From: Candidatus Latescibacterota bacterium
GTDB taxonomy: Bacteria; Latescibacterota; UBA2968
DNA length: 64,000 nucleotides
Assembly (NCBI GenBank): GCA_965204375.1
Contig: OZ241986.1
Coordinates: forward strand, 2,720,001-2,784,000
Direction: 5' to 3'
Shown here: in pieces, positions 1 through 64,000 of the stretch
Layout: the number at the start of each line of letters is the position of its first letter
Position numbering within the stretch: the first letter of the stretch is position 1
The notes under the pieces: model-generated
The model's input: only the letters and a program-made list of their open reading frames with translations
Database searches by the model: none
What the model was told of the DNA's origin: nothing
Translations under genes and position numbers: made by a program

Positions 1-1
1 C

Positions 2-313
2 ACCCACAACGACGACCCCATAGCCAGCGCGTGTGCCTGGAAAACACCTGGCCAATCGCCGGAAACGGGTGAAGTTCACATGGTCGCCGCGCACGCAGAC
101 CACCGCGGCAAAGGACTCGGGCATTTGCTCAACGCCCTCGTCCTCCATCGCTTAAAAGATCTGGGCTATCAAAAAGCACATCTCAAAACCGATGACTGGC
201 GCCTACCGGCCATCAAAACCTACCTCGACGCGGGCTTCCAGCCCCTCAACACCCACGAAAGTCATCCCGAACGCTGGGAAGCCATCTTCGCCCAGCTAAA
301 AATTAAAAAATAA
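2..313 (+). CDS. GNAT family N-acetyltransferase, 5'-truncated by window edge
   Basis: Frame is open from position 2 (THNDDPIASACAW...). It carries the acetyl-CoA motif HRGKGLG and the C-terminal AIKTYLDAGF typical of GNATs. Confidence 0.8.
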   Translation, partial: THNDDPIASACAWKTPGQSPETGEVHMVAAHADHRGKGLGHLLNALVLHRLKDLGYQKAHLKTDDWRLPAIKTYLDAGFQPLNTHESHPERWEAIFAQLKIKK

Positions 314-319
314 ACTTCC

Positions 320-1318
320 TCATCCCATCAACGCATTATACCCCATCCCCATCACCTCCTTGACGTGTTCCAGTGTGCGTTGCCCTTCAATACGCGCCCT
401 CGAACCACCCAAATTCAAAATATCGCGCACCAGATCGGGCTGTTCTTCAAACCCCTTGCGGCGTACCCGAAACGGCGTCATAAAATCGTTCAACACATCT
501 GCCAACGCGCCTTTACACGTCGTACAGCCAACCGATCCACTGCGACATGCCCTTGCCACCTGCTCGGCATTCTCTTCATCGAACACCTCTCGATAGTGAA
601 ATGCCGAACACACATCGGGATTTCCCGGATCAGTTGCCCGCACCCGCCCCGGATCAGTAACCATATTCATCACCTTTGCACGCACAGACGCTTCTTTATC
701 CGACAAATCAATAGCATTGCCATAACTCTTCCCCATCTTACTCTGACCATCCGTACCCTTCAAGCGCGTGCCATAAACGCCATCGGGAATGGGAAACACC
801 TCACCATAAATCCGATTAAATCGCGCAGCCACTTCCTGCGCCAGTTCAATATGGGGTCTTTGATCTGGACCCACTGGCACATATCGCGGACGAAAAAGCA
901 AAATATCCGCCGCCTGAGACACCGGATACCCCACAAAACCGTAAGGCACTCGATTCCCCAACCCCATCTTACCCATCTCTTCCTTAACCGTTGGATTCCG
1001 CAACAAACGCGGCAACGTCACCAAATTGGAAAAAATCATGGTTAACTCTGCCAGTTGCGGCACCTGTGATTGCAAAAAACAAACGCTTTTTTTCGGATCA
1101 AAACCCACCGCCAGATAATCCAACACCATTTCCCTGACGTGACGCTCCAGATCCTCTGTCCGATCCCGATGCGTCGTCAGCACCTGATAATCGGCAATCA
1201 TAAAAAAACACTGAAACTCATCCTGCATCTCAAACCGATTCTTCAACGCCCCGACATAATGTCCCAAATGCATTCTACCCGTCGGGCGATCACCTGTTAA
1301 AACAATTGTACGACTCAT
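320..1318 (-). CDS. trpS: Tryptophan--tRNA ligase
   Basis: MSRTIVLTGDRPTGRMHLGH (HIGH motif), YPVSQAADIL, VPVGPDQ and KMGKS (KMSKS motif). ATG at 1318 follows RBS AAAGGA. Confidence 0.96.
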   Translation of the reverse strand: MSRTIVLTGDRPTGRMHLGHYVGALKNRFEMQDEFQCFFMIADYQVLTTHRDRTEDLERHVREMVLDYLAVGFDPKKSVCFLQSQVPQLAELTMIFSNLVTLPRLLRNPTVKEEMGKMGLGNRVPYGFVGYPVSQAADILLFRPRYVPVGPDQRPHIELAQEVAARFNRIYGEVFPIPDGVYGTRLKGTDGQSKMGKSYGNAIDLSDKEASVRAKVMNMVTDPGRVRATDPGNPDVCSAFHYREVFDEENAEQVARACRSGSVGCTTCKGALADVLNDFMTPFRVRRKGFEEQPDLVRDILNLGGSRARIEGQRTLEHVKEVMGMGYNALMG

Positions 1319-1359
1319 CTCTGTTCCTTTCTTTGAACGATTAAAAATCCATAATTTCC

Positions 1360-1391
1360 AAAAAAAAGCGCGCCACCTTCCGGTAGCGCGC
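1360..1391 (-). terminator. Attenuator 2 terminator upstream of trpS
   Basis: Minus strand reads GCGCGCTACC-GGAA-GGTGGCGCGC followed by 8 T. Confidence 0.88.
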
Positions 1392-1504
1392 GGCACAAAC
1401 AAAGATCGCCAGATATCCGGTGGTGGACATACATCTCCCATTGCGCCTGTCCACCACCAGCGTCCGCCAACATTAAACAGCTCTGTCATCGCACTCAAAA
1501 ACAT
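1360..1504 (-). promoter_or_regulatory. Trp leader attenuator 2 (WWW leader, open in frame into trpS)
   Basis: ATG at 1504 or 1489 leads to TGG TGG TGG at 1459-1451. GGTGGTGGACA pairs with TGTCCACCACC (1:2). CCACCACCGG pairs with CCGGAAGGTGG (antiterminator). The terminator is at 1360-1391. Confidence 0.8.
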
Positions 1505-1518
1505 CGCATACCTACCAC

Positions 1519-1550
1519 AAAAAAACCGCCGTCAAAAAGCCGACGGCGGT
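1519..1550 (-). terminator. Attenuator 1 terminator
   Basis: Minus strand reads ACCGCCGTC-GGCTTTTT-GACGGCGGT followed by a T-run. Confidence 0.88.
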
Positions 1551-1581
1551 CAATTCAGAATTCTCAAATAAATACAATCCG

Positions 1582-1692
1582 TCAGCAAACCCACACAGCA
1601 ACACACCACCAACCGCAGACGGTCTCAGACACACGGAGAGCCAGCACCCTATCGGGCGTCGCATCAGTCAAAATGTGATCGTGCATAATCAT
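1582..1692 (-). CDS. Trp-rich leader peptide 1, 36 aa (MIMHDHILTDATPDRVLALRVSETVCGWWCVAVWVC)
   Basis: Translated by hand. RBS GGGAG lies 6 nt before the ATG. WW..W sits near the stop, and GCTGACGG/CCGTCGGC antiterminator plus terminator follow. Confidence 0.78.
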   Translation of the reverse strand: MIMHDHILTDATPDRVLALRVSETVCGWWCVAVWVC

Positions 1693-1720
1693 AACAAACT
1701 CCCGTGATATATCGCCGATA

Positions 1721-1766
1721 AAAATAACGACTTCAATACCCCAAGTCAAGCCGTTTGATCTTCTTT
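1721..1766. repeat. Copy A of degenerate 46-bp direct repeat, containing a minus-strand sigma70-like promoter (TTGACT-17-TATTTT)
   Basis: 40/46 identical to 5192-5237 by manual alignment. Confidence 0.8.
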
Positions 1767-3237
1767 AGCTCACGAACCGGAACGAGTAGAGCTTTGCCGA
1801 TCGCATCACGACGCGAAGCCGCAGCGGCCCCCGATCCGTGGGGATCCGGCGGCCGGCCCCCTGCCACGACACGCCTGCCTTGATTGCATTGGCGACAATC
1901 GTCTCGCACGTCTTCAGCGTGTAGCCTTCCACGGGGCGCCCCTCCTCGTCCTGCAGCTCGACAAGCAGCCAGCCGCCCCCGCCACAATCTACATTCAACT
2001 CGAGCGCCTGACCGTCGAACGCCAGCGGCGGAGTCACAAACTCTCCGCCAGAGAGAGACGCATCCGCCGAGACAAAACCGTCCCGCCTCAGGATCGCCCG
2101 GAACAGCCCAGTGTTCCAACCGTCGCGCACCTCATCATTGTGCCGACTTCCCCGCCCCGAATAGTAGATCCACATCTCGGTCTCGGTAAGCACAGGCCAG
2201 ACATTGGCCATCACCATACCACCCGATGGCCCCCCATCCAGCCCCCGGCGGATAAACGGCTCCCGGTCTCCCTGACGCGACCATATAATCCCGTCACGGC
2301 TCGTGAAGAGCCGGACATCCATTGTGGCCGGGAAATCAGATGCTTCCCAGTGGTAATAAGCGGCGGGCATCATAAAGTACGCATCATCCGCCTCGGGATG
2401 CTTATAGACTGCGTTCGTGTAGTAATCGACCTGCGGCCTATCCATTGACCGGGGAGGCAGAGGAGCTTCCAGGTCCAGCGCATCCCCTTCCAGGACGATC
2501 AGCGTGGGCTGCGACCAGGTCTTAAAGTCGGGCGACGTAATCCGGCCAACGGAGCGGTACCGCTTTCCGAGCTTCATTTCCGCCGCCTCGTCCCGCCGCT
2601 GGGTCTCATGCACCCGCGTATAGCCGACGTAGAGATCCAGGCTGTCATCCCAAAAGAAAACATTCTGAGTATCGCACATCTGGTTGGGCGGATTCGGCTG
2701 GCCCTCATCATACGTCCAATGGATCCCGTCGGGTGAATGCATGGCCCAAAGCCCCGGCAGAACACCGGCCTCGATCTCATCATCCCTGGGATAGTACTTC
2801 GACCAGAGCCGGTAGCGCGAATCGGCGGGCGCACGTTCGTCTATATAGACCGTCGCGCCCTGCATACTCTGACGCTCATCCAGCGGGGCAACGATATTGT
2901 TGGCAGTGCTGCCCTGGAACGTGACGAGGTGCATCTCTGGCTTCTGCCAGGAGACCCCGTCTTCGGACTCTGCATAACAGAGACGGACCGCCCCTTCCTG
3001 CGGACCTCCCGATTTCATCTGTGCGCCGTACCAGAGCCGGAAGTGCCGCTCCCCTTCCCGGATCACCGTATTGTATCCCCCAATCCCGAGCTTCTCCCAC
3101 GGCTTGTCCGCCCGGAGCACCGGCTCGGGGGACTGCAAAGGCGGATTCATACGGAGGTTGACGCCGGAGGCGCGATCGAAGAAACGCGCATCGATGAAAA
3201 GCTGCTTCCGGCTCCCGACATGGACTGTAGCGGCCAT
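1765..3237 (-). CDS. Beta-propeller glycoside-hydrolase-like protein (GH32/GH43-type fold), function unknown
   Basis: Repeated Asp-box-like motifs (SEDGVSW, SPDGIHW, SPDFKTW, SRDGIIW), RRDGFVS and a C-terminal beta-sandwich. Start 3237 follows RBS GAAGGGG. Confidence 0.65.
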   Translation of the reverse strand: MAATVHVGSRKQLFIDARFFDRASGVNLRMNPPLQSPEPVLRADKPWEKLGIGGYNTVIREGERHFRLWYGAQMKSGGPQEGAVRLCYAESEDGVSWQKPEMHLVTFQGSTANNIVAPLDERQSMQGATVYIDERAPADSRYRLWSKYYPRDDEIEAGVLPGLWAMHSPDGIHWTYDEGQPNPPNQMCDTQNVFFWDDSLDLYVGYTRVHETQRRDEAAEMKLGKRYRSVGRITSPDFKTWSQPTLIVLEGDALDLEAPLPPRSMDRPQVDYYTNAVYKHPEADDAYFMMPAAYYHWEASDFPATMDVRLFTSRDGIIWSRQGDREPFIRRGLDGGPSGGMVMANVWPVLTETEMWIYYSGRGSRHNDEVRDGWNTGLFRAILRRDGFVSADASLSGGEFVTPPLAFDGQALELNVDCGGGGWLLVELQDEEGRPVEGYTLKTCETIVANAIKAGVSWQGAGRRIPTDRGPLRLRVVMRSAKLYSFRFVS

Positions 3238-3307
3238 GAGATACCCCTTCCTATTGTCGATGCTAACTACGAAAAGTTTGCCTGACTCCGATCCATCCTG
3301 TACATCC

Positions 3308-4255
3308 CTACTCACACGCAAGTGCGGCCAACATGGCCTTGATATACCCAACTGAATAGGCGAGCGCGTGGGTGTTGCCGGCAGGCCCATCCCCTTCAAG
3401 CGTCGGATAGTGGTCGGGGTTCAGGCAGCCGTCGTAACCCACCCGCTTCAGTTCGCGCAGGATCTTGTACATGTTCATGTCCCCATCGTCCAGCAGGACC
3501 TCCTCGAACGCACCGGCGGTTGCAAAGCTCGCCCGCACGTTTCGAAAGTGGACCTCGAAGAGACGTCCCTTCCGTCCGTAGTTGTGAATTTCGTCCAGAA
3601 CGAGTGGAAGTCCTCCGGCCTCCGCGCGTGTCCCGCAACAGTAGAGGTAGCCGACACACGGGTTCGGAAAAGCGTCGATCACCCGGTGGAATCCCAGCCC
3701 GCCAAAGAGCGCATCCTGCGTCGGCGGGTCGGAGGGATGCATCATCAGTCTGACGCCTGCGGCTTCCGCGATAGGCACGAGCCGTTCGTAAGCCGCACAG
3801 ACGCGTCCCCACCGCTGCTCTCGCACTGCTATATCCGGCGGCTCATCCCCTTCTGCGAGTGACAGACTGTCCCCTCGAGCCGGGTATCCGCCGCGGTGCG
3901 ATGCCCGATAGCGTCCAATCATCCAGGGATCCGTGGAATAGTCGAAGTGCACCCGTCCAAGAGGATAGCCCGCTTCGCCAAGGACCCGGACGGACTCGCA
4001 CGCGGCGTCGAGTTCCTCCTCAGCGCCATCATCTTCGTCCATGAACCGCTTCGATAGACCGGGCAAACTGATGCGATTCACCTGCAGACCCCAGGAATGA
4101 ACTCGTTTCTTCATTTTTAGTGCCTCGTCCAGATCGAAGACGCCACGGTCATCGGTCGGCAATGGCAGGGCATCGACGCAATCGACGCCCAACTGGGTCA
4201 ACTGGCGCAACGTCGCGTCGGACGGGTCTTGACACCAGGTAGCTACTTTGATCAT
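3308..4255 (-). CDS. Mannonate dehydratase (UxuA)-like protein
   Basis: Motifs HPSDPP, VHFRNV, EVLLDDGDMNM, PDHYP and AYSVGYIKA. Confidence 0.8.
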   Translation of the reverse strand: MIKVATWCQDPSDATLRQLTQLGVDCVDALPLPTDDRGVFDLDEALKMKKRVHSWGLQVNRISLPGLSKRFMDEDDGAEEELDAACESVRVLGEAGYPLGRVHFDYSTDPWMIGRYRASHRGGYPARGDSLSLAEGDEPPDIAVREQRWGRVCAAYERLVPIAEAAGVRLMMHPSDPPTQDALFGGLGFHRVIDAFPNPCVGYLYCCGTRAEAGGLPLVLDEIHNYGRKGRLFEVHFRNVRASFATAGAFEEVLLDDGDMNMYKILRELKRVGYDGCLNPDHYPTLEGDGPAGNTHALAYSVGYIKAMLAALACE

Positions 4256-4292
4256 GGGAAACCTCCTATTATAGTCTCAAACCCGAGCAGCG

Positions 4293-5138
4293 CTAACCCC
4301 CTTCGGGATGGCGACCACCCAGCAATTGAAGCAGGCGATCGCTGGCAGACGCCCGCGCATCTTCGGGAATGGGCACCCGGTTCATCCATCCGAATCGCCG
4401 GAACGCCCAATCAACCGCGTACTGCGACTGCATCAGGTACCGCGTGCGATCGGACCTGTTTGGCGCCCCCCGGTGCCAGCACTGCGGATCCTGCACGTAG
4501 ATATCCCCCGCCTTGCAGAAAACAGATACGGGACCTTGCTCCTCGAACTCCGGATTCTCCTGACTGTTCGGATCCTTGCCCGAAAGATGGCTTCCGGGGA
4601 CGTACTGTGTGGGACCGTGTTCGATCTGCTCGATATCGCTCAGTGCCATTTGCACGGTAATCCAGAGCACCGGCGGTCGAATCCGGGGGTCGTGGCGGGG
4701 CACGCTCTCCGGGACGGGAAAGTGGACTGCGCCATCCACGTGCCACCTTTCGATCGCCACACCGGACTGGTTTCGCAGCACGTTCTGTCCACAGAAGCGG
4801 CAATTGGGTCCGACGATCGCCTCGGCGAGGCTCAGGATCGGTTCCCGAAGGAGCATCTCTCTGAAGATCCCGTCCAGCGCAATCGTATTCCGCAGGATAA
4901 ACGGTCGATCCCCCTCGCCGTGCATTTGCACGTACCGGCGATCGTGCAAGCCGAGGTCTTCCTCTTCCGCAAGCAAAGGATCGTCGAGAAACGCATCCGT
5001 TCGGTCCCGCAACGCCTGCATTTCACCTGCTTCGAGCACGCCGGGGATATGCACGAAACCGTCTCTGTGGAAGCAGTCGATGATCTCCCGGGTGGTCTTT
5101 TCTCCAAATGGCTCGCCGGATTGGATCGGACTCGACAA
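4293..5138 (-). CDS. Phytanoyl-CoA dioxygenase (PhyH) family Fe(II)/2OG dioxygenase
   Basis: Motifs FHRDGF, WHVD (HxD), GPTQYVPGSH and WHRG. TTG start follows AGGAGG. Confidence 0.85.
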   Translation of the reverse strand: MSSPIQSGEPFGEKTTREIIDCFHRDGFVHIPGVLEAGEMQALRDRTDAFLDDPLLAEEEDLGLHDRRYVQMHGEGDRPFILRNTIALDGIFREMLLREPILSLAEAIVGPNCRFCGQNVLRNQSGVAIERWHVDGAVHFPVPESVPRHDPRIRPPVLWITVQMALSDIEQIEHGPTQYVPGSHLSGKDPNSQENPEFEEQGPVSVFCKAGDIYVQDPQCWHRGAPNRSDRTRYLMQSQYAVDWAFRRFGWMNRVPIPEDARASASDRLLQLLGGRHPEGG

Positions 5139-5191
5139 TGGAATCCTCCTTGAGATGTACGTCCAAACGGAACCGAAACGTATCATCGATG

Positions 5192-5237
5192 AAAATAACG
5201 ACTACAACAACTCAAGTCAAACCGTTTGATTTTCTTT
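5192..5237. repeat. Copy B of degenerate 46-bp direct repeat/promoter, overlapping the DCC1 gene stop
   Basis: 40/46 identical to 1721-1766. Confidence 0.8.
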
Positions 5238-5636
5238 TGTCTCTGCGCGCTCCCCATAAGACAATTCACACGTCCCCACATCACACGCCACGCGACCTGA
5301 AAGATGGCGATATCGCGCAATCAACGCATATCCCGCCCGAAAAACGAGATTCAAAATCGGCACGTGATACAACCATGCAAACAGATGGAAGGGGGGTAGC
5401 CTGCGATAGATTTGATACACGGCATCCGCACCCACATAAATATCCTCTTTGCCCACCACCAGTCGCATACCCGTATTAAAATCCGACGACGCCAGCTTTG
5501 GAAAATGGTCTTCAATCCCCTGCGTCTGCCTGGGCAAATAATCAAACTGACTGCGTTTGTCTTTCTTTTTCATACGGCGAACACTCCAGATACAAAAACG
5601 ACATTCGCCGTCATATACAACAATCGGTTTTTCCAT
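5217..5636 (-). CDS. DCC1-like thiol-disulfide oxidoreductase (DUF393)
   Basis: N-terminal VYDGECRFC (DxxCxxC) and C-terminal YALIARYRH. RBS GGAGG. Confidence 0.85.
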   Translation of the reverse strand: MEKPIVVYDGECRFCIWSVRRMKKKDKRSQFDYLPRQTQGIEDHFPKLASSDFNTGMRLVVGKEDIYVGADAVYQIYRRLPPFHLFAWLYHVPILNLVFRAGYALIARYRHLSGRVACDVGTCELSYGERAETKENQTV

Positions 5637-5655
5637 CACGCCTCCGCAAAAAAAC

Positions 5656-6846
5656 CTAACTCCTCGGATAAAACACATCCACCAGAGTCTCCACATCATC
5701 CCATGCGCACGAAAAACGCTCTTCAAATCCGCGATGGATATTGTGCTCGACCTCTGTCTCGTCGGGCAGCGGAAACACAATCGTCTCTCGATCGGCCTCA
5801 ATTGACGCATTCACCGCCAGACTCATCTCCTGATCCAACCGCCCCATCGCAGCACCGTAATCCGGCTCGCGATCTTCTCGAACAGCATTGGCGATACTCA
5901 ACAACTCATCTGCCACGGCCACTTGCCCTTCACTCAGCGCATAGTTTGCAAATGGATTCTCCCACGCAATCGCACCGCCGGGCAACTCATAGCGAATCTC
6001 GCGCAACACATTTACCCCATCTACCGTTTCCGTCACGCGCACGGGTTCATAAGCCACGCCCTGGGCGCCGGTTTCCAATTCATCCTTTGGCACAACATAC
6101 ACATTGCCATCCACAATGCTACCCGCTGTTCCATCAATCTCATCCATACCCGCTTGCTTGCGCCCGAGTGAACGCGCGTGAATCACATTGGAATACACCA
6201 TCAGCGCGGCCACATCATTGTCAAATTCCAAAAAACTCAAACTCCATCTTTCCAACTCGTGATGCCGTTTCATGCGATCTATATGTGGAATCACGGGCGT
6301 TGTATGGCTCAACCCAATCACCTGCCTGGGATTGCCACCGGCCAGCACGCGCAACAAACTCATGCCGTGATACCCACCCTCGTGACATATCCGATAGATC
6401 CGTCCAATCTCCCCAATAACATCTGATACGAGCACCTTCTTCTTCAACCGCTCAATCGGCGCGCGATAATAATTCTCGGCGACCTCCAGATAAACGCCCG
6501 CATCTCTCGCAGCTCGAATCATCATATCTGATGCCGGTCGAGTCATAGCAATAGGCGTCTCCACAACCTGGTGCATACCTGCTTGCGCCAAAAAACAGCA
6601 AATCGCATGGTGCGCCACGCCTGGCACCACCACATCGGCAACATCGATATCTTCATTATCGACCAGGTCCCGCACACTCGTATAAGCCTTTACCTCGTGT
6701 TCTGCTGCCAAACTCTGGGCTGTTTCCTCATCCTTATCGCAAATGGCGACAAAGTCAAAAACATCTGCCAACTGCACAATCACAGGCAAATGCGCCCCTG
6801 CGCCGCGCCGCCCGGCACCCACAAGTGCAATTTTGAGACGATCCAT
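5656..6846 (-). CDS. Gfo/Idh/MocA family oxidoreductase
   Basis: Rossmann motif IALVGAGRRG, ETPIA (variant of EKP) and AENY. Confidence 0.85.
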   Translation of the reverse strand: MDRLKIALVGAGRRGAGAHLPVIVQLADVFDFVAICDKDEETAQSLAAEHEVKAYTSVRDLVDNEDIDVADVVVPGVAHHAICCFLAQAGMHQVVETPIAMTRPASDMMIRAARDAGVYLEVAENYYRAPIERLKKKVLVSDVIGEIGRIYRICHEGGYHGMSLLRVLAGGNPRQVIGLSHTTPVIPHIDRMKRHHELERWSLSFLEFDNDVAALMVYSNVIHARSLGRKQAGMDEIDGTAGSIVDGNVYVVPKDELETGAQGVAYEPVRVTETVDGVNVLREIRYELPGGAIAWENPFANYALSEGQVAVADELLSIANAVREDREPDYGAAMGRLDQEMSLAVNASIEADRETIVFPLPDETEVEHNIHRGFEERFSCAWDDVETLVDVFYPRS

Positions 6847-6976
6847 AATATCCCTCCAATAAAGTTTGTTTTCGCCATTCTGCTACGGGTCTAACATCAA
6901 TCTGCTTGCGGAATTTTTATCTTAACCTATCTTTGCGATAAATCAAACAATAATCAACACAAAAGAGGAGCAGGTC

Positions 6977-7393
6977 ATGTCGCAAAACAAAACCATTGGG
7001 GGTGGGGGCTTTCACCACGTTGCAATTCGCGCCCACGACTTTGAAGCATCCGTAAAATTTTATACCGAAGCGATGGGATTTCAAAAAAAAATCTCCTGGG
7101 GTGAAGGCAAAAGACGCGCCATCATGCTGGACACTGGGGATGGAAATTACCTCGAAATTTTCGCCAATGGCACAGATGAACCCAAACCGGAAGGGTCCAT
7201 CATCCACTTTGCTCTGCGCACCAGCGATTGCAACGCTGCCATCGAACGCGCCAGAGCAGCCGGTGCCCAAATTACCGTAGAACCCAAAGACGTCGAAATT
7301 CCCAGCGAACCCCACAAAACCCCTGTACGCATCGCCTTTTGCAAAGGTCCCGATGGCGAAATCATCGAATTTTTTCAAAACGAATTGACTTGA
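6977..7393 (+). CDS. VOC/glyoxalase family protein
   Basis: Motifs HHVAI, LEIF, HFAL and GPDGEIIEF. Confidence 0.88.
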   Translation: MSQNKTIGGGGFHHVAIRAHDFEASVKFYTEAMGFQKKISWGEGKRRAIMLDTGDGNYLEIFANGTDEPKPEGSIIHFALRTSDCNAAIERARAAGAQITVEPKDVEIPSEPHKTPVRIAFCKGPDGEIIEFFQNELT

Positions 7394-7489
7394 ACGACGA
7401 ATCAGCGGAGCGGGGAACCTCGCTTTATCTCTGAACGTCTTACACGAGACATCACAGCCATTTACATCTGCCGGGGAAAAGGAAAAATC

Positions 7490-7912
7490 ATGAACAAAAT
7501 TATACCTGTTTTGTGTCTGATATTCGCAATCGCCGCATGCGGTGACGACAATCCCGCCGATTCGGGCCAACCCGTCGTCAATCAAACATTTAATCTGCCG
7601 AGCGGAACGAGTGAAGACTTTGGCTTTACCATTGACACAGATGTACAGCAAAACGTCATTCTTCAAGGCGAATTTAGCGTTGAAAACGGCAGTGTTCAGA
7701 TGGCTGTTGTGAGCGAATCTGAGTATCAAACCTGGCGAGAAGGGGGCACGCCCTCCGTGATTTATAGCACGAACATAGTATCTGAAGATACCTTTAGCTT
7801 TTCCATTGATGACAGTAACACCTACTACGTCGTTTTTCTCAACACGGGGCCAAATACCGTAACAGTCAAAGCCGAAATTTTCCTGCTCAGTACTGCCGAA
7901 CAAGATATTTAG
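7490..7912 (+). CDS. Lipoprotein with beta-sandwich (GOLD-like) domain
   Basis: Signal peptide ends in lipobox IAAC, followed by a beta-rich acidic domain (YYVVFLN). Confidence 0.65.
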
Positions 7913-8066
7913 ACTACCCGGAAAAATGCCTGCCTGTGCTTATTGCACACCAGCAGATATGCAGCACCTGAAACGCATCTTCCCACCAATTTTCCGATTG
8001 ACGAGACAAGAAGAACAAGTTATAATTACTCCTGCTCATTATCAATCACAGTTAAACGAGGTATTT

Positions 8067-9773
8067 ATGAACATCCCCAAGCACGACGTGCTCCTGATAG
8101 GTGGAGGGGGTGCGGGCCTGCGCGCAGCAATTGCCGCATCTGAAACATATCGTGGCGCAGATATTGGCGTAGTCTCCAAAGTCTATCCCATGCGAAGTCA
8201 CACCGTTTCTGCCGAAGGTGGCACGGCAGCGGTCATGCGCGAAGACGACAACCTGGATCTGCATGCTTACGACACCATTAAAGGCAGCGACTTCCTCGCC
8301 GATCAGGACGTGGTAGAAGCCTTTGTCAAAGAAGCCGTCGATGAAGTCATCCAATTAGAACACTGGGGGTGTCCCTGGAGCCGCGACGAAGACGGTCGCG
8401 TAAGCGTTCGCGCATTTGGTGGCATGAGTGTCAAACGCACGCTCTATGCCGCCGACAAAACCGGCTTCCACATGCTGCACGCCCTCTTTCAAACATCTCT
8501 CAAATACGACGCCATTACCCGATACGACGAATGGTTCGTCACCTCTTTACTCGTCGAAGATGGCAGGGTATGCGGCGTCACCGCTATCAACATCCGATCC
8601 GGCAACATTCACGCCATTGGCGCAAAATCCGTTATTATATGTACGGGTGGCGCGGGCAAAATTTTTCCATTTACCACCAATGCCGCCATCAAAAACGGCG
8701 ACGGAATGGCTCTGGCCTACCGCATTGGCTGTCCTCTAAAAGACCTCGAATTTGTGCAATATCACCCCACGGGCTTGCCCGGCACGGGAATCTTAATGAC
8801 CGAAGCCTCGCGGGGCGAAGGCGGCCACCTCGTCAACAGTAAGGGCGAACGCTACCTCAGCGAATACGTCCCTGGCAAAATGGAACTCGGTCCGCGCGAC
8901 ATCTTATCTCGTTCCTTTATTCACGAACAGCACAAGGGCAACGTCTTTGAAGGTCCCGATGGCAGCTACGTTCACCTCGACCTTCGGCACCTGGGTGAAA
9001 AAATCATTGACGAAAGACTGCCCTTCGTACGCGAACTCACCCGCAATTACGTCGGCATTGATCCGGTTCACGAACCCATTCCCGTGCGTCCGGTTGTCCA
9101 CTACTGCATGGGCGGTGTGCATACCGACATCAATGGCGTAACACCCATCCCCGGTCTTTATGCCGCAGGCGAAGCGGCTTGTGTTACCCTCAATGGAGCC
9201 AATCGCCTGGGATCCAACTCACTGACCGAATGCCTCGTCTTTGGCGCGCGCGCAGGCCAGGTAGCCGCGCAACACGCCGCCGACACCGACTTTGCAGATT
9301 CGGCCTCAATGGCCAAAATGGCGCAAGACGAGCAAAAACGCATTGAAACCCAATTCTTTGGCAACAACGGCAAAGAGCGCGTGGCCAATATCCGCGATGA
9401 TCTCCGCAAAACCATGGAAGAAGGCGCGGGCATTTTCCGAACCGAAGACGCGCTCAAAACCACGTGTGACACCATTCGCACCCTCAAAGAACGCTATAAC
9501 AATATCGGCATAGACGACCACTCGCGCGTCTTCAATACCGACCTCGTCAACGCCCTCGAACTGGGTTACATGCTCGACGTCGCCGAAGGACTCGCACACT
9601 CGGCCCTCTTGCGACGCGAATCTCGAGGCTCTCACGCGCGATCGGACTATGAAGAGCGCGACGACGAAAACTTCCTCAAACACTCTCTGGCCTATCAAAC
9701 CGATGGCGACCCCCGCATCGAGTACTCGCCCGTAACACTCACGCGCTGGGAACCCGAAGAACGAACCTATTAA
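8067..9773 (+). CDS. frdA: Fumarate reductase/succinate dehydrogenase flavoprotein subunit
   Basis: [16 protein letters not shown] (covalent-FAD His), [16 protein letters not shown] and ESRGSH. Start 8067 follows GAGG. Confidence 0.95.
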
Positions 9774-9783
9774 AGGAAAATTT

Positions 9784-10536
9784 ATGAGCGATCTCAGAAC
9801 CATAAAAATCACGGTATTGCGCTATCGCCCCGAAGAAGAGGACGCGCCAACCGAACAGACTTACGAGGTTGAATTTCGCGACGACTGGGTCGTTCTCGAC
9901 GCGCTCAACCACATCAAAGACCACATTGACGGCACGCTATCATTCCGCTGGTCTTGTCGGATGGGCGTATGCGGCAGTTGCGGCATGATGGTCAATGGCG
10001 AACCCAAACTCACCTGTGCCGCGATGTTGCGCGACTATTATCCCAACGAAGTGCTCGTGGAACCTCTGGTCAACTTCCCCATTGTACGCGATCTCGTCAC
10101 CGACATGACCGACTTTATGGACAAACTCAAAGCGGTCAAACCCTGGATCATTCGAGAAGAAGAAAAACCCGTATCCGAAGGGGAACACCTCCAGACGCCG
10201 GATCAGCTCAAAGATTACAAACAATTCAGCCAGTGCATCAACTGCATGCTCTGTTACGCTGCCTGTCCGGTCTATGGCCTCGAACACGACTTCGTCGGTC
10301 CGGCCGCAATTGCCCTGGGCCACCGCTACAACCTCGATTCCCGAGATGAAGGCAATCAGCAGCGTCAACACATCATTGCCAGCAAAGAAGGCATCTGGGA
10401 ATGCACGTATGTCGGTGAATGCTCCGTCGTTTGTCCCAAACACGTCGATCCCGCAGAAGCCATTCAACAAACCAAAGTCGCAACCACAACCAACCGTTTC
10501 AAATCGCTTGTCATGCCCTGGGGAAACAAAACATGA
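9784..10536 (+). CDS. frdB: Fumarate reductase iron-sulfur subunit
   Basis: [22 protein letters not shown] and [12 protein letters not shown]. Confidence 0.95.
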
Positions 10537-10967
10537 TGCTCGACTCCGAAACGACCAAAACTTATACGCGCCCCATATCCAAAGCCTGGTGGCTGCGCGA
10601 CCGAGGACATTTTAATTGCAGATATTTCATGTTCTTGCTCCGCGAACTCACAAGCGTATTCGTCGCCCTGTACGTCGCACTTTTTATCTACGAAATTTTT
10701 CTTTTAACAAAAGGGCCAGACGCACACGCAACCTTCCGTGAATCCATGAACTCAGGTCCCTGGATCGCATTTCACGTCATCGCCCTGCTCTTCGCCCTGT
10801 ACCACAGCTGGACCTGGTTGGGGCTAACGACCAAAATGCAGGCCGCTGGACGTGGCCTCGTAAAAATTGGCACAAAGACCCTGCCACCCATTTTTATCGC
10901 ACTGGGGTCTTACGGCGCGTGGATTGTTGCGACAATTATCATCGCCTACCTATTCCTAACTCTATAG
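10533..10967 (+). CDS. frdC: Fumarate reductase membrane anchor C
   Basis: YTRP..WW, RELTSVF and HSWTW with three TM segments. ATGA overlap with frdB. Confidence 0.85.
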
Positions 10968-10982
10968 ACCGAGGATATCGCT

Positions 10983-11345
10983 GTGAATTACAAAGAACAC
11001 AAAAGCGAACCCTTCTGGTGGGGCATGTTCTCGCAAGGCGGTGTTATTGCCGCACTCCTCATACCCATCCACATTTTTTTGGGCGGCATCGCCGTACATT
11101 TGGGACTTATAGACGCCGAACTCATGTCGCATGAACGCCTGACCGGACTGCTCCAAAATCCGATAGTCAAACTCTACCTCTGTGTTCTGCTCATCTTCCC
11201 CCTCTACCACGCGGCTCACCGAATCCGCTTCACCCTCGCCGAAATCGGATTGCACAGCCTCGCCAAAGTCCTGCCCTTTCTCTGTTATGGCGGTGCATTG
11301 GTGGGCACAGCGGTAGTCCTCTACATCTTGTGGATATTGCTCTAA
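10983..11345 (+). CDS. frdD: Fumarate reductase membrane anchor D
   Basis: EPFWWGMFSQGG, HAAHRI and CYG, as in E. coli-type FrdD. Confidence 0.88.
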   Translation: MNYKEHKSEPFWWGMFSQGGVIAALLIPIHIFLGGIAVHLGLIDAELMSHERLTGLLQNPIVKLYLCVLLIFPLYHAAHRIRFTLAEIGLHSLAKVLPFLCYGGALVGTAVVLYILWILL

Positions 11346-11369
11346 GCCCTCTCAACCATAAAAACTAAA

Positions 11370-11403
11370 AAGCTCGGATGAACTTCATCCGAGCTTGTGT
11401 TTT
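11370..11403. terminator. Likely bidirectional terminator between frdD and the SGNH gene
   Basis: Perfect inverted repeat AAGCTCGGATGAA-C-TTCATCCGAGCTT with A- and T-rich flanks. Confidence 0.75.
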
Positions 11404-11421
11404 GTGGCAAAAAATCAATTT

Positions 11422-12495
11422 CTATTTTGTTTTCTTTATCCTTCTAATCTTTCTCACCTTTCTAATGGTCCCGCCTCCCTCATCCCCATCCAGCAGAGGC
11501 TCCAACCTCCCCGCAACGCGCTCTCCCATCTCGATCATCCCGTGATCCCCTGGATGAATCAGATCCACCGTCAATCCACCGATATTGCCCAACGTTTCTG
11601 TCCCCTCAATCAAATGTGCATTCTCATGGGGGCAACCATTCACCGCATCTCGCAATGCCTGCCTGAAAGCCGCCGTCCTTTCGCGTTCTTCGGCATCGCC
11701 ACAAAATTCTCTAAAATGCGGATAAATCGTAATATACCCCACGGGCCGGTCGGGATTCGCACCTGCGACCGCATTTACCATATACGTCACGCGCTCGGAA
11801 AATTCCGACAGAGAAAACCCCGCACCCATCATATTGACCGACAAAGCCAGCGTCGCCACATCCCAATCGTCGCGCGCGGCAATATAATCGGCCAATTCGC
11901 GTTCACAATAAGCCGACCCACCCACGCCCAAATTGATCAAATCCGCTCCCAAACGCCACGCCACCTGGCTCACATAGGTCAAATGCATAGCCGTAGCCGA
12001 CGCGCCGTGTGTAATCGACGTGCCATAGCTCAAATACCGTCGCTTTGGCAACTCATCAACCGTGGGCGGGCGAAGTTCTTCGCCCTCAATACCGTGATAG
12101 TGCAAACTGGTATTTCTCAGGACTAACCGCCATACATCACGCGAAAAAGGCAAATCTCGCACCGCTTCAGATTCAATCGTCCTCAGCCTTGCGGGATAAG
12201 TCAATTTCAGCGTCCTTGGTTCCTTCCCAATTTGAAAACGCTCTTTCCCTTGAAAAGGGCCAAAAAATGGAATCACTTCAGCCGATCCGCCCGGGCTGGA
12301 CAGCGTCACATTGACCGTGTTGCCCGCGCTCACAAAACGGATCTCCGACCCCGCCGGACTCAACATGCGTTCCTGCGCCCCCGCATTCAAACACAACCGC
12401 ACATCTTCGGGCACGCGCTGCACCCGAAGCCCATCTCTCCCTTCAACATCTCGCAATTCAGCTACATTGTGAAATTCGACATTGTCGTGAATCAT
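11422..12495 (-). CDS. SGNH/GDSL hydrolase
   Basis: Motifs YGTSITHG, NLGVGG, SVN and DLIHP. Confidence 0.85.
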   Translation of the reverse strand: MIHDNVEFHNVAELRDVEGRDGLRVQRVPEDVRLCLNAGAQERMLSPAGSEIRFVSAGNTVNVTLSSPGGSAEVIPFFGPFQGKERFQIGKEPRTLKLTYPARLRTIESEAVRDLPFSRDVWRLVLRNTSLHYHGIEGEELRPPTVDELPKRRYLSYGTSITHGASATAMHLTYVSQVAWRLGADLINLGVGGSAYCERELADYIAARDDWDVATLALSVNMMGAGFSLSEFSERVTYMVNAVAGANPDRPVGYITIYPHFREFCGDAEERERTAAFRQALRDAVNGCPHENAHLIEGTETLGNIGGLTVDLIHPGDHGMIEMGERVAGRLEPLLDGDEGGGTIRKVRKIRRIKKTK

Positions 12496-12511
12496 AAAAA
12501 AAACCTCCTGA

Positions 12512-14035
12512 TTACTCTGCCTGGGGGACCAGAACGGCTCCATCGGCTGTTGTGGCCTGGAAAGCAAACGCCCAGCCGCCATGATTGGAGCCCCGGTCGT
12601 TACTGAGCTTGAGCACGATAGAATTGGCGCCTGCCTGAAGCGTCACCGGAATGCTCTGGGCTCGAAAAGCGTAGTGGTGACCCAGATCGAAAACCTCATC
12701 GTTTACGCGCAAAATCAAGGCGTCATCCCAAGCCACGCGCAGGTTTGTCGTCATATCCGCAGGTGCATGTAAGACGCAGCGGGCAAGTGCCGCGCCCACA
12801 TCGGTATTGCCCACACCCGGGCCCCAGGGCCGAAATACGTGGTTAAAATCGACAAATCCGTGGTGGGCGGCGCGTTTGACCCAACGCGCTACGTCCCGTC
12901 CCCGTTGTCGTGAGCCAGCGGTCAACCAGGCCGACTCTTCACCGTGCAAACCATCAAACGTCGCTTCTAACTGAAAGGCCATCTCCGGGGGCAAGGTCGT
13001 TTCCATCGCTTGACCGTTGTGATTGGCGAAAGGGCCGCATAGGCACCATTCGCCGCTGGTCGGCAGCGGCAGATCATGGGTGCCGCGCGGCAGTTCGACA
13101 CCCGGCAGCAGTTGCGACCAATCAGGCACGGCGAAAAACGGTCGCACGGCGTCCTGCTGGTACCAATAGACGGTAGAGCAGATATCGTTGGCCATACAGC
13201 CGAAGCGCATGTGAATCGATTGCTGGAAGGGAAGTGAGTCCTTTTCGAAGAAGCGGTAGCCCACCAACCGTTGCGCCGGACGCGCCTGCCCCACATCGTC
13301 ATGCACATAGTAAGGCATTGCGGCGTAGTGATGGGTTTCGGGCGGATGCAGGGCACCCCCGTAGCCTGCCCCAAAGGTATCCTCGCCCCCAATGCCGCGC
13401 AAAAAGGCCGGATGTTCGCCCTCTCCATCGATGTAGATATTTTCAGCACCGCCGTGGCTCCAGCGATCGACATCATCGAGCAAACGCACGCCGTACACAA
13501 AACCCAACAACTCTCCCGGCCCGTCAGCATCCAGCATCAGAAAATCTTCACCGTAGCGCTGGGTCGGCATTTCTCGCCGCCAGCGGGCGCAGAAACGTCG
13601 CCGTTCGCTCAGCGTCTGATTGGGGTAGCGGTGCCAATCCACCTGCAGGTAGGCGCGATTATCTTCAGGCCCGGCTTCAAACTCAACCCGTGCGGATCGG
13701 GCGAAGGGCATCTGGAAGTAGCTGTTGTAGCCAATCCAGGCCTTGACCGAGAGGAAGTGGGTGTCTATCGGATACCAGCCCTGGCCGTGCATGACCCCAA
13801 AAAAGTCACCGACAGGCGCCTCAACATAGGGGATCGGCTCATCATCAAAATAGATGCGAATAAGCACTTTGCGGCTGGTCATGGGTATGCGCTCTGGCCG
13901 CGACAGTACGACCCAAAGGTGCTGAATACAGCCTGGCCCATCGAGTTCGGCATAGACGGCTTTTTGGTTTGCCAGCAAAGGTCCGGTCATACTGACGCGG
14001 TCGGGGATACCAACTTCGGGGAGCTGTAAATCCAT
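12512..14035 (-). CDS. DUF2961 (GH172-like) protein with C-terminal extra domain
   Basis: Motifs GPGCIQHLW, EAPVGDFFG, YFQMPFA, GGEDTFG, YRFFEKD and STVYWYQ. Confidence 0.8.
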   Translation of the reverse strand: MDLQLPEVGIPDRVSMTGPLLANQKAVYAELDGPGCIQHLWVVLSRPERIPMTSRKVLIRIYFDDEPIPYVEAPVGDFFGVMHGQGWYPIDTHFLSVKAWIGYNSYFQMPFARSARVEFEAGPEDNRAYLQVDWHRYPNQTLSERRRFCARWRREMPTQRYGEDFLMLDADGPGELLGFVYGVRLLDDVDRWSHGGAENIYIDGEGEHPAFLRGIGGEDTFGAGYGGALHPPETHHYAAMPYYVHDDVGQARPAQRLVGYRFFEKDSLPFQQSIHMRFGCMANDICSTVYWYQQDAVRPFFAVPDWSQLLPGVELPRGTHDLPLPTSGEWCLCGPFANHNGQAMETTLPPEMAFQLEATFDGLHGEESAWLTAGSRQRGRDVARWVKRAAHHGFVDFNHVFRPWGPGVGNTDVGAALARCVLHAPADMTTNLRVAWDDALILRVNDEVFDLGHHYAFRAQSIPVTLQAGANSIVLKLSNDRGSNHGGWAFAFQATTADGAVLVPQAE

Positions 14036-14141
14036 AGCAGACTCCATTCTACGAATCAACGGAACGGTGTACAACTGGCCGATTCTTAGGCCAGTTCATC
14101 TACGAACCCCGCCCATCCTCCCAAAATCAGTATGTATCGCC

Positions 14142-14183
14142 ATTCGTCTATTCGTCTATTCGTCTATTCGTCTATTCGTCTAT
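14142..14183. repeat. 8-bp tandem repeat (ATTCGTCT)x5
   Basis: Five perfect copies at 14142-14181, overlapping the heparinase stop codon. Confidence 0.9.
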
Positions 14184-16135
14184 GCCACCCATGCCTCACC
14201 TGAAGATAGATCGCGACCAAGCGACCATGTTTTCTCAAAAGCCTCAACAGTCAATTCAACGCGGTCATCTCCAGCGCGAAATACATCGGACAATTCGGCT
14301 GCAATGCCGGGAACATCTGTCCCGCGATAGGGTACAACCACAGTCAAAAACGCCGTGGGTGCCTGCTCGTTCAGCGCAAAACGAAATGCTTTGCGCGGCA
14401 TGCGAGAACCATAAGTCCATGCAAACCAGCCCTCTTCCTCTGCCATACACGTCTCGCAATTTGTCGCAGCCTGAACCAGCACATTAGCATCGTCAAATTG
14501 CGTAAAAGCGCGCTTTTCCGCCTCGTCAAACACCACATCGCCCGGCGCAAATTGGAAATGCAAATCCAGTTGGCCGGGAACATCGCCAATCGCCTCGTCC
14601 AAAAACGCGAAAAACTGCCGATTGACAAACCACACCGAACGGCGGTGAACCAATCCTGGATACGACCCATTCTCCACCACCAGCACATCGCTATCAACTC
14701 CTTCTGACACCCACAATAAATGCCGCCCATCATCGGACGTATCACCGCTATCCAACGTCAAAGTCTGATGCACTGTCGTCTGCCGATGCCACGCGCGGCC
14801 TTCTGCATCGTGACCATAAGTGTAAAAACCCGTATCAGGCATCAACCAGCGCCCATAAGCGTACAATTCAAACGTCCCATTATCCGGTTGATCGTGGCTC
14901 GAAATAGCGGGCGGCGAACAATGCAGCACCATGTGAATCTGATCGGGTCCCCAATCATCGCGCATCACATACAAACCGGCCTCTTGAAATGCACGGCTCT
15001 TTTGCCCGGGCAAAAATTCGCGATCCAGAGTCGCCCGCGCAGCGTATTTGGGATCACCCAGCAATTCTGTAGCCTCGACAAGTGCGTCATAAAGTCCCCA
15101 CTTTGAGCGATCATCCGTCTCCTTTAACGCACGCGACCCATCCCCAAACATCGGCGCACCCAAATCGGGCGACGCAATCCAGAAAATATAGTCGTGCATC
15201 AACCGCACGCGCTCTCGAAACGCCTCTGAAATCTCAATGCCAAAAGTATCCATGCGACCAAAAATTTCCACAGCATCCCGCAACACCCCCGTATGATACC
15301 CAAAAGACCACTCTCGCTGAACGCCATCGGTTGTTGTCTGCGCCAGAAAATTCTCTTCGACCCGTTCCAATGCCAATTCCATCCATTCACGCGATTCCAC
15401 AAACTCCCGGAAAGTATAGGCAATATTGATAAACCCCCGCTGTTCAAACACGGCCTTATTGTGAATCAACCCCATCGGAATCAGCTTTGTCTTAACCTGA
15501 TGATCGTACAGACTCGCCAGCAACAGACCGAGAAACTCGGGCGTAAATGCCTCGGCATGAACCAAACTGCGAAATGCCGAACAGATATTCGTCGCTCGAA
15601 TACCCGTCTGAATATCCAGCCAGACAAACCCCTTCCAGTACGTATAAACAGAATGGGTTTTGGTGTGATTTTCCAGCGGATGTTTTGAAATCCAATCGGT
15701 CGTCATCTCCACAAATGTTCGGGCGTATTTTTCGTCGCGCGTCGCAGCATAAGCCTGTGCGAGCGGTGCAGCCCAATAAAAACGGTACACAGCCGCAACC
15801 CATTCAATATCGCCGCGGGGATCCCATTCCCAGTCAAAATCATCGCCATAACGCGCCTCGTCATAAGGTCCCCACTGAATAATGCGCTGGCATATCTTGT
15901 CGGCTGTCTCAAAATCGCCTTCCCCAGACGCCTCACCTATTGGATATTTCGCCCGATAATAATCGCGCAGCGCTGCAAGTGCGCCACTTCGATCTCCAAC
16001 ATCCGCAGCCCGTTTTGCCCCCTCCAAACCCGTCAGATCTAATTTTTCCAAAATTCGTCCAGGATCAAACGACTCCAGAGACATCTCGTGATCAATTTGA
16101 TCCGCCCCCTTGGGGTACTCCACTACTGAACTCAT
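14180..16135 (-). CDS. Heparinase II/III-like polysaccharide lyase (PL12-like)
   Basis: DGVQREWSFGYH, PMFGD and HDQPDNGTFEL..GRWLMPDTGFYTY. No signal peptide evident. Confidence 0.85.
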   Translation of the reverse strand: MSSVVEYPKGADQIDHEMSLESFDPGRILEKLDLTGLEGAKRAADVGDRSGALAALRDYYRAKYPIGEASGEGDFETADKICQRIIQWGPYDEARYGDDFDWEWDPRGDIEWVAAVYRFYWAAPLAQAYAATRDEKYARTFVEMTTDWISKHPLENHTKTHSVYTYWKGFVWLDIQTGIRATNICSAFRSLVHAEAFTPEFLGLLLASLYDHQVKTKLIPMGLIHNKAVFEQRGFINIAYTFREFVESREWMELALERVEENFLAQTTTDGVQREWSFGYHTGVLRDAVEIFGRMDTFGIEISEAFRERVRLMHDYIFWIASPDLGAPMFGDGSRALKETDDRSKWGLYDALVEATELLGDPKYAARATLDREFLPGQKSRAFQEAGLYVMRDDWGPDQIHMVLHCSPPAISSHDQPDNGTFELYAYGRWLMPDTGFYTYGHDAEGRAWHRQTTVHQTLTLDSGDTSDDGRHLLWVSEGVDSDVLVVENGSYPGLVHRRSVWFVNRQFFAFLDEAIGDVPGQLDLHFQFAPGDVVFDEAEKRAFTQFDDANVLVQAATNCETCMAEEEGWFAWTYGSRMPRKAFRFALNEQAPTAFLTVVVPYRGTDVPGIAAELSDVFRAGDDRVELTVEAFEKTWSLGRDLSSGEAWVA

Positions 16136-16522
16136 AGCCATGCCTCCCAATTTCTTCACATTGTGATAACCTTGTACCACTCAATAAAATCTATAAGCCC
16201 TATCTCTATGGGATTGCAAAATTGCAGCCCACATCTTGAGATTTAAAGACCGATCTTCCGCACCTGTCCTCCCGCGATTGCCCACAATATAGTCCAGAGC
16301 CAAAAGGGTGTCAACGAACCCTCTGATGTACATATCTTTCACTTTCCTTCCCACTCACCGCTCAAAATTTACACTCTTTCCTCCTTTAATCCATCGGCTG
16401 TCAACTGGCAATCGCCAAATCGAGTTGTAAATCACATGAAATACGGCGTATCGAGGGTATAATAAGGCACTTTTCGCATCTATACGGGCTATTTATCGCC
16501 AATTCTCGCATCACCGCGTTTT

Positions 16523-16539
16523 CTGGCATAAAATTTGCG
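16523..16539 (+). promoter_or_regulatory. Sigma54 (-24/-12) promoter
   Basis: CTGGCATAAAATTTGCG matches GG-N10-GC, ~60 bp before the 16600 ATG. Confidence 0.65.
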
Positions 16540-16599
16540 AGTCCCAATGGTGTGTTCCAAATCTCGTTTTGTTATACTTTTCGAAAGGAGCTATGATAA

Positions 16600-17139
16600 A
16601 TGGCAAACAAAGCGGAAGCAGAAAGAGTATCTATTTGGAGTATTGGAGACGCGGAAAGAACATTGTTTGTGGGCATGGCCTTCGCGTTCTTTGTATTTGG
16701 GTTGGCGTTTGTGCTTTGGTATATTATCAAAGATGGCAGTGTGGATCAGGCAATTTTTGACGGGATAAAAATAGTTGGTCCTGTGGGTCTTTCCGCCGTT
16801 ACTTTAACATTTTTTTTAATAGAAGGGTGGCATCTTATGATTATTCCAGTAGAGAAATACCGCGAAAAATACCGCGAAAAATACCGCGAAAAATACCGTA
16901 AAGAGCGGTTTGAAGAAGGGCGAAAAGAAGGACGAAAAGAAGGTATTGCGCAGGGAATTAAAGAACGTGCTATTGAAGATATCCTCGAAGTATTGGAGAT
17001 TCGCTTTGCGTGCGCTCCATCGCATCCCATAGCGGACCGCCTTGCCGCTATGGACGATGTGCAACGCCTCAAGCAGTTGCTCCGCACAGCGATACAGGTA
17101 TCTGACCTTGAGAAATTTCAACAAGCATTGGACACCTGA
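16600..17139 (+). CDS. Membrane-anchored protein with Rpn/DUF4351-like C-terminal helical domain
   Basis: Two TM segments, then (REKY)n and EEGRKEGRKEGIAQG..ILEVLEIRF. RBS AAGGAG. Confidence 0.7.
   Translation: MANKAEAERVSIWSIGDAERTLFVGMAFAFFVFGLAFVLWYIIKDGSVDQAIFDGIKIVGPVGLSAVTLTFFLIEGWHLMIIPVEKYREKYREKYREKYRKERFEEGRKEGRKEGIAQGIKERAIEDILEVLEIRFACAPSHPIADRLAAMDDVQRLKQLLRTAIQVSDLEKFQQALDT
16855..16898 (+). repeat. In-frame 12-bp tandem repeat (AAATACCGCGAA) x3.7
   Basis: Read directly. Encodes KYRE repeats. Confidence 0.9.
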
Positions 17140-17209
17140 TGCGATGATAAATGGAGCGGCGAAGAGGTACGCAATCCTCCAGTTGTAGTATCCTGAGCAA
17201 AATTTTGCA

Positions 17210-19339
17210 TCAACTTTTAATTTTTAACGCGACCACCACACTCTGAAGGGGTTGCAATTTCATCGACACACCTTCATCCGTCAACGCGATACCGGGGTCA
17301 GAATCCGAACCATCAAAAAATTCATAGGTATCGTACACCGGAACCCGATCTATACGCAATAGCAAAACATCTGGCAAGAGATGAATTGGACAAACAACTT
17401 CCCTGACAAAACGCGCATCCAGATTGTGCGCCACCAGCAATCCCGAATGCCGGGTATAGCGCGTATAGGCAAAAACGCGGTCTTCAGAGTCGGTATTGCG
17501 GTGAAAATAAACATGCCCGGTTTGTAACTCAGACTGCTGGCTCACAAATTTGTGCAACGCCTCATAAGCGGCAACAAGCTGTGAATGTGGTTCTCGCTCT
17601 GCCCACTCGGGATGCAACAATGCAGACGATTCAAAATCAGTACGCGCCTCCTCGCCCCATTCTGAACCCCACTCCAAAGCATAGGCTAAATTCACATAAT
17701 GTGCCGTACCCGCCGTCGCATTGATCAGCGAACACTGGATATTGCGCAACAGTGCCATTGCCCGGGATTGATAGCGATCTCGCCAAATTTTTGTCGCGCG
17801 CAGGCTATCGTGATTCTCAAAATAGGCCATTGCCACAGTGCGGGGGGCAAATGTGCCAGAAGTGTGTTCTAAAAAATCGGCATACTGATTTCCGTACTCG
17901 GCATCCCGATGAAAATCCACCAACAATGCGTAAATCATATCCACTGGAATATCCACTGCCTCACCTAACTCGCACAGAGTTTCGCCCAAAACGAGCGCAT
18001 CGGGTTTAACTGCATTGATGCGATTTTTAATCTGCTTCAAAAATGGCCGATCCACCGTTTGGCTCGCATCAATACGCACCCCATCCAGATCACAGGTACG
18101 CATCCAAAAAGGCGCGATTCCCGACAGATAATTTTGCAAGGGCCTGTTAAAAGACAAGTCGAGCAACGCCACATCCGAATAAACCAGCCATGCAATCTGA
18201 TGAATTTTGGGCTGCCCGTGCTCATCCATCACATACCAGTCGGGATATTGTTCAATCAACGGACAATCGCGGCTGGTCTGCATCAACACCAGATCGAAAA
18301 TCACCTGCTTACCCAGCGCGTGTGCCCGCCGCGTTAGCGCGCGCAATTCCGCACGCCCAATCAACTGTATCAGCGTATCGCGCCCGACCCAATCAACCAA
18401 TTCTTTGAATGTGCGAAAATTGTTAAAATCATCGACCTTACGCAACCTCGACAACTGTCGCTCGTGCAATAAAGTCTGCAAATCCAAATCGACAATCAGC
18501 CCATCCGACACCAGCGAAAGAAAATCTACTTCTTCTGGCGGCGTGACCAGATCGGGATCAATCCGATAAAAATCCCTCACGGCATAAACACTCCCCAACA
18601 CGCCTTTGCGCACATCCTGTCCCGTGTGTAAATCTCCAAATCCGGGTTCAAAAAACGGGAGCAAATACACCACATCTGTCCGCATCTCCTCAATCCGCGA
18701 TGTCACATCGCAAAATGTACCACTCACAAATTGCCCATCTTCATCCAGACGCGCGCCAACTTTTCGCACACAGACTTCGGTAATTGAAAGACAGCGGCGA
18801 ACCCGATCGGGGCTGATCGCGATTACCCCATCTCGATTCAGTGCAATATCATTAACCGAAATCCAGGCCTTTGAAGCATCTGACAGCGCCTTATCATCAG
18901 CCGAAAACTCGACCGTATAGTGAAAAACACCCGTCTGATTGATCTGTATCACATCCGATTCGAAAACCAGATTATTCCCCGCAAGAACGGGTTGCCCCAC
19001 CCCATCCACAATCATACGCATAGAAACATAAAAACCTGCACCCGTGCGAAACTCACCCCGCTCATCTACAAAGCCGCGATCATTCACATCGGTCCACACA
19101 CGCGCTTCTACATCGCCCGTGCGACAGGTAGCCAAATCGATATCCGCAACAAATAACTCAGCTCGAACACGCGCTTCTACCGCACTATCAGGCATCAAAA
19201 ATGCCCGAGCCATCACGGTATCATATCGAATACCATCCAACTCAACCGTCAGATTACCAGCCCAGACATCTGCGTTGTCATACGCCTGCACAGCATATCG
19301 CTCGTGCAATTTGTATTTAAATTCCAAACGCTTATCCAC
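17210..19339 (-). CDS. GH13 alpha-amylase-family glycosyl hydrolase
   Basis: YLLPFF, GSVYAVRDF and catalytic motifs DGVRIDAS, LGETL and YFENHD. Confidence 0.8.
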   Translation of the reverse strand: MDKRLEFKYKLHERYAVQAYDNADVWAGNLTVELDGIRYDTVMARAFLMPDSAVEARVRAELFVADIDLATCRTGDVEARVWTDVNDRGFVDERGEFRTGAGFYVSMRMIVDGVGQPVLAGNNLVFESDVIQINQTGVFHYTVEFSADDKALSDASKAWISVNDIALNRDGVIAISPDRVRRCLSITEVCVRKVGARLDEDGQFVSGTFCDVTSRIEEMRTDVVYLLPFFEPGFGDLHTGQDVRKGVLGSVYAVRDFYRIDPDLVTPPEEVDFLSLVSDGLIVDLDLQTLLHERQLSRLRKVDDFNNFRTFKELVDWVGRDTLIQLIGRAELRALTRRAHALGKQVIFDLVLMQTSRDCPLIEQYPDWYVMDEHGQPKIHQIAWLVYSDVALLDLSFNRPLQNYLSGIAPFWMRTCDLDGVRIDASQTVDRPFLKQIKNRINAVKPDALVLGETLCELGEAVDIPVDMIYALLVDFHRDAEYGNQYADFLEHTSGTFAPRTVAMAYFENHDSLRATKIWRDRYQSRAMALLRNIQCSLINATAGTAHYVNLAYALEWGSEWGEEARTDFESSALLHPEWAEREPHSQLVAAYEALHKFVSQQSELQTGHVYFHRNTDSEDRVFAYTRYTRHSGLLVAHNLDARFVREVVCPIHLLPDVLLLRIDRVPVYDTYEFFDGSDSDPGIALTDEGVSMKLQPLQSVVVALKIKS

Positions 19340-19573
19340 ATGCTCTCCCTGTAAAACAACCGCACTTTCATACCCTGGACAATATATGAAAGTTTGTTAG
19401 GAAAATCTCAATAAACTGGGGACTGATAGCCTGGCGGTAGGGCTGGGTGGTTTCTCACTTCACACTTCTTTTGTAATACGCATTTAACAGATAAGAAACG
19501 GTAAAGAAATATACGTCTAATATATTCAACCGTCAGTTTACGCCACCCCAACTATCTCAGGGAGGAATACAGT

Positions 19574-19912
19574 ATGAAACTCATCACAGCAGTCATCCAG
19601 CCCCACAAGCTGGACGATGTGCGCGCAGCACTCGGCGACATCGGCATCCAGGGCATGACCGTTACTGAAGCACGCGGCTTTGGACGCCAAAGAGGACACC
19701 GAGAAGTCTATCGCGGTGCCGAATACATCGTCGATTTTCTACCCAAAGTCAAGCTGGAGATCGCCATCAATGACGATGAAGTTGACCGCGCTATTGATGC
19801 GATAGAGAACGCTGCCAAAACGGGCAATGTAGGCGATGGAAAGATATTCGTTGCGGATTTGGGACAAGCTGTTCGCATTCGAACGGGCGAAACCGGGCCC
19901 GATGCACTGTAA
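19574..19912 (+). CDS. glnK: PII nitrogen regulatory protein (copy 1)
   Basis: GFGRQRG, YRGAEY (Tyr51), GDGKIF and RIRTGE; upstream of amtB. Confidence 0.96.
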   Translation: MKLITAVIQPHKLDDVRAALGDIGIQGMTVTEARGFGRQRGHREVYRGAEYIVDFLPKVKLEIAINDDEVDRAIDAIENAAKTGNVGDGKIFVADLGQAVRIRTGETGPDAL

Positions 19913-19938
19913 CACAATACATATCTCAGGAGAATACA

Positions 19939-21267
19939 ATGATTAAACGCCATAACATCTTTACCTTGCTCATCGGCCTGGCATTGTTGCTGGCCTTGCC
20001 CAACATCGCGCTTGCCGACGCACATGAACCCAACTCAGGCGATACAGCCTGGATGCTTACTTCAACTGCCCTGGTGCTATTTATGACCATCCCCGGCCTC
20101 GCCCTCTTTTACGGCGGCCTCGTACGCACCAAAAATGTTTTGTCTGTTCTCATGCAGTGTTTCGCCCTCACCGCCATCATGACCCTGGTCTGGGTCATCA
20201 TCGGCTATAGCCTCGCCTTCAACACCGATGGCATGGAAGCCGGTACCACCAACATAAATTCCTTTGTCGGCGGTTTAGGCACCATGTTCTTATCCGGTGT
20301 AACCGCCAGCAGCCTGTCTGGCACCATTCCCGAAACAGTTTTCATCACCTTCCAGATGACCTTTGCCATTATCACCCCGGCCCTCATCGTCGGGGCTTTT
20401 GCAGAGCGCATGAAATTCTCGGCCATGATCCTGTTCTCAATCCTCTGGTCCATGGTAGTCTATGCACCTATCTGCCACATGGCCTGGAGTGGCGACGGTT
20501 CCTTCTTTGGCGACATGGGCGTACTCGACTTTGCAGGCGGCACGGTTGTACACATCAACGCGGGTATTGCAGCACTCGTTGCATGTATTGTCATTGGCAA
20601 ACGCCAGGGCTATCCCGACACGCTCATGGCTCCTCACAGCCTGACAATCACCGTTATAGGCGCGTCCATGCTGTGGGTCGGCTGGTTCGGCTTTAATGCC
20701 GGAAGTGCTGTCGCTGCCGACGGAGCCGCAGGTATGGCCATGCTCGTCACACAGGTAGCCACTGCATCTGCAACACTGGGCTGGATCGCAGCCGAATGGA
20801 TCAAACTCGGCAAACCCAGTATTCTGGGTGCAGTCACAGGCGCTGTTGCCGGTCTCGTCGCCATCACCCCCGCTTCGGGCAGTGTAGGACCAATGGGTGC
20901 AATAGTCGTTGGTCTGGCATCTGGTGTCCTCTGCTTCTGGGCCGCCACCAGCCTCAAGCGCGCATTGGGTTATGACGACTCCCTCGATGCTTTCGGTGTT
21001 CACGGCATAGGCGGTATTGTAGGTGCGCTCCTCACGGGCATCTTTGCCGCTGAAAGCCTCGGTGGACAAGGACTCAGTGCCGATTCTATCGGCGGACAAT
21101 TCGTCGTACAGCTCATCGGCGTCGTCTTCACCATCGTCTATTGCGGTGTCTTATCCTTCATCTTGCTCAAAATCGTCGATGCCATTGTTGGCCTACGCGT
21201 CTCGCAAGACGAAGAAACCGAAGGACTCGATATCTCGCTCCACGACGAACGCGGCTACAATTATTAA
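19939..21267 (+). CDS. amtB: Ammonium transporter (copy 1)
   Basis: FQMTFAIIT, DFAGGTVVH, WFGFNAGS and DDSLDAFGVHG. Confidence 0.96.
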   Translation: MIKRHNIFTLLIGLALLLALPNIALADAHEPNSGDTAWMLTSTALVLFMTIPGLALFYGGLVRTKNVLSVLMQCFALTAIMTLVWVIIGYSLAFNTDGMEAGTTNINSFVGGLGTMFLSGVTASSLSGTIPETVFITFQMTFAIITPALIVGAFAERMKFSAMILFSILWSMVVYAPICHMAWSGDGSFFGDMGVLDFAGGTVVHINAGIAALVACIVIGKRQGYPDTLMAPHSLTITVIGASMLWVGWFGFNAGSAVAADGAAGMAMLVTQVATASATLGWIAAEWIKLGKPSILGAVTGAVAGLVAITPASGSVGPMGAIVVGLASGVLCFWAATSLKRALGYDDSLDAFGVHGIGGIVGALLTGIFAAESLGGQGLSADSIGGQFVVQLIGVVFTIVYCGVLSFILLKIVDAIVGLRVSQDEETEGLDISLHDERGYNY

Positions 21268-21284
21268 AAACTCTTAGCCAAACC

Positions 21285-21318
21285 AAAAGAGCGGGCACGA
21301 TGTGTCCGCTCTTTTTTT
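21285..21318 (+). terminator. Intrinsic terminator after amtB copy 1
   Basis: AAAAGAGCGGGCAC-GAT-GTGTCCGCTCTTTTTTT. Confidence 0.85.
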
Positions 21319-21328
21319 ATTTTTTTAG

Positions 21329-21349
21329 CGCACTTCTTGAAGAAGTGCG
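21329..21349. promoter_or_regulatory. Perfect 21-bp palindrome upstream of the glnK2 promoter (operator or second terminator)
   Basis: CGCACTTCTT-G-AAGAAGTGCG, with TATAAT at 21381. Confidence 0.5.
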
Positions 21350-21451
21350 TTTTTTTCTTTCTATTTCAAAAATCGGGTTTTATAATACACGACCTCGTAA
21401 ATGGATCGAAAAGCGATCCCGACCACACACCTTATAAAGAAGGAGTTTAGA

Positions 21452-21790
21452 ATGAAACTCATCACAGCAGTCATCCAGCCCCACAAGCTGGACGATGTGC
21501 GCGCAGCACTCGGCGACATCGGCATCCAGGGCATGACCGTCACCGAAGCACGCGGCTTTGGACGCCAAAGAGGACACCGAGAGGTCTATCGCGGAGCCGA
21601 ATACATCGTCGATTTTCTGCCCAAAGCCAAGCTGGAGATCGCCGTCAATGACGATGAAGTAGATCGCGCCATTGATGCGATAGAGCATGCAGCTAAAACC
21701 GGCAACGTAGGTGATGGGAAAATTTTTGTCACAGACTTGGGACAAGCTGTTCGCATTCGAACGGGCGAAACCGGACCCGACGCACTTTAG
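21452..21790 (+). CDS. glnK: PII nitrogen regulatory protein (copy 2)
   Basis: Differs from copy 1 at 4 of 112 aa. RBS AAGGAG. Confidence 0.96.
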   Translation: MKLITAVIQPHKLDDVRAALGDIGIQGMTVTEARGFGRQRGHREVYRGAEYIVDFLPKAKLEIAVNDDEVDRAIDAIEHAAKTGNVGDGKIFVTDLGQAVRIRTGETGPDAL

Positions 21791-21826
21791 AACCACAAAA
21801 TGAAAAACTCTGGAGGGAACACAAAT

Positions 21827-23152
21827 ATGAAACGCCACATACCCATCTTTGCAAGCCTCATGCTCGTCTTAGGACTGCCAGACCTCGCGCTTGCCGACGC
21901 ACACGAACAACTCAACGGCAGTGACACAGCCTGGCTACTCACCTCAACTGCCCTGGTGCTATTTATGACCATCCCCGGCCTCGCCCTCTTTTACGGCGGC
22001 CTCGTACGCGCCAAAAATGTACTCTCCGTCCTCATGCAGTGTTTCGCACTCACCGCAATATTGAGCGTCGTCTGGGTCATCATCGGCTATAGCCTTGCCT
22101 TCAATACCAATGGCATGACAGCAGGTACCACGAATTTCAACTCCTTCATCGGTGGCCTGGGCACTGCGTTCTTATCCGGTGTGACAGCCGATAGCCTATC
22201 TGGCACCATTCCAGAAACGGTCTTCATCACCTTTCAAATGACCTTCTTCATCATCACACCTGCGCTCATTGTCGGGGCTTTTGCCGAACGCATGAAATTT
22301 TCAGCCGTACTCTTATTCTCTGTACTCTGGGGCATTTTTGTTTACGCGCCCATCTGCCACATGACATGGGGTGGTGACGGTTCCCTCTTTGGCGACATGG
22401 GCGTGCTCGACTTTGCAGGTGGACTCGTCGTACACATCAACGCGGGTATCGCAGCACTGGTCGCGTGCATTGTCATTGGCAAACGCCAGGGCTATCCCGA
22501 CGCACAAATTTTGCCACACAGCCTCAGCCTTACAGTCGTTGGCGCGTCCATGCTGTGGGTTGGTTGGTTCGGCTTTAATGCCGGAAGTGCTGTCGCTGCC
22601 GACGGAGCCGCAGGAATGGCCATGCTCGTCACGCAGATATCTGCTGCAGTCGCCACCTCCACCTGGATGTTTATCGAATGGATCAAAAACGGCAAACCCA
22701 GTATTTTAGGTGCTGTCACGGGCACCATTGCCGGATTGGGTGCCATTACACCAGCTTCGGGCAGCGTAGGCCCCCTGGGCGCAATTGTCATCGGCCTTGC
22801 TGCCGGTGCGATTTGCTTTTGGGCATCCACCACACTCAAACGCAAGTTGGGCTATGACGACTCCCTCGACGTCTTCGGCGTTCACGGCGTGGGCGGCATT
22901 ATTGGCACCCTGCTATGTGGTATTTTTGTCGTCAAAAGTCTGGGCGGTCAGGGATTGGCCGAAGGCATGACCATGGGCAGTCAATTCACCGCGCAACTGA
23001 CAGCGGTCATTATCACCATCGTCTATTGCGGCGTAGTATCCTTCATCCTGCTCAAAATCGTTGACGCCGCCGTTGGCCTGCGCGTCTCGCAAGAAGAAGA
23101 AACCGGAGGACTCGATATTGCCCTCCACGACGAACGCGGCTACAATTATTAA
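21827..23152 (+). CDS. amtB: Ammonium transporter (copy 2)
   Basis: FQMTFFIIT, DFAGGLVVH, WFGFNAGS and DDSLDVFGVHG. RBS GGAGGG. Confidence 0.96.
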   Translation: MKRHIPIFASLMLVLGLPDLALADAHEQLNGSDTAWLLTSTALVLFMTIPGLALFYGGLVRAKNVLSVLMQCFALTAILSVVWVIIGYSLAFNTNGMTAGTTNFNSFIGGLGTAFLSGVTADSLSGTIPETVFITFQMTFFIITPALIVGAFAERMKFSAVLLFSVLWGIFVYAPICHMTWGGDGSLFGDMGVLDFAGGLVVHINAGIAALVACIVIGKRQGYPDAQILPHSLSLTVVGASMLWVGWFGFNAGSAVAADGAAGMAMLVTQISAAVATSTWMFIEWIKNGKPSILGAVTGTIAGLGAITPASGSVGPLGAIVIGLAAGAICFWASTTLKRKLGYDDSLDVFGVHGVGGIIGTLLCGIFVVKSLGGQGLAEGMTMGSQFTAQLTAVIITIVYCGVVSFILLKIVDAAVGLRVSQEEETGGLDIALHDERGYNY

Positions 23153-23171
23153 CCTGCTTGACAAATCAGAC

Positions 23172-23204
23172 AAAAAAAGCGGGCACATTGTACCCGCTTT
23201 TTTT
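23172..23204 (+). terminator. Intrinsic terminator after amtB copy 2
   Basis: AAAAAAAGCGGGCACATTGTACCCGCTTTTTT, similar to the copy-1 terminator. Confidence 0.85.
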
Positions 23205-23279
23205 ATTGTTGCAATTATTTTCCAGACACCTTTATTTCTCACCGACAACCGTCACAATCCACTACAGAAAGGAACAAAG

Positions 23280-24239
23280 ATGAAAATTGTTTTACACCCC
23301 CCTGTCGATGAAGACCTTTGCCAACAAGTGCGAGACACAGCCCCCAACGCCGAAGTTGTCATGGCAGATAATCACAATGTCATCGAGGCCATCGCAGATG
23401 CCGAAATTATATTTGGAAATTTTTCGTCTGAAATTGTCAGTGCAGCCCCCAATCTCAAATGGATTCAATCCACGAGTGCCGGCATGGACAAAGCACTGAT
23501 CCCCGAAGTCGCCAACAGCGACATCACAATATGCAATGCCAGCGGCGTCCATGCCGTTCAGGTCGCCGAACACGCCTGGGCACTCACCACTGCCCTCACG
23601 CGCGGGCTACACGTTTCTTTTCGCCATCAACTCGACCATGCCTGGACGCGCCCTCCACTCGCCGACTTATTGGAAGCCACTATTCTCATCGTCGGATTTG
23701 GCGGCATTGGTCAATACTATGCACAACTCGCCCAGGGCTATGACGCGCGTCTGATTGCGCTGGATATCCAGGGCGGTGACAAACCCGATTACGTCGAAGC
23801 GATCTGGGACATGGATCGTCTGGATGAAGGTCTGCAAATAGCCGATGTCGTATTTATCGCCGTGCCGTACACACCCGAAACCGAAAAACTCATCAATGCC
23901 CGCACCCTGAGCCTGATGAAAAAAACCGCCTTTCTGGTCAACACCGCACGCGGTCCCATCGTCGATGAAGCCGCTTTGGCAGAGGGCCTCAAAAACGGCG
24001 AAATCGCCGGTGCTGGCCTGGACGTATTTGAAAAAGAACCCCTGTCTCCCGACAGCCCACTCTGGGACATGGAAAATGTCATTATCACCCCACATGCAGC
24101 TGGCGGGTCTCCCAATCGACACAACCGAACCGTCGGCTTCTTCTGCCAAAACCTGAAACGCTATCAGGCGGGCGAACCGCTCTTTAACGAAGTCGATAAA
24201 TCCCTCGGATATCCAAAACGGGAACGGCGCGTCACATGA
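23280..24239 (+). CDS. D-2-hydroxyacid dehydrogenase
   Basis: Motifs GFGGIG, NTARG, LDVFEKEP and ITPH. Confidence 0.92.
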   Translation: MKIVLHPPVDEDLCQQVRDTAPNAEVVMADNHNVIEAIADAEIIFGNFSSEIVSAAPNLKWIQSTSAGMDKALIPEVANSDITICNASGVHAVQVAEHAWALTTALTRGLHVSFRHQLDHAWTRPPLADLLEATILIVGFGGIGQYYAQLAQGYDARLIALDIQGGDKPDYVEAIWDMDRLDEGLQIADVVFIAVPYTPETEKLINARTLSLMKKTAFLVNTARGPIVDEAALAEGLKNGEIAGAGLDVFEKEPLSPDSPLWDMENVIITPHAAGGSPNRHNRTVGFFCQNLKRYQAGEPLFNEVDKSLGYPKRERRVT

Positions 24240-24251
24240 GAAGGAAATTGA

Positions 24252-27032
24252 ATGCGCCTATCGTGGAATGAAATTCGCATCCGTGCGGCCCAGTTTGCCC
24301 AAGACTGGAAAGATGCTGGCTACGAGAAGGGTGAGACACAGAGCTTTTACAACGAGTTTTTCGACATTTTCGACGTAAAGCGGCGTACGGTTGCCCGCTA
24401 CGAGGAGCACGTCCAGCGATTGGATAACTCTCGCGGCTTTATCGACCTGTTTTGGCCGGGGGTGTTGCTCGTTGAGCAGAAGAGCGCGGGGGTCAATCTG
24501 GCGGCGGCTCGCAAGCAGGCGGGCACCTATTTCGACGCTCTGCCAGAGCGTGACCGTCCGCGCTATCAGTTGCTCTGCGACTTTCAGACCTTTGAGCTGC
24601 TTGATCGAGACGAGCGAGAGGAAGTCTCTTTCGCCCTCGCCGATTTGCCCCAACACGTCGAAAAGTTCGGTTTTATCCTCGGCGTCCAAAAGCGCACCTT
24701 CCGCGACCAGGATCCGGTCAATATCGAAGCATCCGAGCGCGTAGGTCAACTTCACGACGCGCTGGCCGCTTCCGGCTATACGGGCCACGATCTCGAACAG
24801 TTCCTCGTCCGCATCGTTTTCTGCCTGTTCGCCGATGATACCGGCATCTTTGAGCCACGCGACATTTTCTTCGACTTTTTAGAGAACCGCACGCAAAAAG
24901 ATGGATCAGACCTCGGCGGCTGGCTGGCGCAATTGTTCCAGATACTCAACACGCCTGAAGACCGTCGCCCGACCACTCTGGACGAAGACCTCAACCTTTT
25001 TCCATACATCAATGGCGACCTATTCCGCGACCCACTGCTCATTCCGTCGTTTGATTCCGAGATGCGCCAGCGTCTAATTGATGCCTGCACCTTTGATTGG
25101 TCAAGTATTTCGCCAGCGATCTTCGGTTCGCTCTTTCAATCCGTCATGGACAAGGACGAGCGCAGGGCACAGGGAGCGCATTACACCACCGAAAAGAACA
25201 TCCTCAAGGTCATTGAACCGCTGTTTCTCGATGCTTTGCGTGCTGAGTTCCACCACCTCAAGTCTCGTCGTGACAGTCGGCGCATCCCCGAAATGATTGC
25301 CTTTCAGCAACGGCTCGGGGAGTTGCGCTTTCTCGATCCGGCCTGCGGTTGCGGCAATTTTCTGATCATTGCCTACCGCGAATTGCGGGCGTTGGAAATT
25401 GAGGTGCTCAAGGAGATTCGTCCACGCGGACAACTCGATGCTCTGGCAGAGTTGCTTTCTGTCGTGGATGTGGATCAGTTCTACGGTATTGAGTTGGGAG
25501 AATTTCCCGCGCACATTGCCGAGGTCGCACTGTGGATGATGGATCACCTGATGAACAATCGTCTAAGCCTGGAGTTCGGCCAGACTTATGCACGTATTCC
25601 GCTGGAAAAATCGCCGCATATTTGGCACGGAGACGCGCTGGAGACCGATTGGAACGACCTTCTCCCGTCCGGCGAATGTTCTTATGTACTGGGTAATCCG
25701 CCGTTTGTGGGTGCAAAATTCCAATCCCCAGCGCAACGCGAACAGGTAAGCCACATCGCTGCGTTGGGCAAAGGCAGGGGCACTCTCGATTACGTCACTG
25801 CTTGGTTTATCAAGGCTGGTGAATACGTGCAACAGGGCGCGGCACAGATCGGTTTTGTAGCGACCAATTCCATCACGCAAGGCGAACAAGTGGCGCAACT
25901 CTGGCCGATCCTATTTGACCGATATAAGCTGGACATCGCCTTCGCGCACCGCACCTTTGCCTGGGGATCGGACGCCCGCGGTATGGCGCATGTTCATGTC
26001 ATCATTATCGGACTGACTAAACGGGATGATGCGCCGCGAGAGAACCGTTTATTTTCCTACGACCATCCCAAAGGCGAGCCGCACGAGAGCCGCCACGCAG
26101 CCCTTTCGCCCTACCTGTTCGACGCGGGCGGCCTCGCCAATCCGCGCATCGTGGTAAAATCAGAACACCGACCAATTAACAGACTGCCGAGATTGATCAC
26201 TGGAACTCAACCTCTTGAAAGAGGGTTTTTGGTTTTTAATCGACACGAGCGCGATCAATTTCTATCTGTCGAACCGGAGGCGCAGAATTTCTTTCGTCTA
26301 TTTCTCGGATCTTATGAGTTCATCAATGGCATCGAACGCTGGATTTTGCATACTCAGGATATAGAACCAAAAGATCTGAGGCAGTTGCCAGAAATAGTAA
26401 AACGACTGCGGTCCGTATCTGAATTTCGTGGATCAAGTAAACGCACTACAACATTGGCGTTATCAAAGTATCCTTCCCTGTATGGTGTAACCGTTTTGCC
26501 AGATAGTCCATTTTTGGTCTGTCCACAAGTAAGTTCCGAGCGGCGCGAATACATCCCAATAGGATGGTTACAACCGCCAACTATTCCGAGTGAGAAGTTG
26601 CGGGTGCTTTTAAATGCAGACCTATGGCATTTCGCCCTGCTCACCTCCGCTATGCACATGGCGTGGATGCGGACGGTCACGGGGCGTCTGAAAAGCGACT
26701 ACATGTATTCTGTCGGCGTAGTGTACAACACCTTCCCCCTCCCCCCTGTCCCCGCAGAACGACTACAACGTCTCACGCCCTACGCCGAAGCCGTGCTCTC
26801 CACCCGCGCCGCCCATCCCGACGCCACCCTCGCCGACCTCTACGATCCCGACTTCATGCCAGTTAATCTCCGCAAGGCACACCAGGCCCTTGACCGTGCA
26901 GTTGATCACCTGTACCGCCGTTCTCCATTTTCCACTGACCGTGAACGTGTCGAACACCTGCTTGTCTTATACGAAAAAATGATCACCCCCCTCTCCGCTC
27001 CAAAACCAAAGCGAAGACGAAGGCGACCATAG
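24252..27032 (+). CDS. MmeI-like type IIL restriction-modification enzyme (nuclease + N6-adenine MTase + TRD)
   Basis: N-terminal FIDLFWPGVLLVEQKS (PD-ExK), GAHYT, FLDPACGCGNF, GNPPF and the MmeI-type C-terminus YNTFP...TLADLYDP. Confidence 0.9.
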   Translation: MRLSWNEIRIRAAQFAQDWKDAGYEKGETQSFYNEFFDIFDVKRRTVARYEEHVQRLDNSRGFIDLFWPGVLLVEQKSAGVNLAAARKQAGTYFDALPERDRPRYQLLCDFQTFELLDRDEREEVSFALADLPQHVEKFGFILGVQKRTFRDQDPVNIEASERVGQLHDALAASGYTGHDLEQFLVRIVFCLFADDTGIFEPRDIFFDFLENRTQKDGSDLGGWLAQLFQILNTPEDRRPTTLDEDLNLFPYINGDLFRDPLLIPSFDSEMRQRLIDACTFDWSSISPAIFGSLFQSVMDKDERRAQGAHYTTEKNILKVIEPLFLDALRAEFHHLKSRRDSRRIPEMIAFQQRLGELRFLDPACGCGNFLIIAYRELRALEIEVLKEIRPRGQLDALAELLSVVDVDQFYGIELGEFPAHIAEVALWMMDHLMNNRLSLEFGQTYARIPLEKSPHIWHGDALETDWNDLLPSGECSYVLGNPPFVGAKFQSPAQREQVSHIAALGKGRGTLDYVTAWFIKAGEYVQQGAAQIGFVATNSITQGEQVAQLWPILFDRYKLDIAFAHRTFAWGSDARGMAHVHVIIIGLTKRDDAPRENRLFSYDHPKGEPHESRHAALSPYLFDAGGLANPRIVVKSEHRPINRLPRLITGTQPLERGFLVFNRHERDQFLSVEPEAQNFFRLFLGSYEFINGIERWILHTQDIEPKDLRQLPEIVKRLRSVSEFRGSSKRTTTLALSKYPSLYGVTVLPDSPFLVCPQVSSERREYIPIGWLQPPTIPSEKLRVLLNADLWHFALLTSAMHMAWMRTVTGRLKSDYMYSVGVVYNTFPLPPVPAERLQRLTPYAEAVLSTRAAHPDATLADLYDPDFMPVNLRKAHQALDRAVDHLYRRSPFSTDRERVEHLLVLYEKMITPLSAPKPKRRRRRP

Positions 27033-27182
27033 ACCCAAAGCGATACAGGATTACATCAGGTGTCCAAGAAAAGGCTGTTTTGTATATTGTTTTCTTCAGG
27101 TCATTTTTATATTTTGTGAACGTGATATGCCATGTGTGAGAACGGGGAATGTCGTAAATACTTCGACTGAAAGGACTGTATA

Positions 27183-28292
27183 ATGGCTGACCAGACTGTT
27201 CAGAAAAAAAATGAAGAAGAGGAAATTGAGGGCTTTGATGACAAAGAGGATGCGGCGTGGAAAGACTATCCAATAGACACGCTGCTGATTCGAAACGAAA
27301 GTCGCACGGTTTTCGATGTTCTGAGAAGGGTCAATCAAGGCAATTACATCATGGACCCGGAATTTCAAAGAGACTTTATCTGGTCTGAAGACAAACAGAG
27401 CAAACTCATTGAATCTGTACTGATGCGGATTCCCCTCCCGGTTTTCTATTTGGCTGAGGACGATCAAGGGCGTATGGTGGTCGTAGATGGATTGCAACGC
27501 CTTTCGACATTCAAGCGTTTTGTCGATGGCGAGTTGCGCTTGTCGCTTCCGGGCCAGGATGAACTGAACAACAAGCGATTCACCGACCTATCGCCCAAGC
27601 TCCAGAACCGAGTTGAAGACTGCAATCTGATCTTCTATATCATGGATGCCAAGGTACCGGATCGAGCACGTCTGGATATATTCGAGCGCGTAAATGGCGG
27701 GGTTCCTCTTACCCGGCAGCAAATGCGCAATAGCTTGTACATGGGCGAGGCGACCCGTTTTCTCAAGACCGAGGCACGTACAGATATTTTTTTAAACGCC
27801 ACAGGACGTAGCCTGAATAAGGATACGATGCGAGATCGAGAGTTTGTCAACCGATTTTGTGCTTTCCAACTTCTCGACCTTGATGAATACAAGGGAAATA
27901 TGGACGATTTTCTCGCACAAGTACTAAAAAAAATGAACCGTCTGACAGAGAAAGACCTATCGTGTCTATCGATGAAATTTCGGAGGGGTCTTGCAAACAG
28001 TCACAAAATTTTCGGCATACATGCTTTCAGAAAGCACAGTAGGGGACAGGAAAAACGCGGTGTACTCAATGCTTCGCTTTGGGATGTGATGTCAACCGGT
28101 TTGTCGCGCTACCCGGAAAACGAGGTAAAATCCCGTGTGGAGGTTCTCAAAAATAAGTTTTATCCCTTAATGGACGATGAGGAGTTCGTCGCATCCATCA
28201 CTTATGGCCCCAGTAGCACGGGAAAAGTTAGACGCCGGTTTCGCATTGCCAGCGCGATGTTCGAGGAGGTATTTGGTGCTTACACAACTTGA
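27183..28292 (+). CDS. DUF262 (ParB-like/GmrS) protein, Menshen NsnA-like
   Basis: Motifs PEFQRDFIW, LIESVL, VVDGLQRL and IFERVN. Confidence 0.88.
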   Translation: MADQTVQKKNEEEEIEGFDDKEDAAWKDYPIDTLLIRNESRTVFDVLRRVNQGNYIMDPEFQRDFIWSEDKQSKLIESVLMRIPLPVFYLAEDDQGRMVVVDGLQRLSTFKRFVDGELRLSLPGQDELNNKRFTDLSPKLQNRVEDCNLIFYIMDAKVPDRARLDIFERVNGGVPLTRQQMRNSLYMGEATRFLKTEARTDIFLNATGRSLNKDTMRDREFVNRFCAFQLLDLDEYKGNMDDFLAQVLKKMNRLTEKDLSCLSMKFRRGLANSHKIFGIHAFRKHSRGQEKRGVLNASLWDVMSTGLSRYPENEVKSRVEVLKNKFYPLMDDEEFVASITYGPSSTGKVRRRFRIASAMFEEVFGAYTT

Positions 28293-29406
28293 TTTGCAGC
28301 ATTTCAAGTGTTTTGAATTGCTTCATCTTCCTTTGCATCCAATGACATTATTATCGGGTACCAATGCCTCGGGAAAATCCTCGGTGCTTCAAGCTCTTGT
28401 CTTGCTGCATCAGACAATGCGTGAACACGAATGGTCACTACGCCTCATGCTAAACGGCAAGTCTGTCCAACTTGGCACTGTATCTGATATCGTGGATAAA
28501 GTATATGGTCGGCGAGAATTTGAAATCGGCCTGATAGATGGGGAGATTCCATATCAGTGGATGTTTACAGGCGAGCGTTTGGAGATGTCCATGGCAGTCA
28601 AGCGGGTGGTTGCCAACGGCATCTCAATAGACGATCCCTCTCAACTTCGTTACCTACTTTCACCAGATGAAGCACCATCTCTATCCGAGCGTCTGAAGAA
28701 TCTCACCTATCTCACGGCAGAGAGAATTGGTCCACGAGAAACTTACAACGTTGACGATTCGCAGGTTGCGCCAGTGGTGGGGCCATCTGGAGAAGATGCC
28801 GCGAGTGTGTTGTATGCCAAGCGCGACGAACACGTCTGTGAGGCACTCGCATTGCCGGATGCTTCAAGTAGAAACTTGCTGCAACAAGTGGAGGCGAGGA
28901 TACGGACTTTCTTCCCCGGATGCCGTTTGAATATACAAAAGGTTAAGGATGCGAATACCGTTACGCTGGGACTTCGCACATCCGACGATACAGACTTCCA
29001 CCGCCCCGTTCATGCGGGGTTTGGCATTACACAGGTTCTACCTATTGTTATCGCTGCGCTCGCCGCGAAACCTGAAGATCTTCTACTGATAGAAAATCCG
29101 GAAGTTCATCTCCATCCAGCCGCACAGGTACAGATGGGACAGTTTCTTGCAAAGGTCACGCATTCAGGCATCCAAGTCATTCTGGAAACACACAGCGATC
29201 ATATACTGAATGGTGCCCGGCGTGCTGTCAGGTCGGGCGTTCTATCAGCCGATCAAGTTTCGATTCACTTCTTTCGACCAAGGTCGGGCGATGATGCACA
29301 GGTTGTAAGTCCCATTCTGGATAACACTGGTAATATTGATGTTTGGCCGGACGGATTTTTCGATCAGTTCGACAAGGATATAAACCATTTTGCGGGATGG
29401 GATTAG
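28276..29406 (+). CDS. AAA/ABC-type ATPase with DUF3696, Menshen NsnB-like
   Basis: Walker A GTNASGKS, GFGITQVLP, IENPEVHLHP, ETHSDH and C-terminal WPDGFFDQ. GTG start follows GAGGAGG. Confidence 0.88.
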   Translation: MLTQLDLQHFKCFELLHLPLHPMTLLSGTNASGKSSVLQALVLLHQTMREHEWSLRLMLNGKSVQLGTVSDIVDKVYGRREFEIGLIDGEIPYQWMFTGERLEMSMAVKRVVANGISIDDPSQLRYLLSPDEAPSLSERLKNLTYLTAERIGPRETYNVDDSQVAPVVGPSGEDAASVLYAKRDEHVCEALALPDASSRNLLQQVEARIRTFFPGCRLNIQKVKDANTVTLGLRTSDDTDFHRPVHAGFGITQVLPIVIAALAAKPEDLLLIENPEVHLHPAAQVQMGQFLAKVTHSGIQVILETHSDHILNGARRAVRSGVLSADQVSIHFFRPRSGDDAQVVSPILDNTGNIDVWPDGFFDQFDKDINHFAGWD

Positions 29407-29408
29407 CG

Positions 29409-30360
29409 TTGGAACTCCTTACAAATGACCTGTCAATCCATGGGCAGTTTCACGATATTCCCACATTTCGAATAGCACTTAAGCAACTCATGGCGATCCG
29501 AAAATGTAGCCAAACGGTACGGGCGCGAAGTGTACTGTCACAGAAACATGGCCAGTGTTCAGGTCATGCCTAACGTATATATGCAGCAAGCGATACAAGG
29601 ACTGCCTATAGATGACCGACGGGCCGTGATGCAGTGGTTGACTCGCCGTGGGCCATTCTGGGAAGATGAGCGTCTTCACGGTGAAGATGATTGGCTTGAA
29701 TGTCGCGGAGACGTTGTTACAGATACCGCTGTAGGAGAAGCAGCATACCGTTGCTTCAATAGGACTGAAACCAGTCTTGTGAGTCTGATTCCGTCTTCAT
29801 GGGACTTTTCTCCCGCGGTGGTCAATTGGTGGAAGAACGATAAGGAAGTTGAGTCGGTTGAAATCGTCAACTATCGAGAGGCCGATGATCTAGAAACGGT
29901 ATTAAAGACTATACCCGATCAAATTGCGTCGTGGAGGGAGTTGGCGGATGCGTCAAGAGAACGTTATACGGAATTGATATTTTCCTTAGATTGCTTTAAG
30001 CCGCTCGAAGGACATCCCTTTGCTCTCTACGCTGCCCAAAGCGTACTCAGCCGTCTTGAGATACTGAACCGACTCAAGGCTTGCTTTAATGCGAAAGGAG
30101 AACGCACTGCCGAGGGACATAAAATCTATCAGACGCATTTCGTTGGTCAACGCGCATGGTTTTCCGATTCATCAGATACTGAGAAGCGCGATTTTAAAAA
30201 CGATCTGACCTTTCTCCTGAACGACGGGACCTCGTTATTGTGTCCCTGGCATGGAAAGGTGAATTATCACATTCCACTCCGTATTCATTTTTCGTGGCCT
30301 GTAACGGCGGTTGACCCATTGTATATAGTGTATGTTGGCCCTAAACTCACACTACCATAG
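29409..30360 (+). pseudogene. Putative defence effector (NsnC-like, RelE-like C-terminus), frameshifted at 29501-29504
   Basis: TTG at 29409 gives MELLTNDLSIHGQFHDIPTFRIALKQLMAIR. Removing one A from CGAAAATG continues as NVAKRYGREVYCHRN into the 29530 ORF. C-terminus WHGK..LRIHF..YIVYVGPKL. Confidence 0.65.
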
Positions 30361-30390
30361 TGGTAACCAAACTCCTTTGGAGAAAACACC

Positions 30391-31989
30391 GTGAAAAACC
30401 CCAATATCATCGTCATTCTCGTAGATGACATGGGCTATTCGGATCTCGGTTCTTATGGTGGCGAGATCCGAACGCCCAATCTGGATCGCCTATCGGCAAA
30501 TGGCTTGCGATTCACGCAAAGTTATAACTCTGCCCGCTGCTGTCCCTCGCGGGCTTCGCTACTCACAGGACTGTATTCCCACCAGGCTGGCATCGCCAAT
30601 TTTACGGGACCTGACCGAACCGCCGAATGGGGACCGGCCTATCTGGGTCGGCTAAACAACAACTGCGTGACACTGGCAGAAGTCCTCAAAACCGCGGGCT
30701 ACAGCACCTATGGCGTCGGCAAATGGCACGTTGGAGATCAAAGTAACCCAACAGACCGGGGATTTGACGAATATTACGGATTCATCAAAGGCCACAGCGC
30801 ACCCCAATGGGACCCGTCTTATTATCATCGCTATCCAGAATCTCGAACACCCGAACTCTCTTTTGATGACGATGCATACTACGCAACAGAAGCATTCAAC
30901 GATTACGCCGTAGAATTTATCGATCAGGCGCAACAAAAAGACAATCCCTATTTCCTCTACCTCGCCCATTCGGCTCCGCATTTTCCCTTACATGCCCCGG
31001 CAGAAACCCGCGATTCATATCTCGATATTTACCGCCGAGGTTGGGATGTCTTGCGCCGTGAACGCTACGCGCGCCAGAAAGAATCCGGTCTGGCAACAGA
31101 AAACTGGCAATTCACACCGCGCTCAATTGTTCCCATCGAAGAAAATGATGCCATCGCAAACGGGTACAGCGGCAAACAGAATCCCGCGTGGGAGGATCTC
31201 TCCCAGGACCGGCAGGAAGATCTCACCTACCGCATGGCGGTCTTTGCGGCCATGATCGAGCATATCGATCGCGGCATAGGCAGAATCATTGACCGCCTAA
31301 AAGAAACAGGAGAACTGGACAACACACTCATTCTATTTACAAGCGACAATGGCGCGTGTTACGAATGGGGACCTTTTGGATTTGACGAACGCAGCAGATT
31401 GGGCGTCACCCATCTCCACACGGGTGAAGAACTGAAAAAAATCGGTGGACCGGACACATATCACTCTGTGGGCAGCGCGTGGTCGTGCCTGAGCAACACA
31501 CCGCTGCGCATGTACAAACACTACAACCACGAAGGCGGAAATTGCAGCCCATTCATCGCCCATTGGCCCGAAGGGATTGCGCAACCCGACCGCTGGGTTC
31601 GCACCCCCATGCACCTGTTTGACATCATGCCGACCATAAGCGAAATTACCGGAGCCAAATATCCCAAAACACACAATGGAGAACGCATACATCCGCAAGA
31701 AGGAACGAGCCTCACACCCCTATTCAACGCACGCAGCCTGCCCGAACGCAGCCTGTGTTTCGATCACTTTGAAGCCAGCGCCATACGCAGGGGAAAATGG
31801 AAATTGCTGAAGGGAAATACCCGATATCCCAACAAAAATTGGGAACTCTACGACATGGAAAAAGACCGCTGTGAAACCAGCGATCTATCAGCAGAACATC
31901 CAGAATTGGTAAAATCACTCGAGAGAGAATGGATTGAATGGGCCGTGCGGGTTAAGGTACATCCTTACTATCAGGAAGTGGCAAAATGA
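30391..31989 (+). CDS. Arylsulfatase (formylglycine-dependent)
   Basis: PNIIVILVDDMG, CCPSRASLLTG, GKWH and SDNG. No signal peptide. Confidence 0.93.
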   Translation: MKNPNIIVILVDDMGYSDLGSYGGEIRTPNLDRLSANGLRFTQSYNSARCCPSRASLLTGLYSHQAGIANFTGPDRTAEWGPAYLGRLNNNCVTLAEVLKTAGYSTYGVGKWHVGDQSNPTDRGFDEYYGFIKGHSAPQWDPSYYHRYPESRTPELSFDDDAYYATEAFNDYAVEFIDQAQQKDNPYFLYLAHSAPHFPLHAPAETRDSYLDIYRRGWDVLRRERYARQKESGLATENWQFTPRSIVPIEENDAIANGYSGKQNPAWEDLSQDRQEDLTYRMAVFAAMIEHIDRGIGRIIDRLKETGELDNTLILFTSDNGACYEWGPFGFDERSRLGVTHLHTGEELKKIGGPDTYHSVGSAWSCLSNTPLRMYKHYNHEGGNCSPFIAHWPEGIAQPDRWVRTPMHLFDIMPTISEITGAKYPKTHNGERIHPQEGTSLTPLFNARSLPERSLCFDHFEASAIRRGKWKLLKGNTRYPNKNWELYDMEKDRCETSDLSAEHPELVKSLEREWIEWAVRVKVHPYYQEVAK

Positions 31990-31999
31990 GCATCATCCG

Positions 32000-33046
32000 T
32001 CACCTCACTTTTTCCACAAACGGCCACATAAGATCGCTGTAGAAGCGATGGCCTGCGGCGCCGTAGTGGTGTTCTACGTGATCGGGCACACCGGCGATCT
32101 CGTAGAGACGCGCGATACCTTTGACCGCACGATCGACTTCGGGCACGGGAAATAGCGTATCCTGTTTCCCATTGACAATACAGAGATGGCGCGGGGCAAT
32201 AAGACCCACAACATCCCAGATCTCGCCAAAGCGCAAAATACCGGGAACTGCATTGCAATCGCAATGGTGAATCAAACCGCTGGTGCCCACAAGCGTACAA
32301 AAAGAGCAACTCGGCACGGCAATGGTAATGCGGGGATCAACTGCCGCGGCATAACAGGTGATAACGCCACCCCCCGAGTTACCCATAACCAGAATCGTAG
32401 ATGTATCAATCTCGGGAATATCCTGTGCCCAGTCAATAAGGCGCATCACATCCCACACGCGCTCACCCGTCGCAGTGCGCCCGGCGAGCAAAGCATGCAT
32501 GAACTGGCTGCGGCAATCGCGGGCACCGTGGCGTTTGTTAATATCGGGAATAGCCGTAGTACTCGTACCGCGGGCAGCGGGCGCAATAGCAGCAAACCCG
32601 CGCTTGACCGCCTGAACAGCAACATCGCGGTCCTCGGCCTCAATCTTTTTGCGGTGATTGTCATCGCGCGCCTTGCCAATATACGTATCCATCCCGTATC
32701 TGTCGTGCCCGTGTGGCAAAACAGCGAGCGGAAAGGGACCATCACCCTTCGGTTGAAGATACCAGAACGGCAAGCCAAAACGCGGCTCGGTAGTAATAAC
32801 ACCGGGTTGCAACGTATAATCGCCCATATCTTGCGCTGCACCGAGTTGCACCTGAATCGTGTGATCACCCAGAGACGCACCAATACTTTCGAGACCCAGC
32901 ATATGCTGAAGCACCGGGCGCGCCTCATCTTGCCATTGCAAAAAAGATTCGCGATCCGTTGCTCGACACGCGACATAGCGCAGGTTATCGGCGTAGAGAG
33001 AGTCGAGATAGGTGCGAACAGCACCGCTGTGTTCGGGATGTTCCAT
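32000..33046 (-). CDS. Alpha/beta hydrolase (dienelactone hydrolase/acetyl xylan esterase-like)
   Basis: HGH, nucleophile GNSGGG, D in GKQDTLF and H in GHRF. Confidence 0.82.
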   Translation of the reverse strand: MEHPEHSGAVRTYLDSLYADNLRYVACRATDRESFLQWQDEARPVLQHMLGLESIGASLGDHTIQVQLGAAQDMGDYTLQPGVITTEPRFGLPFWYLQPKGDGPFPLAVLPHGHDRYGMDTYIGKARDDNHRKKIEAEDRDVAVQAVKRGFAAIAPAARGTSTTAIPDINKRHGARDCRSQFMHALLAGRTATGERVWDVMRLIDWAQDIPEIDTSTILVMGNSGGGVITCYAAAVDPRITIAVPSCSFCTLVGTSGLIHHCDCNAVPGILRFGEIWDVVGLIAPRHLCIVNGKQDTLFPVPEVDRAVKGIARLYEIAGVPDHVEHHYGAAGHRFYSDLMWPFVEKVR

Positions 33047-33071
33047 ATTAAAAACCTCTCAAGGAAAAAAA

Positions 33072-33836
33072 ATGGCAGACACACTGCGTGAAGTACTGGA
33101 TTTTGCAACAGAGGCCGCCTGGCAAGCCGGACGCATCACACTACAGTATTTTCAGACCGGAGTCGAAGTAGAGGAAAAGGCGGATGAATCACCTGTAACG
33201 GCCGCAGACAGAGGAGCCGAGACAAAATTGCGGGAATTGATAGAAGCGCGTTTTCCCAACGACGGCATTGTGGGAGAAGAGCACGGAAACAAAAAAGGCA
33301 CAAGTGGGCGGCGATGGATTTTAGACCCCATTGACGGCACAAAATCATTCATACAGGGCGTCCCCCTCTACGGGGTAATGGTCAGCTTAGAAATAGAAGA
33401 TGAACCTGCTGTTGGCGTGGTTAATTTCCCGGCGTTGAATGAGATGATCTGCGCTGCTAAGGGATTGGGTTGCACCTGGAATGGCCGCCCCGCGCGGGTA
33501 TCTGATATATCGGATATACGAGACGCGACCGTGATCTTGACCGATTTTGTGAATGGGCATAGTCGGGGCGAAGCCATAAACCGGATATGCTCACGCGCCA
33601 AACTCGTGCGCGGCTGGGGCGATTGCTATGGCCACATGCTCGTCGCAACCGGACGGGCAGAAATCATGCTCGATCCCATTATGAGCGTATGGGACTGTGC
33701 CGCCCTCGCGCCCATCTTAGAAGAAGCGGGCGGCACATTCACAACGTGGAGCGGCGAAGCCACCATCTGGGGCAACGAAGCCGTGGGCACAAACGGGACG
33801 TTATTTAAAGAAGTAATGACTTTGATCAAAGGGTAA
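33072..33836 (+). CDS. hisN: Inositol-monophosphatase-family histidinol-phosphatase
   Basis: SPVTAADR, GEE, LDPIDGTKSF, GWGDCYG and WDCAA. Confidence 0.8.
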   Translation: MADTLREVLDFATEAAWQAGRITLQYFQTGVEVEEKADESPVTAADRGAETKLRELIEARFPNDGIVGEEHGNKKGTSGRRWILDPIDGTKSFIQGVPLYGVMVSLEIEDEPAVGVVNFPALNEMICAAKGLGCTWNGRPARVSDISDIRDATVILTDFVNGHSRGEAINRICSRAKLVRGWGDCYGHMLVATGRAEIMLDPIMSVWDCAALAPILEEAGGTFTTWSGEATIWGNEAVGTNGTLFKEVMTLIKG

Positions 33837-33851
33837 TAGAGAGGATTCACC

Positions 33852-34136
33852 ATGTTGATTAGAGAACTGGCATATGATACAGATGAGGATCAACTCGATT
33901 TGTTGATTGATGCTTTAGAGCCTGAAGCATCAGAGATGATCCCCGTTGGAGATGATATTTTTTTGCGGCGATCTATTGAAACGGGTAAAATAGTTGGCGC
34001 AGTTATAGAAAATTATAGTCTTTGGCGGTCAGGACGATATATGGCAAAAGATATGACACCGGATTTGCGTACCGCATATCAGCATATTGTTCGTTATCTG
34101 GACGTGGTAAAAAATAAGAACATCGCCGCAGTTTAA
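33852..34136 (+). CDS. Small hypothetical protein, DUF2283-like
   Basis: YDTDEDQLDL..GDDIFLR..TGKIVG pattern. RBS GAGGA. Confidence 0.5.
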   Translation: MLIRELAYDTDEDQLDLLIDALEPEASEMIPVGDDIFLRRSIETGKIVGAVIENYSLWRSGRYMAKDMTPDLRTAYQHIVRYLDVVKNKNIAAV

Positions 34137-35266
34137 TCTACAAATATCGAACGATTTGATATACCGCAGATGTGGTCTTCGCGCATGAATCCGGGCACAA
34201 ATTGGGCGGTTCGACCAGAAGGCGCGACACCTGTATAATAGCCCGAGAATTGTTCATTAAACGTAGTCAAACGGTTGCGCGAAGCCTCACTACTCTCCGC
34301 AGCCACAATGTACGCATTGTTAAAAATCCCATTTTCTTTCAGCCCCGCGCCGCCTGCTGCCACGATATGCCCGTCAATCGTATTGAGAATAGCGTCCGCA
34401 TCATTGCCGCCAACACCACTCACGAGCACCTCGGATATCCCCTGCCTCCGAATAGCCGTCCATGTACTGAAACCATCTACAATCTCCCCCGAACGATCAA
34501 TAGCGACATCGCCGGTAACACAGCGCGGTTGGGGTTCAACAATGCCATCCAGATTGGGAATGCGCGAAACCGCATAAATTCTACCTGCGGGGCGGTGGTC
34601 ACCAAAATAATCGGCAATCACTTCGCGCACGGTTTCAATGCGCTTCCAGGTTGCCGAAGGATTGTCGTCAATCGCGACCAGGACCTCGATATGCGCGGTT
34701 TGCGTTTTGAAATCCACATTGTCAGCCGCGAGCTTTTTTTCGTACTGCTCTACGAGCACAAATTCCATCTCTTGCTTGAGGTCATCACCGAGTGTCGTAA
34801 CCGTATTGCCCCCAGCATCGATGTGCATCACCGACGCACCGCTGGGCTGGTGATCGGTCCATGCACCGTATTCAATCTTGCCATCGCCAAAGGAAATATC
34901 CTCACCTTTGACAGCTTTAATTTCCACTTCAAAAAGTGCTATGGGATCAGGAAACCCTTCTCCATGGGTAAAACGCGCCATGCGATTGGATTTGAGTTCG
35001 CAACCTGTCACAGCATCAATCATAGGTCCATATACGGCATTAAACGCATCCCGGTAAGCCTCACAGTCGTCACGGCTATCAGATGGCGTCGTCCAAAGGA
35101 CATCGGTTTTGTACACATCGCCCCAGTTTGCGCCCCCGCGAGCAAGCCCCAGACTCAAGTTCTCAATGGTGCCAAACCACTCTGACCCGAGTTCATTGGG
35201 ATACTGCGTGCCCACATTGCCGCTGGGTTCAACGAGGCGCACGACCTGGTCGTCGTCATAGGTCAT
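34133..35266 (-). CDS. Hypothetical protein with ~3 tandem RidA/YjgF-like domains
   Basis: Repeated RidA-like patterns (DVYKTDVL..FNAVY..R..LFEVEIKA; YFGDHRPAGRIYAVSRIP..IVE; LVSG..FNEQFSGYY..PSGRT). Confidence 0.55.
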   Translation of the reverse strand: MTYDDDQVVRLVEPSGNVGTQYPNELGSEWFGTIENLSLGLARGGANWGDVYKTDVLWTTPSDSRDDCEAYRDAFNAVYGPMIDAVTGCELKSNRMARFTHGEGFPDPIALFEVEIKAVKGEDISFGDGKIEYGAWTDHQPSGASVMHIDAGGNTVTTLGDDLKQEMEFVLVEQYEKKLAADNVDFKTQTAHIEVLVAIDDNPSATWKRIETVREVIADYFGDHRPAGRIYAVSRIPNLDGIVEPQPRCVTGDVAIDRSGEIVDGFSTWTAIRRQGISEVLVSGVGGNDADAILNTIDGHIVAAGGAGLKENGIFNNAYIVAAESSEASRNRLTTFNEQFSGYYTGVAPSGRTAQFVPGFMREDHICGISNRSIFVD

Positions 35267-35356
35267 AATAACTTCGGCTGTGCTACAAAAAATGGGAATG
35301 GGCTTATGACGGATAATATTGACGCTTGCCATAGTAAAAAATCCTTTGTGATAAGG

Positions 35357-36064
35357 TTACCAGATATCGCTGAGATCCAATACAAACCCCGGTAAAACGG
35401 GATCGGCGGATAGGGTGTCGAGATTCTCGCGCACTTCAACGGGGACATGCGGGCGATAAATATAGACGGTTTTTTGCGGTGGCACAATGAGCCAGCCGAG
35501 TTGCAGACCGTTGTCGATATACTCTTCCATTTTCTTTTTTAAGACGGGAATACGGTCAGAGGGCGATTTGAGTTCAATCACAAAATCTGGACAAAGGGGC
35601 AGAAAACGCTCTTGCTCCCTATTGGCCAATTGATCGTAACGCCACCGAAAGACCCAAGAAGCATCCGGTGATAGGATGGCCTTATTGGGTAGCCGAAATC
35701 CGGTTGAGGAATCAAATGCAATGCCCGTGCTATCTCGTTTTGTCCATAATTGTAACTGCATTGTAAGCTCTGCATTTCGATTGCCCGTCGCTGCTCCTGT
35801 TGGTGGCATAATGAGTATTTCCCCTTCTGCATTGCGCTCAATACGCACATCGTGGGTGCGCTGGCAAAATACAAAGAATTGATCTTCCGTCATATCGGTA
35901 AAAGGCGTTACATCGGTTTCCATTGTCAATGCCTCGGATGGTATAAGAACGATCTCCCCATCTGCATTGCACATAATACGCATCTCGCCATTGTGCGCCC
36001 AGATTTGAAAAAATTGATCCTCTGTGAGCTCCAGAACGGGTTTTGTGTCGAGTGTGGTTGCCAT
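35357..36064 (-). CDS. Uma2 (DUF820) family endonuclease
   Basis: FDSSTGF, SPDASW, PDFVIELKSPSD, KMEEY and GWLI. Confidence 0.9.
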   Translation of the reverse strand: MATTLDTKPVLELTEDQFFQIWAHNGEMRIMCNADGEIVLIPSEALTMETDVTPFTDMTEDQFFVFCQRTHDVRIERNAEGEILIMPPTGAATGNRNAELTMQLQLWTKRDSTGIAFDSSTGFRLPNKAILSPDASWVFRWRYDQLANREQERFLPLCPDFVIELKSPSDRIPVLKKKMEEYIDNGLQLGWLIVPPQKTVYIYRPHVPVEVRENLDTLSADPVLPGFVLDLSDIW

Positions 36065-36144
36065 TGTAAATACCTCTCTTGACAATGTGATATCTTTTTC
36101 AAAAGATAGAGCCAAAAATACGCAATGTCAATGCACGCGGAAGA

Positions 36145-36897
36145 TCAGCCATCTTTGGATTGAAAAAACGCCCGCGCTTCGGCCAGAGATTCGCGGTTGC
36201 CAATATCGAGGACACCGCCTTCAATATCGTACGCATAAACGGCCTCGCATGTGTGCAACCACTCCAAAAAATGCCCGGGCGCGTCGGGATTGCCTCCATT
36301 GGCGATATATTCTTTAAAACGAGGCAGTATCGACGCAGGGTAAATATAAACGGGCGATGCCGACCACTCGGAAATGGGTCTATCGGGTTTTTCAATAAAT
36401 TGCAAAACGCGATTATCTTTGCCTAACTGGACATTGCCCCTGCGCTTGCGATCATCGTAGTCGGGATTGTGGCGCACGGCAATATGGGAGACGGGATTGG
36501 ATTTGAATATATTGACCAATGTTTGGAGAGAAAACAGCAGAATATTATCCGCGGCGAGAACGAGAACATCATCGGCAACATCGCGCGCTTCAATGGCAAA
36601 CTGGATATCGCCCACAGCCCCCAAACGATTGTCATTGGAGGTCGTGCCATCGTCGAGAATCTCCGTCTCCAACCCGGTCTGCATCGCTCTATTTTCACGC
36701 GCCCAATCGGCAAAGTGCCCGTAAAATCGGCGATTGGTCACCACATAAACACCATCGATATCTACAATAGTTTTAAGCTGATCAACGAGATGATCGAGAA
36801 TAGTCTTGCCCCCCACTTCAAGCAGAGGCTTGGGAAAGTTTTTGGTAAGAGGATACAGCCGCGTGGCGTATCCCGCCGCGAGAATAATAACTTTCAC
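36145..36897 (-). CDS. Sugar-phosphate nucleotidyltransferase
   Basis: ILAAGYATRLYPLT..PKPLL, FIEKP and DIG. GTGA overlap with the kinase stop. Confidence 0.9.
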   Translation of the reverse strand: MKVIILAAGYATRLYPLTKNFPKPLLEVGGKTILDHLVDQLKTIVDIDGVYVVTNRRFYGHFADWARENRAMQTGLETEILDDGTTSNDNRLGAVGDIQFAIEARDVADDVLVLAADNILLFSLQTLVNIFKSNPVSHIAVRHNPDYDDRKRRGNVQLGKDNRVLQFIEKPDRPISEWSASPVYIYPASILPRFKEYIANGGNPDAPGHFLEWLHTCEAVYAYDIEGGVLDIGNRESLAEARAFFQSKDG

Positions 36898-38075
36898 AGA
36901 ATCCTGGCTCCATTGTCGGGTTGACAAATAAAAACCGGGGCATTTTTTGACAAATCGGGATGTTTGGCGCAATAAGCCGATTGAATCTGTTCAATCGCTG
37001 CACTGGATTTCTGGGGATTAACAAGCGCAACACAACAACCCCGAAAACCGGCACCGCTAAACCTGGCGCCGTAAACGCCATCGGTTTCAATGAGAATATG
37101 GTAGAGATCAATGAGGGGTTTACTACCGCATTCGTAATTTTCAATAGAACTGCGCCCCGATTCGGCAATCAGCCTGCCAAAAATCTTGAGGTCGCCTGCG
37201 CGCCATGCATCAATACCCATAAGCACGCGCTCAGATTCCGTAAAAAAGTGTCTGGCGCGTTTGGCGGGGGCGCCGCTTAACAGGTGTTTATGCATTTCGT
37301 ATTCTTCAAAGGCAATATTGCCGAGCAGAGGTTCTCGATCGGAACGCCCCACGGCATTGAGCAGTATTCGCGCTGCACGGGCGCATTCATCTACCCGCGT
37401 GTTATACCCCGTCGAAACCAGCGCCTCGCGCAAGCCCGATTGGGCAATCAGAATATCAAAGTCTGGCATAGTATTGGACCGGGGAATCAATTCGTGCGTG
37501 GCAGACGCACAATCGATCACCGTGAGAAATCCCTTTTGCGACAACAGAATCGCCGATTGATCCAGAATGCCATTTTTGAGACCGAGGTAGCCATTTTCAA
37601 TCGCCTGATCGAGCCGAATATTATCAGCGAGCGACAGGGACAAATCATTGGCCTCTTCATAAGCGAGCAAATACGCCACACCAATCGCGGCCGATGAACT
37701 CAACCCCCCTTCGTTCATCCTGCCCGCCGTAAGCCCCGTAATCCCGCGCGTGAGTTTATGGCCCTCTTGCTGCAACGCGCGCACTGCGCCGCGTGGGAAA
37801 TTGCCCCAATCCCCATCTATTTTGTCGGGCACATCGGCCAGCGCAAACGAGACCTCACCCTCAAAAGTGAGACTCTGTAGATGCGTATTTCCATCGCCCG
37901 ACGGCGCGAAAGCGAGGTACACAGCCTGATCAATAGCCATAGCTGTAACCTGCCCGAGCTGGTGATCAATATGCGCGCCGAGCGGACATATCCGATAGGG
38001 TGATCGCACAACGCGCACATCGGCAGGCGCAACACCAAACCGGTGATTCATTTCTGTTTTGAATTGATCTATCAT
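36894..38075 (-). CDS. GHMP sugar kinase, galacturonokinase-like
   Basis: PYRICPLGAHIDHQ, GLSSSAA, NGILDQ and GARFSGAGFRGC. Confidence 0.82.
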   Translation of the reverse strand: MIDQFKTEMNHRFGVAPADVRVVRSPYRICPLGAHIDHQLGQVTAMAIDQAVYLAFAPSGDGNTHLQSLTFEGEVSFALADVPDKIDGDWGNFPRGAVRALQQEGHKLTRGITGLTAGRMNEGGLSSSAAIGVAYLLAYEEANDLSLSLADNIRLDQAIENGYLGLKNGILDQSAILLSQKGFLTVIDCASATHELIPRSNTMPDFDILIAQSGLREALVSTGYNTRVDECARAARILLNAVGRSDREPLLGNIAFEEYEMHKHLLSGAPAKRARHFFTESERVLMGIDAWRAGDLKIFGRLIAESGRSSIENYECGSKPLIDLYHILIETDGVYGARFSGAGFRGCCVALVNPQKSSAAIEQIQSAYCAKHPDLSKNAPVFICQPDNGARIL

Positions 38076-38136
38076 GAGTAGTCAGGGGTTAGCAGTCAGC
38101 GACCAACAACGTTACCAAAAAAGGAGAACAACCGCA

Positions 38137-39165
38137 ATGCCACAAATCAAAATAGGCAAAGGTATTGGCGATATTTCGGAGCAAACACTGCGATTTTATC
38201 GGCAAATTGGGGTCGATGTGGTAGCGATGCCAACGCGATGGCGTACAGAACCGGGAACGGGTGAACGCAAACTGGTACCGCCGACTCAGACTGGACCAAA
38301 AGGCGCGCAGGGAGGGATATGGGACGAGCGAGAATTGCAACGCATCAAAGCGAGAATCGAATCATTTGATCTCATACCTCTAATCACAGGACTGGGTATT
38401 TCAGGGCGCGTATTAATGGGCCAACCGGGCAGAGAGGACGATCTGAAAATTATAAAAGCCAATATCGAAATCGCAGGACGGCTGGGACTACGGGCATTGA
38501 ACTACAGTTTCACCGCCCTCAGAGCCTCAGAAGGATATGCAGCGCAACGAGGTGTGGGACGCGGTGGCGCAGATTTGCGGGATTTTGACAACGAGCGGAT
38601 AGCCAATCTCCCACCTCTCAATTCAATCGGGAGAATTGGGATGGATGAAATGTGGGACAATCTGACCTATTTTTTGGAAAACGCGATCCCAACAGCAGAA
38701 AAAGCGGGTGTACAATTGGCCGCACACCCCAATGATCCACCGGTTCCAGAATATCGCGGCGTTGCCCAACCCCTGGGCGACATCGCGGGCATGCAACGGT
38801 TGATCGAAGTCATAGATAGCCCATCAAATTGCATTTTTTACGACACGGGCGTAATGACGGAAAAAGGCGCAGATGCAGTCGAAATGATTCGCTATTTTGG
38901 ATCGCGGAATCGCATTGGAACCGTACATTTCCGGAATGTGAAAGTGGAAATACCTCGATTTAAGTATATCGAGACCTTTCACGACGACGGCGAATGCGAT
39001 ATGTTTGCCTGCGTTCAGGCATTTCAAGAGGTGGGATACAACGGCATGATCGACCCCGACCACACGCCGGGCATCCTGGGCGATACACCAGATACGCGCA
39101 TAGGCTGGGCGTATGCCATTGGTCAAATGGTGGCGATGCGAAACGCCGTAGAAAAAAACAAATAA
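38137..39165 (+). CDS. Mannonate dehydratase (UxuA)-like protein
   Basis: HPNDPP, VHFRNV, ETFHDDG, PDH and AYAIG. RBS AAGGAG. Confidence 0.82.
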   Translation: MPQIKIGKGIGDISEQTLRFYRQIGVDVVAMPTRWRTEPGTGERKLVPPTQTGPKGAQGGIWDERELQRIKARIESFDLIPLITGLGISGRVLMGQPGREDDLKIIKANIEIAGRLGLRALNYSFTALRASEGYAAQRGVGRGGADLRDFDNERIANLPPLNSIGRIGMDEMWDNLTYFLENAIPTAEKAGVQLAAHPNDPPVPEYRGVAQPLGDIAGMQRLIEVIDSPSNCIFYDTGVMTEKGADAVEMIRYFGSRNRIGTVHFRNVKVEIPRFKYIETFHDDGECDMFACVQAFQEVGYNGMIDPDHTPGILGDTPDTRIGWAYAIGQMVAMRNAVEKNK

Positions 39166-39198
39166 AAAAAGCCCCAACGCGAAAAAGCGTTGGGGCTA
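39164..39198. terminator. Terminator between convergent genes (T-run on minus strand)
   Basis: AAAAAAAGCCCCAACGC-GAAAAA-GCGTTGGGGCT. Confidence 0.85.
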
Positions 39199-39214
39199 CA
39201 TGTGATATTGCGTG

Positions 39215-39340
39215 TCAGAAGCTGAGAACACTATAAACCAGAGTAATCGCAAAAATCACGCCTATAATGCCCATGGCGACTTTGAATTGTAAGCTGATTC
39301 TATCCTCTTCCCGGTCGCGCAATTCGTTGAAAGTCTGCAT
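39215..39340 (-). CDS. 41-aa single-TM small protein (MQTFNELRDREEDRISLQFKVAMGIIGVIFAITLVYSVLSF)
   Basis: Translated by hand. RBS GGGGGAG, upstream TTGACT..TATTAT promoter and downstream terminator. Confidence 0.7.
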   Translation of the reverse strand: MQTFNELRDREEDRISLQFKVAMGIIGVIFAITLVYSVLSF

Positions 39341-39497
39341 GGCTCTCCCCCTTTGAGTAGTGCGGACGGATATGTTCTGTATAAATAATACTAATTTTTT
39401 ATATTAAGTCAATAGACAAAATACGACTCTTGACAATTTATACAGATGAATCTATCGTTTGCAGTAGCTTTTGTATGGATGTCATACTCGGAGAAAT

Positions 39498-40478
39498 ATG
39501 CCAATGAAGTGGGTGGTCGTGACTGTAACTGTTATAGTGGCACTCGCAATTGTGGGTGCGCTGGGCGTTGCCTACCATCTGAAGACCAATTTTCCCAAAG
39601 CCGATCCGCCTTATAATATTCGCGTATCGGGAACACCCGAACAGGTCGCACGGGGACGTTATTTAGCCAATCACGTCACAGTATGTCTCGAATGCCATTC
39701 AACGCGGGATTGGGTGCATTATTCTGCGCCACCGCTACCGGGCACCGAGGGTAAAGGTGGCGAGGTATTTCCCGAAACAGCGGGATTTCCAGGCACCTTG
39801 ATCGCACCCAATATTACACCGGCAGCTCTGGGAGATTGGACAGATGGCGAAATCATTCGGGCTTTTACCAGCGGCGTAAATAAAAACGGCGACCCACTTT
39901 TTCCACTGATGCCCTATCGCGCATATCGAAATCTCATGCCGGCAGATATTGACGCCATTGTCGCTTATGTGCGTACCCTATCTCCCATTGATCATATCCC
40001 GCCGCGGTCCAAATTGAATTTTCCCATGAACCTGCTCGTACGCACAATGCCAGAACCCTATAAACTCCCCAAATCGGTTGATCGTTCAGACCCCGTTGCT
40101 TATGGCGAGTATTTGGCGACCATTGCCGGATGTGCCACTTGCCATACGCCTCATAATCAACAGAGAGAGCCAGTTGAAGACATGCAATTCGCCGGGGGAT
40201 TTCAATTCCGATTGCCCAGTGGCAAAACCGTGCAATCGGCCAATATTACACCCGACCCAGAAACGGGAATTGGGCATTGGAAAAAAGAGTACTTCATCGG
40301 GCGTTTCAGACAATTTGCCGGGGAAAACGCAAAACACATCCTATTGCAGGATGGCATGAACAGCGTGATGCCCTGGACAATGTACGCGGGCATGACAGAC
40401 GAAGACCTCAGCGCCATATACGACTATCTGCAAACCGTCGCGCCGATCCGAAATGCCGTCGAACGGTTTGTGGAATAA
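39498..40478 (+). CDS. Membrane-anchored diheme cytochrome c
   Basis: N-terminal TM segment, CLECH and CATCH, repeated (P/A)NITP and MP motifs. TTGACA at 39430. Confidence 0.9.
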   Translation: MPMKWVVVTVTVIVALAIVGALGVAYHLKTNFPKADPPYNIRVSGTPEQVARGRYLANHVTVCLECHSTRDWVHYSAPPLPGTEGKGGEVFPETAGFPGTLIAPNITPAALGDWTDGEIIRAFTSGVNKNGDPLFPLMPYRAYRNLMPADIDAIVAYVRTLSPIDHIPPRSKLNFPMNLLVRTMPEPYKLPKSVDRSDPVAYGEYLATIAGCATCHTPHNQQREPVEDMQFAGGFQFRLPSGKTVQSANITPDPETGIGHWKKEYFIGRFRQFAGENAKHILLQDGMNSVMPWTMYAGMTDEDLSAIYDYLQTVAPIRNAVERFVE

Positions 40479-40491
40479 TAAAGAGGAAAAT

Positions 40492-41268
40492 ATGGAATCA
40501 GGTTCCGGAGCATTTAATTTTGATCGCGTCAAAGTATGGTATCATTGCCCTCAAGACCATCTTGCCGACCTGCCAGTGGTATTTGCCCTGCACGGTGCCT
40601 CGCGCAATGCCAGCACCTATCGCGACACCTGGGCCAGCCATGCCGATATGTACGGATTTCTATTATTGGCCCCGGAATTTTCACAGGAGAATTATCCAGA
40701 TGAAACAACGTTTAACCTCGGCAATGTATTTGCCGAAGATGGCACGCGAAATGCCATGGCCGATTGGTCCTTTCAAATAATTGAAGGCATTTTTGATCAC
40801 GTCAAAAAACGAGTGGGACTCCGGGCATCGTCCTATGGATTTTATGGACATTCGGCGGGCAGCCAGTTTGTACACCGATTTTTGTACTTCATGCCTCAGT
40901 CACATGCACATATCTTTATAGCGGCCAACGCCGGATGGTACACCATGCCCACATTCGAACAAACCTATCCCTATGGACTGGCCGGATCGGGTCTGACTGT
41001 CGCGGATTTGAAACGGTCACTAAACCAGCGAGTTGTGGTACTCCTGGGTACTGATGATGTAGATGTAAACCACCCCAAATTGAGGCGCACACCACAGGCG
41101 ATGACGCAGGGCGCACACCGCTTTGAGCGCGGTCACACATTTTTTGAAACGGCAAAACGAGAAGCCGAATCACTCAATGTGTCGTTCAACTGGCAGTTGG
41201 ACACAGTGCCCAACGTGGGACACAACAATGCGGGAATGGCAAAAGTGGGCATTGCGTATTTGGTGTGA
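40492..41268 (+). CDS. Alpha/beta hydrolase
   Basis: LHGASRN, GHSAGSQFVHR, ANAGWY, RFERG and VGH. Confidence 0.82.
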   Translation: MESGSGAFNFDRVKVWYHCPQDHLADLPVVFALHGASRNASTYRDTWASHADMYGFLLLAPEFSQENYPDETTFNLGNVFAEDGTRNAMADWSFQIIEGIFDHVKKRVGLRASSYGFYGHSAGSQFVHRFLYFMPQSHAHIFIAANAGWYTMPTFEQTYPYGLAGSGLTVADLKRSLNQRVVVLLGTDDVDVNHPKLRRTPQAMTQGAHRFERGHTFFETAKREAESLNVSFNWQLDTVPNVGHNNAGMAKVGIAYLV

Positions 41269-41322
41269 TCCGCAGATGAACGCAGATAAAAAAGGGGGCT
41301 GGAGACTGGACAGGCTGACCAC

Positions 41323-41361
41323 AAAAAAAGAATGGCCGCGATCCCTGTTATCGCGGCCATT
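41323..41361 (-). terminator. Intrinsic terminator
   Basis: 12-bp stem AATGGCCGCGAT/ATCGCGGCCATT followed by CTTTTTTT on the minus strand. Confidence 0.88.
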
Positions 41362-41668
41362 TATGTACTACAAGCCATGGAACCTCCTATGTCAGACGAT
41401 CGGGGGAGAGGTCCTAACACCCGACCGCTGGATACAGATTGGTGGCATAGTAACCTCCTCTTGTGAGTATCGCGGCCCGTCATGCCCACTCGCGGTCCGA
41501 TGAACTCTCTATGCCCTGTATGTTTGCGCGAAGGTCTAAAGAACGGTATCCAAGTCGGGTTACCGAATGGTGGTAACGAGTCCGACGCAAAAAAAGACCA
41601 GATGTAAAAACACACGGGCGAGAACCCTTTCGAGCGGAATGCCGCCTGACGATTCATATCGCCTGTCA
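41323..41668 (-). ncRNA. Candidate structured RNA (~350 nt), family unassigned
   Basis: Own promoter and terminator, many long complementary segments, no convincing protein. Confidence 0.55.
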
Positions 41669-41674
41669 ATGTAG

Positions 41675-41704
41675 AATATAACCCGATAAATTGTGGGATG
41701 TCAA
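41675..41704 (-). promoter_or_regulatory. Sigma70-type promoter
   Basis: TTGACA-N18-TATATT on the minus strand. Confidence 0.7.
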
Positions 41705-41814
41705 GAGCCAATTTGAAACTTTTTTATAGGCATCTTTAGATAAATTTATATACTATATATCAGTGTCCAATCCGCGCTAATCATTTTAGCGCCATAGAAC
41801 AGGAGAACGCAGAT

Positions 41815-43410
41815 ATGGGATATGGCAAACGAGAAAATCCGAAATTGTTTAACGACGAGCAAATGCGTCAATATATCGCAGACGGATACGTGGTTTTTAA
41901 ACCAGATGTGCCCGATGACCTGCACGAGACAATTCGCCGAAAACTGCAATTTATGGTCGATGAAGAATTCAATTACGGCAACAATGTGCTACCCCGCGTA
42001 CCCGAGATGGACCGCATCTTGAACAGCCCAGAAGTGCGGGGCGCGCTCATCAGCGTACTCGGCCCGGGATATATTGAACACCCGCATCGATTTTGTCACT
42101 ACATCTCGCCCAACGCAACACAAAGAACACTCGCCCAAAATTGTCATCAAGATTCTTACACCCCCCTGGGACGCCCGCGCCAGCACTACCCGCGCTTTGC
42201 GCGCATCATGTACTATCCGCAGGATTCACCCGTTGAAATCGGTCCCACACACGCGATACCCGGCACGCAGTATCACAGGCGATTGACCGATAAAGACCGC
42301 CAGAACGCCATACCAATAGCCGGTAAAGCCGGCACAGTATCCATCACACATTTTGATATAGGACACGCCGCAGGCATCAATGCCCTTCGCCAACCCCGGC
42401 ACATGATCAAATTCATATACGTGCGCGCGGAAGAACCGACCGAACCCTCGTGGGATTGTCGTGATCATATCTGGCGAAATCCCGAAACATACAAAACACC
42501 GCAGGATCTGCACCTCGTCTGGTCACATATATGGGATTGGCTCTGTGGCAAAAAGAATCGATACGAAAGTTTTCGCACATCAGCCCCCGCAACTTGCAGA
42601 TTGGAAGACCTGCATCACGACAACCTGGACAAACAACTCGCAGCCATGCATTCAATAGCCGCAACAAAAAATACCGATGCAATTTCAGCACTGATTCAAA
42701 AGCTCAATACCGACGATCAGTGGACGCGCCTCACAGCTATATATACCCTCGGCGCAATAGGCCAACCCGCAGTACAGCCTCTGATAGAAGCACTCTTAGA
42801 CGCCGCTATGCATCAAGACGAAGACCCCGTACCCACATCGTGGAACGAAGGCGCCATCTCGATGGAAGATGCCGCCCATGCACTTGTTGCCATCGGCACA
42901 CCTTCACTAAACGCGCTGATTAAATTACTGAACAACTCAAGCGAATGGGCACGCATCAACGCGGCCTTCGCGCTCGGTGAAATGGATTCTCTGGCGACAC
43001 AAGCCGTACCTGCACTCACACGCTGTCTGGACGATGCGTCTCACTGCGTTGTGCGAACAGCCACAGATTCACTGGGCAGCATTCGGCAAAACAGCGAAGA
43101 ATTTGTACCCGTACTCGATCGACTGCTTAAAGTGGGACGCCCCGAATGGCAAATGCCCGACCGACGCGACTGGACGCCCTACGATCAGGTCCGCGTCAAC
43201 GCCGCAATGGTATTTACGCGCCTGGGCAAAGAAGCCGCACCTGCCGAAGCCCTTTTGCTCGACACATTATCCGACCCCAACGGTCACGTCGCTGCATTTG
43301 CCTTAGAGGCACTGCGGCGGATAGGCACGCCTTCGGCAATGGATGGCGTCATGGAATATCTCATGACGCGACGGTGGGATGAAAGCATTGAGAAAGGAAG
43401 AGTGTTTTGA
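41815..43410 (+). CDS. PhyH-like dioxygenase fused to HEAT repeats
   Basis: HQD, GPTHAIPGTQ and H(AAG), followed by repeats such as RLTAIYTLGAIG and RINAAFALGEM. Confidence 0.82.
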   Translation: MGYGKRENPKLFNDEQMRQYIADGYVVFKPDVPDDLHETIRRKLQFMVDEEFNYGNNVLPRVPEMDRILNSPEVRGALISVLGPGYIEHPHRFCHYISPNATQRTLAQNCHQDSYTPLGRPRQHYPRFARIMYYPQDSPVEIGPTHAIPGTQYHRRLTDKDRQNAIPIAGKAGTVSITHFDIGHAAGINALRQPRHMIKFIYVRAEEPTEPSWDCRDHIWRNPETYKTPQDLHLVWSHIWDWLCGKKNRYESFRTSAPATCRLEDLHHDNLDKQLAAMHSIAATKNTDAISALIQKLNTDDQWTRLTAIYTLGAIGQPAVQPLIEALLDAAMHQDEDPVPTSWNEGAISMEDAAHALVAIGTPSLNALIKLLNNSSEWARINAAFALGEMDSLATQAVPALTRCLDDASHCVVRTATDSLGSIRQNSEEFVPVLDRLLKVGRPEWQMPDRRDWTPYDQVRVNAAMVFTRLGKEAAPAEALLLDTLSDPNGHVAAFALEALRRIGTPSAMDGVMEYLMTRRWDESIEKGRVF

Positions 43411-44657
43411 ACATACGACACCTGATTTCAACGCAGGGATCGGACCGCGGAACCGGATATAACATGAGCGGAAAACTGATTCGGCGCGATGGCAAATTAT
43501 TCATCGGATGGCTGGATGCACCTTCAGAAAAGGGCACACAGGCGCGGATCATGATAGGCGTATGCGACGAAATATCGGGCGAGATGCACCGGGCATTTCA
43601 AATAGGCGAAGGCATTGACAACCACTGTGGCCCCGCCATGGTACTGGACGGCAACGGACGATTGCACGCCCTCGTCGGAGCGCATCACGGACCATTTTTT
43701 TATCGATGGTCAGACAACCCAGAAGACCCGAATACCTGGAGTGAGCCAGAAGCACTGGGCAAATTGGGCACATATCCCAGTTTCGCAGTGGATCAGCACG
43801 GCACACTTCACCTATCGCATCGCGAGAGCGGGGACAGATGGGCCATGTGGTACCGGAGAAAAAAAGCAACTCAGAACTGGGAACCACCGCACGCAATAGC
43901 CGTCAGCCCGGTCGCGGGATACAATCATTTCATGCAATCTCTGACCACGGGACCAGGCGGAACTCTACATCTGGTATTTCAATTTCACTTTGCAGAATCT
44001 GGACATGCAGCAGATTGCCGGGGACGCGCAGCGGTACATGCGTATTCAGAAGACAGCGGCGACACGTGGTTCAACGAAGGCGCGCGCATTGAAGCCCCAT
44101 TGACAATGGAAACAATGCGAGCCATTTGTTATGACCCGCAGGGCGGAGATGGTCAGCACAGCGTGCGCGTGGGCAATCACGTCGTAGATGAAAACAATCA
44201 ACCGTGGTTCTTCTGCTCATATCCCGGATATCAAAGCGGCGTATTGTGGCATCGCAGCGACGAGGGGTGGGAGCCTGTAGATCTATCCCCGGTCCTCGAT
44301 GGCTTAAATATGGAAGGCGGACGCGCGACATCGCTATCCCGAGACCACAAAGGCAGATTGCACTTTGCATTCGCAACACATCCGCACAAAAAGCGGTGTG
44401 AATGGTTCTGCCCCGAACTGGAATTATTCCATGCAATACTCGACGAAAAAGGCGGGTTGATTTCCTTAGACCAACTTACCGAAACCGACAACGCGGCAGC
44501 GAATTGGTTACCCGCACTGGAACAATGGGACTGGACGCGACCCGGTCAACGGTTTGACAATGGTCACTGGATGATGTACACACGCGGCTTAAATGCCGGT
44601 GGCATTGGCGGCGACAACAAAAGCGCGTTGAAGACAGAAATTTATTTGACCCGATGA
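43407..44657 (+). CDS. BNR-4 repeat/sialidase-like propeller protein
   Basis: DNHCGPA, GAHHG, TYP and Asp-box SEDSGDTW. Confidence 0.7.
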   Translation: MNIRHLISTQGSDRGTGYNMSGKLIRRDGKLFIGWLDAPSEKGTQARIMIGVCDEISGEMHRAFQIGEGIDNHCGPAMVLDGNGRLHALVGAHHGPFFYRWSDNPEDPNTWSEPEALGKLGTYPSFAVDQHGTLHLSHRESGDRWAMWYRRKKATQNWEPPHAIAVSPVAGYNHFMQSLTTGPGGTLHLVFQFHFAESGHAADCRGRAAVHAYSEDSGDTWFNEGARIEAPLTMETMRAICYDPQGGDGQHSVRVGNHVVDENNQPWFFCSYPGYQSGVLWHRSDEGWEPVDLSPVLDGLNMEGGRATSLSRDHKGRLHFAFATHPHKKRCEWFCPELELFHAILDEKGGLISLDQLTETDNAAANWLPALEQWDWTRPGQRFDNGHWMMYTRGLNAGGIGGDNKSALKTEIYLTR

Positions 44658-44700
44658 ATTGATCAAATCCTTTCTGCTGAACCTCCAATAATAAAAAAAG

Positions 44701-44763
44701 TTGACAAGCGAGATCATTTACTTTATTTTCTTGAGTAACTCTAAAAAATAGAGAACTCTAAAA
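44701..44763 (+). promoter_or_regulatory. Sigma70 promoter plus putative operator
   Basis: TTGACA-17-TATTTT. AACTCTAAAA occurs at 44737 and 44754, with inverted CTCTA-N5-TAGAG. Confidence 0.6.
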
Positions 44764-44783
44764 TCCATCAAAGGAGGAACCAA

Positions 44784-45353
44784 ATGCAATCCACGCAAAA
44801 ATTTGAAGAGGACGTAGCCTTTGTCCGCGAGGCTGTTGAAAAGCGCGATAGGAGACAATACAACTCCATTGCCATAGTCGTGCTCTGGGCCATCATCCTC
44901 ACCGCCGGTTATATAGTCAACGATTTTCGTCCCCAAGTGAGCCACCTCTATTGGCCCATCGCGACCTCTGTCGGATTTCTGATCAGCATCTGGATCGGCG
45001 TGCGGGCAAAGCGGGTGGAAGGCGTCGCAAAACGCAGCGAAGGGGCTAAGCACACCCTGCATTGGGGCAGTTTGTTTTTTACGATTGCCGCTATTGTGTT
45101 CATCGCACTGCGACACGGCCTGGATGGCTGGGTGATGGGCCAGTTCATTACTCTAATCTCTGGTGTCACCTGGTACCTGGGCGGTCTGCATCTGGACCGT
45201 CGCTTTCTTTTGCCCGGCGTTGTATGCATCGTGAGCGCCCCTGCTGTTGACTATCTCGCTCCCTACCCCTGGACCATGGCCGGCCTGGCCATCGCCGCCA
45301 GCCTGATCATCAGTGCCCTATGGATGAAACCTCATGAAAAAAGCACTGTCTAA
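44784..45353 (+). CDS. Integral membrane protein (~6 TM)
   Basis: Hydrophobic segments, RBS AGGAGG, overlaps the wHTH gene. Confidence 0.75.
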   Translation: MQSTQKFEEDVAFVREAVEKRDRRQYNSIAIVVLWAIILTAGYIVNDFRPQVSHLYWPIATSVGFLISIWIGVRAKRVEGVAKRSEGAKHTLHWGSLFFTIAAIVFIALRHGLDGWVMGQFITLISGVTWYLGGLHLDRRFLLPGVVCIVSAPAVDYLAPYPWTMAGLAIAASLIISALWMKPHEKSTV

Positions 45354-45660
45354 CACCTCCGATAGTCTTGCCCAACTGGACAAACTGCTGGAACACCGGT
45401 CTCGGCTCGGCGCCTGTGTACTCCTCGCCGACACCGATGCCATGACCTTTACCAGCTTGAAACAATTGCTAAAAGAAACCGACGGCAACATGGGCGCGCA
45501 CATGCGAAAACTGGAAGACATGGGCTACGTCGATGTTGACAAGCGATTCGAAAACCGAAAACCAGTCACCTGGTACAGCCTCACGAAAAAAGGCCGCAGG
45601 TCTTTAACCACACACTTAAAAGCCCTGCAAACCGTAATCCAGAGTGCTGGCATTGACTGA
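45334..45660 (+). CDS. Winged-helix transcriptional regulator (HTH_34/MarR-like)
   Basis: RL..MTFTSLK..TDGNMGAHMRKLE..GYV..KPVTWYSLT..G. Confidence 0.88.
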   Translation: MKKALSNTSDSLAQLDKLLEHRSRLGACVLLADTDAMTFTSLKQLLKETDGNMGAHMRKLEDMGYVDVDKRFENRKPVTWYSLTKKGRRSLTTHLKALQTVIQSAGID

Positions 45661-45763
45661 CAGGTATATACAAAACATGAAACATATCCCCCAGTAGGCG
45701 CATCGTAGTTGGAAAATCTTTTTCTCAACCGCTATAGCTGATACCCAAATAACAAAAAAGAAC

Positions 45764-47998
45764 ATGAAACACATCTCCTCATCCACAACACAATGGGCAA
45801 AGATCCTTCTTCTTCTATCTTTCGCTATGCCCGCTCTTGCACAGAATCACGCCTTTATTCAGGGCCAGGTAATCGACGAAACAGATCGCCCAGTAGCCTA
45901 TGTCAACGTGCAAATCACGGGCACAATTGACGGCGCAATCACCGACCGCGACGGCCGCTTTGCCTTCTCCACGCAGCACATGGGCAAATGCAAATTGCAC
46001 GCATCCTTCATCGGCTATGAGCCCGCTCAGCAGACCCTGCATCTAACGCCCGGCGATACCACAACCGTTCGCCTCATCCTGCGCCTCGCCCTCATCGAAC
46101 TCGACGAAACCATCGTCACGGGAAGCACCTATACCACTGGGGAAGACGAAACTGTAACCCTCTCCCCCCTGGACGTCGTAACAACACCCGGTGCTTCTGC
46201 CGATATATTCCGCGCATTCAAAACCTTCCCCGGCGTTGCAACTGTTGACGACGGCGCCGGCCTCTTTGTTCGCGGAGGCGACGTAAGCGAAACCGTCATA
46301 TTACTCGGACAAGCCACAGTCGTGCATCCCTACAAATACGAATCGCCCACCGGCGGCGTCTTCGGCACCATCTCTCCCTTTATGGTACAGGGCACGGTCT
46401 TCTCCACAGGCGGATTTCCCGCGCGCTATGGCAACGCGCTTTCCGCAGTCCTGTCCATGGAAACTCAGAACATGCCCGTGCAGAAAAGCTATACATTCAA
46501 CCTGGGCCTCGCCGCTGGCTCTCTCGGCCTCGACCTGCCCCTTATGTCCGACAAATTGGGTGTACGCTTCACCGGCAACCTCAGCTTTACCGATCTCTTA
46601 TTTCGCGTCAACCGCCACAGCAGCGCATTCACCACCACGCCGCGCGGACACGATGGCAACCTCAATCTGATCTACCAGTACTCGCCGACCGGCCGCCTCA
46701 AATTCTTCAGCTTCAACGCGAGTGACCGACTGGGCGTGCGCGTCACAGAACCCTCTTTTGACGGCATTTACAAAGGCAGTTCCAACAGCGCGTTGCACAA
46801 CCTCGAGTGGATGGACGTATTTGCCAATTGGATCATGGAGACCAGTGCCTCGCTCAACCACCACACAGCGCGAAAACAATTGGGCAATCTGGACTTCTCG
46901 CCCCGCGACCTGACCCTCAAACTTCGCACCGATATAGAACGCGCCCTCACCTCATCCGCGTTCTTGCGCCTCGGCGGAGAAATCGAACACACGGATAACC
47001 GACTCGTAGGCAGCATTCCTCAAGGCGATATATTCGATCCCCAGGCAGAGATCTTTGAACTCGACACATCCTATGGTGCCCGGCGTGCGGGTGCCTACTT
47101 TGAAATCGACCTTGAACCTGCCCGCCGCATCGCCGTCAATCTCGGCACACGTGCCGACCATCACAACCTGAGCGACCAGTTTGCCATAGACCCACGCATA
47201 TCTGCGCGCTACCAGATCACCAAACACACAGACGCACGTCTCGCCTGGGGCATCTATCACCAATTCCCCGACCCATCCAAATACAATCCCACCAGCGGCA
47301 ATCCCAGGCTAAGACCTCAACGCGCACAACACAGAATCATAGGTCTACACCACGAACGAGACCAGTTCATGATGCGCCTGGAGGCATACCACAAACCCTA
47401 TTACAACCTCGTACTGGACCATCCCGACCTGAACCTCGCAAACAACGGCAAAGGCCATGCCTCTGGCCTGGACCTCTTCCTCAAACACGGCGATTTCCTC
47501 AGCACGCGCTTCAGCGGTTGGATGGCCTACAGCCTGCTGAGATCGCGCCGCTTGCAGGTGCGCCACATCGGATCAGAGATGCACTACGAAGAAGCGCCAT
47601 CGCCTTATGACATCACGCACAACCTGACACTCGTTGCAAAAATGCGGCTCATAGACGACCTCAGCGGCGGCCTGACCGTGAAATATGCCACGGGTCGCCC
47701 CATCACCCCAATCGTGGGCGCAGTTCCCGTAGCAGGCCAGAACTACTACCTGCCCATTGAAGGACCCATCGGCTCAGAACGGCTGCCATCCTTTCGGCAA
47801 GTGGATGGGCAACTGAGCTATTTGCTACCCTTTGGCGCGAATCACCAGATCATCTTCTATTTGGCGATCAACAACCTGCTCAATCGCGCCAATGTACTCG
47901 ACTACGACTACTCTATAGACTACAGCCAACGCCAGCCCCGCACCACCACCTTTCGCCGATCCATTTACTTCGGTGCAACCGTCACCTTAAACCCGTAA
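45764..47998 (+). CDS. TonB-dependent receptor
   Basis: Signal peptide, carboxypeptidase-regulatory-like domain, plug (PGV..VRGG..STGGFPARYG) and NNLLN near the C-terminus. Confidence 0.88.
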   Translation: MKHISSSTTQWAKILLLLSFAMPALAQNHAFIQGQVIDETDRPVAYVNVQITGTIDGAITDRDGRFAFSTQHMGKCKLHASFIGYEPAQQTLHLTPGDTTTVRLILRLALIELDETIVTGSTYTTGEDETVTLSPLDVVTTPGASADIFRAFKTFPGVATVDDGAGLFVRGGDVSETVILLGQATVVHPYKYESPTGGVFGTISPFMVQGTVFSTGGFPARYGNALSAVLSMETQNMPVQKSYTFNLGLAAGSLGLDLPLMSDKLGVRFTGNLSFTDLLFRVNRHSSAFTTTPRGHDGNLNLIYQYSPTGRLKFFSFNASDRLGVRVTEPSFDGIYKGSSNSALHNLEWMDVFANWIMETSASLNHHTARKQLGNLDFSPRDLTLKLRTDIERALTSSAFLRLGGEIEHTDNRLVGSIPQGDIFDPQAEIFELDTSYGARRAGAYFEIDLEPARRIAVNLGTRADHHNLSDQFAIDPRISARYQITKHTDARLAWGIYHQFPDPSKYNPTSGNPRLRPQRAQHRIIGLHHERDQFMMRLEAYHKPYYNLVLDHPDLNLANNGKGHASGLDLFLKHGDFLSTRFSGWMAYSLLRSRRLQVRHIGSEMHYEEAPSPYDITHNLTLVAKMRLIDDLSGGLTVKYATGRPITPIVGAVPVAGQNYYLPIEGPIGSERLPSFRQVDGQLSYLLPFGANHQIIFYLAINNLLNRANVLDYDYSIDYSQRQPRTTTFRRSIYFGATVTLNP

Positions 47999-48014
47999 AC
48001 ACAGGAGAAAAACC

Positions 48015-48869
48015 ATGCAATACATTCTACTCGCACTCATCGTCTTCCTCATCATCTTCACCAAACTCGGATGTGCGGCTGCGCGGCAATCAGCCTCTGA
48101 GCAAAATTCCGGTCCGCCGACTATCAAATCTGACGAACCCGCACAACCCGCCGCCGATCTCCTCACCAGCGGCAAAAATATCCTTCAACAGGGCATAAAC
48201 GAGAACAATCTCGACGCCATGTACGCCGCCCGCGCGACATTTGAACGCGCTCTGGCTGATAAAAATCTATCGGTATGGAGCCATTACTACATCGCCCTCG
48301 CCGACTACCGCATCGCCAACTATCTCCTGACTCAAGGCAAAAAGAACAAAGACCGGGCCTCTAAGCACCTCAAAGAAGCGGCTGAACATTTGGAAGAAGC
48401 CACGCGCAAAGAAGTCACTGGAGATGATGCCAGAACAACCGCGGCCGAAATCTATGCACTGCTCTCAAGCGTATATGGACGGCAAATCAGCCTGAGTGGA
48501 ATCAAAGGCATGTTCCTTGGCCCCAAATCTGGCAATCTCTTAAAAAAAGCCGAACAACTCGCACCCGACAATCCGCGCGTGGTCCTGAACGCGGCCATCA
48601 GTGCTTTTAACACACCCAAAATGTGGGGTGGGAGCAAAGAGCGAGCGATGGAAGGATTCCAGCGCGCCGCAGAACTCTTTGCACGAGAAAAACCAACCGA
48701 TCCCATCCATCCCGTCTGGGGGCATAGCGAGACCTATGCCTGGCTGGGGATCGCATATATGGACCGCGATGAGGAAGATTCAGCACGAGCGGCTTTTGAA
48801 AAAGCGCTCGAGATTGATCCAGATAATGGCTGGGTCAAATATGAACTGTTGCCGAAAGTGTCAGAATAG
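48015..48869 (+). CDS. Exported tetratricopeptide-repeat protein
   Basis: Signal peptide, APDNPR, PKMWGG and AFEKALEIDPD. Confidence 0.8.
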   Translation: MQYILLALIVFLIIFTKLGCAAARQSASEQNSGPPTIKSDEPAQPAADLLTSGKNILQQGINENNLDAMYAARATFERALADKNLSVWSHYYIALADYRIANYLLTQGKKNKDRASKHLKEAAEHLEEATRKEVTGDDARTTAAEIYALLSSVYGRQISLSGIKGMFLGPKSGNLLKKAEQLAPDNPRVVLNAAISAFNTPKMWGGSKERAMEGFQRAAELFAREKPTDPIHPVWGHSETYAWLGIAYMDRDEEDSARAAFEKALEIDPDNGWVKYELLPKVSE

Positions 48870-48896
48870 TGAGAATCACACATTGTCAAAAAGAAT

Positions 48897-48929
48897 GACC
48901 GCGAGTCGAAATATCTCGCGGTCTTTTTT
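48897..48929 (+). terminator. Intrinsic terminator
   Basis: GACCGCGAG-N9-CTCGCGGTC-TTTTTT. Confidence 0.82.
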
Positions 48930-49024
48930 ATTAGAGAAATAGGTTGACAGTATCTTCAATAGCCTATTACATTTGATCTTTCTCAAACAGAAATGCCGAA
49001 AACCCAACTCATAAAGGAACGCAC

Positions 49025-50113
49025 ATGTCCAACGACAACATCATTCGCGTCGCCATCGGCGGTCAGGGACGCAGTGGATACAACATCCACGCCAAACAAT
49101 TGAGCCAGATGCCCGACAAATTCAAAATTGTAGCCGTAGCCGATCAATTGCCCGAGCGCAGGCGCGATGCCCGCGAACAATTTGGAGCCGAAGCTTATGA
49201 AGACTGGCAAGACATGATCGAAGCAGGTGGATATGATCTCTTTGTCAATGCCCTGCACCAGCCCCTGCACCCCGTCGCCAGCATTGCCGCTCTCCAGGCG
49301 GGTCGCCATGTCGTATGCGAAAAACCCACCTGCAAAACCGTGACACAATTCGACGACATCGTTCAGACAGCCAGAGACAACAACCGCGTCTTTGCCCCCT
49401 TCCAAAACAACCGGTTGCAGCCCTACTTCGACAAAATACAGGAAATCATCAACTCGGGCGTCCTGGGTAAAATCGTGTACATCCGCTCCTCCTGGGGCGG
49501 TTTTTCGCGGCGCTGGGACTGGCAAACCCGTCAGGAAAACTGGGGCGGTGGCCTGCTCAACACAGGACCCCATCCCGTTGATCAAGCCCTCTGCCTCTTT
49601 GGCTTCGACCGCACCCCCAGCGTCTTTGCCCGAATGGACTGCAACAACCCCTTTGATGGCGATGCCGACGATCACTGCACCGTCACATTGTACGACCCCG
49701 AAAGACAAGCACCCCAAATCGACATCGTCGTCAGCAACTACCTGCATTATCCACAAAACGACACCTACACCATTAACGGCACTTACGGCGGTCTCACAGG
49801 GGGATCTTCAGCACTCAAATGGCGTTATTTTGATCCCGAAAAAGCCCCCAAACACGACATGTGGACCTGGTCGGTAAACCGACAATACACCCGCGAAGAA
49901 CTCGACTGGACCGAAGAAACGTGGACACTCGAAGAAGAAAAGAAAAACAACACCCCCTCCGTCTCACTCAAAAGCGGTCCCGAACGCTTCTACAACAACA
50001 TCTACGACGTCCTCAAAAACAGCGGCGAACTCCTCATCACCCCCGCACAAGTGCGCATACAAATCGCCGTGATAGAAGAATCCCATCGACAAAACCCACT
50101 CCCCAAAAAATAA
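49025..50113 (+). CDS. Gfo/Idh/MocA family oxidoreductase
   Basis: GQGRSG, CEKP, RRWDWQ and GGGLLNTGPH. Confidence 0.9.
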   Translation: MSNDNIIRVAIGGQGRSGYNIHAKQLSQMPDKFKIVAVADQLPERRRDAREQFGAEAYEDWQDMIEAGGYDLFVNALHQPLHPVASIAALQAGRHVVCEKPTCKTVTQFDDIVQTARDNNRVFAPFQNNRLQPYFDKIQEIINSGVLGKIVYIRSSWGGFSRRWDWQTRQENWGGGLLNTGPHPVDQALCLFGFDRTPSVFARMDCNNPFDGDADDHCTVTLYDPERQAPQIDIVVSNYLHYPQNDTYTINGTYGGLTGGSSALKWRYFDPEKAPKHDMWTWSVNRQYTREELDWTEETWTLEEEKKNNTPSVSLKSGPERFYNNIYDVLKNSGELLITPAQVRIQIAVIEESHRQNPLPKK

Positions 50114-50134
50114 AGCACAGCAAAGGAAAGCCCC

Positions 50135-50989
50135 ATGAGCATCCCCATCTTAGACACCCATCAACACCTCATCTACCCGGGCAAATACCTCTATTCGTGG
50201 ACCAATGACCTCGCGCCACTCAAAGGCAATGCCTTTCACATCGAAGACTACTTGACCCTCACAAAAGGCAGCGGCATCACGCGCACCATATTCATGGAAG
50301 CCTCGCCCGATGACCCCCATTGGCTGGACGAAACGCAATTTGTTTACGAATTATCCGAACAGCCCAATGCCATAATCGAAGGCGTCATCGCCAACTGCCG
50401 TCCCGAATCTCTCTCTGGATTTGAAGCCTATATCGAATCTGTTCAGCACCCCAAACTCGTCGGCTTCCGCCGCATCCTGCACACCATGCCCGACGACCTC
50501 TCCCAATCGGACCACTTCACGGATAACATCCGCCTCCTCGAAAAATACAACCTCACCTTCGACCTCTGCTTCCGCGCCGACCAGCTACCCATCGCCCGCA
50601 ACCTCGCGCAAAAATGTCCAGAGGTCCAATTCATCCTCGACCACTGCGGCGTACCGGACATTGCAAACAACGCGACAGATCCCTGGCGTGACCACATCGC
50701 GCAAATAGCCGCCCTCCCCAACGTCGCATGCAAAATCTCGGGCGTCCTCGCCTACTGCGCTGAGGGAAATGCCACCACCGAAGCAGTTCGCCCTTATGTT
50801 GAACACTGCATCCACAGCTTTGGCTGGAACCGCGTGGTCTGGGGCAGCGACTGGCCCGTATGCAACACGCGATCCAATATTCAAACCTGGGTCCAGGCCT
50901 CGCGCGAAATCGTTGCCGATGCCGACGAAGCGGATCAGGAAAAACTCTTCCACAAAAACGCGGAACGCATCTATCTAAAAAAATCATAA
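50135..50989 (+). CDS. Amidohydrolase 2 family (sugar-lactonase-like)
   Basis: DTHQH, GFRRILH, LDHCG, KISG and WGSDWPV. Confidence 0.88.
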   Translation: MSIPILDTHQHLIYPGKYLYSWTNDLAPLKGNAFHIEDYLTLTKGSGITRTIFMEASPDDPHWLDETQFVYELSEQPNAIIEGVIANCRPESLSGFEAYIESVQHPKLVGFRRILHTMPDDLSQSDHFTDNIRLLEKYNLTFDLCFRADQLPIARNLAQKCPEVQFILDHCGVPDIANNATDPWRDHIAQIAALPNVACKISGVLAYCAEGNATTEAVRPYVEHCIHSFGWNRVVWGSDWPVCNTRSNIQTWVQASREIVADADEADQEKLFHKNAERIYLKKS

Positions 50990-50991
50990 GC

Positions 50992-51022
50992 AAACGGCCA
51001 CCTGCAAAACAAGTGGCCGTTT
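50992..51022. terminator. Bidirectional terminator
   Basis: AAACGGCCAC..GTGGCCGTTT between convergent genes. Confidence 0.75.
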
Positions 51023-51049
51023 CGTCTCAATTTCTGGACCCAATATTGT

Positions 51050-51280
51050 TTAATCCTCCTCTCCCCCGTCTGTGCGGTCTTGCTCAACCTGCTGAGCAGC
51101 GGACATCCCGTCCTTTTTGCCCAGCTTATAAGCCTGTTGTGATGCGAATATCACCGCCCCACTCATGACGCCTCCCGCCATAGCAGGCGATATATTGATA
51201 TCCATAATAGACCGCAGTACGACTATAGCCACCAGACCAGCTGCGACATGACCGATCCCTACCAAGATAGGCTTAAACAT
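51050..51280 (-). CDS. Small membrane protein
   Basis: Two hydrophobic segments, RBS AGGAGG. Confidence 0.65.
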   Translation of the reverse strand: MFKPILVGIGHVAAGLVAIVVLRSIMDINISPAMAGGVMSGAVIFASQQAYKLGKKDGMSAAQQVEQDRTDGGEED

Positions 51281-51292
51281 AATCCCTCCTAT

Positions 51293-52090
51293 TTACCCCA
51301 CACGCGCACTCAATCCCCCATCAACCGGAAGCAAAACGCCTGTAATATATTTCGCCTCATCCGAAGCGAGAAAAACTGCCGCCGCCGCCACATCCCACGC
51401 CGACCCCATTTTTTGTTCAAGAGGCACCTGTGCAGCGCGCTCCTGGCGAAGCGCATCCCGGTTGACACCCTGATCTTGAACGCGGGATTCAATCGCCATC
51501 GGCGTATCCATCAGACCGGGCAAAATCGCATTCACGCGCACGCCATAAGGCGCGTTCTCAAGCGCGAGATTCTGCGTAAGCGCATTGATCCCCGCCTTGG
51601 CAATCTTGTAAGCAAGCGTCCTGGGGCGAAAACACACAGCCGCCGTAGAAGAAATATTGACAATAACGCCACTTCTCTGCGCACGCATAATGGGCAGCAC
51701 ATATTTACAGGTCAGGAACAGCCCCTTGAGATTAATATCCATAAGACGCTGCCAGTCTTCACCACTCAGGTCAACAGAACCACCGTCGCTCCTCAGCGTA
51801 CCGACATTATTGTGCAAAATATCGATACGCCCGTAGCGCTGGACGCAGGTCTCGGCAATAGCTCGACAATCACCTTCACTTGTAATATCCGCGCCGAGCA
51901 CCGACGCGCTTCCCTTCTCCTGTGCAATCATCCGCGCGGTCTCTTCCGCAGACGCGATATCTCTATCCACCAGAAGCACCTGCGCGCCTGCTCGGGCAAA
52001 ACGGATAGCCGTCGCCCTTCCATTGCCAATCGTCTCGCCCGCCGACTGCCCTGCCCCAACGACAATCGCTATTTTATCTTCAAGCTGCAT
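51293..52090 (-). CDS. SDR family oxidoreductase
   Basis: GIGNG-like GETIGNG, NNVG, YKIAK (YxxxK), PG and VDGG. Confidence 0.92.
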   Translation of the reverse strand: MQLEDKIAIVVGAGQSAGETIGNGRATAIRFARAGAQVLLVDRDIASAEETARMIAQEKGSASVLGADITSEGDCRAIAETCVQRYGRIDILHNNVGTLRSDGGSVDLSGEDWQRLMDINLKGLFLTCKYVLPIMRAQRSGVIVNISSTAAVCFRPRTLAYKIAKAGINALTQNLALENAPYGVRVNAILPGLMDTPMAIESRVQDQGVNRDALRQERAAQVPLEQKMGSAWDVAAAAVFLASDEAKYITGVLLPVDGGLSARVG

Positions 52091-52165
52091 ATACTCTTAT
52101 CCCCCGGGACTTCAGAGTCAATCATTCGCAGACGATTCCCGGTTTAGCATCGCCACGAAGTGGCG

Positions 52166-53551
52166 GAGATATTGTCAAATGTTGTGGATGGGTTTAGAAC
52201 GCATCCTTTATGATTATGCAGCGATTTTGCGTTCACCATCTACGAATTTCACCCCGTCAATGACGAGGGGTATGAGCTTGTAACCGCGTAATCTGACCCA
52301 TGTTTTTTCAGCTTCAAGAGCCAGTTTATACACCATCGCCATTGTGGCTTTGACCGATCCGCAGCCTTTTGTCTGCCTCGTGCGATGCCTGACGGTAGCA
52401 AAAGTCGATTCAATCGGGTTGGTGGTGCGTAAATGGATCCAGTGTTTGGCAGGAAAATCATAAAAGGTGAAGAGCACCTCAAAATCTTTGGTGAGGCAGT
52501 CACAGGCTTTTTCATAGCGATCCTGATACAGACTCAAGAAGTGGTCATAGACCTTGTGCGCGGCCTCTTTTGTCGGCGACTGATACATATCTTGAAGGAG
52601 TCTCTTGGCATCCGGCTGCACAGATTTGGGTAGCTTATCCAACACATTAGCACTCTTATGCACCCAGCAGCGCTGATGTTTCGTGGCAGGGAATGTCTCT
52701 TCCAATGCGTGCCAGAAGCCCATTGCCCCATCGCCTATGGCAAGAGCAGGGGCAAGGCGCAACCCGCGTGCTTTGACATCCAGTAAGAGGGTTTTCCAAG
52801 ATAAGGTGCTCTCACGCTGTCCCTGCTCTATGGCAAGGACTTCCTTTTTACCTTCTGCTGTGGCACCAATGAGCACGAGAACACAGGGGCGATCATCAGA
52901 CAGGCGTACGTTAAAATAGATACCGTCTGCCCAGATATAGACATAGGCTTTATCGTGCAAGTCGCGCTTTTGCCATTGTTTATACTCGTCTTCCCAAATA
53001 CGCTTTAAGCGCGTGATATTGGCTGGTGAAAGCCCTGGTGCGCCTTTGCCTAAGATCGCTTCGAGTGCTTGTGGGAAGGCCGAGGTAGAGACCCCTTTCA
53101 GATACAGTGTGGGGATCAATGTATCAATGCTCGGACTGCGACGGGCATATTTAGGCAGGATCGCACTGGTGAAGTGCTCCCCGTCTCGACGATCGTGAAC
53201 GCGGGGTTGTTTGACGGGTATTTTACCAATACCAGTGGTGACTTCTCGGGCAGGATGATACCCATTTTTGACCACCTCACGATGACCCTTTTCATCCACC
53301 TGATCAGCAAATCGGGCTATGTATTCATTCACTTCATACCGCAAGGCGGCACATAACATCTTACGCGCACCATTTCTTATGACTTCCTCGAGGCTCTCGG
53401 CCAGTGTATCTTGCACTATGCTTTCCACTTCAAATGGGGTATATTCTTTCACGAGCGTGTCCTTTCTCCCTCCTGGAGGGATTTTAGGTTTTTGTGATAC
53501 TATAGGATACGCTCTTTTCTTTTACTCATCCACAACTTTTGAATATACCTC
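52166..53551 (-). mobile_element. IS256-family insertion sequence, 1386 bp
   Basis: Imperfect 28-bp IRs (GAGATATTGTCAAATGTTGTGGATGGGT / GAGGTATATTCAAAAGTTGTGGATGAGT). 9-bp TSD GAAGTGGCG at 52157-52165 and 53552-53560. Confidence 0.93.
52214..53452 (-). CDS. IS256-family (Mutator) DDE transposase
   Basis: NGY, YLKGVS, WADG, GDG, QRCWVH and RTTNPIES. Confidence 0.96.
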   Translation of the reverse strand: MKEYTPFEVESIVQDTLAESLEEVIRNGARKMLCAALRYEVNEYIARFADQVDEKGHREVVKNGYHPAREVTTGIGKIPVKQPRVHDRRDGEHFTSAILPKYARRSPSIDTLIPTLYLKGVSTSAFPQALEAILGKGAPGLSPANITRLKRIWEDEYKQWQKRDLHDKAYVYIWADGIYFNVRLSDDRPCVLVLIGATAEGKKEVLAIEQGQRESTLSWKTLLLDVKARGLRLAPALAIGDGAMGFWHALEETFPATKHQRCWVHKSANVLDKLPKSVQPDAKRLLQDMYQSPTKEAAHKVYDHFLSLYQDRYEKACDCLTKDFEVLFTFYDFPAKHWIHLRTTNPIESTFATVRHRTRQTKGCGSVKATMAMVYKLALEAEKTWVRLRGYKLIPLVIDGVKFVDGERKIAA

Positions 53552-54226
53552 GAAGTGGCGTTCCACCCGGCCAGTCGCCAGCATCGTACCAATGACCAGT
53601 AACCATAGAACAAAGGCCGGCCCACTGAAATGATGCATGCCGATCGTTGCGTCTGTCCATATAAATTGCATGGCGATGCCGATAACCGCAGATGCGGGTG
53701 CGACATATCTGAGCTGACCGCCGACTTTCCACTGGTACCGCGCCGCAAGGACGAGCGCCAACCCAGCTGCCGAGAAGCCGATTTTGCCGGTAAACCATCG
53801 AAGGTATTCGGTCGTCTCTGCCGTGGCAGTCACTTCTGGTGCAATGGCAACAAGCGCGATTGCACACGCCCCGGAAATGATCGTAAAAAGACCAGACACA
53901 GCGAACAGCACCGGCACCAGAGGCGTACCCAATCGCTCCTTGATAATCCATGTTCTCGACAAAAACCACGCACCTGCAACCAGCGCAACGCCCGAGATCA
54001 GCCTGCCAGCACCTCCCGTAGCGTAAAGGCCACCACTCTCTGAAATCGCGACGAGCGACTCAGCAAACGTGGGCTGATCGGCGTCGGCAGCGACTCGTCC
54101 GATAACGGCAACACCTGTAGCGAATGCAGTCAATATCAGAGACAGCCCACCTTTGCGAGCACTGGAATCCAGTGGTCGATCGACTATCGTCTCGGCTGAA
54201 GTTGATGAATGCGATGATTCTTTCAT
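53522..54226 (-). CDS. Membrane protein, C-terminus replaced by IS256 end
   Basis: Multiple TM segments, RBS GAGGAG. The last codons derive from the IS IR. Confidence 0.72.
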   Translation of the reverse strand: MKESSHSSTSAETIVDRPLDSSARKGGLSLILTAFATGVAVIGRVAADADQPTFAESLVAISESGGLYATGGAGRLISGVALVAGAWFLSRTWIIKERLGTPLVPVLFAVSGLFTIISGACAIALVAIAPEVTATAETTEYLRWFTGKIGFSAAGLALVLAARYQWKVGGQLRYVAPASAVIGIAMQFIWTDATIGMHHFSGPAFVLWLLVIGTMLATGRVERHFEVYSKVVDE

Positions 54227-54258
54227 AATGATACTCCTCTCATGATAACGACCTGTCA

Positions 54259-55497
54259 TCAGCCAGCGACGCGCTCTGCCACGCGCTCTTGCACAACATC
54301 CGACTCCATATTGACAAACGTATTCCCTTCAATAACCGTTCCACGCGCTTCGCGCTCAATCGCAATCCCCACCTTCTGCTTTTCTCCTCCCGAATCCTCA
54401 ATCCGATTATCCCGAATCTCCACATCATACGTCGCACCTCGGATCTCAATCCCATATCCATTCTCGGCAAAACCATTATCGCGGATCACACACGAATGAA
54501 TCGCATTTCTGTGCGCCCCTCGAAACTCGGATAAAGGCGTCCGAAACAAAATGCCCACCTTGTGATTGCCTGCAATCTCGCAATTGACAATGCGGTTATC
54601 CGTATCTCTATGCCCAATTGAAATGCCAAAATCTCGATTTTCCAAACACGCGCAATTCTTCGCCACACCATCCGACACACCCCAGCAAAAGAAAATACCC
54701 TGACTATTGCCCGTTGACCGGCAATTGAGAAACTGCGGCCGCTGCGATCCACTACCCGGATGAAATCCCAGATTGGCATTGTTCTTCGACACACAATTTT
54801 CAAAAACAAAATCATCGCAAACCTGAAAACTGAACCCATCGCCATTGTAATTGCGCGCCGTCACATTCCGAAAGGTATAGCGGTGGCAACGCTGCAAAAA
54901 CACCGCACCTGAATAATTCCCATTAATCTCTTCATTCTCCTCTTTGTTGCCATCCAGAACTATATTCTCAACATTTACATCGCAAACCCCTTCTTCCGCC
55001 GTCAAAATGGGGAAAATCGTCGCCAGCGTCGCCCGTTCATCCAGCCACATATTTTTGTACATGCGCTTGCTAAGCGAAATCACCCGCCCCTCAATCGCCG
55101 TCACAGTATCTTTCACCACCGTCATCCCGGACTTGCCATAAGACCGCAACATCACCCCGCATCCCACGCCAAACCCACGCGCATCCTCAACCTCAACCTG
55201 CGCCTCATACCAATCGGAATCCCGCACCAGAGGGGTAACAACCCCCTCGGCCTTCTTTAGCACCGTCGCACTACCCGACCCGCGCACAGTCAAATTTGGA
55301 TGCAGATAAAGCGCATTCCGCATCGTATATACCCCCGGCAAAATCTGCAAAATACCGCCGCCCAAACGGTGCAAATAATCCGCACCAGCCTGCAAAACCC
55401 GATCATCGCCCCCCTGCAAATCTCCCTCACCCTGCCCTACCGTCAACACCATCTCCCGCCGCTCTGTCATCGGTCGATTAGCAGAAAAATCCGACAT
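54259..55497 (-). CDS. Right-handed parallel beta-helix (pectin-lyase-like) protein
   Basis: GGGILQILPGVY, LDGNK and repeated N/G-rich beta-helix units. RBS GAGGAG. Confidence 0.8.
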   Translation of the reverse strand: MSDFSANRPMTERREMVLTVGQGEGDLQGGDDRVLQAGADYLHRLGGGILQILPGVYTMRNALYLHPNLTVRGSGSATVLKKAEGVVTPLVRDSDWYEAQVEVEDARGFGVGCGVMLRSYGKSGMTVVKDTVTAIEGRVISLSKRMYKNMWLDERATLATIFPILTAEEGVCDVNVENIVLDGNKEENEEINGNYSGAVFLQRCHRYTFRNVTARNYNGDGFSFQVCDDFVFENCVSKNNANLGFHPGSGSQRPQFLNCRSTGNSQGIFFCWGVSDGVAKNCACLENRDFGISIGHRDTDNRIVNCEIAGNHKVGILFRTPLSEFRGAHRNAIHSCVIRDNGFAENGYGIEIRGATYDVEIRDNRIEDSGGEKQKVGIAIEREARGTVIEGNTFVNMESDVVQERVAERVAG

Positions 55498-55576
55498 GTT
55501 GAAGCTCCTCAAATTCATAAGTTATCTCGCACTTGTAAACGCAAAGATAATAATGGATCGCCACGCATCCAAAGAT

Positions 55577-55607
55577 AAAAAAATACCCGGCGAGAACCGG
55601 GTATTTT
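55577..55607 (-). terminator. Intrinsic terminator
   Basis: AAAATACCCGG-CGAGAA-CCGGGTATTTT. Confidence 0.8.
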
Positions 55608-55633
55608 AGCACGTAAAAATAGTCTGAAAGCCT

Positions 55634-56464
55634 TTATGCCTGAGCACTAACCTCATGCACCTTCAAATTCGCATATTCGCCAATCAAAGGTGCCATCTGC
55701 CGAAAACCGATCTTGCCACCACCCAGCAAAGGCCCATACGTCTGACCATCATCAACCCAGTGAAAAATCTTCAAATCGCGAATATAAAAAACAACCTCTG
55801 CACCGCATTTGATCAGCGTAATCGGATATGGCGGTCTGGCATCGACAACAGAAGGCAGGGGATCCGCCCCCTGACAGACCATGTGAAAACCATAACTCTT
55901 GCGCAAATTGCAAACCTGAAAAGCGCGTTCTTTGAGTGCCTTTCGCCGAAAGTACGACACGTGCAACGCATTGATATCGCTACTGTGATACTGCTTGTAT
56001 TCGCCAGCTCGAGGTGCCAATGACGGATCAAATATATCTTCACCCCCTCGCCCCAAAGCAGAAAAAAATAGAATGCACAACCCTGGCTCGCGCACTGGCC
56101 AAAAATCCCACGTCACAGCAATATCCGCTGGAAAATCTTCGGGACACCAAAAAACAAAATTTGCAGCCTGTCCCTCCCCTGGGTCGCGGCGGTTCTCCAT
56201 TCGCATGCGACCATTCGGAAAAGTGATCGCAGCATCTCCTTCCAGCCGAAACCCTTCAATATCTGACGCGGAAGACAGCGGATTGTCATAAATCAATTCG
56301 TCAAATTCAAAATTATCCATAACACCTCTCCTGATGCGTTGACGTATCGGGTTCTTCGCCGCATGAACAGCCTGCCTCAAAAACAGCGGCGCACTGCCAA
56401 AAGATACTGAAAACAACGCCAGCTTGCTGCATTTTATAAACGCCCTGCGAGTCCATTCCATCAT
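55634..56464 (-). CDS. YesU/DUF1961-like protein with in-frame Tat-type N-terminal extension (second start at 56320)
   Basis: FVFWCPEDFP, YHSSDINALHVSY, NLRKS and GGKIGFRQM. Upstream TRRAFIK motif. Confidence 0.78.
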   Translation of the reverse strand: MMEWTRRAFIKCSKLALFSVSFGSAPLFLRQAVHAAKNPIRQRIRRGVMDNFEFDELIYDNPLSSASDIEGFRLEGDAAITFPNGRMRMENRRDPGEGQAANFVFWCPEDFPADIAVTWDFWPVREPGLCILFFSALGRGGEDIFDPSLAPRAGEYKQYHSSDINALHVSYFRRKALKERAFQVCNLRKSYGFHMVCQGADPLPSVVDARPPYPITLIKCGAEVVFYIRDLKIFHWVDDGQTYGPLLGGGKIGFRQMAPLIGEYANLKVHEVSAQA

Positions 56465-56478
56465 TTTAGTCTCCTGTT

Positions 56479-58584
56479 TCACTTTGGAAGCGGGATTTTG
56501 CGAAGCGATTCCCATTCTGTGCTCAGATTGTTTAGCCAGGCTGGAAGGGTTCCCAAACGCAATTCGAGTTGTGCGTCAAAAAGCGATTTGGGTTCAACCG
56601 CTGTACCATTAGATTCGAGAACCTCGAGAGCACTTTCATTAAAGGTAGCGGGATTGCCGTGAAATCCCACAACAATCGGATGCAAAAATCGGAGATATCC
56701 CCGCCCAAAATCATAGTGCGTATCATTGCCCCCATGGTTGAAATTCCAGACCACAAGACGCCTGAGATGGTGTGGCGGAACGCCGGCACCACTGCTGCCA
56801 GACAACCTGCCATTATTAACGCAGTCGTACAGATTGGCATAGCTGGGATCGGTCCTATGGATATCAATTGGCTGTTTTGGACTCATATCAACACGATGGT
56901 ACACAATCCCGGTCGAGCTATGGCTTATGCCTGGGCCATGGAACTGGTTTGAAATATCTTCTGACAACCCAATCCATATCCCGTGACTGTCTTGATTTGT
57001 AAAGCATAAATGACCCGGATTTCCTGCTATTGTAACCTGATGGGCAGTTATGGCTGCACTACGAGTGAAATTTAATCCGTTAGTGGTATTGACGAAAGAG
57101 GTGCGCCGAATCCAGGAATTGACACAGTAGTGGAATTTGAGCAAACTCCAACCCTTAGTTACGAGATGGACAAATTTTTCTGAATACGAGGTGTGAAAGC
57201 TGATGTCTTCAACGCCAACTTCTTCAAGGTGCGGAAAGGAGCGCACATACCAGTTATACGCTATATTAACATCGGTGCGCAGGGGTTCACTGAGGCGAAC
57301 TCGATTGCCCTGAATTTCGGCAATGCTGTGTTCTTCATGTATTGTAATTCCCTCTTTGAAAAGTTTTTGATAATACTTTCCGGTGAGGCTGTTTAGCGAA
57401 CGCGGGGCAAGGAACTCAGTGATTCCTGCTGTGCTCTTGGTATTCATATTTATCGTGATCCACTGACCAACTTTAAGCCGAGAAATGTCTGCTACGGTGA
57501 TCCAAAAGGTTTCTCGATCCGCACTTTCTGTAATACGCGTTAATCCGGAGTATCTTATATCTCTGGGTATGAAAGTGAACATACGTGCGTACCTGGTATT
57601 GGACGTTTGGAGCCGAGGGTTGACCTGTCGGATAACCGTGCCTCCACTTCGGCTTCCGCTTCCTCTGAGAACAATATTGCTGCTGTGGATGTAGATGGGT
57701 TCGTTGTTATCAGCATCGGTATTGACGAGAAATTCACCCGGTGGAAAGAAGATAATGCCACTGCCGTTGGCCTCTGCGGCGGCAATGGCACTTACGATGG
57801 CACGCTGGTCAGACAGATGATCATTGGGGATAGCACCATAACTGGTGACGTCGAATATGGGATGTGTGACATCGGGAATAGGTTTGGTGAAGTAGTGATA
57901 GCCCGCGTAGGAAAAGTCGGATAAAATGGGTTCTGTACCGTTCTCTTTCGCTTCCACAAACTGTCTGTAGGTGGTCGATAGCTGTGGAGAGAGGACACCA
58001 ATTCTCACGGCGATGTTGGCAGTGCCACCCCGCCCATCATCTACTTCCACAGTCACCGAGTAAACGCGCTTCATTGCATAGTTGTAGGTCACATCTGCCT
58101 TCGTCTGAATCTGACCACTGCTTGAGATAATGGTGAACGAATCCGCATCCGGTCCACTCAGGCTATATGTAAGGCTATCGCCATCGGGATCAGTAGCGGA
58201 AACAGGATCGCCGATATTCTGGCCGGATGAGGTGCTCTCATCTACTGAACGTATAACAGGAGAGACAAAGGTAAAGCCCGGTACCCTGTTAGCTGCTGGA
58301 TCAACCTTTTTGCCAAAGCTACTGGCAAAAATCAGAAAATCGGCAATCCCAATTTCGCCATCGCCATTCAGGTCGTACTTTGCATCATACTTCTCTTGAC
58401 CTTCCCCAGACCCAAACGCGCTTACAAATAGCAAAAAGTCGGAAATATCCACAGCCCCACTCCCGTCAAAGTCTGCAGAAGATGCCGTAGCATCTTGTAG
58501 AAACAAGGGTTGACTTAACAGAGCCATGAATATAATTGTAAAGCGCAAGACAAATGTTGAACGTGAGCGAGGTAACTTAGACAT
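56479..58584 (-). CDS. Secreted protein: dockerin/EF-hand-like + cadherin + DUF4955-like beta-helix
   Basis: Signal peptide, DFDGSGAVDISDF/DLNGDGEIGIADF, ATDPDGDSLTYSL, SDFSYAGY, FFPPGEF and SLFDAQLELRLG. RBS AAGGAG. Confidence 0.8.
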   Translation of the reverse strand: MSKLPRSRSTFVLRFTIIFMALLSQPLFLQDATASSADFDGSGAVDISDFLLFVSAFGSGEGQEKYDAKYDLNGDGEIGIADFLIFASSFGKKVDPAANRVPGFTFVSPVIRSVDESTSSGQNIGDPVSATDPDGDSLTYSLSGPDADSFTIISSSGQIQTKADVTYNYAMKRVYSVTVEVDDGRGGTANIAVRIGVLSPQLSTTYRQFVEAKENGTEPILSDFSYAGYHYFTKPIPDVTHPIFDVTSYGAIPNDHLSDQRAIVSAIAAAEANGSGIIFFPPGEFLVNTDADNNEPIYIHSSNIVLRGSGSRSGGTVIRQVNPRLQTSNTRYARMFTFIPRDIRYSGLTRITESADRETFWITVADISRLKVGQWITINMNTKSTAGITEFLAPRSLNSLTGKYYQKLFKEGITIHEEHSIAEIQGNRVRLSEPLRTDVNIAYNWYVRSFPHLEEVGVEDISFHTSYSEKFVHLVTKGWSLLKFHYCVNSWIRRTSFVNTTNGLNFTRSAAITAHQVTIAGNPGHLCFTNQDSHGIWIGLSEDISNQFHGPGISHSSTGIVYHRVDMSPKQPIDIHRTDPSYANLYDCVNNGRLSGSSGAGVPPHHLRRLVVWNFNHGGNDTHYDFGRGYLRFLHPIVVGFHGNPATFNESALEVLESNGTAVEPKSLFDAQLELRLGTLPAWLNNLSTEWESLRKIPLPK

Positions 58585-58699
58585 GTTAAACTCCTTATGA
58601 AAAACGGACATACACCACACATCAAAGGCTATTTTGAGGTATAAATCCACCCTATAACTTTCTGTTCAAGACAGACTCCTTAGTTGCAATGATTATATG

Positions 58700-58716
58700 A
58701 GCAATATATGTACCAA
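58700..58716 (-). promoter_or_regulatory. Sigma54 (-24/-12) promoter
   Basis: TTGGTACATATATTGCT on the minus strand matches GG-N10-GC. Confidence 0.72.
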
Positions 58717-58888
58717 TGTGAATTACTCTAAACAATTATACTCGTAAGACATTATTTTTTTTGAGAATAAAATTTTATGGAAAATAAAAAAAGCCAGACT
58801 GAATTTTCTATTTCTGGATGGTATATCATCCAAAAGATAATCAGACTGACTTGTATGATATTTAATTACAGACAGTTATGACCAAATA

Positions 58889-58920
58889 GGCGATATATCG
58901 TCTAAAGACGATATATCGCC
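58889..58920. promoter_or_regulatory. Putative enhancer (UAS): nested double palindrome
   Basis: GGCGATATATCGTCT-AA-AGACGATATATCGCC. Each arm contains the palindrome CGATATATCG. Confidence 0.6.
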
Positions 58921-58921
58921 C

Positions 58922-61900
58922 TTATCGGGGACGTTTGATTCCCAGTTTTTTCATTCGGCTGTACAGAGTAGAAGGCGGTAATTCCAACAGAGCCGCTGCT
59001 CCCTTAGCCCCCTTTACCCGCCAGTTGACGGCTTTGAGTACTTTGAGGATATAGAGGCGTTCAAATTCATCCCAGGGCCTGATTTCACGGTCTTGATCTA
59101 ACTCGTGATCGGGAATCGTGCCTTCGATTCGGGAACCATACAGTCCGAGATCATTCACTTCGATTTGAGAACCGTGGCACGCAATTACAGCACGCTGCAT
59201 CGTATGTTCCAGTTCTCGCACATTCCCAGGCCAATGATAGTTTTGCAACACCTCTATAACCTCGGGACTCAGGCGGTCAATGTGCTTGCCCAGATGTGCT
59301 ACCATGCGATTCTTGAAAAATTCGGCCAGATCCGGTATATCCTCCTTGCGCTCGCGCAGAGGCGGCAAATAGAGCGGAAAAGCATTGAGGCGGTAATAGA
59401 GATCCTCGCGGAAATCACCTGTATTGACCATCTCCTTCAGGTTGCGATTCGTCGCTGCCACAATGCGCGTTTGTGCCGTTAGTATCTCGCTGCCCCCAAC
59501 GCGCTCAAATGTGCCCTCTTCCAGCAATCGCAGCAGTCTGGCCTGCGTTTCCAGAGCCATATCGCCGATCTCATCCAGAAAGAGCGTGCCACCTTTGGCC
59601 AGTTCCACTTTGCCCAGCCTGCGAGAAACTGCGCTGGTAAAAGCTCCTTTTTCATGACCAAAGAGTTCACTATCAATCAGGGATTCAGGCAGGGCACCGC
59701 AGTTGACCTGTATAAAAAGCCCATCGCAATAAGCACTCAGCCCATGTAGCGCTCGAGCGGCCAAACCCTTACCCACACCTGTTTCGCCCAGAATCAGCAC
59801 AGTCAGACCGGCGGATGCCACCTCTATGAGTTTGATCTGAAACTCGCGCAGGGCCGCGCTATGACCGATAAATTCGTTGCCTTCCTGACTGTTGAGTGCA
59901 GCCGTCAGTGCTCTAATACGCGGATCCGGTTCTACCGAAAGTTGCACCTGTGACATCTCTGAGTAATTGAGATCGCGATCTACAGCCCTGACCTGGAACG
60001 TGTAGTCTCCCGGCGATAAGTCTCGATAATAGACCCGCATCTCTCGGGTCGCTGGCTGCCAATCGGGGTCGTGCCCCTTTAATCGGTAAACATAGAGCAT
60101 GTCGCTGGGATGGGTGGAAAAACTCATGCCCTTGTACTCAAAAATCACCTGCTGATCCGTCGTAGAGACGATGACTTCTCCCATGTTTTCATAGACCTTA
60201 TTGGCAATAACTTGAATAAGGCGAACGATGGGCGGAATTTGCCGCAGACGGTAGCGCACCAGAGAATTCTGGGCTGTGCCAAACCAAAAAGTCCCATCGC
60301 GGTCTTCGAGTATCTGAAGAACCGGTCCTATGTGCGATGACTTGATCGTCTGGAAAAGCTGACCATCGTAGTGAACCACACCCCCGTCTGTGCCGAGCCA
60401 GAGGTGGCCTTGCGAATCCTCGAACAAGCAACGGATGCGGTTGCTTGGCAAGCCCTCTTCGGTGGTGAAGTTGCGGAACACAACACCATCAAAGCAACTA
60501 AGACCTCTTTGAGTGGCGATCCACAGGTTGCCATGGCGGTCTAATAGCAGGTCGGCGACCCGATTGTCTAACAACCCATCGGCAACAGTATAAAATCTGA
60601 GGCCATCTTCGGGATGCCAGTGAGCGAACCCTTTGTCGCTCACTGCGAAATCCTGGTAGATCAAATGGAAGAATATCTCGCTGTTGCGCCCGACAATCAC
60701 AGTGCCGATACGGCTTAAAGAATCTCCTCCCTCATTTTCCAAAAAAATGGTTTGAAACTGTTCGCCCTGCTGGTAAATGATCTTTAAAGTGCTGGACAAA
60801 AGCTCTTCTCTGTCGCTTATGCTGCCCTTTTCCCAATAACCGAAAAGGAATTGACCTCTGCGGTCCTGGGCAATTGTGCTAATACTCCTTTCGTCCAAAT
60901 CTACATCTATCTTCATTTTTTTCACCTTCTGCCCATCGTAGCGGAATAGGCCGTTGCCGCTGCAGAACCATAGATACCCCTCAAGGTCCTCGTAAATAGC
61001 AAAACAGTTATTGATATGAAGGTCATGCTCAGTGCATAGGAATGCAAAGTGCTCGTCATGGAAACGGACGACGCTTTTGGTCATATTAGTGAGAAGGGGA
61101 GACATATACCCTATCCATATATTACCTTGCCGGTCTTGCACAATCTGCGAGACTTCACTTGCTTTTCTTGATAACCTCGCACTGAGGTCGAAAACGCTGA
61201 TACTATGCTCATCGTAAAGCCCAACGCCGCCCCAGGTGGCAAACCACAACTGATACTCGCGATCCTGGAACACGGCTTTGACCGTGGGATATGGCAGGCC
61301 ATCGGCAAGGGTAAACCTTCTGAACTTATCACCGTCCTGGCATAATACTCCATCTGAGGTGCAGAACCACATCCGCCCTTCGCGGTCACACTGAATTTTG
61401 CGCAGATTACCACCTAAATCTACACGCACTTGATGGAAGGTGCCATCGGCATAGCACCAGAGTCCATCTCGATGTTCATGGCGGCCAATCCACACCTGGC
61501 CGGTATGGTCTCGTCCCATGACATAGCTGCCCCTGTCTTGAGGAAAATTCTCTACTTCTTCATAGCGGTGGAAGGATGTGCCATCAAAGCGGATAAGGTG
61601 GTCAAATCCAAACCAGAGATGACCTTCCATATCCTGGGTGATACCCCAACACTGGTTAGTCCGCTGAGGAGAAGGAAGCTGCTCGTAGTGCTGGAGATAA
61701 AGCGGTATCAGATCGTGGAAAGCAGTGCCATAGTAATATCCCAATGTACGTGTACCACCGCACCATATACGGCCCTCATTATCTTCGTAGATGGCCGTCA
61801 CTATCCGATCTGCAATGCCATTGTCTTCCAAATGGTGGAATGCTGCTCCGTCGTACCAGCAGACCCCATTTAATGTACCAAACCACAACCGATCTTGACT

Positions 61901-62119
61901 GTCCTTATCAATAAAAAAAATCTGATCGTGAACAAGACCGTCCTGTCGGGTAAATGTCTGAAACGCATCCCCGTCAAAACGGCTGACGCCGTTATCCCAG
62001 GTGGCGAACCAGAGATAACCCTCGCTATCCTCGGCAATGTGTTCAATGCGCAACCCGGCCAGGCCGCTATCCAGAGAATAAGTCCGCCAGGTACCTGTGC
62101 GGTCAAGTGGCTTGATCAT
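58922..62119 (-). CDS. Sigma54-dependent activator with N-terminal Reg_prop beta-propellers and Y_Y_Y domain
   Basis: Many EDxxGxLWFxT repeats, YVYRL..PGDYTFQVRA, GETGVGK, GAFTSA, FLDEIG, WPGNVREL and Fis-type HTH. Start position uncertain. Confidence 0.88.
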   Translation of the reverse strand: MIKPLDRTGTWRTYSLDSGLAGLRIEHIAEDSEGYLWFATWDNGVSRFDGDAFQTFTRQDGLVHDQIFFIDKDSQDRLWFGTLNGVCWYDGAAFHHLEDNGIADRIVTAIYEDNEGRIWCGGTRTLGYYYGTAFHDLIPLYLQHYEQLPSPQRTNQCWGITQDMEGHLWFGFDHLIRFDGTSFHRYEEVENFPQDRGSYVMGRDHTGQVWIGRHEHRDGLWCYADGTFHQVRVDLGGNLRKIQCDREGRMWFCTSDGVLCQDGDKFRRFTLADGLPYPTVKAVFQDREYQLWFATWGGVGLYDEHSISVFDLSARLSRKASEVSQIVQDRQGNIWIGYMSPLLTNMTKSVVRFHDEHFAFLCTEHDLHINNCFAIYEDLEGYLWFCSGNGLFRYDGQKVKKMKIDVDLDERSISTIAQDRRGQFLFGYWEKGSISDREELLSSTLKIIYQQGEQFQTIFLENEGGDSLSRIGTVIVGRNSEIFFHLIYQDFAVSDKGFAHWHPEDGLRFYTVADGLLDNRVADLLLDRHGNLWIATQRGLSCFDGVVFRNFTTEEGLPSNRIRCLFEDSQGHLWLGTDGGVVHYDGQLFQTIKSSHIGPVLQILEDRDGTFWFGTAQNSLVRYRLRQIPPIVRLIQVIANKVYENMGEVIVSTTDQQVIFEYKGMSFSTHPSDMLYVYRLKGHDPDWQPATREMRVYYRDLSPGDYTFQVRAVDRDLNYSEMSQVQLSVEPDPRIRALTAALNSQEGNEFIGHSAALREFQIKLIEVASAGLTVLILGETGVGKGLAARALHGLSAYCDGLFIQVNCGALPESLIDSELFGHEKGAFTSAVSRRLGKVELAKGGTLFLDEIGDMALETQARLLRLLEEGTFERVGGSEILTAQTRIVAATNRNLKEMVNTGDFREDLYYRLNAFPLYLPPLRERKEDIPDLAEFFKNRMVAHLGKHIDRLSPEVIEVLQNYHWPGNVRELEHTMQRAVIACHGSQIEVNDLGLYGSRIEGTIPDHELDQDREIRPWDEFERLYILKVLKAVNWRVKGAKGAAALLELPPSTLYSRMKKLGIKRPR

Positions 62120-62183
62120 AGAAACGAACCTTATATTAAGAGAAAGCTGGATAGGCGTAACTGTCCCACATTCATATCCATCG

Positions 62184-63470
62184 TCATATCTCCTTTGCCA
62201 CATCGGCAACCGCTTCAATTGTCGTATCAATCACGTCATCTGTATGCGCTGTCGATAAAAACCACGCGCCTCGCTCCAGCGCGCGCACGCCTTTGTAATG
62301 AAGTGCCTCTGTAAATTTGATATACCGCTCGCGATCGGCTTGAAGTGAACTCCGATAATCGACAACCGGGGCATCAACGCCAAAGCCCACGTGAAAAATC
62401 TGTGGAAAACCCGCAATCCGTGCTTGAATATCGGCCTCTTTTAGCGCGCGCGCAATACCTTCCATAAGCCGATTGCCCCGCGCATTGAGCACGTCAAACG
62501 TCTCTTCTTTATCCAACTCGGTCAGCGTAGCGACTACCGCAGCCATGGAAGCGGGTTGCGCATTATAAGTACCTCCGTGCATCACACCTGCGACGAGCAT
62601 ATCCATCAAATCGCCTCGCCCGGCCAAACACGAAACCGGAAACCCATTGGCTATCGCCTTGCCAAATGTCGCCAGATCGGGCGTTACGCCAAAGTATTGC
62701 TGTGCGCCGCCAGGCGCCACGCGAAACCCCGTAATCACCTCGTCAAAAATGAGTACCGTTCCCGTATCGGAACACACCTCTCGAACCCCTTCCAAATAGC
62801 CTTCGGCGGGAAAAATCGCGCTGGTATTGCACATTACAGGCTCCATAATAACAGCCGCGACATCCCCGCGTTTCAGACGCGAACTCAGAAGCGCCAGATT
62901 ATTCCAGGGAAGCACTTCAGTATGCCGACCGACCAAAAGGTCTTGCCCTGCACTGGCGGGAATGGGGACAGGCGCATCAACCGGACCATACTGATCGGGC
63001 GAGGGCGCGACAGACCACAGCACATTGTCAAACCAGCCGTGATAATGTCCCTCAAATTTGATCACACAAAACCGCTCCGTAGCCGCGCGAGCCAAGCGCA
63101 AAGCCGCCTGCACCACTTCGCTACCCGTGCAGTTAAACCGCACCCGATCCGCACATGGTACCATATCGCAAACCTTCCTGGCTGCCTCTTGCTCTACTGC
63201 TGTTTGTCCGGCAAAAAGAATGCCCGACTCGAGCTGTTCCCGCACAGCAGACAGCACGGGTTCTGGGTTGTGCCCGAGAATCATCGGCCCCATGCCCAGA
63301 TAATAATCGATCAAACGATTGCCATCCACATCGTAGAGATACGGCCCTTCGCCGCGTTCAAAAACCAGAGGCGAGGGAACCATACCCAGCCGAAAATTGC
63401 TGTTCACACCACCCGGCAAATAGCGCGAGGCTTCGGCGATCAAACGCTCGGATTTTTCAAACCTTTTCAT
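62184..63470 (-). CDS. Class-III aminotransferase, glutamate-1-semialdehyde aminomutase (HemL)-like
   Basis: PGGVNS, KFEGHYHG, FDEVITGFR, TFGK and GTYN. Confidence 0.88.
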   Translation of the reverse strand: MKRFEKSERLIAEASRYLPGGVNSNFRLGMVPSPLVFERGEGPYLYDVDGNRLIDYYLGMGPMILGHNPEPVLSAVREQLESGILFAGQTAVEQEAARKVCDMVPCADRVRFNCTGSEVVQAALRLARAATERFCVIKFEGHYHGWFDNVLWSVAPSPDQYGPVDAPVPIPASAGQDLLVGRHTEVLPWNNLALLSSRLKRGDVAAVIMEPVMCNTSAIFPAEGYLEGVREVCSDTGTVLIFDEVITGFRVAPGGAQQYFGVTPDLATFGKAIANGFPVSCLAGRGDLMDMLVAGVMHGGTYNAQPASMAAVVATLTELDKEETFDVLNARGNRLMEGIARALKEADIQARIAGFPQIFHVGFGVDAPVVDYRSSLQADRERYIKFTEALHYKGVRALERGAWFLSTAHTDDVIDTTIEAVADVAKEI

Positions 63471-63492
63471 GTAATCCCCGAACCTTTATAGC

Positions 63493-63622
63493 GATCCGCT
63501 TACCCTATTCATCCTTCAATCCTGAAAATCCCGATCCGCTTTCATCCTATTCATCCTTCAATCCTGTAAATCCTGATCCGCTTTCATCCTGTTCATCCTT
63601 CAATCCTGTAAATCCTGATCCG
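63493..63622. repeat. ~42-bp tandem repeat x3
   Basis: GATCCGCTTTCATCCT(A/G)TTCATCCTTCAATCCTGTAAATCCT units at 63493, 63533 and 63575. Confidence 0.9.
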
Positions 63623-63999
63623 AGTTCCATAAATCGCACACGCGAGGAAACATCTTCGAGAAGGGCGCGGTTGGTGGCGATGAGATCGGCGACAATACCG
63701 GTGAGAAACATCTGAAATCCAGCGAGCAAAAGGATAGCGGCGAGGATAAGCGATTGAATGTGGAGTTCGCCTTCGTCGGTAAAAAAGAAAAAATAGAGAA
63801 ATCGGAGACCAATTAACGTGCCAAAAGCGAAAACAACAGCACCAAAAATAGAGAATATGCGAAGTGCTTTGTAGCGTGCGTAAGTCCTCAAACTGATCAT
63901 GCCCGACTTAAAAACAAATACACCCGGATTTTTGAAAAGGCGCGATTCGCGCGTTTTGGGATTCGTGCGAATGGGCACAGTTTCAACAGCGAGACGGTC
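63547..63999 (-). CDS. Glycosyltransferase family 2, C-terminal part (5'-truncated by window edge)
   Basis: VPIRTN..RESRLF, two TM segments and GIVADLIATNR, typical of DPM-synthase-like GT2 C-termini. Confidence 0.75.
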   Translation of the reverse strand, partial: DRLAVETVPIRTNPKTRESRLFKNPGVFVFKSGMISLRTYARYKALRIFSIFGAVVFAFGTLIGLRFLYFFFFTDEGELHIQSLILAAILLLAGFQMFLTGIVADLIATNRALLEDVSSRVRFMELGSGFTGLKDEQDESGSGFTGLKDE

Positions 64000-64000
64000 T

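Follow-up and report, generated by a model that had tools for sequence, protein, structure and literature searches.

Two serial tryptophan leader-peptide attenuators probably precede an auxiliary tryptophanyl-tRNA synthetase gene in a candidate-phylum bacterium

We consider it probable that a single transcript runs through two serial leader-peptide attenuators that both sense charged tRNA-Trp and then reaches trpS2, a tryptophanyl-tRNA synthetase (TrpRS) gene. The window, the whole stretch of 64,000 nucleotides that was analyzed, carries the trpS2 leader at 1319-1764, with a promoter-like site and two attenuator units; all coordinates are window coordinates, and every feature described lies on the minus strand. 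Each unit has a Shine-Dalgarno (SD) site, an ATG, a run of Trp codons, competing hairpins and an intrinsic terminator.

The host belongs to Candidatus Latescibacterota and is an uncultured candidate-phylum bacterium associated with sponges and corals. A scan placed a putative promoter, TTGACT-17 nt-TATTTT, at 1749-1721 (9 of 12 matches), and its TTGAC and GTCGTTATTTT blocks persist at loci of the same genus, including those with a different upstream flank. Promoter scanning found no second promoter-like site between unit 1 and unit 2. In keeping with the original prediction made from this DNA, which had proposed two Trp attenuators in tandem, the fold of the 403-nt leader has z = -3.06, and none of 100 shuffles is as stable. 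The terminator scan by itself is not significant, with three terminators found against 4.0 expected in shuffles. Judged by the leader fold and by covariance-model conservation of both units, the tandem arrangement exceeds chance.

The gene behind the leader, at 1318-320, translates into a 332-aa TrpRS-II-like paralog. Its product matches Pfam tRNA-synt_1b (E 1.4e-61), and its best solved relative is 2a4m, annotated 'Tryptophanyl-tRNA synthetase II' (E 5.7e-88). It is 46% identical to the product of the other, housekeeping trpS copy of the genome, which on examination has no leader. By its sequence, trpS2 is the second, auxiliary trpS of the genome, and the tests made gave no indication of antibiotic resistance. 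In many relatives the TrpRS-like proteins behind the attenuators lack the KMSKS loop, a loss that hints at a non-canonical function of the regulated paralog. Full-length TrpRS2 carries a four-cysteine motif, and a deletion form of 248 aa also occurs.

Unit 1 (leader 1703-1582) is a classical attenuator: region 2 contains its stop codon. The SD sequence GGGAG (1703-1699) stands 6 nt ahead of the ATG (1692-1690), which opens a 36-codon ORF (1692-1582) with the translation MIMHDHILTDATPDRVLALRVSETVCGWWCVAVWVC and a TGA at 1584-1582. Its Trp codons are at 1611-1606 and 1593-1591. Region 1, CCGTCTGC, lies immediately 5' of the Trp codons (1622-1615) and pairs at seven of eight positions, with one T/T mismatch, with region 2, GCTGACGG (1586-1579), which includes the stop TGA. 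Region 2 can alternatively form 8 bp, one of them G-U, with CCGTCGGC (1546-1539) in region 3, which is the terminator 5' arm and loop. The terminator scan identified ACCGCCGTC / GACGGCGGT followed by U7 at 1551-1519, as a hairpin at 1551-1524 and a T-run extending to 1519. Folding follows the same logic: with a stalled-ribosome footprint masking the Trp codons the 2:3 hairpin forms, at -14.3 kcal/mol, and with the stop codon masked the terminator forms.

These elements recur in relatives. In 25 genomes of four genera an SD site and an ORF encoding G-W-W(W) are retained, WW or WWW is present at 25 of 25 unit 1 loci, and the stop (TGA or TAA) falls within or beside region 2 in the four genera. 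Across the 25 sequences, in covariance-model alignments that were fitted to the modeled structure and so favor it, the 1:2 helix is 89.1% paired, with both-side changes in three of seven pairs, the terminator is 99.1% paired, with such changes in two of nine pairs, and the 2:3 helix is conserved at 94.5% paired, with zero both-side changes when counted by column. Counting by column is unsuitable where the register shifts from genus to genus, and we therefore used per-sequence tests of the duplex against shuffles. In these, 0-5 of 300 shuffles were as good as region 2 against the terminator 5' arm and loop in eight of nine representatives, and region 2 and its terminator partner both differ between genera.

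Unit 2 begins on the far side of the first terminator, its ATG lying 14 nt beyond the T-run of unit 1. Its leader (1516-1417) has an SD-like GGTAGG (1516-1511), the ATG (1504-1502) and three adjacent Trp codons (1459-1451). Region 1 (1460-1448) and region 2 (1429-1417), the latter containing Pro-Pro-Pro codons at 1426-1418, form a 1:2 helix of 13 bp in the fold, with a duplex energy of -24.1 kcal/mol. The terminator, GCGCGCTACC-GGAA-GGTGGCGCGC followed by U8, was placed by scanning at 1391-1360 (hairpin 1391-1368, T8 1367-1360), and the antiterminator partner of region 2 is CCGGAAGGTGG, at 1383-1373. In the frame of the WWW codons there is no stop ahead of the trpS ATG at 1318, giving a single ORF of 394 codons (1504-320). 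Among the parsed loci the stop position varies: it may precede the T-run by as much as 32 nt or follow it by more than 1000 nt, and in family f2 the ORF ends before or inside the terminator (L095, L096). Unit 2 would be attenuator-like in function but is an atypical member of the classical family, lacking a fixed leader stop. Its ORF overlaps the terminator in most lineages, where a closely coupled ribosome could suppress termination, a response of the opposite sign.

The original prediction had described this arrangement as two complete attenuators ahead of trpS. All parts that it listed for unit 1 (the GGGAG ribosome-binding site, the 36-aa leader, the helices, the terminator and its U-run) were located where it had placed them, as were the start of unit 2 14 nt later, its WWW run, 1:2 helix and terminator with U8, the helix having 13 bp in our fold where 11 bp had been given. 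The word complete fits unit 1; it does not fit unit 2, whose leader ORF lacks a conserved stop and, in this genome, shares the frame of trpS. The target is a TrpRS gene as claimed, though an auxiliary TrpRS-II-like paralog and not the sole trpS.

Several features of unit 2 point to translation. An in-frame ATG and a run of WW to WWWW are kept at 31 of the 33 parsed loci, and the run itself is found at all 33 aligned loci. The ATG lies 27-69 nt upstream, with SD site and ATG kept while the intervening peptide varies; distant loci have a clear SD sequence, for example AGGAG (L090) and GGAGGA (L087). The N-terminal peptide and the hairpin-loop peptide are both variable among loci, and leader peptides drift in both units outside the WW/WWW runs. 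The spacing from the W-run to CCACCACC is 30 or 33 nt, with no exception among parsed loci, and every difference in hairpin-loop length is a multiple of three. Region 2 decodes as Pro-Pro-Pro without exception, and the UGGUGG/CCACCA core of the 1:2 helix is invariant in 33 genomes.

The terminator of unit 2 is 99.7% paired in these 33 genomes, with both-side changes in six of ten pairs, and none of 500 shuffles reached it on any of five measures. Its top (ACC-GGAA-GGUGG) is invariant and its base covaries freely. In the alignments, which for unit 2 as for unit 1 are fitted to the modeled structure and so favor it, both terminators are maintained by compensatory changes. The outer antiterminator helices of unit 2 are 92-97% paired, with zero both-side changes by column. 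In 8 of 14 representatives, region 2 matched the terminator top so well that at most 8 of 300 shuffles equaled it, whereas the complementarity is weak in family f2 and genera g2 and g3 (14-116 of 300 shuffles as good). Both antiterminators draw their support from complementarity rather than covariation. In a transcript ending at GGUGG, the unit 2 antiterminator comes within 0.1 kcal/mol of the minimum free energy. The terminator (-21.7 kcal/mol) outcompetes the antiterminator (about -17) thermodynamically, so that the unit 2 switch would have to be kinetic. RNAalifold, applied to the post-stall segment of unit 2, predicted no antiterminator; its output was limited to the terminator top and a short GUCC/GGAU hairpin. 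An inner antiterminator helix, UGGCG/CGCUA, occurs in near-optimal folds here and is 77.6% paired across genomes; we dropped it as a general feature.

Of 151 genomes drawn from across the phylum, 34 have a covariance-model match to unit 2, one per genome, with E values from 1e-43 to 1e-6; by family it is present in 25 of 29 genomes of f1, 7 of 19 of f2 and one of two of f4. A TrpRS paralog lies just downstream in nine of ten more distant loci, the exception being G030. When the unit 2 model was run on 21 TrpRS loci of other phyla and five f2 loci it gave one match, the f2 locus L025, which is that of G030. Unit 1 (E 1e-31 to 1e-7) accompanies unit 2 at 25 of the 33 unit 2 loci examined and is confined to part of f1. 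It directly adjoins unit 2 at most of the 25 loci and is separated from it by an ORF in two genomes. In the genus of the host, all 21 genomes examined have an intact unit 1, 14 to ~90 nt from unit 2, and G024 and G119, of two other genera, also have it intact near unit 2. Four relatives carry an insertion of ~75 nt between the units, the core of which is not beyond chance in this genome. A genome-wide scan for short WW ORFs with terminators gave six hits including unit 1 and no convincing further Trp leader, this being a crude, unranked scan with a strict SD pattern that did not recover unit 2 itself.

The relatives bear out the expectation that Trp codons would be kept in both units and that both terminators would show compensatory changes. 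Retention of SD site, ATG and W-run, terminator covariation and region 2 complementarity together support two separate, serial, ribosome-dependent Trp attenuators. The original prediction also saw no obvious similarity between the two and excluded a simple duplication; weak reciprocal cross-hits between the covariance models of unit 1 and unit 2 soften this claim, and the units may have a distant shared origin.

Sequencing runs that match the locus come from sponge, coral and marine metagenomes, with six metatranscriptome runs contributing small shares. Four RNA runs gave assembled contigs of related strains with pieces over 1360-1511 and ~1555-1800, in which strand, starts and ends are unreadable. 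Contig ends near 1577-1604 match neither terminator and are uninformative on termination.

We propose a model in which transcription begins from the promoter-like site near 1749-1721, crosses both attenuators and then enters trpS2. Unit 1 would work like E. coli trpL. When charged Trp-tRNA is low, a ribosome stalled on the two adjacent Trp codons would cover region 1, leaving region 2, GCUGACGG, to pair with the terminator 5' arm and loop and so permit read-through. With ample Trp-tRNA, the ribosome would reach the stop inside region 2, the terminator would form and the transcript would end near 1519. In unit 2 the WWW codons would themselves serve as region 1, with region 2, CCACCACCGG, as their complement; freed by a stall, region 2 would pair with the terminator top (CCGG-AA-GGUGG). 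As this leader has no fixed stop, we infer that a moving ribosome, slowed on Pro-Pro-Pro, masks region 2 during terminator formation. Overall read-through would be the product of two probabilities, which would keep the basal level low and the response steep. The doubled device would probably provide a tighter on/off switch, steeper and with lower leak.

It is tempting to go further and regard unit 2 as a stop-less attenuator, with a polyproline brake doing the work of the leader stop codon, a possible but doubtful reading. Pro-Pro-Pro motifs are translated slowly and depend on EF-P. Region 2 has to complement the Trp codons (UGGUGG / CCACCA), and selection holding it in frame means that it always reads Pro-Pro-Pro(-Asp/Gly/Ser). 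With plentiful Trp-tRNA, the ribosome would be parked on region 2 until the terminator forms. If so, unit 2 would integrate Trp-tRNA charging with EF-P and proline status, the wandering stop codon, here extending into trpS2, would be accounted for, and together with a classical unit 1 the leader would be a two-stage sensor.

Serial sensing has to be weighed against the possibility that unit 2 alone attenuates trpS2, unit 1 being a relic left by a small gene lost in this genus, which contributes a terminator with no selection for double sensing. Unit 2, which occurs in f1, f2 and f4, is far more widespread than unit 1, and the ORFs that separate the units in G089 (~126 codons) and G023 (~150 codons) would allow unit 1 to have served another gene originally. 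However, these two ORFs differ, which suggests insertion rather than an ancestral gene, and the 21 same-genus genomes keep not a degraded unit 1 but its SD site, ATG, WW(W), region 2 stop and terminator, as G024 and G119 likewise do. A relic on a shared transcript would act in series anyway, and we regard this explanation as unlikely. Unlikely too, in our view, is that unit 2 relies on translation-transcription coupling as in E. coli pyrBI, where a stall at WWW would uncouple the ribosome and bring about termination, leaving trpS2 on at plentiful Trp-tRNA. Overlap of the WWW ORF with the terminator at most loci would fit such coupling, as would an antiterminator that lacks covariation and is weak in some lineages. 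Yet the conserved 13-bp helix of Trp codons and region 2, with its core invariant in 33 genomes, would then have no role, and an invariant terminator top over a covarying base fits a second pairing partner. The f2 ORFs that stop before or inside the terminator (L095, L096) do not fit coupling either, unit 1, which would share the transcript, is of classical sign, and a spare synthetase turned on at abundant Trp-tRNA would be physiologically implausible.

A third alternative does without ribosomes: the conserved RNA would be a T-box-like, riboswitch-like or protein-bound (TRAP-type) element, and its Trp codons a by-product of a GGUGG/CCACC helix. Unit 2 is indeed highly conserved at the nucleotide level (84% mean column identity within the genus), and its GGUGG motifs may resemble T-box cores. 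Scanning 1200-1900 against Rfam at E up to 10 nevertheless gave no leader family such as Trp_leader and no T-box, the five weak matches being to unrelated sRNA and miRNA families and mostly covering the terminators alone, and yet the T-box model (RF00230) works elsewhere in the genome, where it finds one T-box at 97.4 bits. TRAP (Pfam PF02081) has no match in this 96%-complete genome and is matched in the control genome, B. subtilis. The region is explained by neither an Rfam family, a T-box nor TRAP. An SD site and in-frame ATG that are kept while the peptide varies, and loop lengths that change by multiples of three, also argue for a translated RNA, and we consider a non-ribosomal element highly improbable.

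The two-attenuator reading places this leader near several known systems. E. coli trpL and the his, leu, thr, pheA and pheST leaders share with it a short ORF with adjacent cognate codons, exclusive 1:2, 2:3 and 3:4 helices and an intrinsic terminator, and, in unit 1, a stop that masks region 2. Here, in contrast, there are two serial units, the target is a synthetase paralog and not a biosynthetic operon, the host is of a candidate phylum, and no Rfam leader hit indicates a sequence relation to the classical families; unit 2 further differs in lacking a fixed stop and in pairing region 2 with the terminator loop and the top of the 3' arm. The leader ORF of E. coli pyrBI spans the terminator, so that terminated transcripts carry no in-frame stop, and UTP is sensed through polymerase pausing. 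Unit 2 resembles it in an ORF that runs through the terminator, whereas pyrBI has no amino-acid codon run and no 1:2/2:3 competition and unit 2 keeps its 13-bp helix.

Synthetase genes with Trp leaders have precedents in Streptomyces. Vecchione and Sello reportedly described, in 2010, a leader-peptide attenuator in front of trpS1 of S. coelicolor, an auxiliary copy. The original prediction knew of no tandem leader-peptide attenuator for trpS; our literature search likewise turned up no account of homotypic Trp leader attenuators in tandem, although single trpS leader attenuators are described for trpS2 of S. avermitilis and trpL2-trpS of S. lividans, the latter with a leader, MMTRTCTQLWRAA, that has one Trp codon (PMC1262725, PMC8079986). 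Those are single units, whereas here two (WW..W and WWW) occur in an unrelated phylum. The two leader ORFs of Salmonella mgtCBR sense different signals, ATP and proline. They have been termed 'tandem attenuators', and each short ORF controls the formation of stem-loops and hence transcription into the coding region (PMC3641672). mgtCBR is not known to work through two serial intrinsic terminators, whereas both units here carry Trp codons and end in an intrinsic terminator of their own. Serial cis sensors of one signal also occur as tandem T-boxes and tandem riboswitches, from which a sharper response is expected; the sensor here would be a translating ribosome, in contrast to direct binding of tRNA or ligand.

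To our knowledge, leader-peptide attenuation is described mostly from Proteobacteria and Actinobacteria, and always as single units. A homotypic two-stage version would parallel tandem T-boxes and riboswitches with the ribosome as sensor, and unit 2 would be an attenuator that manages without a leader stop codon at a fixed place. The locus offers a natural test of what serial attenuators do to a dose-response, and it draws attention to a family of TrpRS paralogs under attenuator control, of which some have no KMSKS loop. Elsewhere in the phylum we noticed a leader ORF with a Thr run and a terminator before a ThrRS-type gene, and an Ile-rich leader ORF with a terminator before a class-I I/L/M/V synthetase gene. 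With Trp, Thr and Ile leaders in one phylum, control of synthetase genes by leader-peptide attenuation looks habitual in this group. If our reading is correct, an uncultured phylum of sponge and coral symbionts would control its Trp, and probably its Thr and Ile, synthetase genes by leader peptides.

The leader of the TrpRS paralog gene trpS2 (320-1318, minus strand) occupies the minus-strand interval between the stop codon at 1765, where the gene upstream ends, and the TrpRS start codon ATG at 1318, and holds two Trp leader-peptide attenuator units in series, as the original prediction had it. The anatomy sits where it had been placed, and every helix named there is present as given, apart from a single T/T mismatch, which falls in unit 1 within its 1:2 helix. 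A scan of the sequence finds a promoter-like site, TTGACT-17-TATTTT, at 1749-1721 (-) and no second such site between the units. By reading of the minus strand, unit 1 has its SD site GGGAG at 1703-1699 and a leader ORF of 36 codons at 1692-1582, C-terminal GWWCVAVWVC, with Trp codons at 1611-1606 and 1593-1591; a terminator scan places its terminator at 1551-1524, with a T-run to 1519. Unit 2 starts 14 nt past this T-run with an ATG at 1504, followed by TGG TGG TGG (1459-1451), a 13-bp 1:2 hairpin in the fold (1460-1448 with 1429-1417) and, in the terminator scan, a terminator at 1391-1368 and then T8, all on the minus strand. The WWW frame meets no stop before trpS, giving a single open frame (320..1504) joined in frame to trpS. 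Folding bears out the two-unit arrangement: the 403-nt leader beats 100/100 shuffles (z = -3.06), and its minimum-energy fold contains both terminators and the 1:2 hairpin of unit 2. Upstream neighbor ORFs on the same strand are at 1765-3399 (544 aa), 3308-4255 (315 aa) and 4293-5186 (297 aa). The upstream flank of the cassette is variable in some same-genus genomes, and the promoter-like block moves with the cassette.

Alignment of relatives likewise upholds the prediction, with Trp codons kept in 31 unit 2 loci and 25 unit 1 loci and compensatory changes in both terminators. A unit 2 covariance model, built from 23 related loci and searched in 151 genomes sampled across the phylum, matched 34 genomes, exactly once in each; by family, unit 2 is present in 25/29 genomes of f1, 7/19 of f2 and 1/2 of f4, with no match in the other families searched. 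Ten more distant loci were inspected, and in nine unit 2 lies directly upstream of a TrpRS paralog, the tenth (genome G030) having none behind it; in f2 the main trpS lies on one side of it and a second TrpRS-like gene, of shorter length, on the other. Across 33 genomes the unit 2 terminator is 99.7% paired with changes on both sides in 6/10 pairs, all 500 shuffles fall short of the real alignment on each of five measures, and slid controls are 33–58% paired. The UGGUGG/CCACCA core of the 1:2 helix is invariant in the same genomes, the expected outcome where one of the strands has to code for Trp. Fitted to a covariance model, the 33-genome alignment favors the modeled structure. Not accounted for by the helices tested, a purine-rich GGGAG/GGAGA in the 1:2 hairpin loop (1440-1436, minus strand) is conserved across families, while the residues it encodes vary.

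Unit 1 has a narrower range. A pattern search found it at 23 of 33 unit 2 loci and a second covariance model added genomes G089 and G023, for 25 carriers: all 21 examined genomes of the window's genus and four from three other f1 genera. The unit 1 model did not find it in f2 (0/19) or f4 (0/2). All 25 carriers keep the SD site and ATG, a peptide end read as V-S-x-x-V-x-G-W-W(W), a stop codon in or beside region 2 and the CCGCCGUCGG...CCGACGGCGG terminator. This terminator is 99.1% paired, with changes on both sides in 2/9 pairs (e.g. G-C to A-U in G089), as are seen in 3/7 pairs of the 1:2 helix. Four genera also conserve a GUGUGUCUG block on the 5' side of the Trp codons, which the helices tested do not account for. 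At four loci (L002, L007, L013, L015) an insertion some 75 nt long (ATCGCGGATGG...GAACCCTTCC...) lies just past the T-run of terminator 1, and sequence resembling it stands behind terminator 2 both in G089 and in a metatranscriptome contig of run X15; it may be a small mobile repeat landing beside terminators. Its core is absent from the source genome.

Folds of unit 1 show the alternative pairings of the predicted switch. When the bases that a ribosome would cover while stalled at the Trp codons are masked, GCUGACGG is free to pair with CCGUCGGC, giving a hairpin of -14.3 kcal/mol at a point where the terminator still has no 3' arm; when the stop codon is masked, only the terminator forms (-20.2 kcal/mol). 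Column counts over 25 sequences put the pairing of this 2:3 helix at 94.5%, with zero changes on both sides. Its register varies by genus, from GCUGACGG / CCGUCGGC in the window's genus to GGCCGAC / GUCGGCC in G024 and GGCCAACCG..ACGG / CCGU.CGGUUGCC in G119 and G023. Region 2 was therefore tested per sequence, against its own terminator 5' arm plus loop with 300 shuffles in nine representatives, where 0, 0, 0, 0, 1, 4, 23, 1 and 5 shuffles did as well.

In unit 2, region 2 (CCACC-A-CCGG) can pair with CCGG-AA-GGUGG, a stretch of terminator 2 that starts in the last part of its 5' arm and runs through the loop to the fifth base of its 3' arm. With the transcript cut at GGUGG, the antiterminator (-16.9) is within 0.1 kcal/mol of the optimum (-17.0). 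Because the finished terminator has the lower energy (-21.7 kcal/mol), the choice would have to be kinetic, as in classical attenuators. The outer antiterminator helices are 97.0% and 92.5% paired with zero covariation, in an alignment that includes one foreign row. Shuffles as good, out of 300, numbered 0, 2, 3, 17, 2, 8, 0, 1, 0, 26, 14, 21, 116 and 28 in 14 representatives. The signal is strong in both f1 and f4, and weak in genera g2 and g3 as well as in f2. The top of terminator 2 (ACC-GGAA-GGUGG) is near-invariant while its base covaries freely, which fits a chain of constraint from Trp codons to region 2, to GGUGG, to the terminator top and is an indirect argument for a second pairing partner.

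The reading frame of unit 2 is guarded only as far as region 2. Of 33 loci parsed, two were mis-parsed by the pattern; in all 31 clean loci an ATG is in frame with the W-run (WW, WWW or WWWW). The SD-adjacent ATG lies 27-69 nt upstream of the run, the parser gave an earlier in-frame ATG at three loci (up to 204 nt upstream), and distant members have good SD sites. The N-terminal residues and hairpin-loop peptide vary freely between genera. The distance from W-run to region 2 CCNCCNCC is 33 or 30 nt in 31/31, so loop-length changes come in multiples of three and region 2 always reads Pro-Pro-Pro. Taken together, these features suggest that unit 2 is translated. Past region 2, a 4-nt insertion shifts the frame in several same-genus genomes, and the stop falls anywhere from 32 nt before the T-run, by way of the terminator loop, to 8-162 nt past the T-run, or is missing, with none before trpS in the source genome and G005. 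Given this wandering stop and unprotected downstream frame, the fusion to trpS is incidental, and the lack of a fixed stop is a genuine property of the unit 2 family.

We propose a model where both units sense charged tRNA-Trp through ribosomes stalling at adjacent Trp codons. With both on a single transcript, one after the other, the chance of reading through into trpS2 would be the product of two probabilities. Comparative evidence supports this serial Trp attenuator interpretation, from which the regulatory behavior is predicted. Unit 1 would act as a classical attenuator. It is possible that unit 1 is, as history, a relic of a lost gene's attenuator, yet it is intact throughout the examined genomes of the window's genus. 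In G089 (locus L091) and G023 (L089), ORFs of about 126 and 150 codons, different and by eye unrelated, separate the units; each unit can thus stand alone, with unit 1 also heading another gene there, and the direct tandem may have arisen through loss or gain of an intervening gene.

In unit 2 the masking of region 2 cannot be due to the stop codon. From the conservation of the frame, we hypothesize that the translating ribosome does so, aided by slow decoding of Pro-Pro-Pro, and terminated transcripts would mostly carry no in-frame stop. Such transcripts have a precedent in E. coli pyrBI. A pyrBI-like coupling of opposite sign in unit 2 is improbable, as it gives the conserved 1:2 helix no role. 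A T-box or other known RNA, and TRAP, were also considered as rivals. At E up to 10 the leader matches no Rfam leader or T-box family, with just five weak hits to unrelated sRNA or miRNA families, mostly at the terminators; the single T-box found in the genome lies outside the window (G000:C1:5442492-5442744 (+), 97.4 bits), and no TRAP homologue was found in the genome.

The original prediction knew of no described tandem leader-peptide attenuator for trpS, and searches of full texts, mostly outside subscription journals, yielded none, nor any account of two same-signal leader-peptide attenuators in series or work on attenuation in Latescibacterota; older comparative-genomics papers might hold a precedent. 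Vecchione and Sello reportedly treated S. coelicolor trpS1 experimentally in 2010. In Streptomyces, classical attenuators have been predicted or annotated in front of trpS (PMC1262725, PMC8079986), and 'tandem attenuators' with two leader ORFs are described for Salmonella mgtCBR (PMC3641672).

Near-identical loci occur in Candidatus Latescibacterota MAGs, and sequencing runs containing the stretch come from metagenomes of sponge, coral and marine origin. The gene downstream does encode a TrpRS (P0001, 332 aa; Pfam tRNA-synt_1b, E 1.4e-61), as predicted, and its best solved relative is 2a4m, 'Tryptophanyl-tRNA synthetase II' (E 5.7e-88). It is not the sole trpS: a second copy, 46% identical, lies at G000:C1:1069511-1070500, begins about 20 nt past the preceding ORF and has no leader, so the attenuators control an auxiliary paralog. 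Full-length TrpRS2 carries four cysteines, C-x20-C-x6-C-x2-C (P0001 residues ~236-268), absent from the housekeeping copy and from 2a4m in the aligned stretch; the spacing resembles that of the iron-sulfur TrpRS of Thermotoga. In 11/21 same-genus genomes (L013-L023) the paralog is an in-frame deletion form of 245-248 aa, without residues ~196-279 and hence the KMGKS loop and the cysteine motif, and these genomes keep both attenuators with the frame intact. The HIGH and KMSKS motifs are degenerate in f2 paralogs behind unit 2 (L095, L096). Together, the deletion forms and degenerate motifs suggest that in many lineages the attenuator-controlled protein may not be a working synthetase.

The two units cross-match weakly: the model of unit 2 hits G119 unit 1 at 17 bits (E 0.003), and that of unit 1 hits G010 unit 2 at 31.6 bits (E 2e-5). 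Either a design in common or a remote shared ancestry could lie behind this. Weak matches to the unit 1 model (27-34 bits) also turned up in 12/64 f3 genomes. Seven of the twelve were looked at, and six (L111-L116) share a leader ORF in which Thr codons form a run, together with a stop and a terminator. The L111 leader, with 10 Thr codons in translation (MISAMLTVASAHSLSGFPSGPTATTTTTTTTTTMCAG), is the one tested and precedes a gene whose domains are of ThrRS type (tRNA_SAD, class II core, HGTP anticodon). At L117, a class-I I/L/M/V synthetase gene is preceded by an Ile-rich leader (IIIEII; MRQPLSIIIEIIRDASRWRRRRVL) and a terminator. With Thr and Ile leaders also standing before synthetase genes, leader-peptide attenuation of such genes seems to be common in the phylum.

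Follow-up and report, generated by a model that had tools for sequence, protein, structure and literature searches.

The 6S RNA binds the RNA polymerase holoenzyme and templates a product RNA, and Ms1 binds the core enzyme; 6S RNA is dispensable. The dual-function small RNAs RNAIII/hld, SgrS/SgrT and SR1/SR1P combine regulation by a structured RNA with a small ORF that has its own ribosome site. The raiA motif, OLE and ROOL are orphan large structured non-coding RNAs, all of them in Rfam, and we know of none among them with both a conserved ribosome site and a polyproline micro-ORF. Among polyproline sequences, ribosomes stall less strongly at Pro-Pro-Ile than at Pro-Pro-Asp, -Glu or -Gly. Ms1 is reported to be a highly expressed RNA polymerase-binding sRNA outside the 6S family (PMC4191392; PMC9130861). 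A study in E. coli reports that EF-P-dependent passage of polyproline codons maintains the coupling between ribosomes and RNA polymerase and the suppression of intrinsic terminators (PMC5021804).

An RNA gene on the minus strand of the window, the whole 64-kb stretch of Latescibacterota DNA that was analysed, was compared with these systems. Like 6S RNA (RF00013) and Ms1, its product is an apparently abundant, free-standing sRNA running from promoter to terminator, with a long irregular helix, internal loops and one copy per genome. Unlike them, it matched no model, its distal end is Y-shaped, the rod is not closed by the 5′ and 3′ ends, and a 150-nt 3′ module carries a perfect predicted ribosome site and a micro-ORF. 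The trpL and pyrL attenuators and SD masking of the ermC type resemble this module: hairpins lie 3′ of a short ORF that has a strong SD, ORF1 codons mask a second SD by pairing with it, and the end of the ORF falls on or within an intrinsic terminator. The Pro-Pro motif at the start is reminiscent of EF-P-dependent polyproline coupling (PMC5021804). In contrast to attenuators, no conserved regulated gene follows, a large conserved structured domain lies upstream, and the terminated RNA appears to be the abundant product. Like the dual-function sRNAs, the RNA combines a structured part with a small ORF behind a predicted ribosome site; it differs from them in that the peptide is unconserved beyond Met-Pro-Pro and no Hfq was found in the genome. 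The complex conserved fold, high expression and restriction to a lineage were shared with the raiA motif, OLE and ROOL, to which there was no match in sequence or structure.

The features of the locus are given in Table 1. The gene is a free-standing, single-copy gene (genome copy number 1) of approximately 340 nt with a near-consensus sigma-70 promoter and an intrinsic terminator, and its transcript, predicted to span 41323..41668 of the minus strand, is real. A reading of the window made from the letters only (hereafter, the sequence-only reading) had called a TTGACA-18-TATATT promoter and a 12-bp terminator with a U run. Both were found, the former at 41704..41675 with 11 of 12 consensus matches and the latter at 41361..41331, where it was the sole terminator-like site on the stretch. 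The two AGGAGG boxes and two micro-ORFs of that reading were also present, and the term "orphan" was right when taken to mean free-standing. Most of its rod helices held as well, whereas its competing long-range helices did not. The −35 box was identical in 21/21 genomes of the genus and kept as TTGAC(A/G) in other genera; the −10 box was identical throughout the genus (21 genomes) and read TATATT, TACATT, TATACG or TACTTT elsewhere. A U-A pair of the terminator stem was replaced by C-G in five sequences. The one promoter-like site on the plus strand of the stretch (41727-41754) was located outside the RNA unit.

Table 1. Features of the RNA gene and the basis of each assignment
Feature	Coordinates	Strand	Basis or remark
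−35 box TTGACA	41699..41704	(−)	promoter scan
−10 box TATATT, spacer 18 nt	41675..41680	(−)	promoter scan
RNA, ~340 nt	41323..41668	(−)	5′ end near 41668 predicted from −10 box
5′ rod/Y domain	41469..41664	(−)	covariance models R1, R2; 195 positions
P0, small 5′ hairpin GGCG/CGUC	41648..41663	(−)	3/4 pairs changed on both sides
P2	41645-41641 with 41476-41472	(−)	covariance-model consensus
P3	41637-41631 with 41492-41486	(−)	covariance-model consensus
P4	41626-41622 with 41498-41494	(−)	covariance-model consensus
Inner rod; distal hairpins	41619-41503; 41586-41554 and 41551-41540	(−)	covariance-model consensus
AGGAGG box 1	41454..41459	(−)	predicted ribosome-binding site of micro-ORF1
Micro-ORF1 MPPICIQRSGVRTSPPIV, then stop	41392..41448	(−)	starts AUG-CCA-CCA; remainder unconserved
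Hairpin S1 CGGUCGGG/CCCGAUCG	41397..41427	(−)	within ORF1, 21 nt (7 codons) after start-codon A
Helix S2	41380..41414	(−)	GGACCUCU (41414-41407) pairs with GGAGGUUC (41387-41380, AGGAGG box 2)
AGGAGG box 2	41388-41383	(−)	precedes micro-ORF2
Micro-ORF2 MACST, then stop	41361..41378	(−)	UAA overlaps first base of terminator stem; not universal
Intrinsic terminator, 12-bp stem and U7	41361-41350 with 41342-41331; U7 41329-41323	(−)	

In sponge RNA libraries, few transcripts of these symbionts appear to be covered as deeply as this RNA, and very deep contigs, far above the flanks, were obtained on it in two sponge studies. A 276-nt contig of X2 that lies wholly within 41383-41657 had a depth of 4202 (other X2 contigs on the stretch, 2.6-13.7), and in X7, with 534 contigs aligned, the summed depth over 41384-41668 was 1.0e5-6.4e5 (flank contigs, 4-47), values that are a poor measure of expression and come from sequencing runs chosen for containing window DNA. 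The X1 contig over the RNA had a depth of 32.7 and was no deeper than its flanks (46-64), and one X4 contig (depth 330) joined the esterase gene to the RNA. The 5′ contig ends were located at 41657 (X2), 41658 followed by adapter letters (X4) and 41661 (X7), although such contigs give neither strand nor exact ends; the ends at 41657-41661 conflict with the P0 hairpin. No contig of X2, X4 or X7 covered 41669 to ~41896, an absence of cover that proves nothing. The runs X3, X5, X6 and X8-X14, with shares of 0.13 to 0.21 of the sampled words, were not counted as evidence.

The RNA belongs to a family that is not in Rfam. At gathering thresholds, Rfam gave 0 matches on the 64-kb window. In E-value mode, only noise was obtained at the locus (an lncRNA, a miRNA and, over the terminator, suhB with E=1), and for six diverse homologues the only match on the RNA was SorY-like (E=0.009), over a terminator. 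The sequence-only reading had suggested a novel ncRNA and an Rfam search as the check; no match to the RNA was obtained, and the novelty is supported by this result, by the conservation over nine genera with strong covariation and by the deep RNA-library contigs. That the RNA is not RNase P, tmRNA or SRP was likewise borne out, as all three are encoded elsewhere in the genome: RNase P RNA (RF00010) at C1:2530809-2531180 (321.8 bits), tmRNA (RF00023) at C1:143288-143672 (187.6 bits) and SRP RNA (RF00169) at C1:678059-678159 (75.4 bits). Riboswitch aptamer models gave no match on the RNA; the only one found was a separate ZTP aptamer downstream in L074.

Several other classes were considered and rejected. 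A 98-codon ORF spanning the unit, listed as 116 aa at 41361..41711, had been judged not to look protein-like, and this doubt was correct: the frame was not kept in relatives and matched 0 Pfam families, the longest stop-free frame ranged from 53 to 121 codons at differing offsets in 21 genomes, and 1-nt indels occurred between close species. A sponge of the CsrB/RsmZ type and an Hfq-dependent sRNA were set aside, since neither CsrA (PF02599) nor Hfq (PF17209) was found in the single-contig genome. A type I toxin mRNA was rejected because the peptides lack conservation and have a polar or basic character, and the plus-strand promoter-like site lies outside the unit. No literature was found on Latescibacteria together with noncoding RNA, and among the listed papers on Latescibacteria, sponges and metatranscriptomes, no title or abstract opening refers to an RNA of this kind.

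Within the range of the searches, the family did not occur outside a single class of Latescibacterota, its carriers being uncultured bacteria of sponges and corals. The RNA was found by blastn in 20/20 genomes of the same genus and by model R1 in 26/53 genomes of the order. Model R2 detected one copy per genome in 33/132 genomes of the class, G000 included, distributed over nine genera: g1 (20/20), g9 (2/3), g3 (2/3), g2 (1/2), g7 (1/2), g8 (2/2), g10 (1/1), g11 (2/2) and f3/g13 (1/2). The same search did not find it in g6 (0/15, mostly complete genomes) or f4 (0/76). Five of six pattern matches in metagenomes were confirmed by R2; the sixth, L227, was in a coding region, had no R2 match and was discarded. 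The pattern CGCGRRYGNGAGTTGMGGGC was also discarded as a marker over all species genomes, where it occurred in at least 120 stretches from many phyla, about the number estimated for chance; among the 80 loci listed, five matched R2 at E <= 0.01, all of them in already known carriers. Conservation within the genus was not accepted as evidence, because among the 16 closest species the identity of the RNA (87-97%) does not exceed that of the coding sequences on its flanks (87-94%).

Comparison of the homologues indicated two modules, the first being a rod of ~190 nt with nine covarying helices, which branches into two hairpins at its end and so has a Y shape. In 32 sequences, 97.2% of the cells in the rod were paired, compared with 35-47% when the partners were slid. 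Changes on both sides of a pair were observed for 26/40 pairs, compared with 6-11 in the slid controls and 8.2 ± 1.9 in shuffled ones, and 0/500 shuffles reached the observed 26. The single-sequence fold was moderately better than shuffles (MFE −119.2 kcal/mol, z = −2.25, with 1/100 shuffles equal). Covariation had been named in the sequence-only reading as a check on its fold, and when run it was strong across nine genera. The proposed rod helices fared unevenly. GCCCGUGUGUUU/AAACAUACAGGGC, GGUCU/AGACC and GUUACC/GGUAAC were present in the MFE structure and, in part, in the covariation-supported consensus, and the genus's four distant species have GCCGG/CCGGC in place of GUCGG/CCGAC, a compensatory change as judged by eye. 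GGGUUCUC/GAGAGUUC was not a conserved pairing; GGUUC (41626-41622) pairs with GGACC (41498-41494) instead, and below this helix lie two that had been missed, CCGCUCG/CGAGUGG and GCGGC/GCCGC. The suggested competing helix of 41560-41546 with 41435-41419 failed, as did GGCAUAG/CUAUGCC, the complementarity of both being lost by eye in the distant species and other genera. Among further candidates, an RNAalifold helix GUCAG (41650-41646)/CUGAC (41395-41391) was invariant in the genus and missing in g9, and a pseudoknot of the 5′ leader with an internal loop (CGUCA/UGACG) was lost in g9 by eye; both were rejected.

A rod of this kind could be the core of a housekeeping or regulatory ribonucleoprotein that is never translated, in which the rod/Y domain would bind a protein complex (e.g., RNA polymerase) and AGGAGG...AUGCCRCC with its hairpins would be structural or protein-binding. 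This explanation is possible, if somewhat unlikely. The contig depth, very high as in stable RNAs, the strong promoter, the long irregular structure with internal loops and strong covariation, and a micro-ORF without a coding signature are consistent with it. Moreover, no 6S RNA was detectable in the genome and none exceeded the RF00013 cut-off in 151 genomes of the phylum (0/151; weak matches only in six small genomes of f11/f12), which leaves that niche unfilled, and Ms1 is a precedent for a highly expressed RNA polymerase-binding sRNA outside the 6S family (PMC4191392; PMC9130861). Against it, the 6S model gave no match to the RNA itself at E <= 10 on 41200-41850, at E <= 1 genome-wide or at E <= 5 on the six homologues, a search of limited sensitivity since the control was positive in only 5/14 known genomes. 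A 6S RNA is a single rod of ~180-200 nt whose paired 5′ and 3′ ends close it, with a large central bubble. This architecture was not found here: two distal hairpins make the fold a Y, the closing helix P2 is ~20 nt from the 5′ end, and ~150 nt lie 3′ of P2. The absence from g6 and f4 would be odd for a housekeeping RNA. Furthermore, an untranslated RNA would leave unexplained the perfect complement to the anti-SD, the 3-5 nt spacer and the start codon (34/35), which are the most invariant elements outside the rod.

These elements form the second module, a perfect predicted RBS and a putative micro-ORF opening with Met-Pro-Pro-(Ile/Asp/Gly/Glu), the rest of which is free to vary. AGGAGG was present in 34/35 homologues, 7-12 nt past the end of the modelled domain and about 10-15 nt past the rod, and was separated by 3-5 nt from the start codon (35 homologues), which was ATG in 31, GTG in 3 and TTG in 1. 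The start codon was followed by CCR-CCN in 34/35 homologues, the frames of which begin Met-Pro-Pro, with L104 (Met-Pro-Leu) as the exception; the wobble base of codon 3 varied among A, U and G. At residue 4, I was the most frequent (24 homologues), followed by G (5), D (5, including the Met-Pro-Leu frame of L104) and E (1). The frame was open in 35/35 homologues over 9-32 codons and gave 27 distinct peptides.

A very stable mRNA encoding a functional micropeptide (ORF1, perhaps ORF2), with the rod as a stabilising or translation-controlling 5′ UTR, would account for the perfect predicted ribosome site and the open frame in all 35 homologues. The pattern MPPI-x3-RSG-x3-S-x-P was recognisable within g1 and g9, a 3-nt in-frame insertion was found in the four distant species, and the stop codon was changed from UGA to UAA in L072. 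We consider this explanation highly improbable, however. Purifying selection on the ORF1 peptide was sought as an excess of third-position changes and none was found, the minimum numbers of changes by codon position being flat (4/6/5, 11/15/10 and 4/5/4); only Met-Pro-Pro was common to the genera. The Arg-Pro(-Arg) residues in g8, g10, g3 and g13 follow directly from an arm of a GC-rich hairpin, a Pro-to-Ser change in the g3-like pair was a compensated stem change, and the element conserved throughout the class is the rod rather than the peptide.

Approximately 20 nt past the start codon, micro-ORF1 runs into one of three structures, namely a GC-rich hairpin, a pseudoknot or the terminator. 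In the window, the S1 loop holds GGACCUCU (ORF1 codons 12-14), so that S1 and S2 would together form an H-type pseudoknot; by eye, L101 had the same topology. In S1, 99.5% of cells were paired and changes were one-sided only. In S2, 93.4% of cells were paired, 3/8 pairs were changed on both sides, and a C-G pair was replaced by U-A in g9. For S1, S2 and the terminator together, 95% of cells were paired versus 28-55% when slid. Micro-ORF2 in the genus was a 5-codon frame in 15/21 genomes and a 4-codon frame in L016; other frames were present in L004, L014 and L018, and L019-L021 had no AUG. The geometry of a leader-peptide attenuator, i.e., a predicted short ORF overlapping the terminator, was present in seven genera: ORF1 runs directly into the terminator in g3 and g13, the stop codon of ORF2 lies directly against the terminator stem in g1, g9 and g11, and ORF2 ends inside the terminator loop in g8 and g10.

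Such a design is that of classical ribosome-mediated attenuators, and a cis-acting leader, in which a riboswitch-like sensor and a leader-peptide attenuator would control downstream read-through, was weighed accordingly. The structured domain immediately 5′ of the ribosome site is of aptamer size, g3 has a same-strand CBS-domain gene ~70 nt past the terminator, and GGCCGCGAU in the 3′ strand of P2 (41477-41469) is repeated in the 5′ arm of the terminator (41357-41349). An alternative helix of 13 bp between the P2 3′ strand with its linker and ORF1 codons 5-9 could be drawn by eye in g8 and g10; it was lost within g1 and was rejected, and alternative helices were unconserved across genera. The neighbouring genes differed in every genus examined, and the conserved same-strand gene downstream that is expected for an attenuator was not found across genera. 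In g1 and g9 the downstream gene is convergent and no same-strand gene follows, and in g8 (L074) the next gene has its own ZTP riboswitch, 3′ of the RNA's terminator. A role as the leader of a neighbouring gene was rejected because the contexts vary and the ZTP riboswitch intervenes in g8, and we regard a cis-acting leader as highly improbable.

We tentatively take the gene to encode a new structured RNA, the level or 3′ end of which would be gated by ribosomes that engage a micro-ORF with a polyproline start, a reading that we hold to be possible though short of probable. Ribosome engagement would matter and the peptide would not be the product. The ribosome would load at the invariant site and be slowed at the Pro-Pro start, a step that would depend on EF-P and prolyl-tRNA. 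On advancing, it would melt the downstream hairpin or pseudoknot, which in several genera may unmask the second ribosome site, and it would finish on or inside the terminator stem. Translation capacity could thereby set termination or the stability of the 3′ end, and hence the level of the rod RNA. The rod would be the effector, probably binding a protein complex, for which RNA polymerase is one candidate.

A fuller version of ribosome gating, which we consider unlikely, is a new class of riboregulator in which EF-P, prolyl-tRNA or translation capacity would decide between trapping at the start and opening of the 3′ structures, setting the rod RNA level; alternatively, the abundant RNA could sequester a meaningful share of the ribosomes in slow-growing sponge symbionts. 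The sequence-only reading had proposed a conformational switch on micropeptide translation. This was upheld in spirit, as conservation outside the rod is highest in the RBS and micro-ORF, and pairing with ORF1 codons masks the second AGGAGG; its specific alternative helices, however, were not conserved, and no coding constraint was seen on the peptides. Its interpretation was thus supported in part: the novel ncRNA and the doubt about the 98-codon ORF stood, and a 6S-like or Ms1-like role is possible.

Several observations count against ribosome gating. AGGAGG/CCRCC could be an RNA-level motif, e.g., GG-A-GG pairing with CC-N-CC, and the change to AAAGG/CCGCU in L104 fits GG/CC pairing as well as it fits decay. 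An 18-codon frame is open by chance in ~44% of cases, hence the maintenance of the ORF is weak evidence when taken alone, and the variants seen at the first base of the start codon (A, G and U) already cover all bases but one. In the genus to which the window belongs, the motif is Pro-Pro-Ile, the weaker stalling context, and ORF2 is missing in L019-L021 and altered in L004, L014 and L018. As no same-strand gene follows the RNA in g1 and g9, read-through would have no obvious target there. The X1 and X4 contigs, the conservation of the RNA no better than that of flanking coding sequences in the 16 closest species, and the failure to find it in g6 and f4 also count against ribosome gating.

Latescibacterota are uncultured, and gene regulation in them is almost unknown. 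The combination of a complex covarying fold, an invariant predicted ribosome site and a polyproline start is undescribed for known abundant bacterial RNAs. With its 340 nt, the RNA is a compact model that can be expressed in a surrogate host, and it is useful as a marker transcript of the symbionts in metatranscriptomes. If the rod binds RNA polymerase, the RNA would add a third type to the polymerase-binding RNAs 6S and Ms1. If ribosome gating is true, a non-coding RNA would here have a built-in natural sensor of translation or EF-P status.

The folded 5' domain of about 190 nt (rod/Y) in the minus-strand unit is a real, complex, conserved and abundant RNA structure. Base pairs were counted in a model-guided alignment of 32 sequences, which was fitted to the model and biased toward structure, yet the margin over the controls was still large: standard pairs occupied 97.2% of the cells versus 35–47% when the 3' partners were slid by 1–3 columns, and both-sided changes occurred in 26 of 40 pairs versus 6–11 in the slid controls and 8.2 ± 1.9 in 500 shuffles, none of which reached 26. 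Covariation was evident in helix P3 (CCGCUCG/CGAGUGG in the window, CCAUCCG/CGGAUGG in genus g8), P2 (GCGGC/GCCGC in the window, GCGAC/GUCGC in genus g9) and P4 (GGUUC/GGACC in the window, GAUUC/GAAUC in one g9 genome). Moreover, the minimum free energy folds of six homologues from the window's genus (g1), g9 and g8, obtained independently, had one common architecture. Its 5' side consisted of a small hairpin, the closing helix P2, an asymmetric internal loop, P3, a CGAAAnG bulge and P4, beyond which a long interrupted rod ended in two adjacent distal hairpins. Most rod helices of the sequence-only reading were borne out by covariation and these folds; GGGUUCUC/GAGAGUUC gave way to P4, and P2 and P3 had been overlooked. 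Two competing pairings proposed in the same reading, 41560-41546 with 41435-41419 and GGCAUAG/CUAUGCC, were abandoned, as their complementarity was lost by eye in distant species and other genera. The single-sequence fold gained only modestly over shuffles (z = -2.25); hence, folding energy by itself was weak proof.

The 9-mer GGCCGCGAU was common to the 3' strand of P2 (41477-41469, minus strand) and the 5' arm of the terminator (41357-41349, minus strand), so the P2 3' strand could pair with the terminator 3' arm. All four strands were altered in parallel in g9, to GUCGC/GCGAC. This sharing may represent an anti-terminator or just a common GC-rich motif.

The promoter and terminator postulated for the unit were both recovered by the scan, and the two AGGAGG boxes and micro-ORFs lay where they had been placed. 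The features are collected in the table.

Features of the RNA unit and its neighbours in the window
Feature	Coordinates	Strand	Remarks
Promoter TTGACA-18-TATATT	upstream end of unit 41704-41323	-	promoter scan; 11/12 consensus positions
ORF1 (first micro-ORF)	41448-41392	-	
S1 (hairpin in ORF1)	41427-41420 with 41404-41397	-	
S2 (S1 loop with second AGGAGG)	41414-41407 with 41387-41380	-	
ORF2 (second micro-ORF)	41378-41361	-	MACST*
Terminator	stem 41361-41331	-	12-bp stem and seven U; sole terminator-like site in scan
PhyH/HEAT-repeat gene	41815-43410	+	divergent from unit
Esterase gene	40453-41268	+	convergent to unit; PHB-depolymerase-type esterase family, sub-threshold (15.7 bits, cut-off 23)

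Rfam 15 gave zero matches over the whole 64-kb window at gathering thresholds and only noise on the locus in E-value mode, which supports a novel ncRNA. RNase P RNA, tmRNA and SRP RNA, which had not been recognized in the unit, were each located elsewhere in the genome, a single contig of 6.34 Mb. No 6S RNA was detected in this genome. None of 151 Latescibacterota genomes scored above the cut-off of the Rfam 6S model, so the absence of 6S RNA here was uninformative. A 116-codon frame spanning the unit was rejected as a protein, since it had no Pfam match and was broken or shifted in relatives, where the longest stop-free frame measured 53–121 codons, its offset differed and 1-nt indels occurred even between close species. 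The earlier doubt about a long spanning ORF was therefore justified.

The RNA stretch was single-copy in its own genome; blastn detected it in 20/20 genomes within the genus and 0/20 outside it. Identity to the window was 87–97% in 16 species of the genus, no better than for the flanking coding sequences (87–94%), so that conservation means little. In the four distant species (71–78% identity), one or both neighbours were gone and the RNA was retained. R1, a covariance model built on 195 nt at the 5' end, extended the family to a second genus of the same family and one genus of the sister family. A strict two-box pattern matched 20 of 168 phylum genomes, every one inside the order, and its reversed control gave no matches. 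A second covariance model (R2), built from 25 sequences, found one copy each in 33 of 132 class genomes, the window's genome counted: g1 20/20, g9 2/3, g3 2/3, g2 1/2, g7 1/2, g8 2/2, g10 1/1, g11 2/2 and g13 of family f3 1/2. No copy was found in g6 (0/15) or family f4 (0/76). Five of six metagenome contigs retrieved with a pattern that links the base of the rod and the ribosome site matched R2; the sixth was a chance match inside a gene. When a shorter pattern was applied to all species genomes, the matches came from many phyla and were mostly due to chance; only five of the 80 matches listed fitted R2, and these were known carriers. As far as searched, the RNA family is restricted to one Latescibacterota class. 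Two carriers (L164, L116) bear the public titles 'Gemmatimonadetes bacterium' and 'uncultured bacterium'; genomes scoring identically with the model (30.0 and 42.2 bits) are placed in the window's class.

Gene contexts were compared across genera. The RNA was flanked by one divergent and one convergent gene in g1, by a divergent oxidoreductase-like gene and a convergent pdxA-like gene in g9 (names read from translations, without family searches), by same-strand genes on both sides in g8, and by a downstream same-strand CBS-domain-like gene in g3 (by eye). Since these contexts differ, the RNA is not the leader of one particular gene (INDEPENDENCE from neighbours), and a cis-acting leader is improbable. 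A ZMP/ZTP riboswitch (RF01750, 53.3 bits, cut-off 39) lay between the g8 RNA terminator and the next gene (L074:1877-1964, plus strand); judged from its translation, the 320-aa product of that gene resembles a D-2-hydroxyacid or phosphoglycerate dehydrogenase. The spacer between the esterase stop codon and the RNA terminator (41271-41320) was variable among genus genomes (L003, L010), and its 50 nt were swapped for 100 other letters in the contig of a relative from RNA run X4. In the g7 homologue L076, a GC-rich region, dense in short inverted repeats and without Rfam match at gathering thresholds, lay ~10–200 nt downstream of the terminator (locus minus strand).

Thirteen runs recorded as RNA contain part of the stretch. 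Contigs of four, from four studies and picked for containing it, were aligned; strand, exact ends and levels are not readable from such assembled contigs. In X2 (labelled sponge metagenome), a 276-nt contig within 41383-41657 had a depth of 4202, whereas other X2 contigs on the stretch had 2.6–13.7. In X7 (labelled sponge metagenome; 534 contigs on the stretch, many of them strain variants), the summed depth was 1.0e5–6.4e5 over 41384-41668, and the flank contigs among those listed had 4–47. One X4 contig (labelled sponge metagenome, depth 330) spanned the esterase gene and the RNA and ended at 41658, after which it carried sequencing-adapter letters. The X1 run (labelled coral metagenome) gave no support, because its RNA contig (41337-41837, depth 32.7) was no deeper than its neighbours (46–64). 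Contig ends in three studies (41657, 41658, 41661) fell within the covarying small 5' hairpin P0 and weakly hint at an RNA 5' end 7–11 nt further downstream than the -10 box predicts. Such an end would remove the P0 5' strand, in conflict with the P0 covariation; it may reflect 5' processing, terminal-base loss in assembly or something else. Across the final 55 nt, which comprise the second AGGAGG, ORF2 and the terminator (41323-41383, minus strand), the summed X7 depth dropped ~20-fold, and the X2 contig ended at 41383. This drop could reflect a shorter mature form or assembly breaks at the variable sites 41375, 41379 and 41387.

The 3' module was compared in 35 homologues, some near-identical, with 27 distinct peptides. 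AGGAGG was present in 34 (AAAGG in L104), 7–12 nt past the end of the modelled domain, and was followed by a free-sequence spacer of 3–5 nt and a start codon (ATG 31, GTG 3, TTG 1). CCR-CCN followed the start codon in 34 of 35, the wobble base of the third codon being free. This arrangement is the most invariant sequence feature outside the rod, and a true ribosome-binding site is its simplest explanation. ORF1 thus began with Met-Pro-Pro in 34 homologues; the fourth residue was Ile (g1, g9), Asp (g8, g10, g11), Gly (g7, g3, g13, g2) or, in a single metagenome contig, Glu. Past it, the peptides were unrelated and 9–32 codons long. The minimum changes per codon position within g1 and g9 were flat (4/6/5, 11/15/10, 4/5/4), and peptide changes between close relatives followed compensated stem changes (e.g., Pro to Ser in a g3-like pair). 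Hence, the peptide as product is unsupported, and a micropeptide mRNA is very improbable.

The conserved aspect of the 3' module is its geometry. A GC-rich hairpin, S1 in the window, started ~20 nt past the start codon. In g1, g9 and g11, its loop paired with the second AGGAGG (S2), and the two form a predicted H-type pseudoknot masking the second ribosome site. Across S1, S2 and the terminator, 95% of the cells were paired versus 28–55% when slid, with both-sided changes in six pairs versus 1–3. The ORF1 stop was flanked by the pseudoknot's two 3' strands, and the UAA of ORF2 (4–5 codons) lay at the base of the terminator stem. In g8 and g10, a whole unit (ribosome site, micro-ORF, hairpin) was present twice and ORF2 stopped in the terminator loop; in g3 and g13, ORF1 alone ran directly into the terminator. 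ORF2 was not universal, as its AUG was missing in L019-L021 and other frames occurred in L004, L014 and L018. The g8/g10 duplication (L074, L103) was in tandem and lay 3' of the rod; the hairpin 5' arms were almost identical, UUUGUGCGGCCGCGA. In these genera, an alternative helix of 13 bp can be drawn in which the P2 3' strand together with the linker pairs with ORF1 codons 5-9, and both g8-versus-g10 substitutions in it keep pairing.

Rod/Y is most likely the functional core and probably belongs to an RNA-protein complex. One reading of the whole unit takes it as purely an RNA-protein particle of the 6S/Ms1 type, with the AGGAGG box as an RNA-level motif; this reading is doubtful, though only slightly less probable than the one favoured below. 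GG-A-GG is able to pair with CC-N-CC, and the L104 variant is equally compatible with this pairing and with decay. CsrA and Hfq were not found in the window's genome. A ribosome-gated RNA is tentatively favoured. A ribosome staying at the Pro-Pro start or running on would decide the fate of the hairpin, pseudoknot and terminator, and these 3' structures, intact or opened, would govern termination of the rod RNA or the stability of its 3' end. Among EF-P-dependent stalling contexts, Met-Pro-Pro with Asp, Glu or Gly in the next position ranks with the strongest, and Pro-Pro-Ile is weaker. In outline, EF-P-aided polyproline passage in E. coli is described as maintaining ribosome-RNA polymerase coupling and suppressing intrinsic terminators (PMC5021804). 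The ribosome-gated reading is favoured because of the invariant ribosome site, the stalling-prone Met-Pro-Pro and this precedent; roles beyond gating, particle, micropeptide mRNA and leader take up the remaining probability.

No such RNA was described in the titles and abstract openings of the Latescibacteria papers listed by literature searches, and the RNA is a new family without Rfam match. Free-standing abundant structured sRNAs and attenuator-like micro-ORFs, to both of which it is likened, are familiar kinds, whereas the combination of an sRNA fold with an attenuator-like micro-ORF and the invariant polyproline start are unfamiliar.
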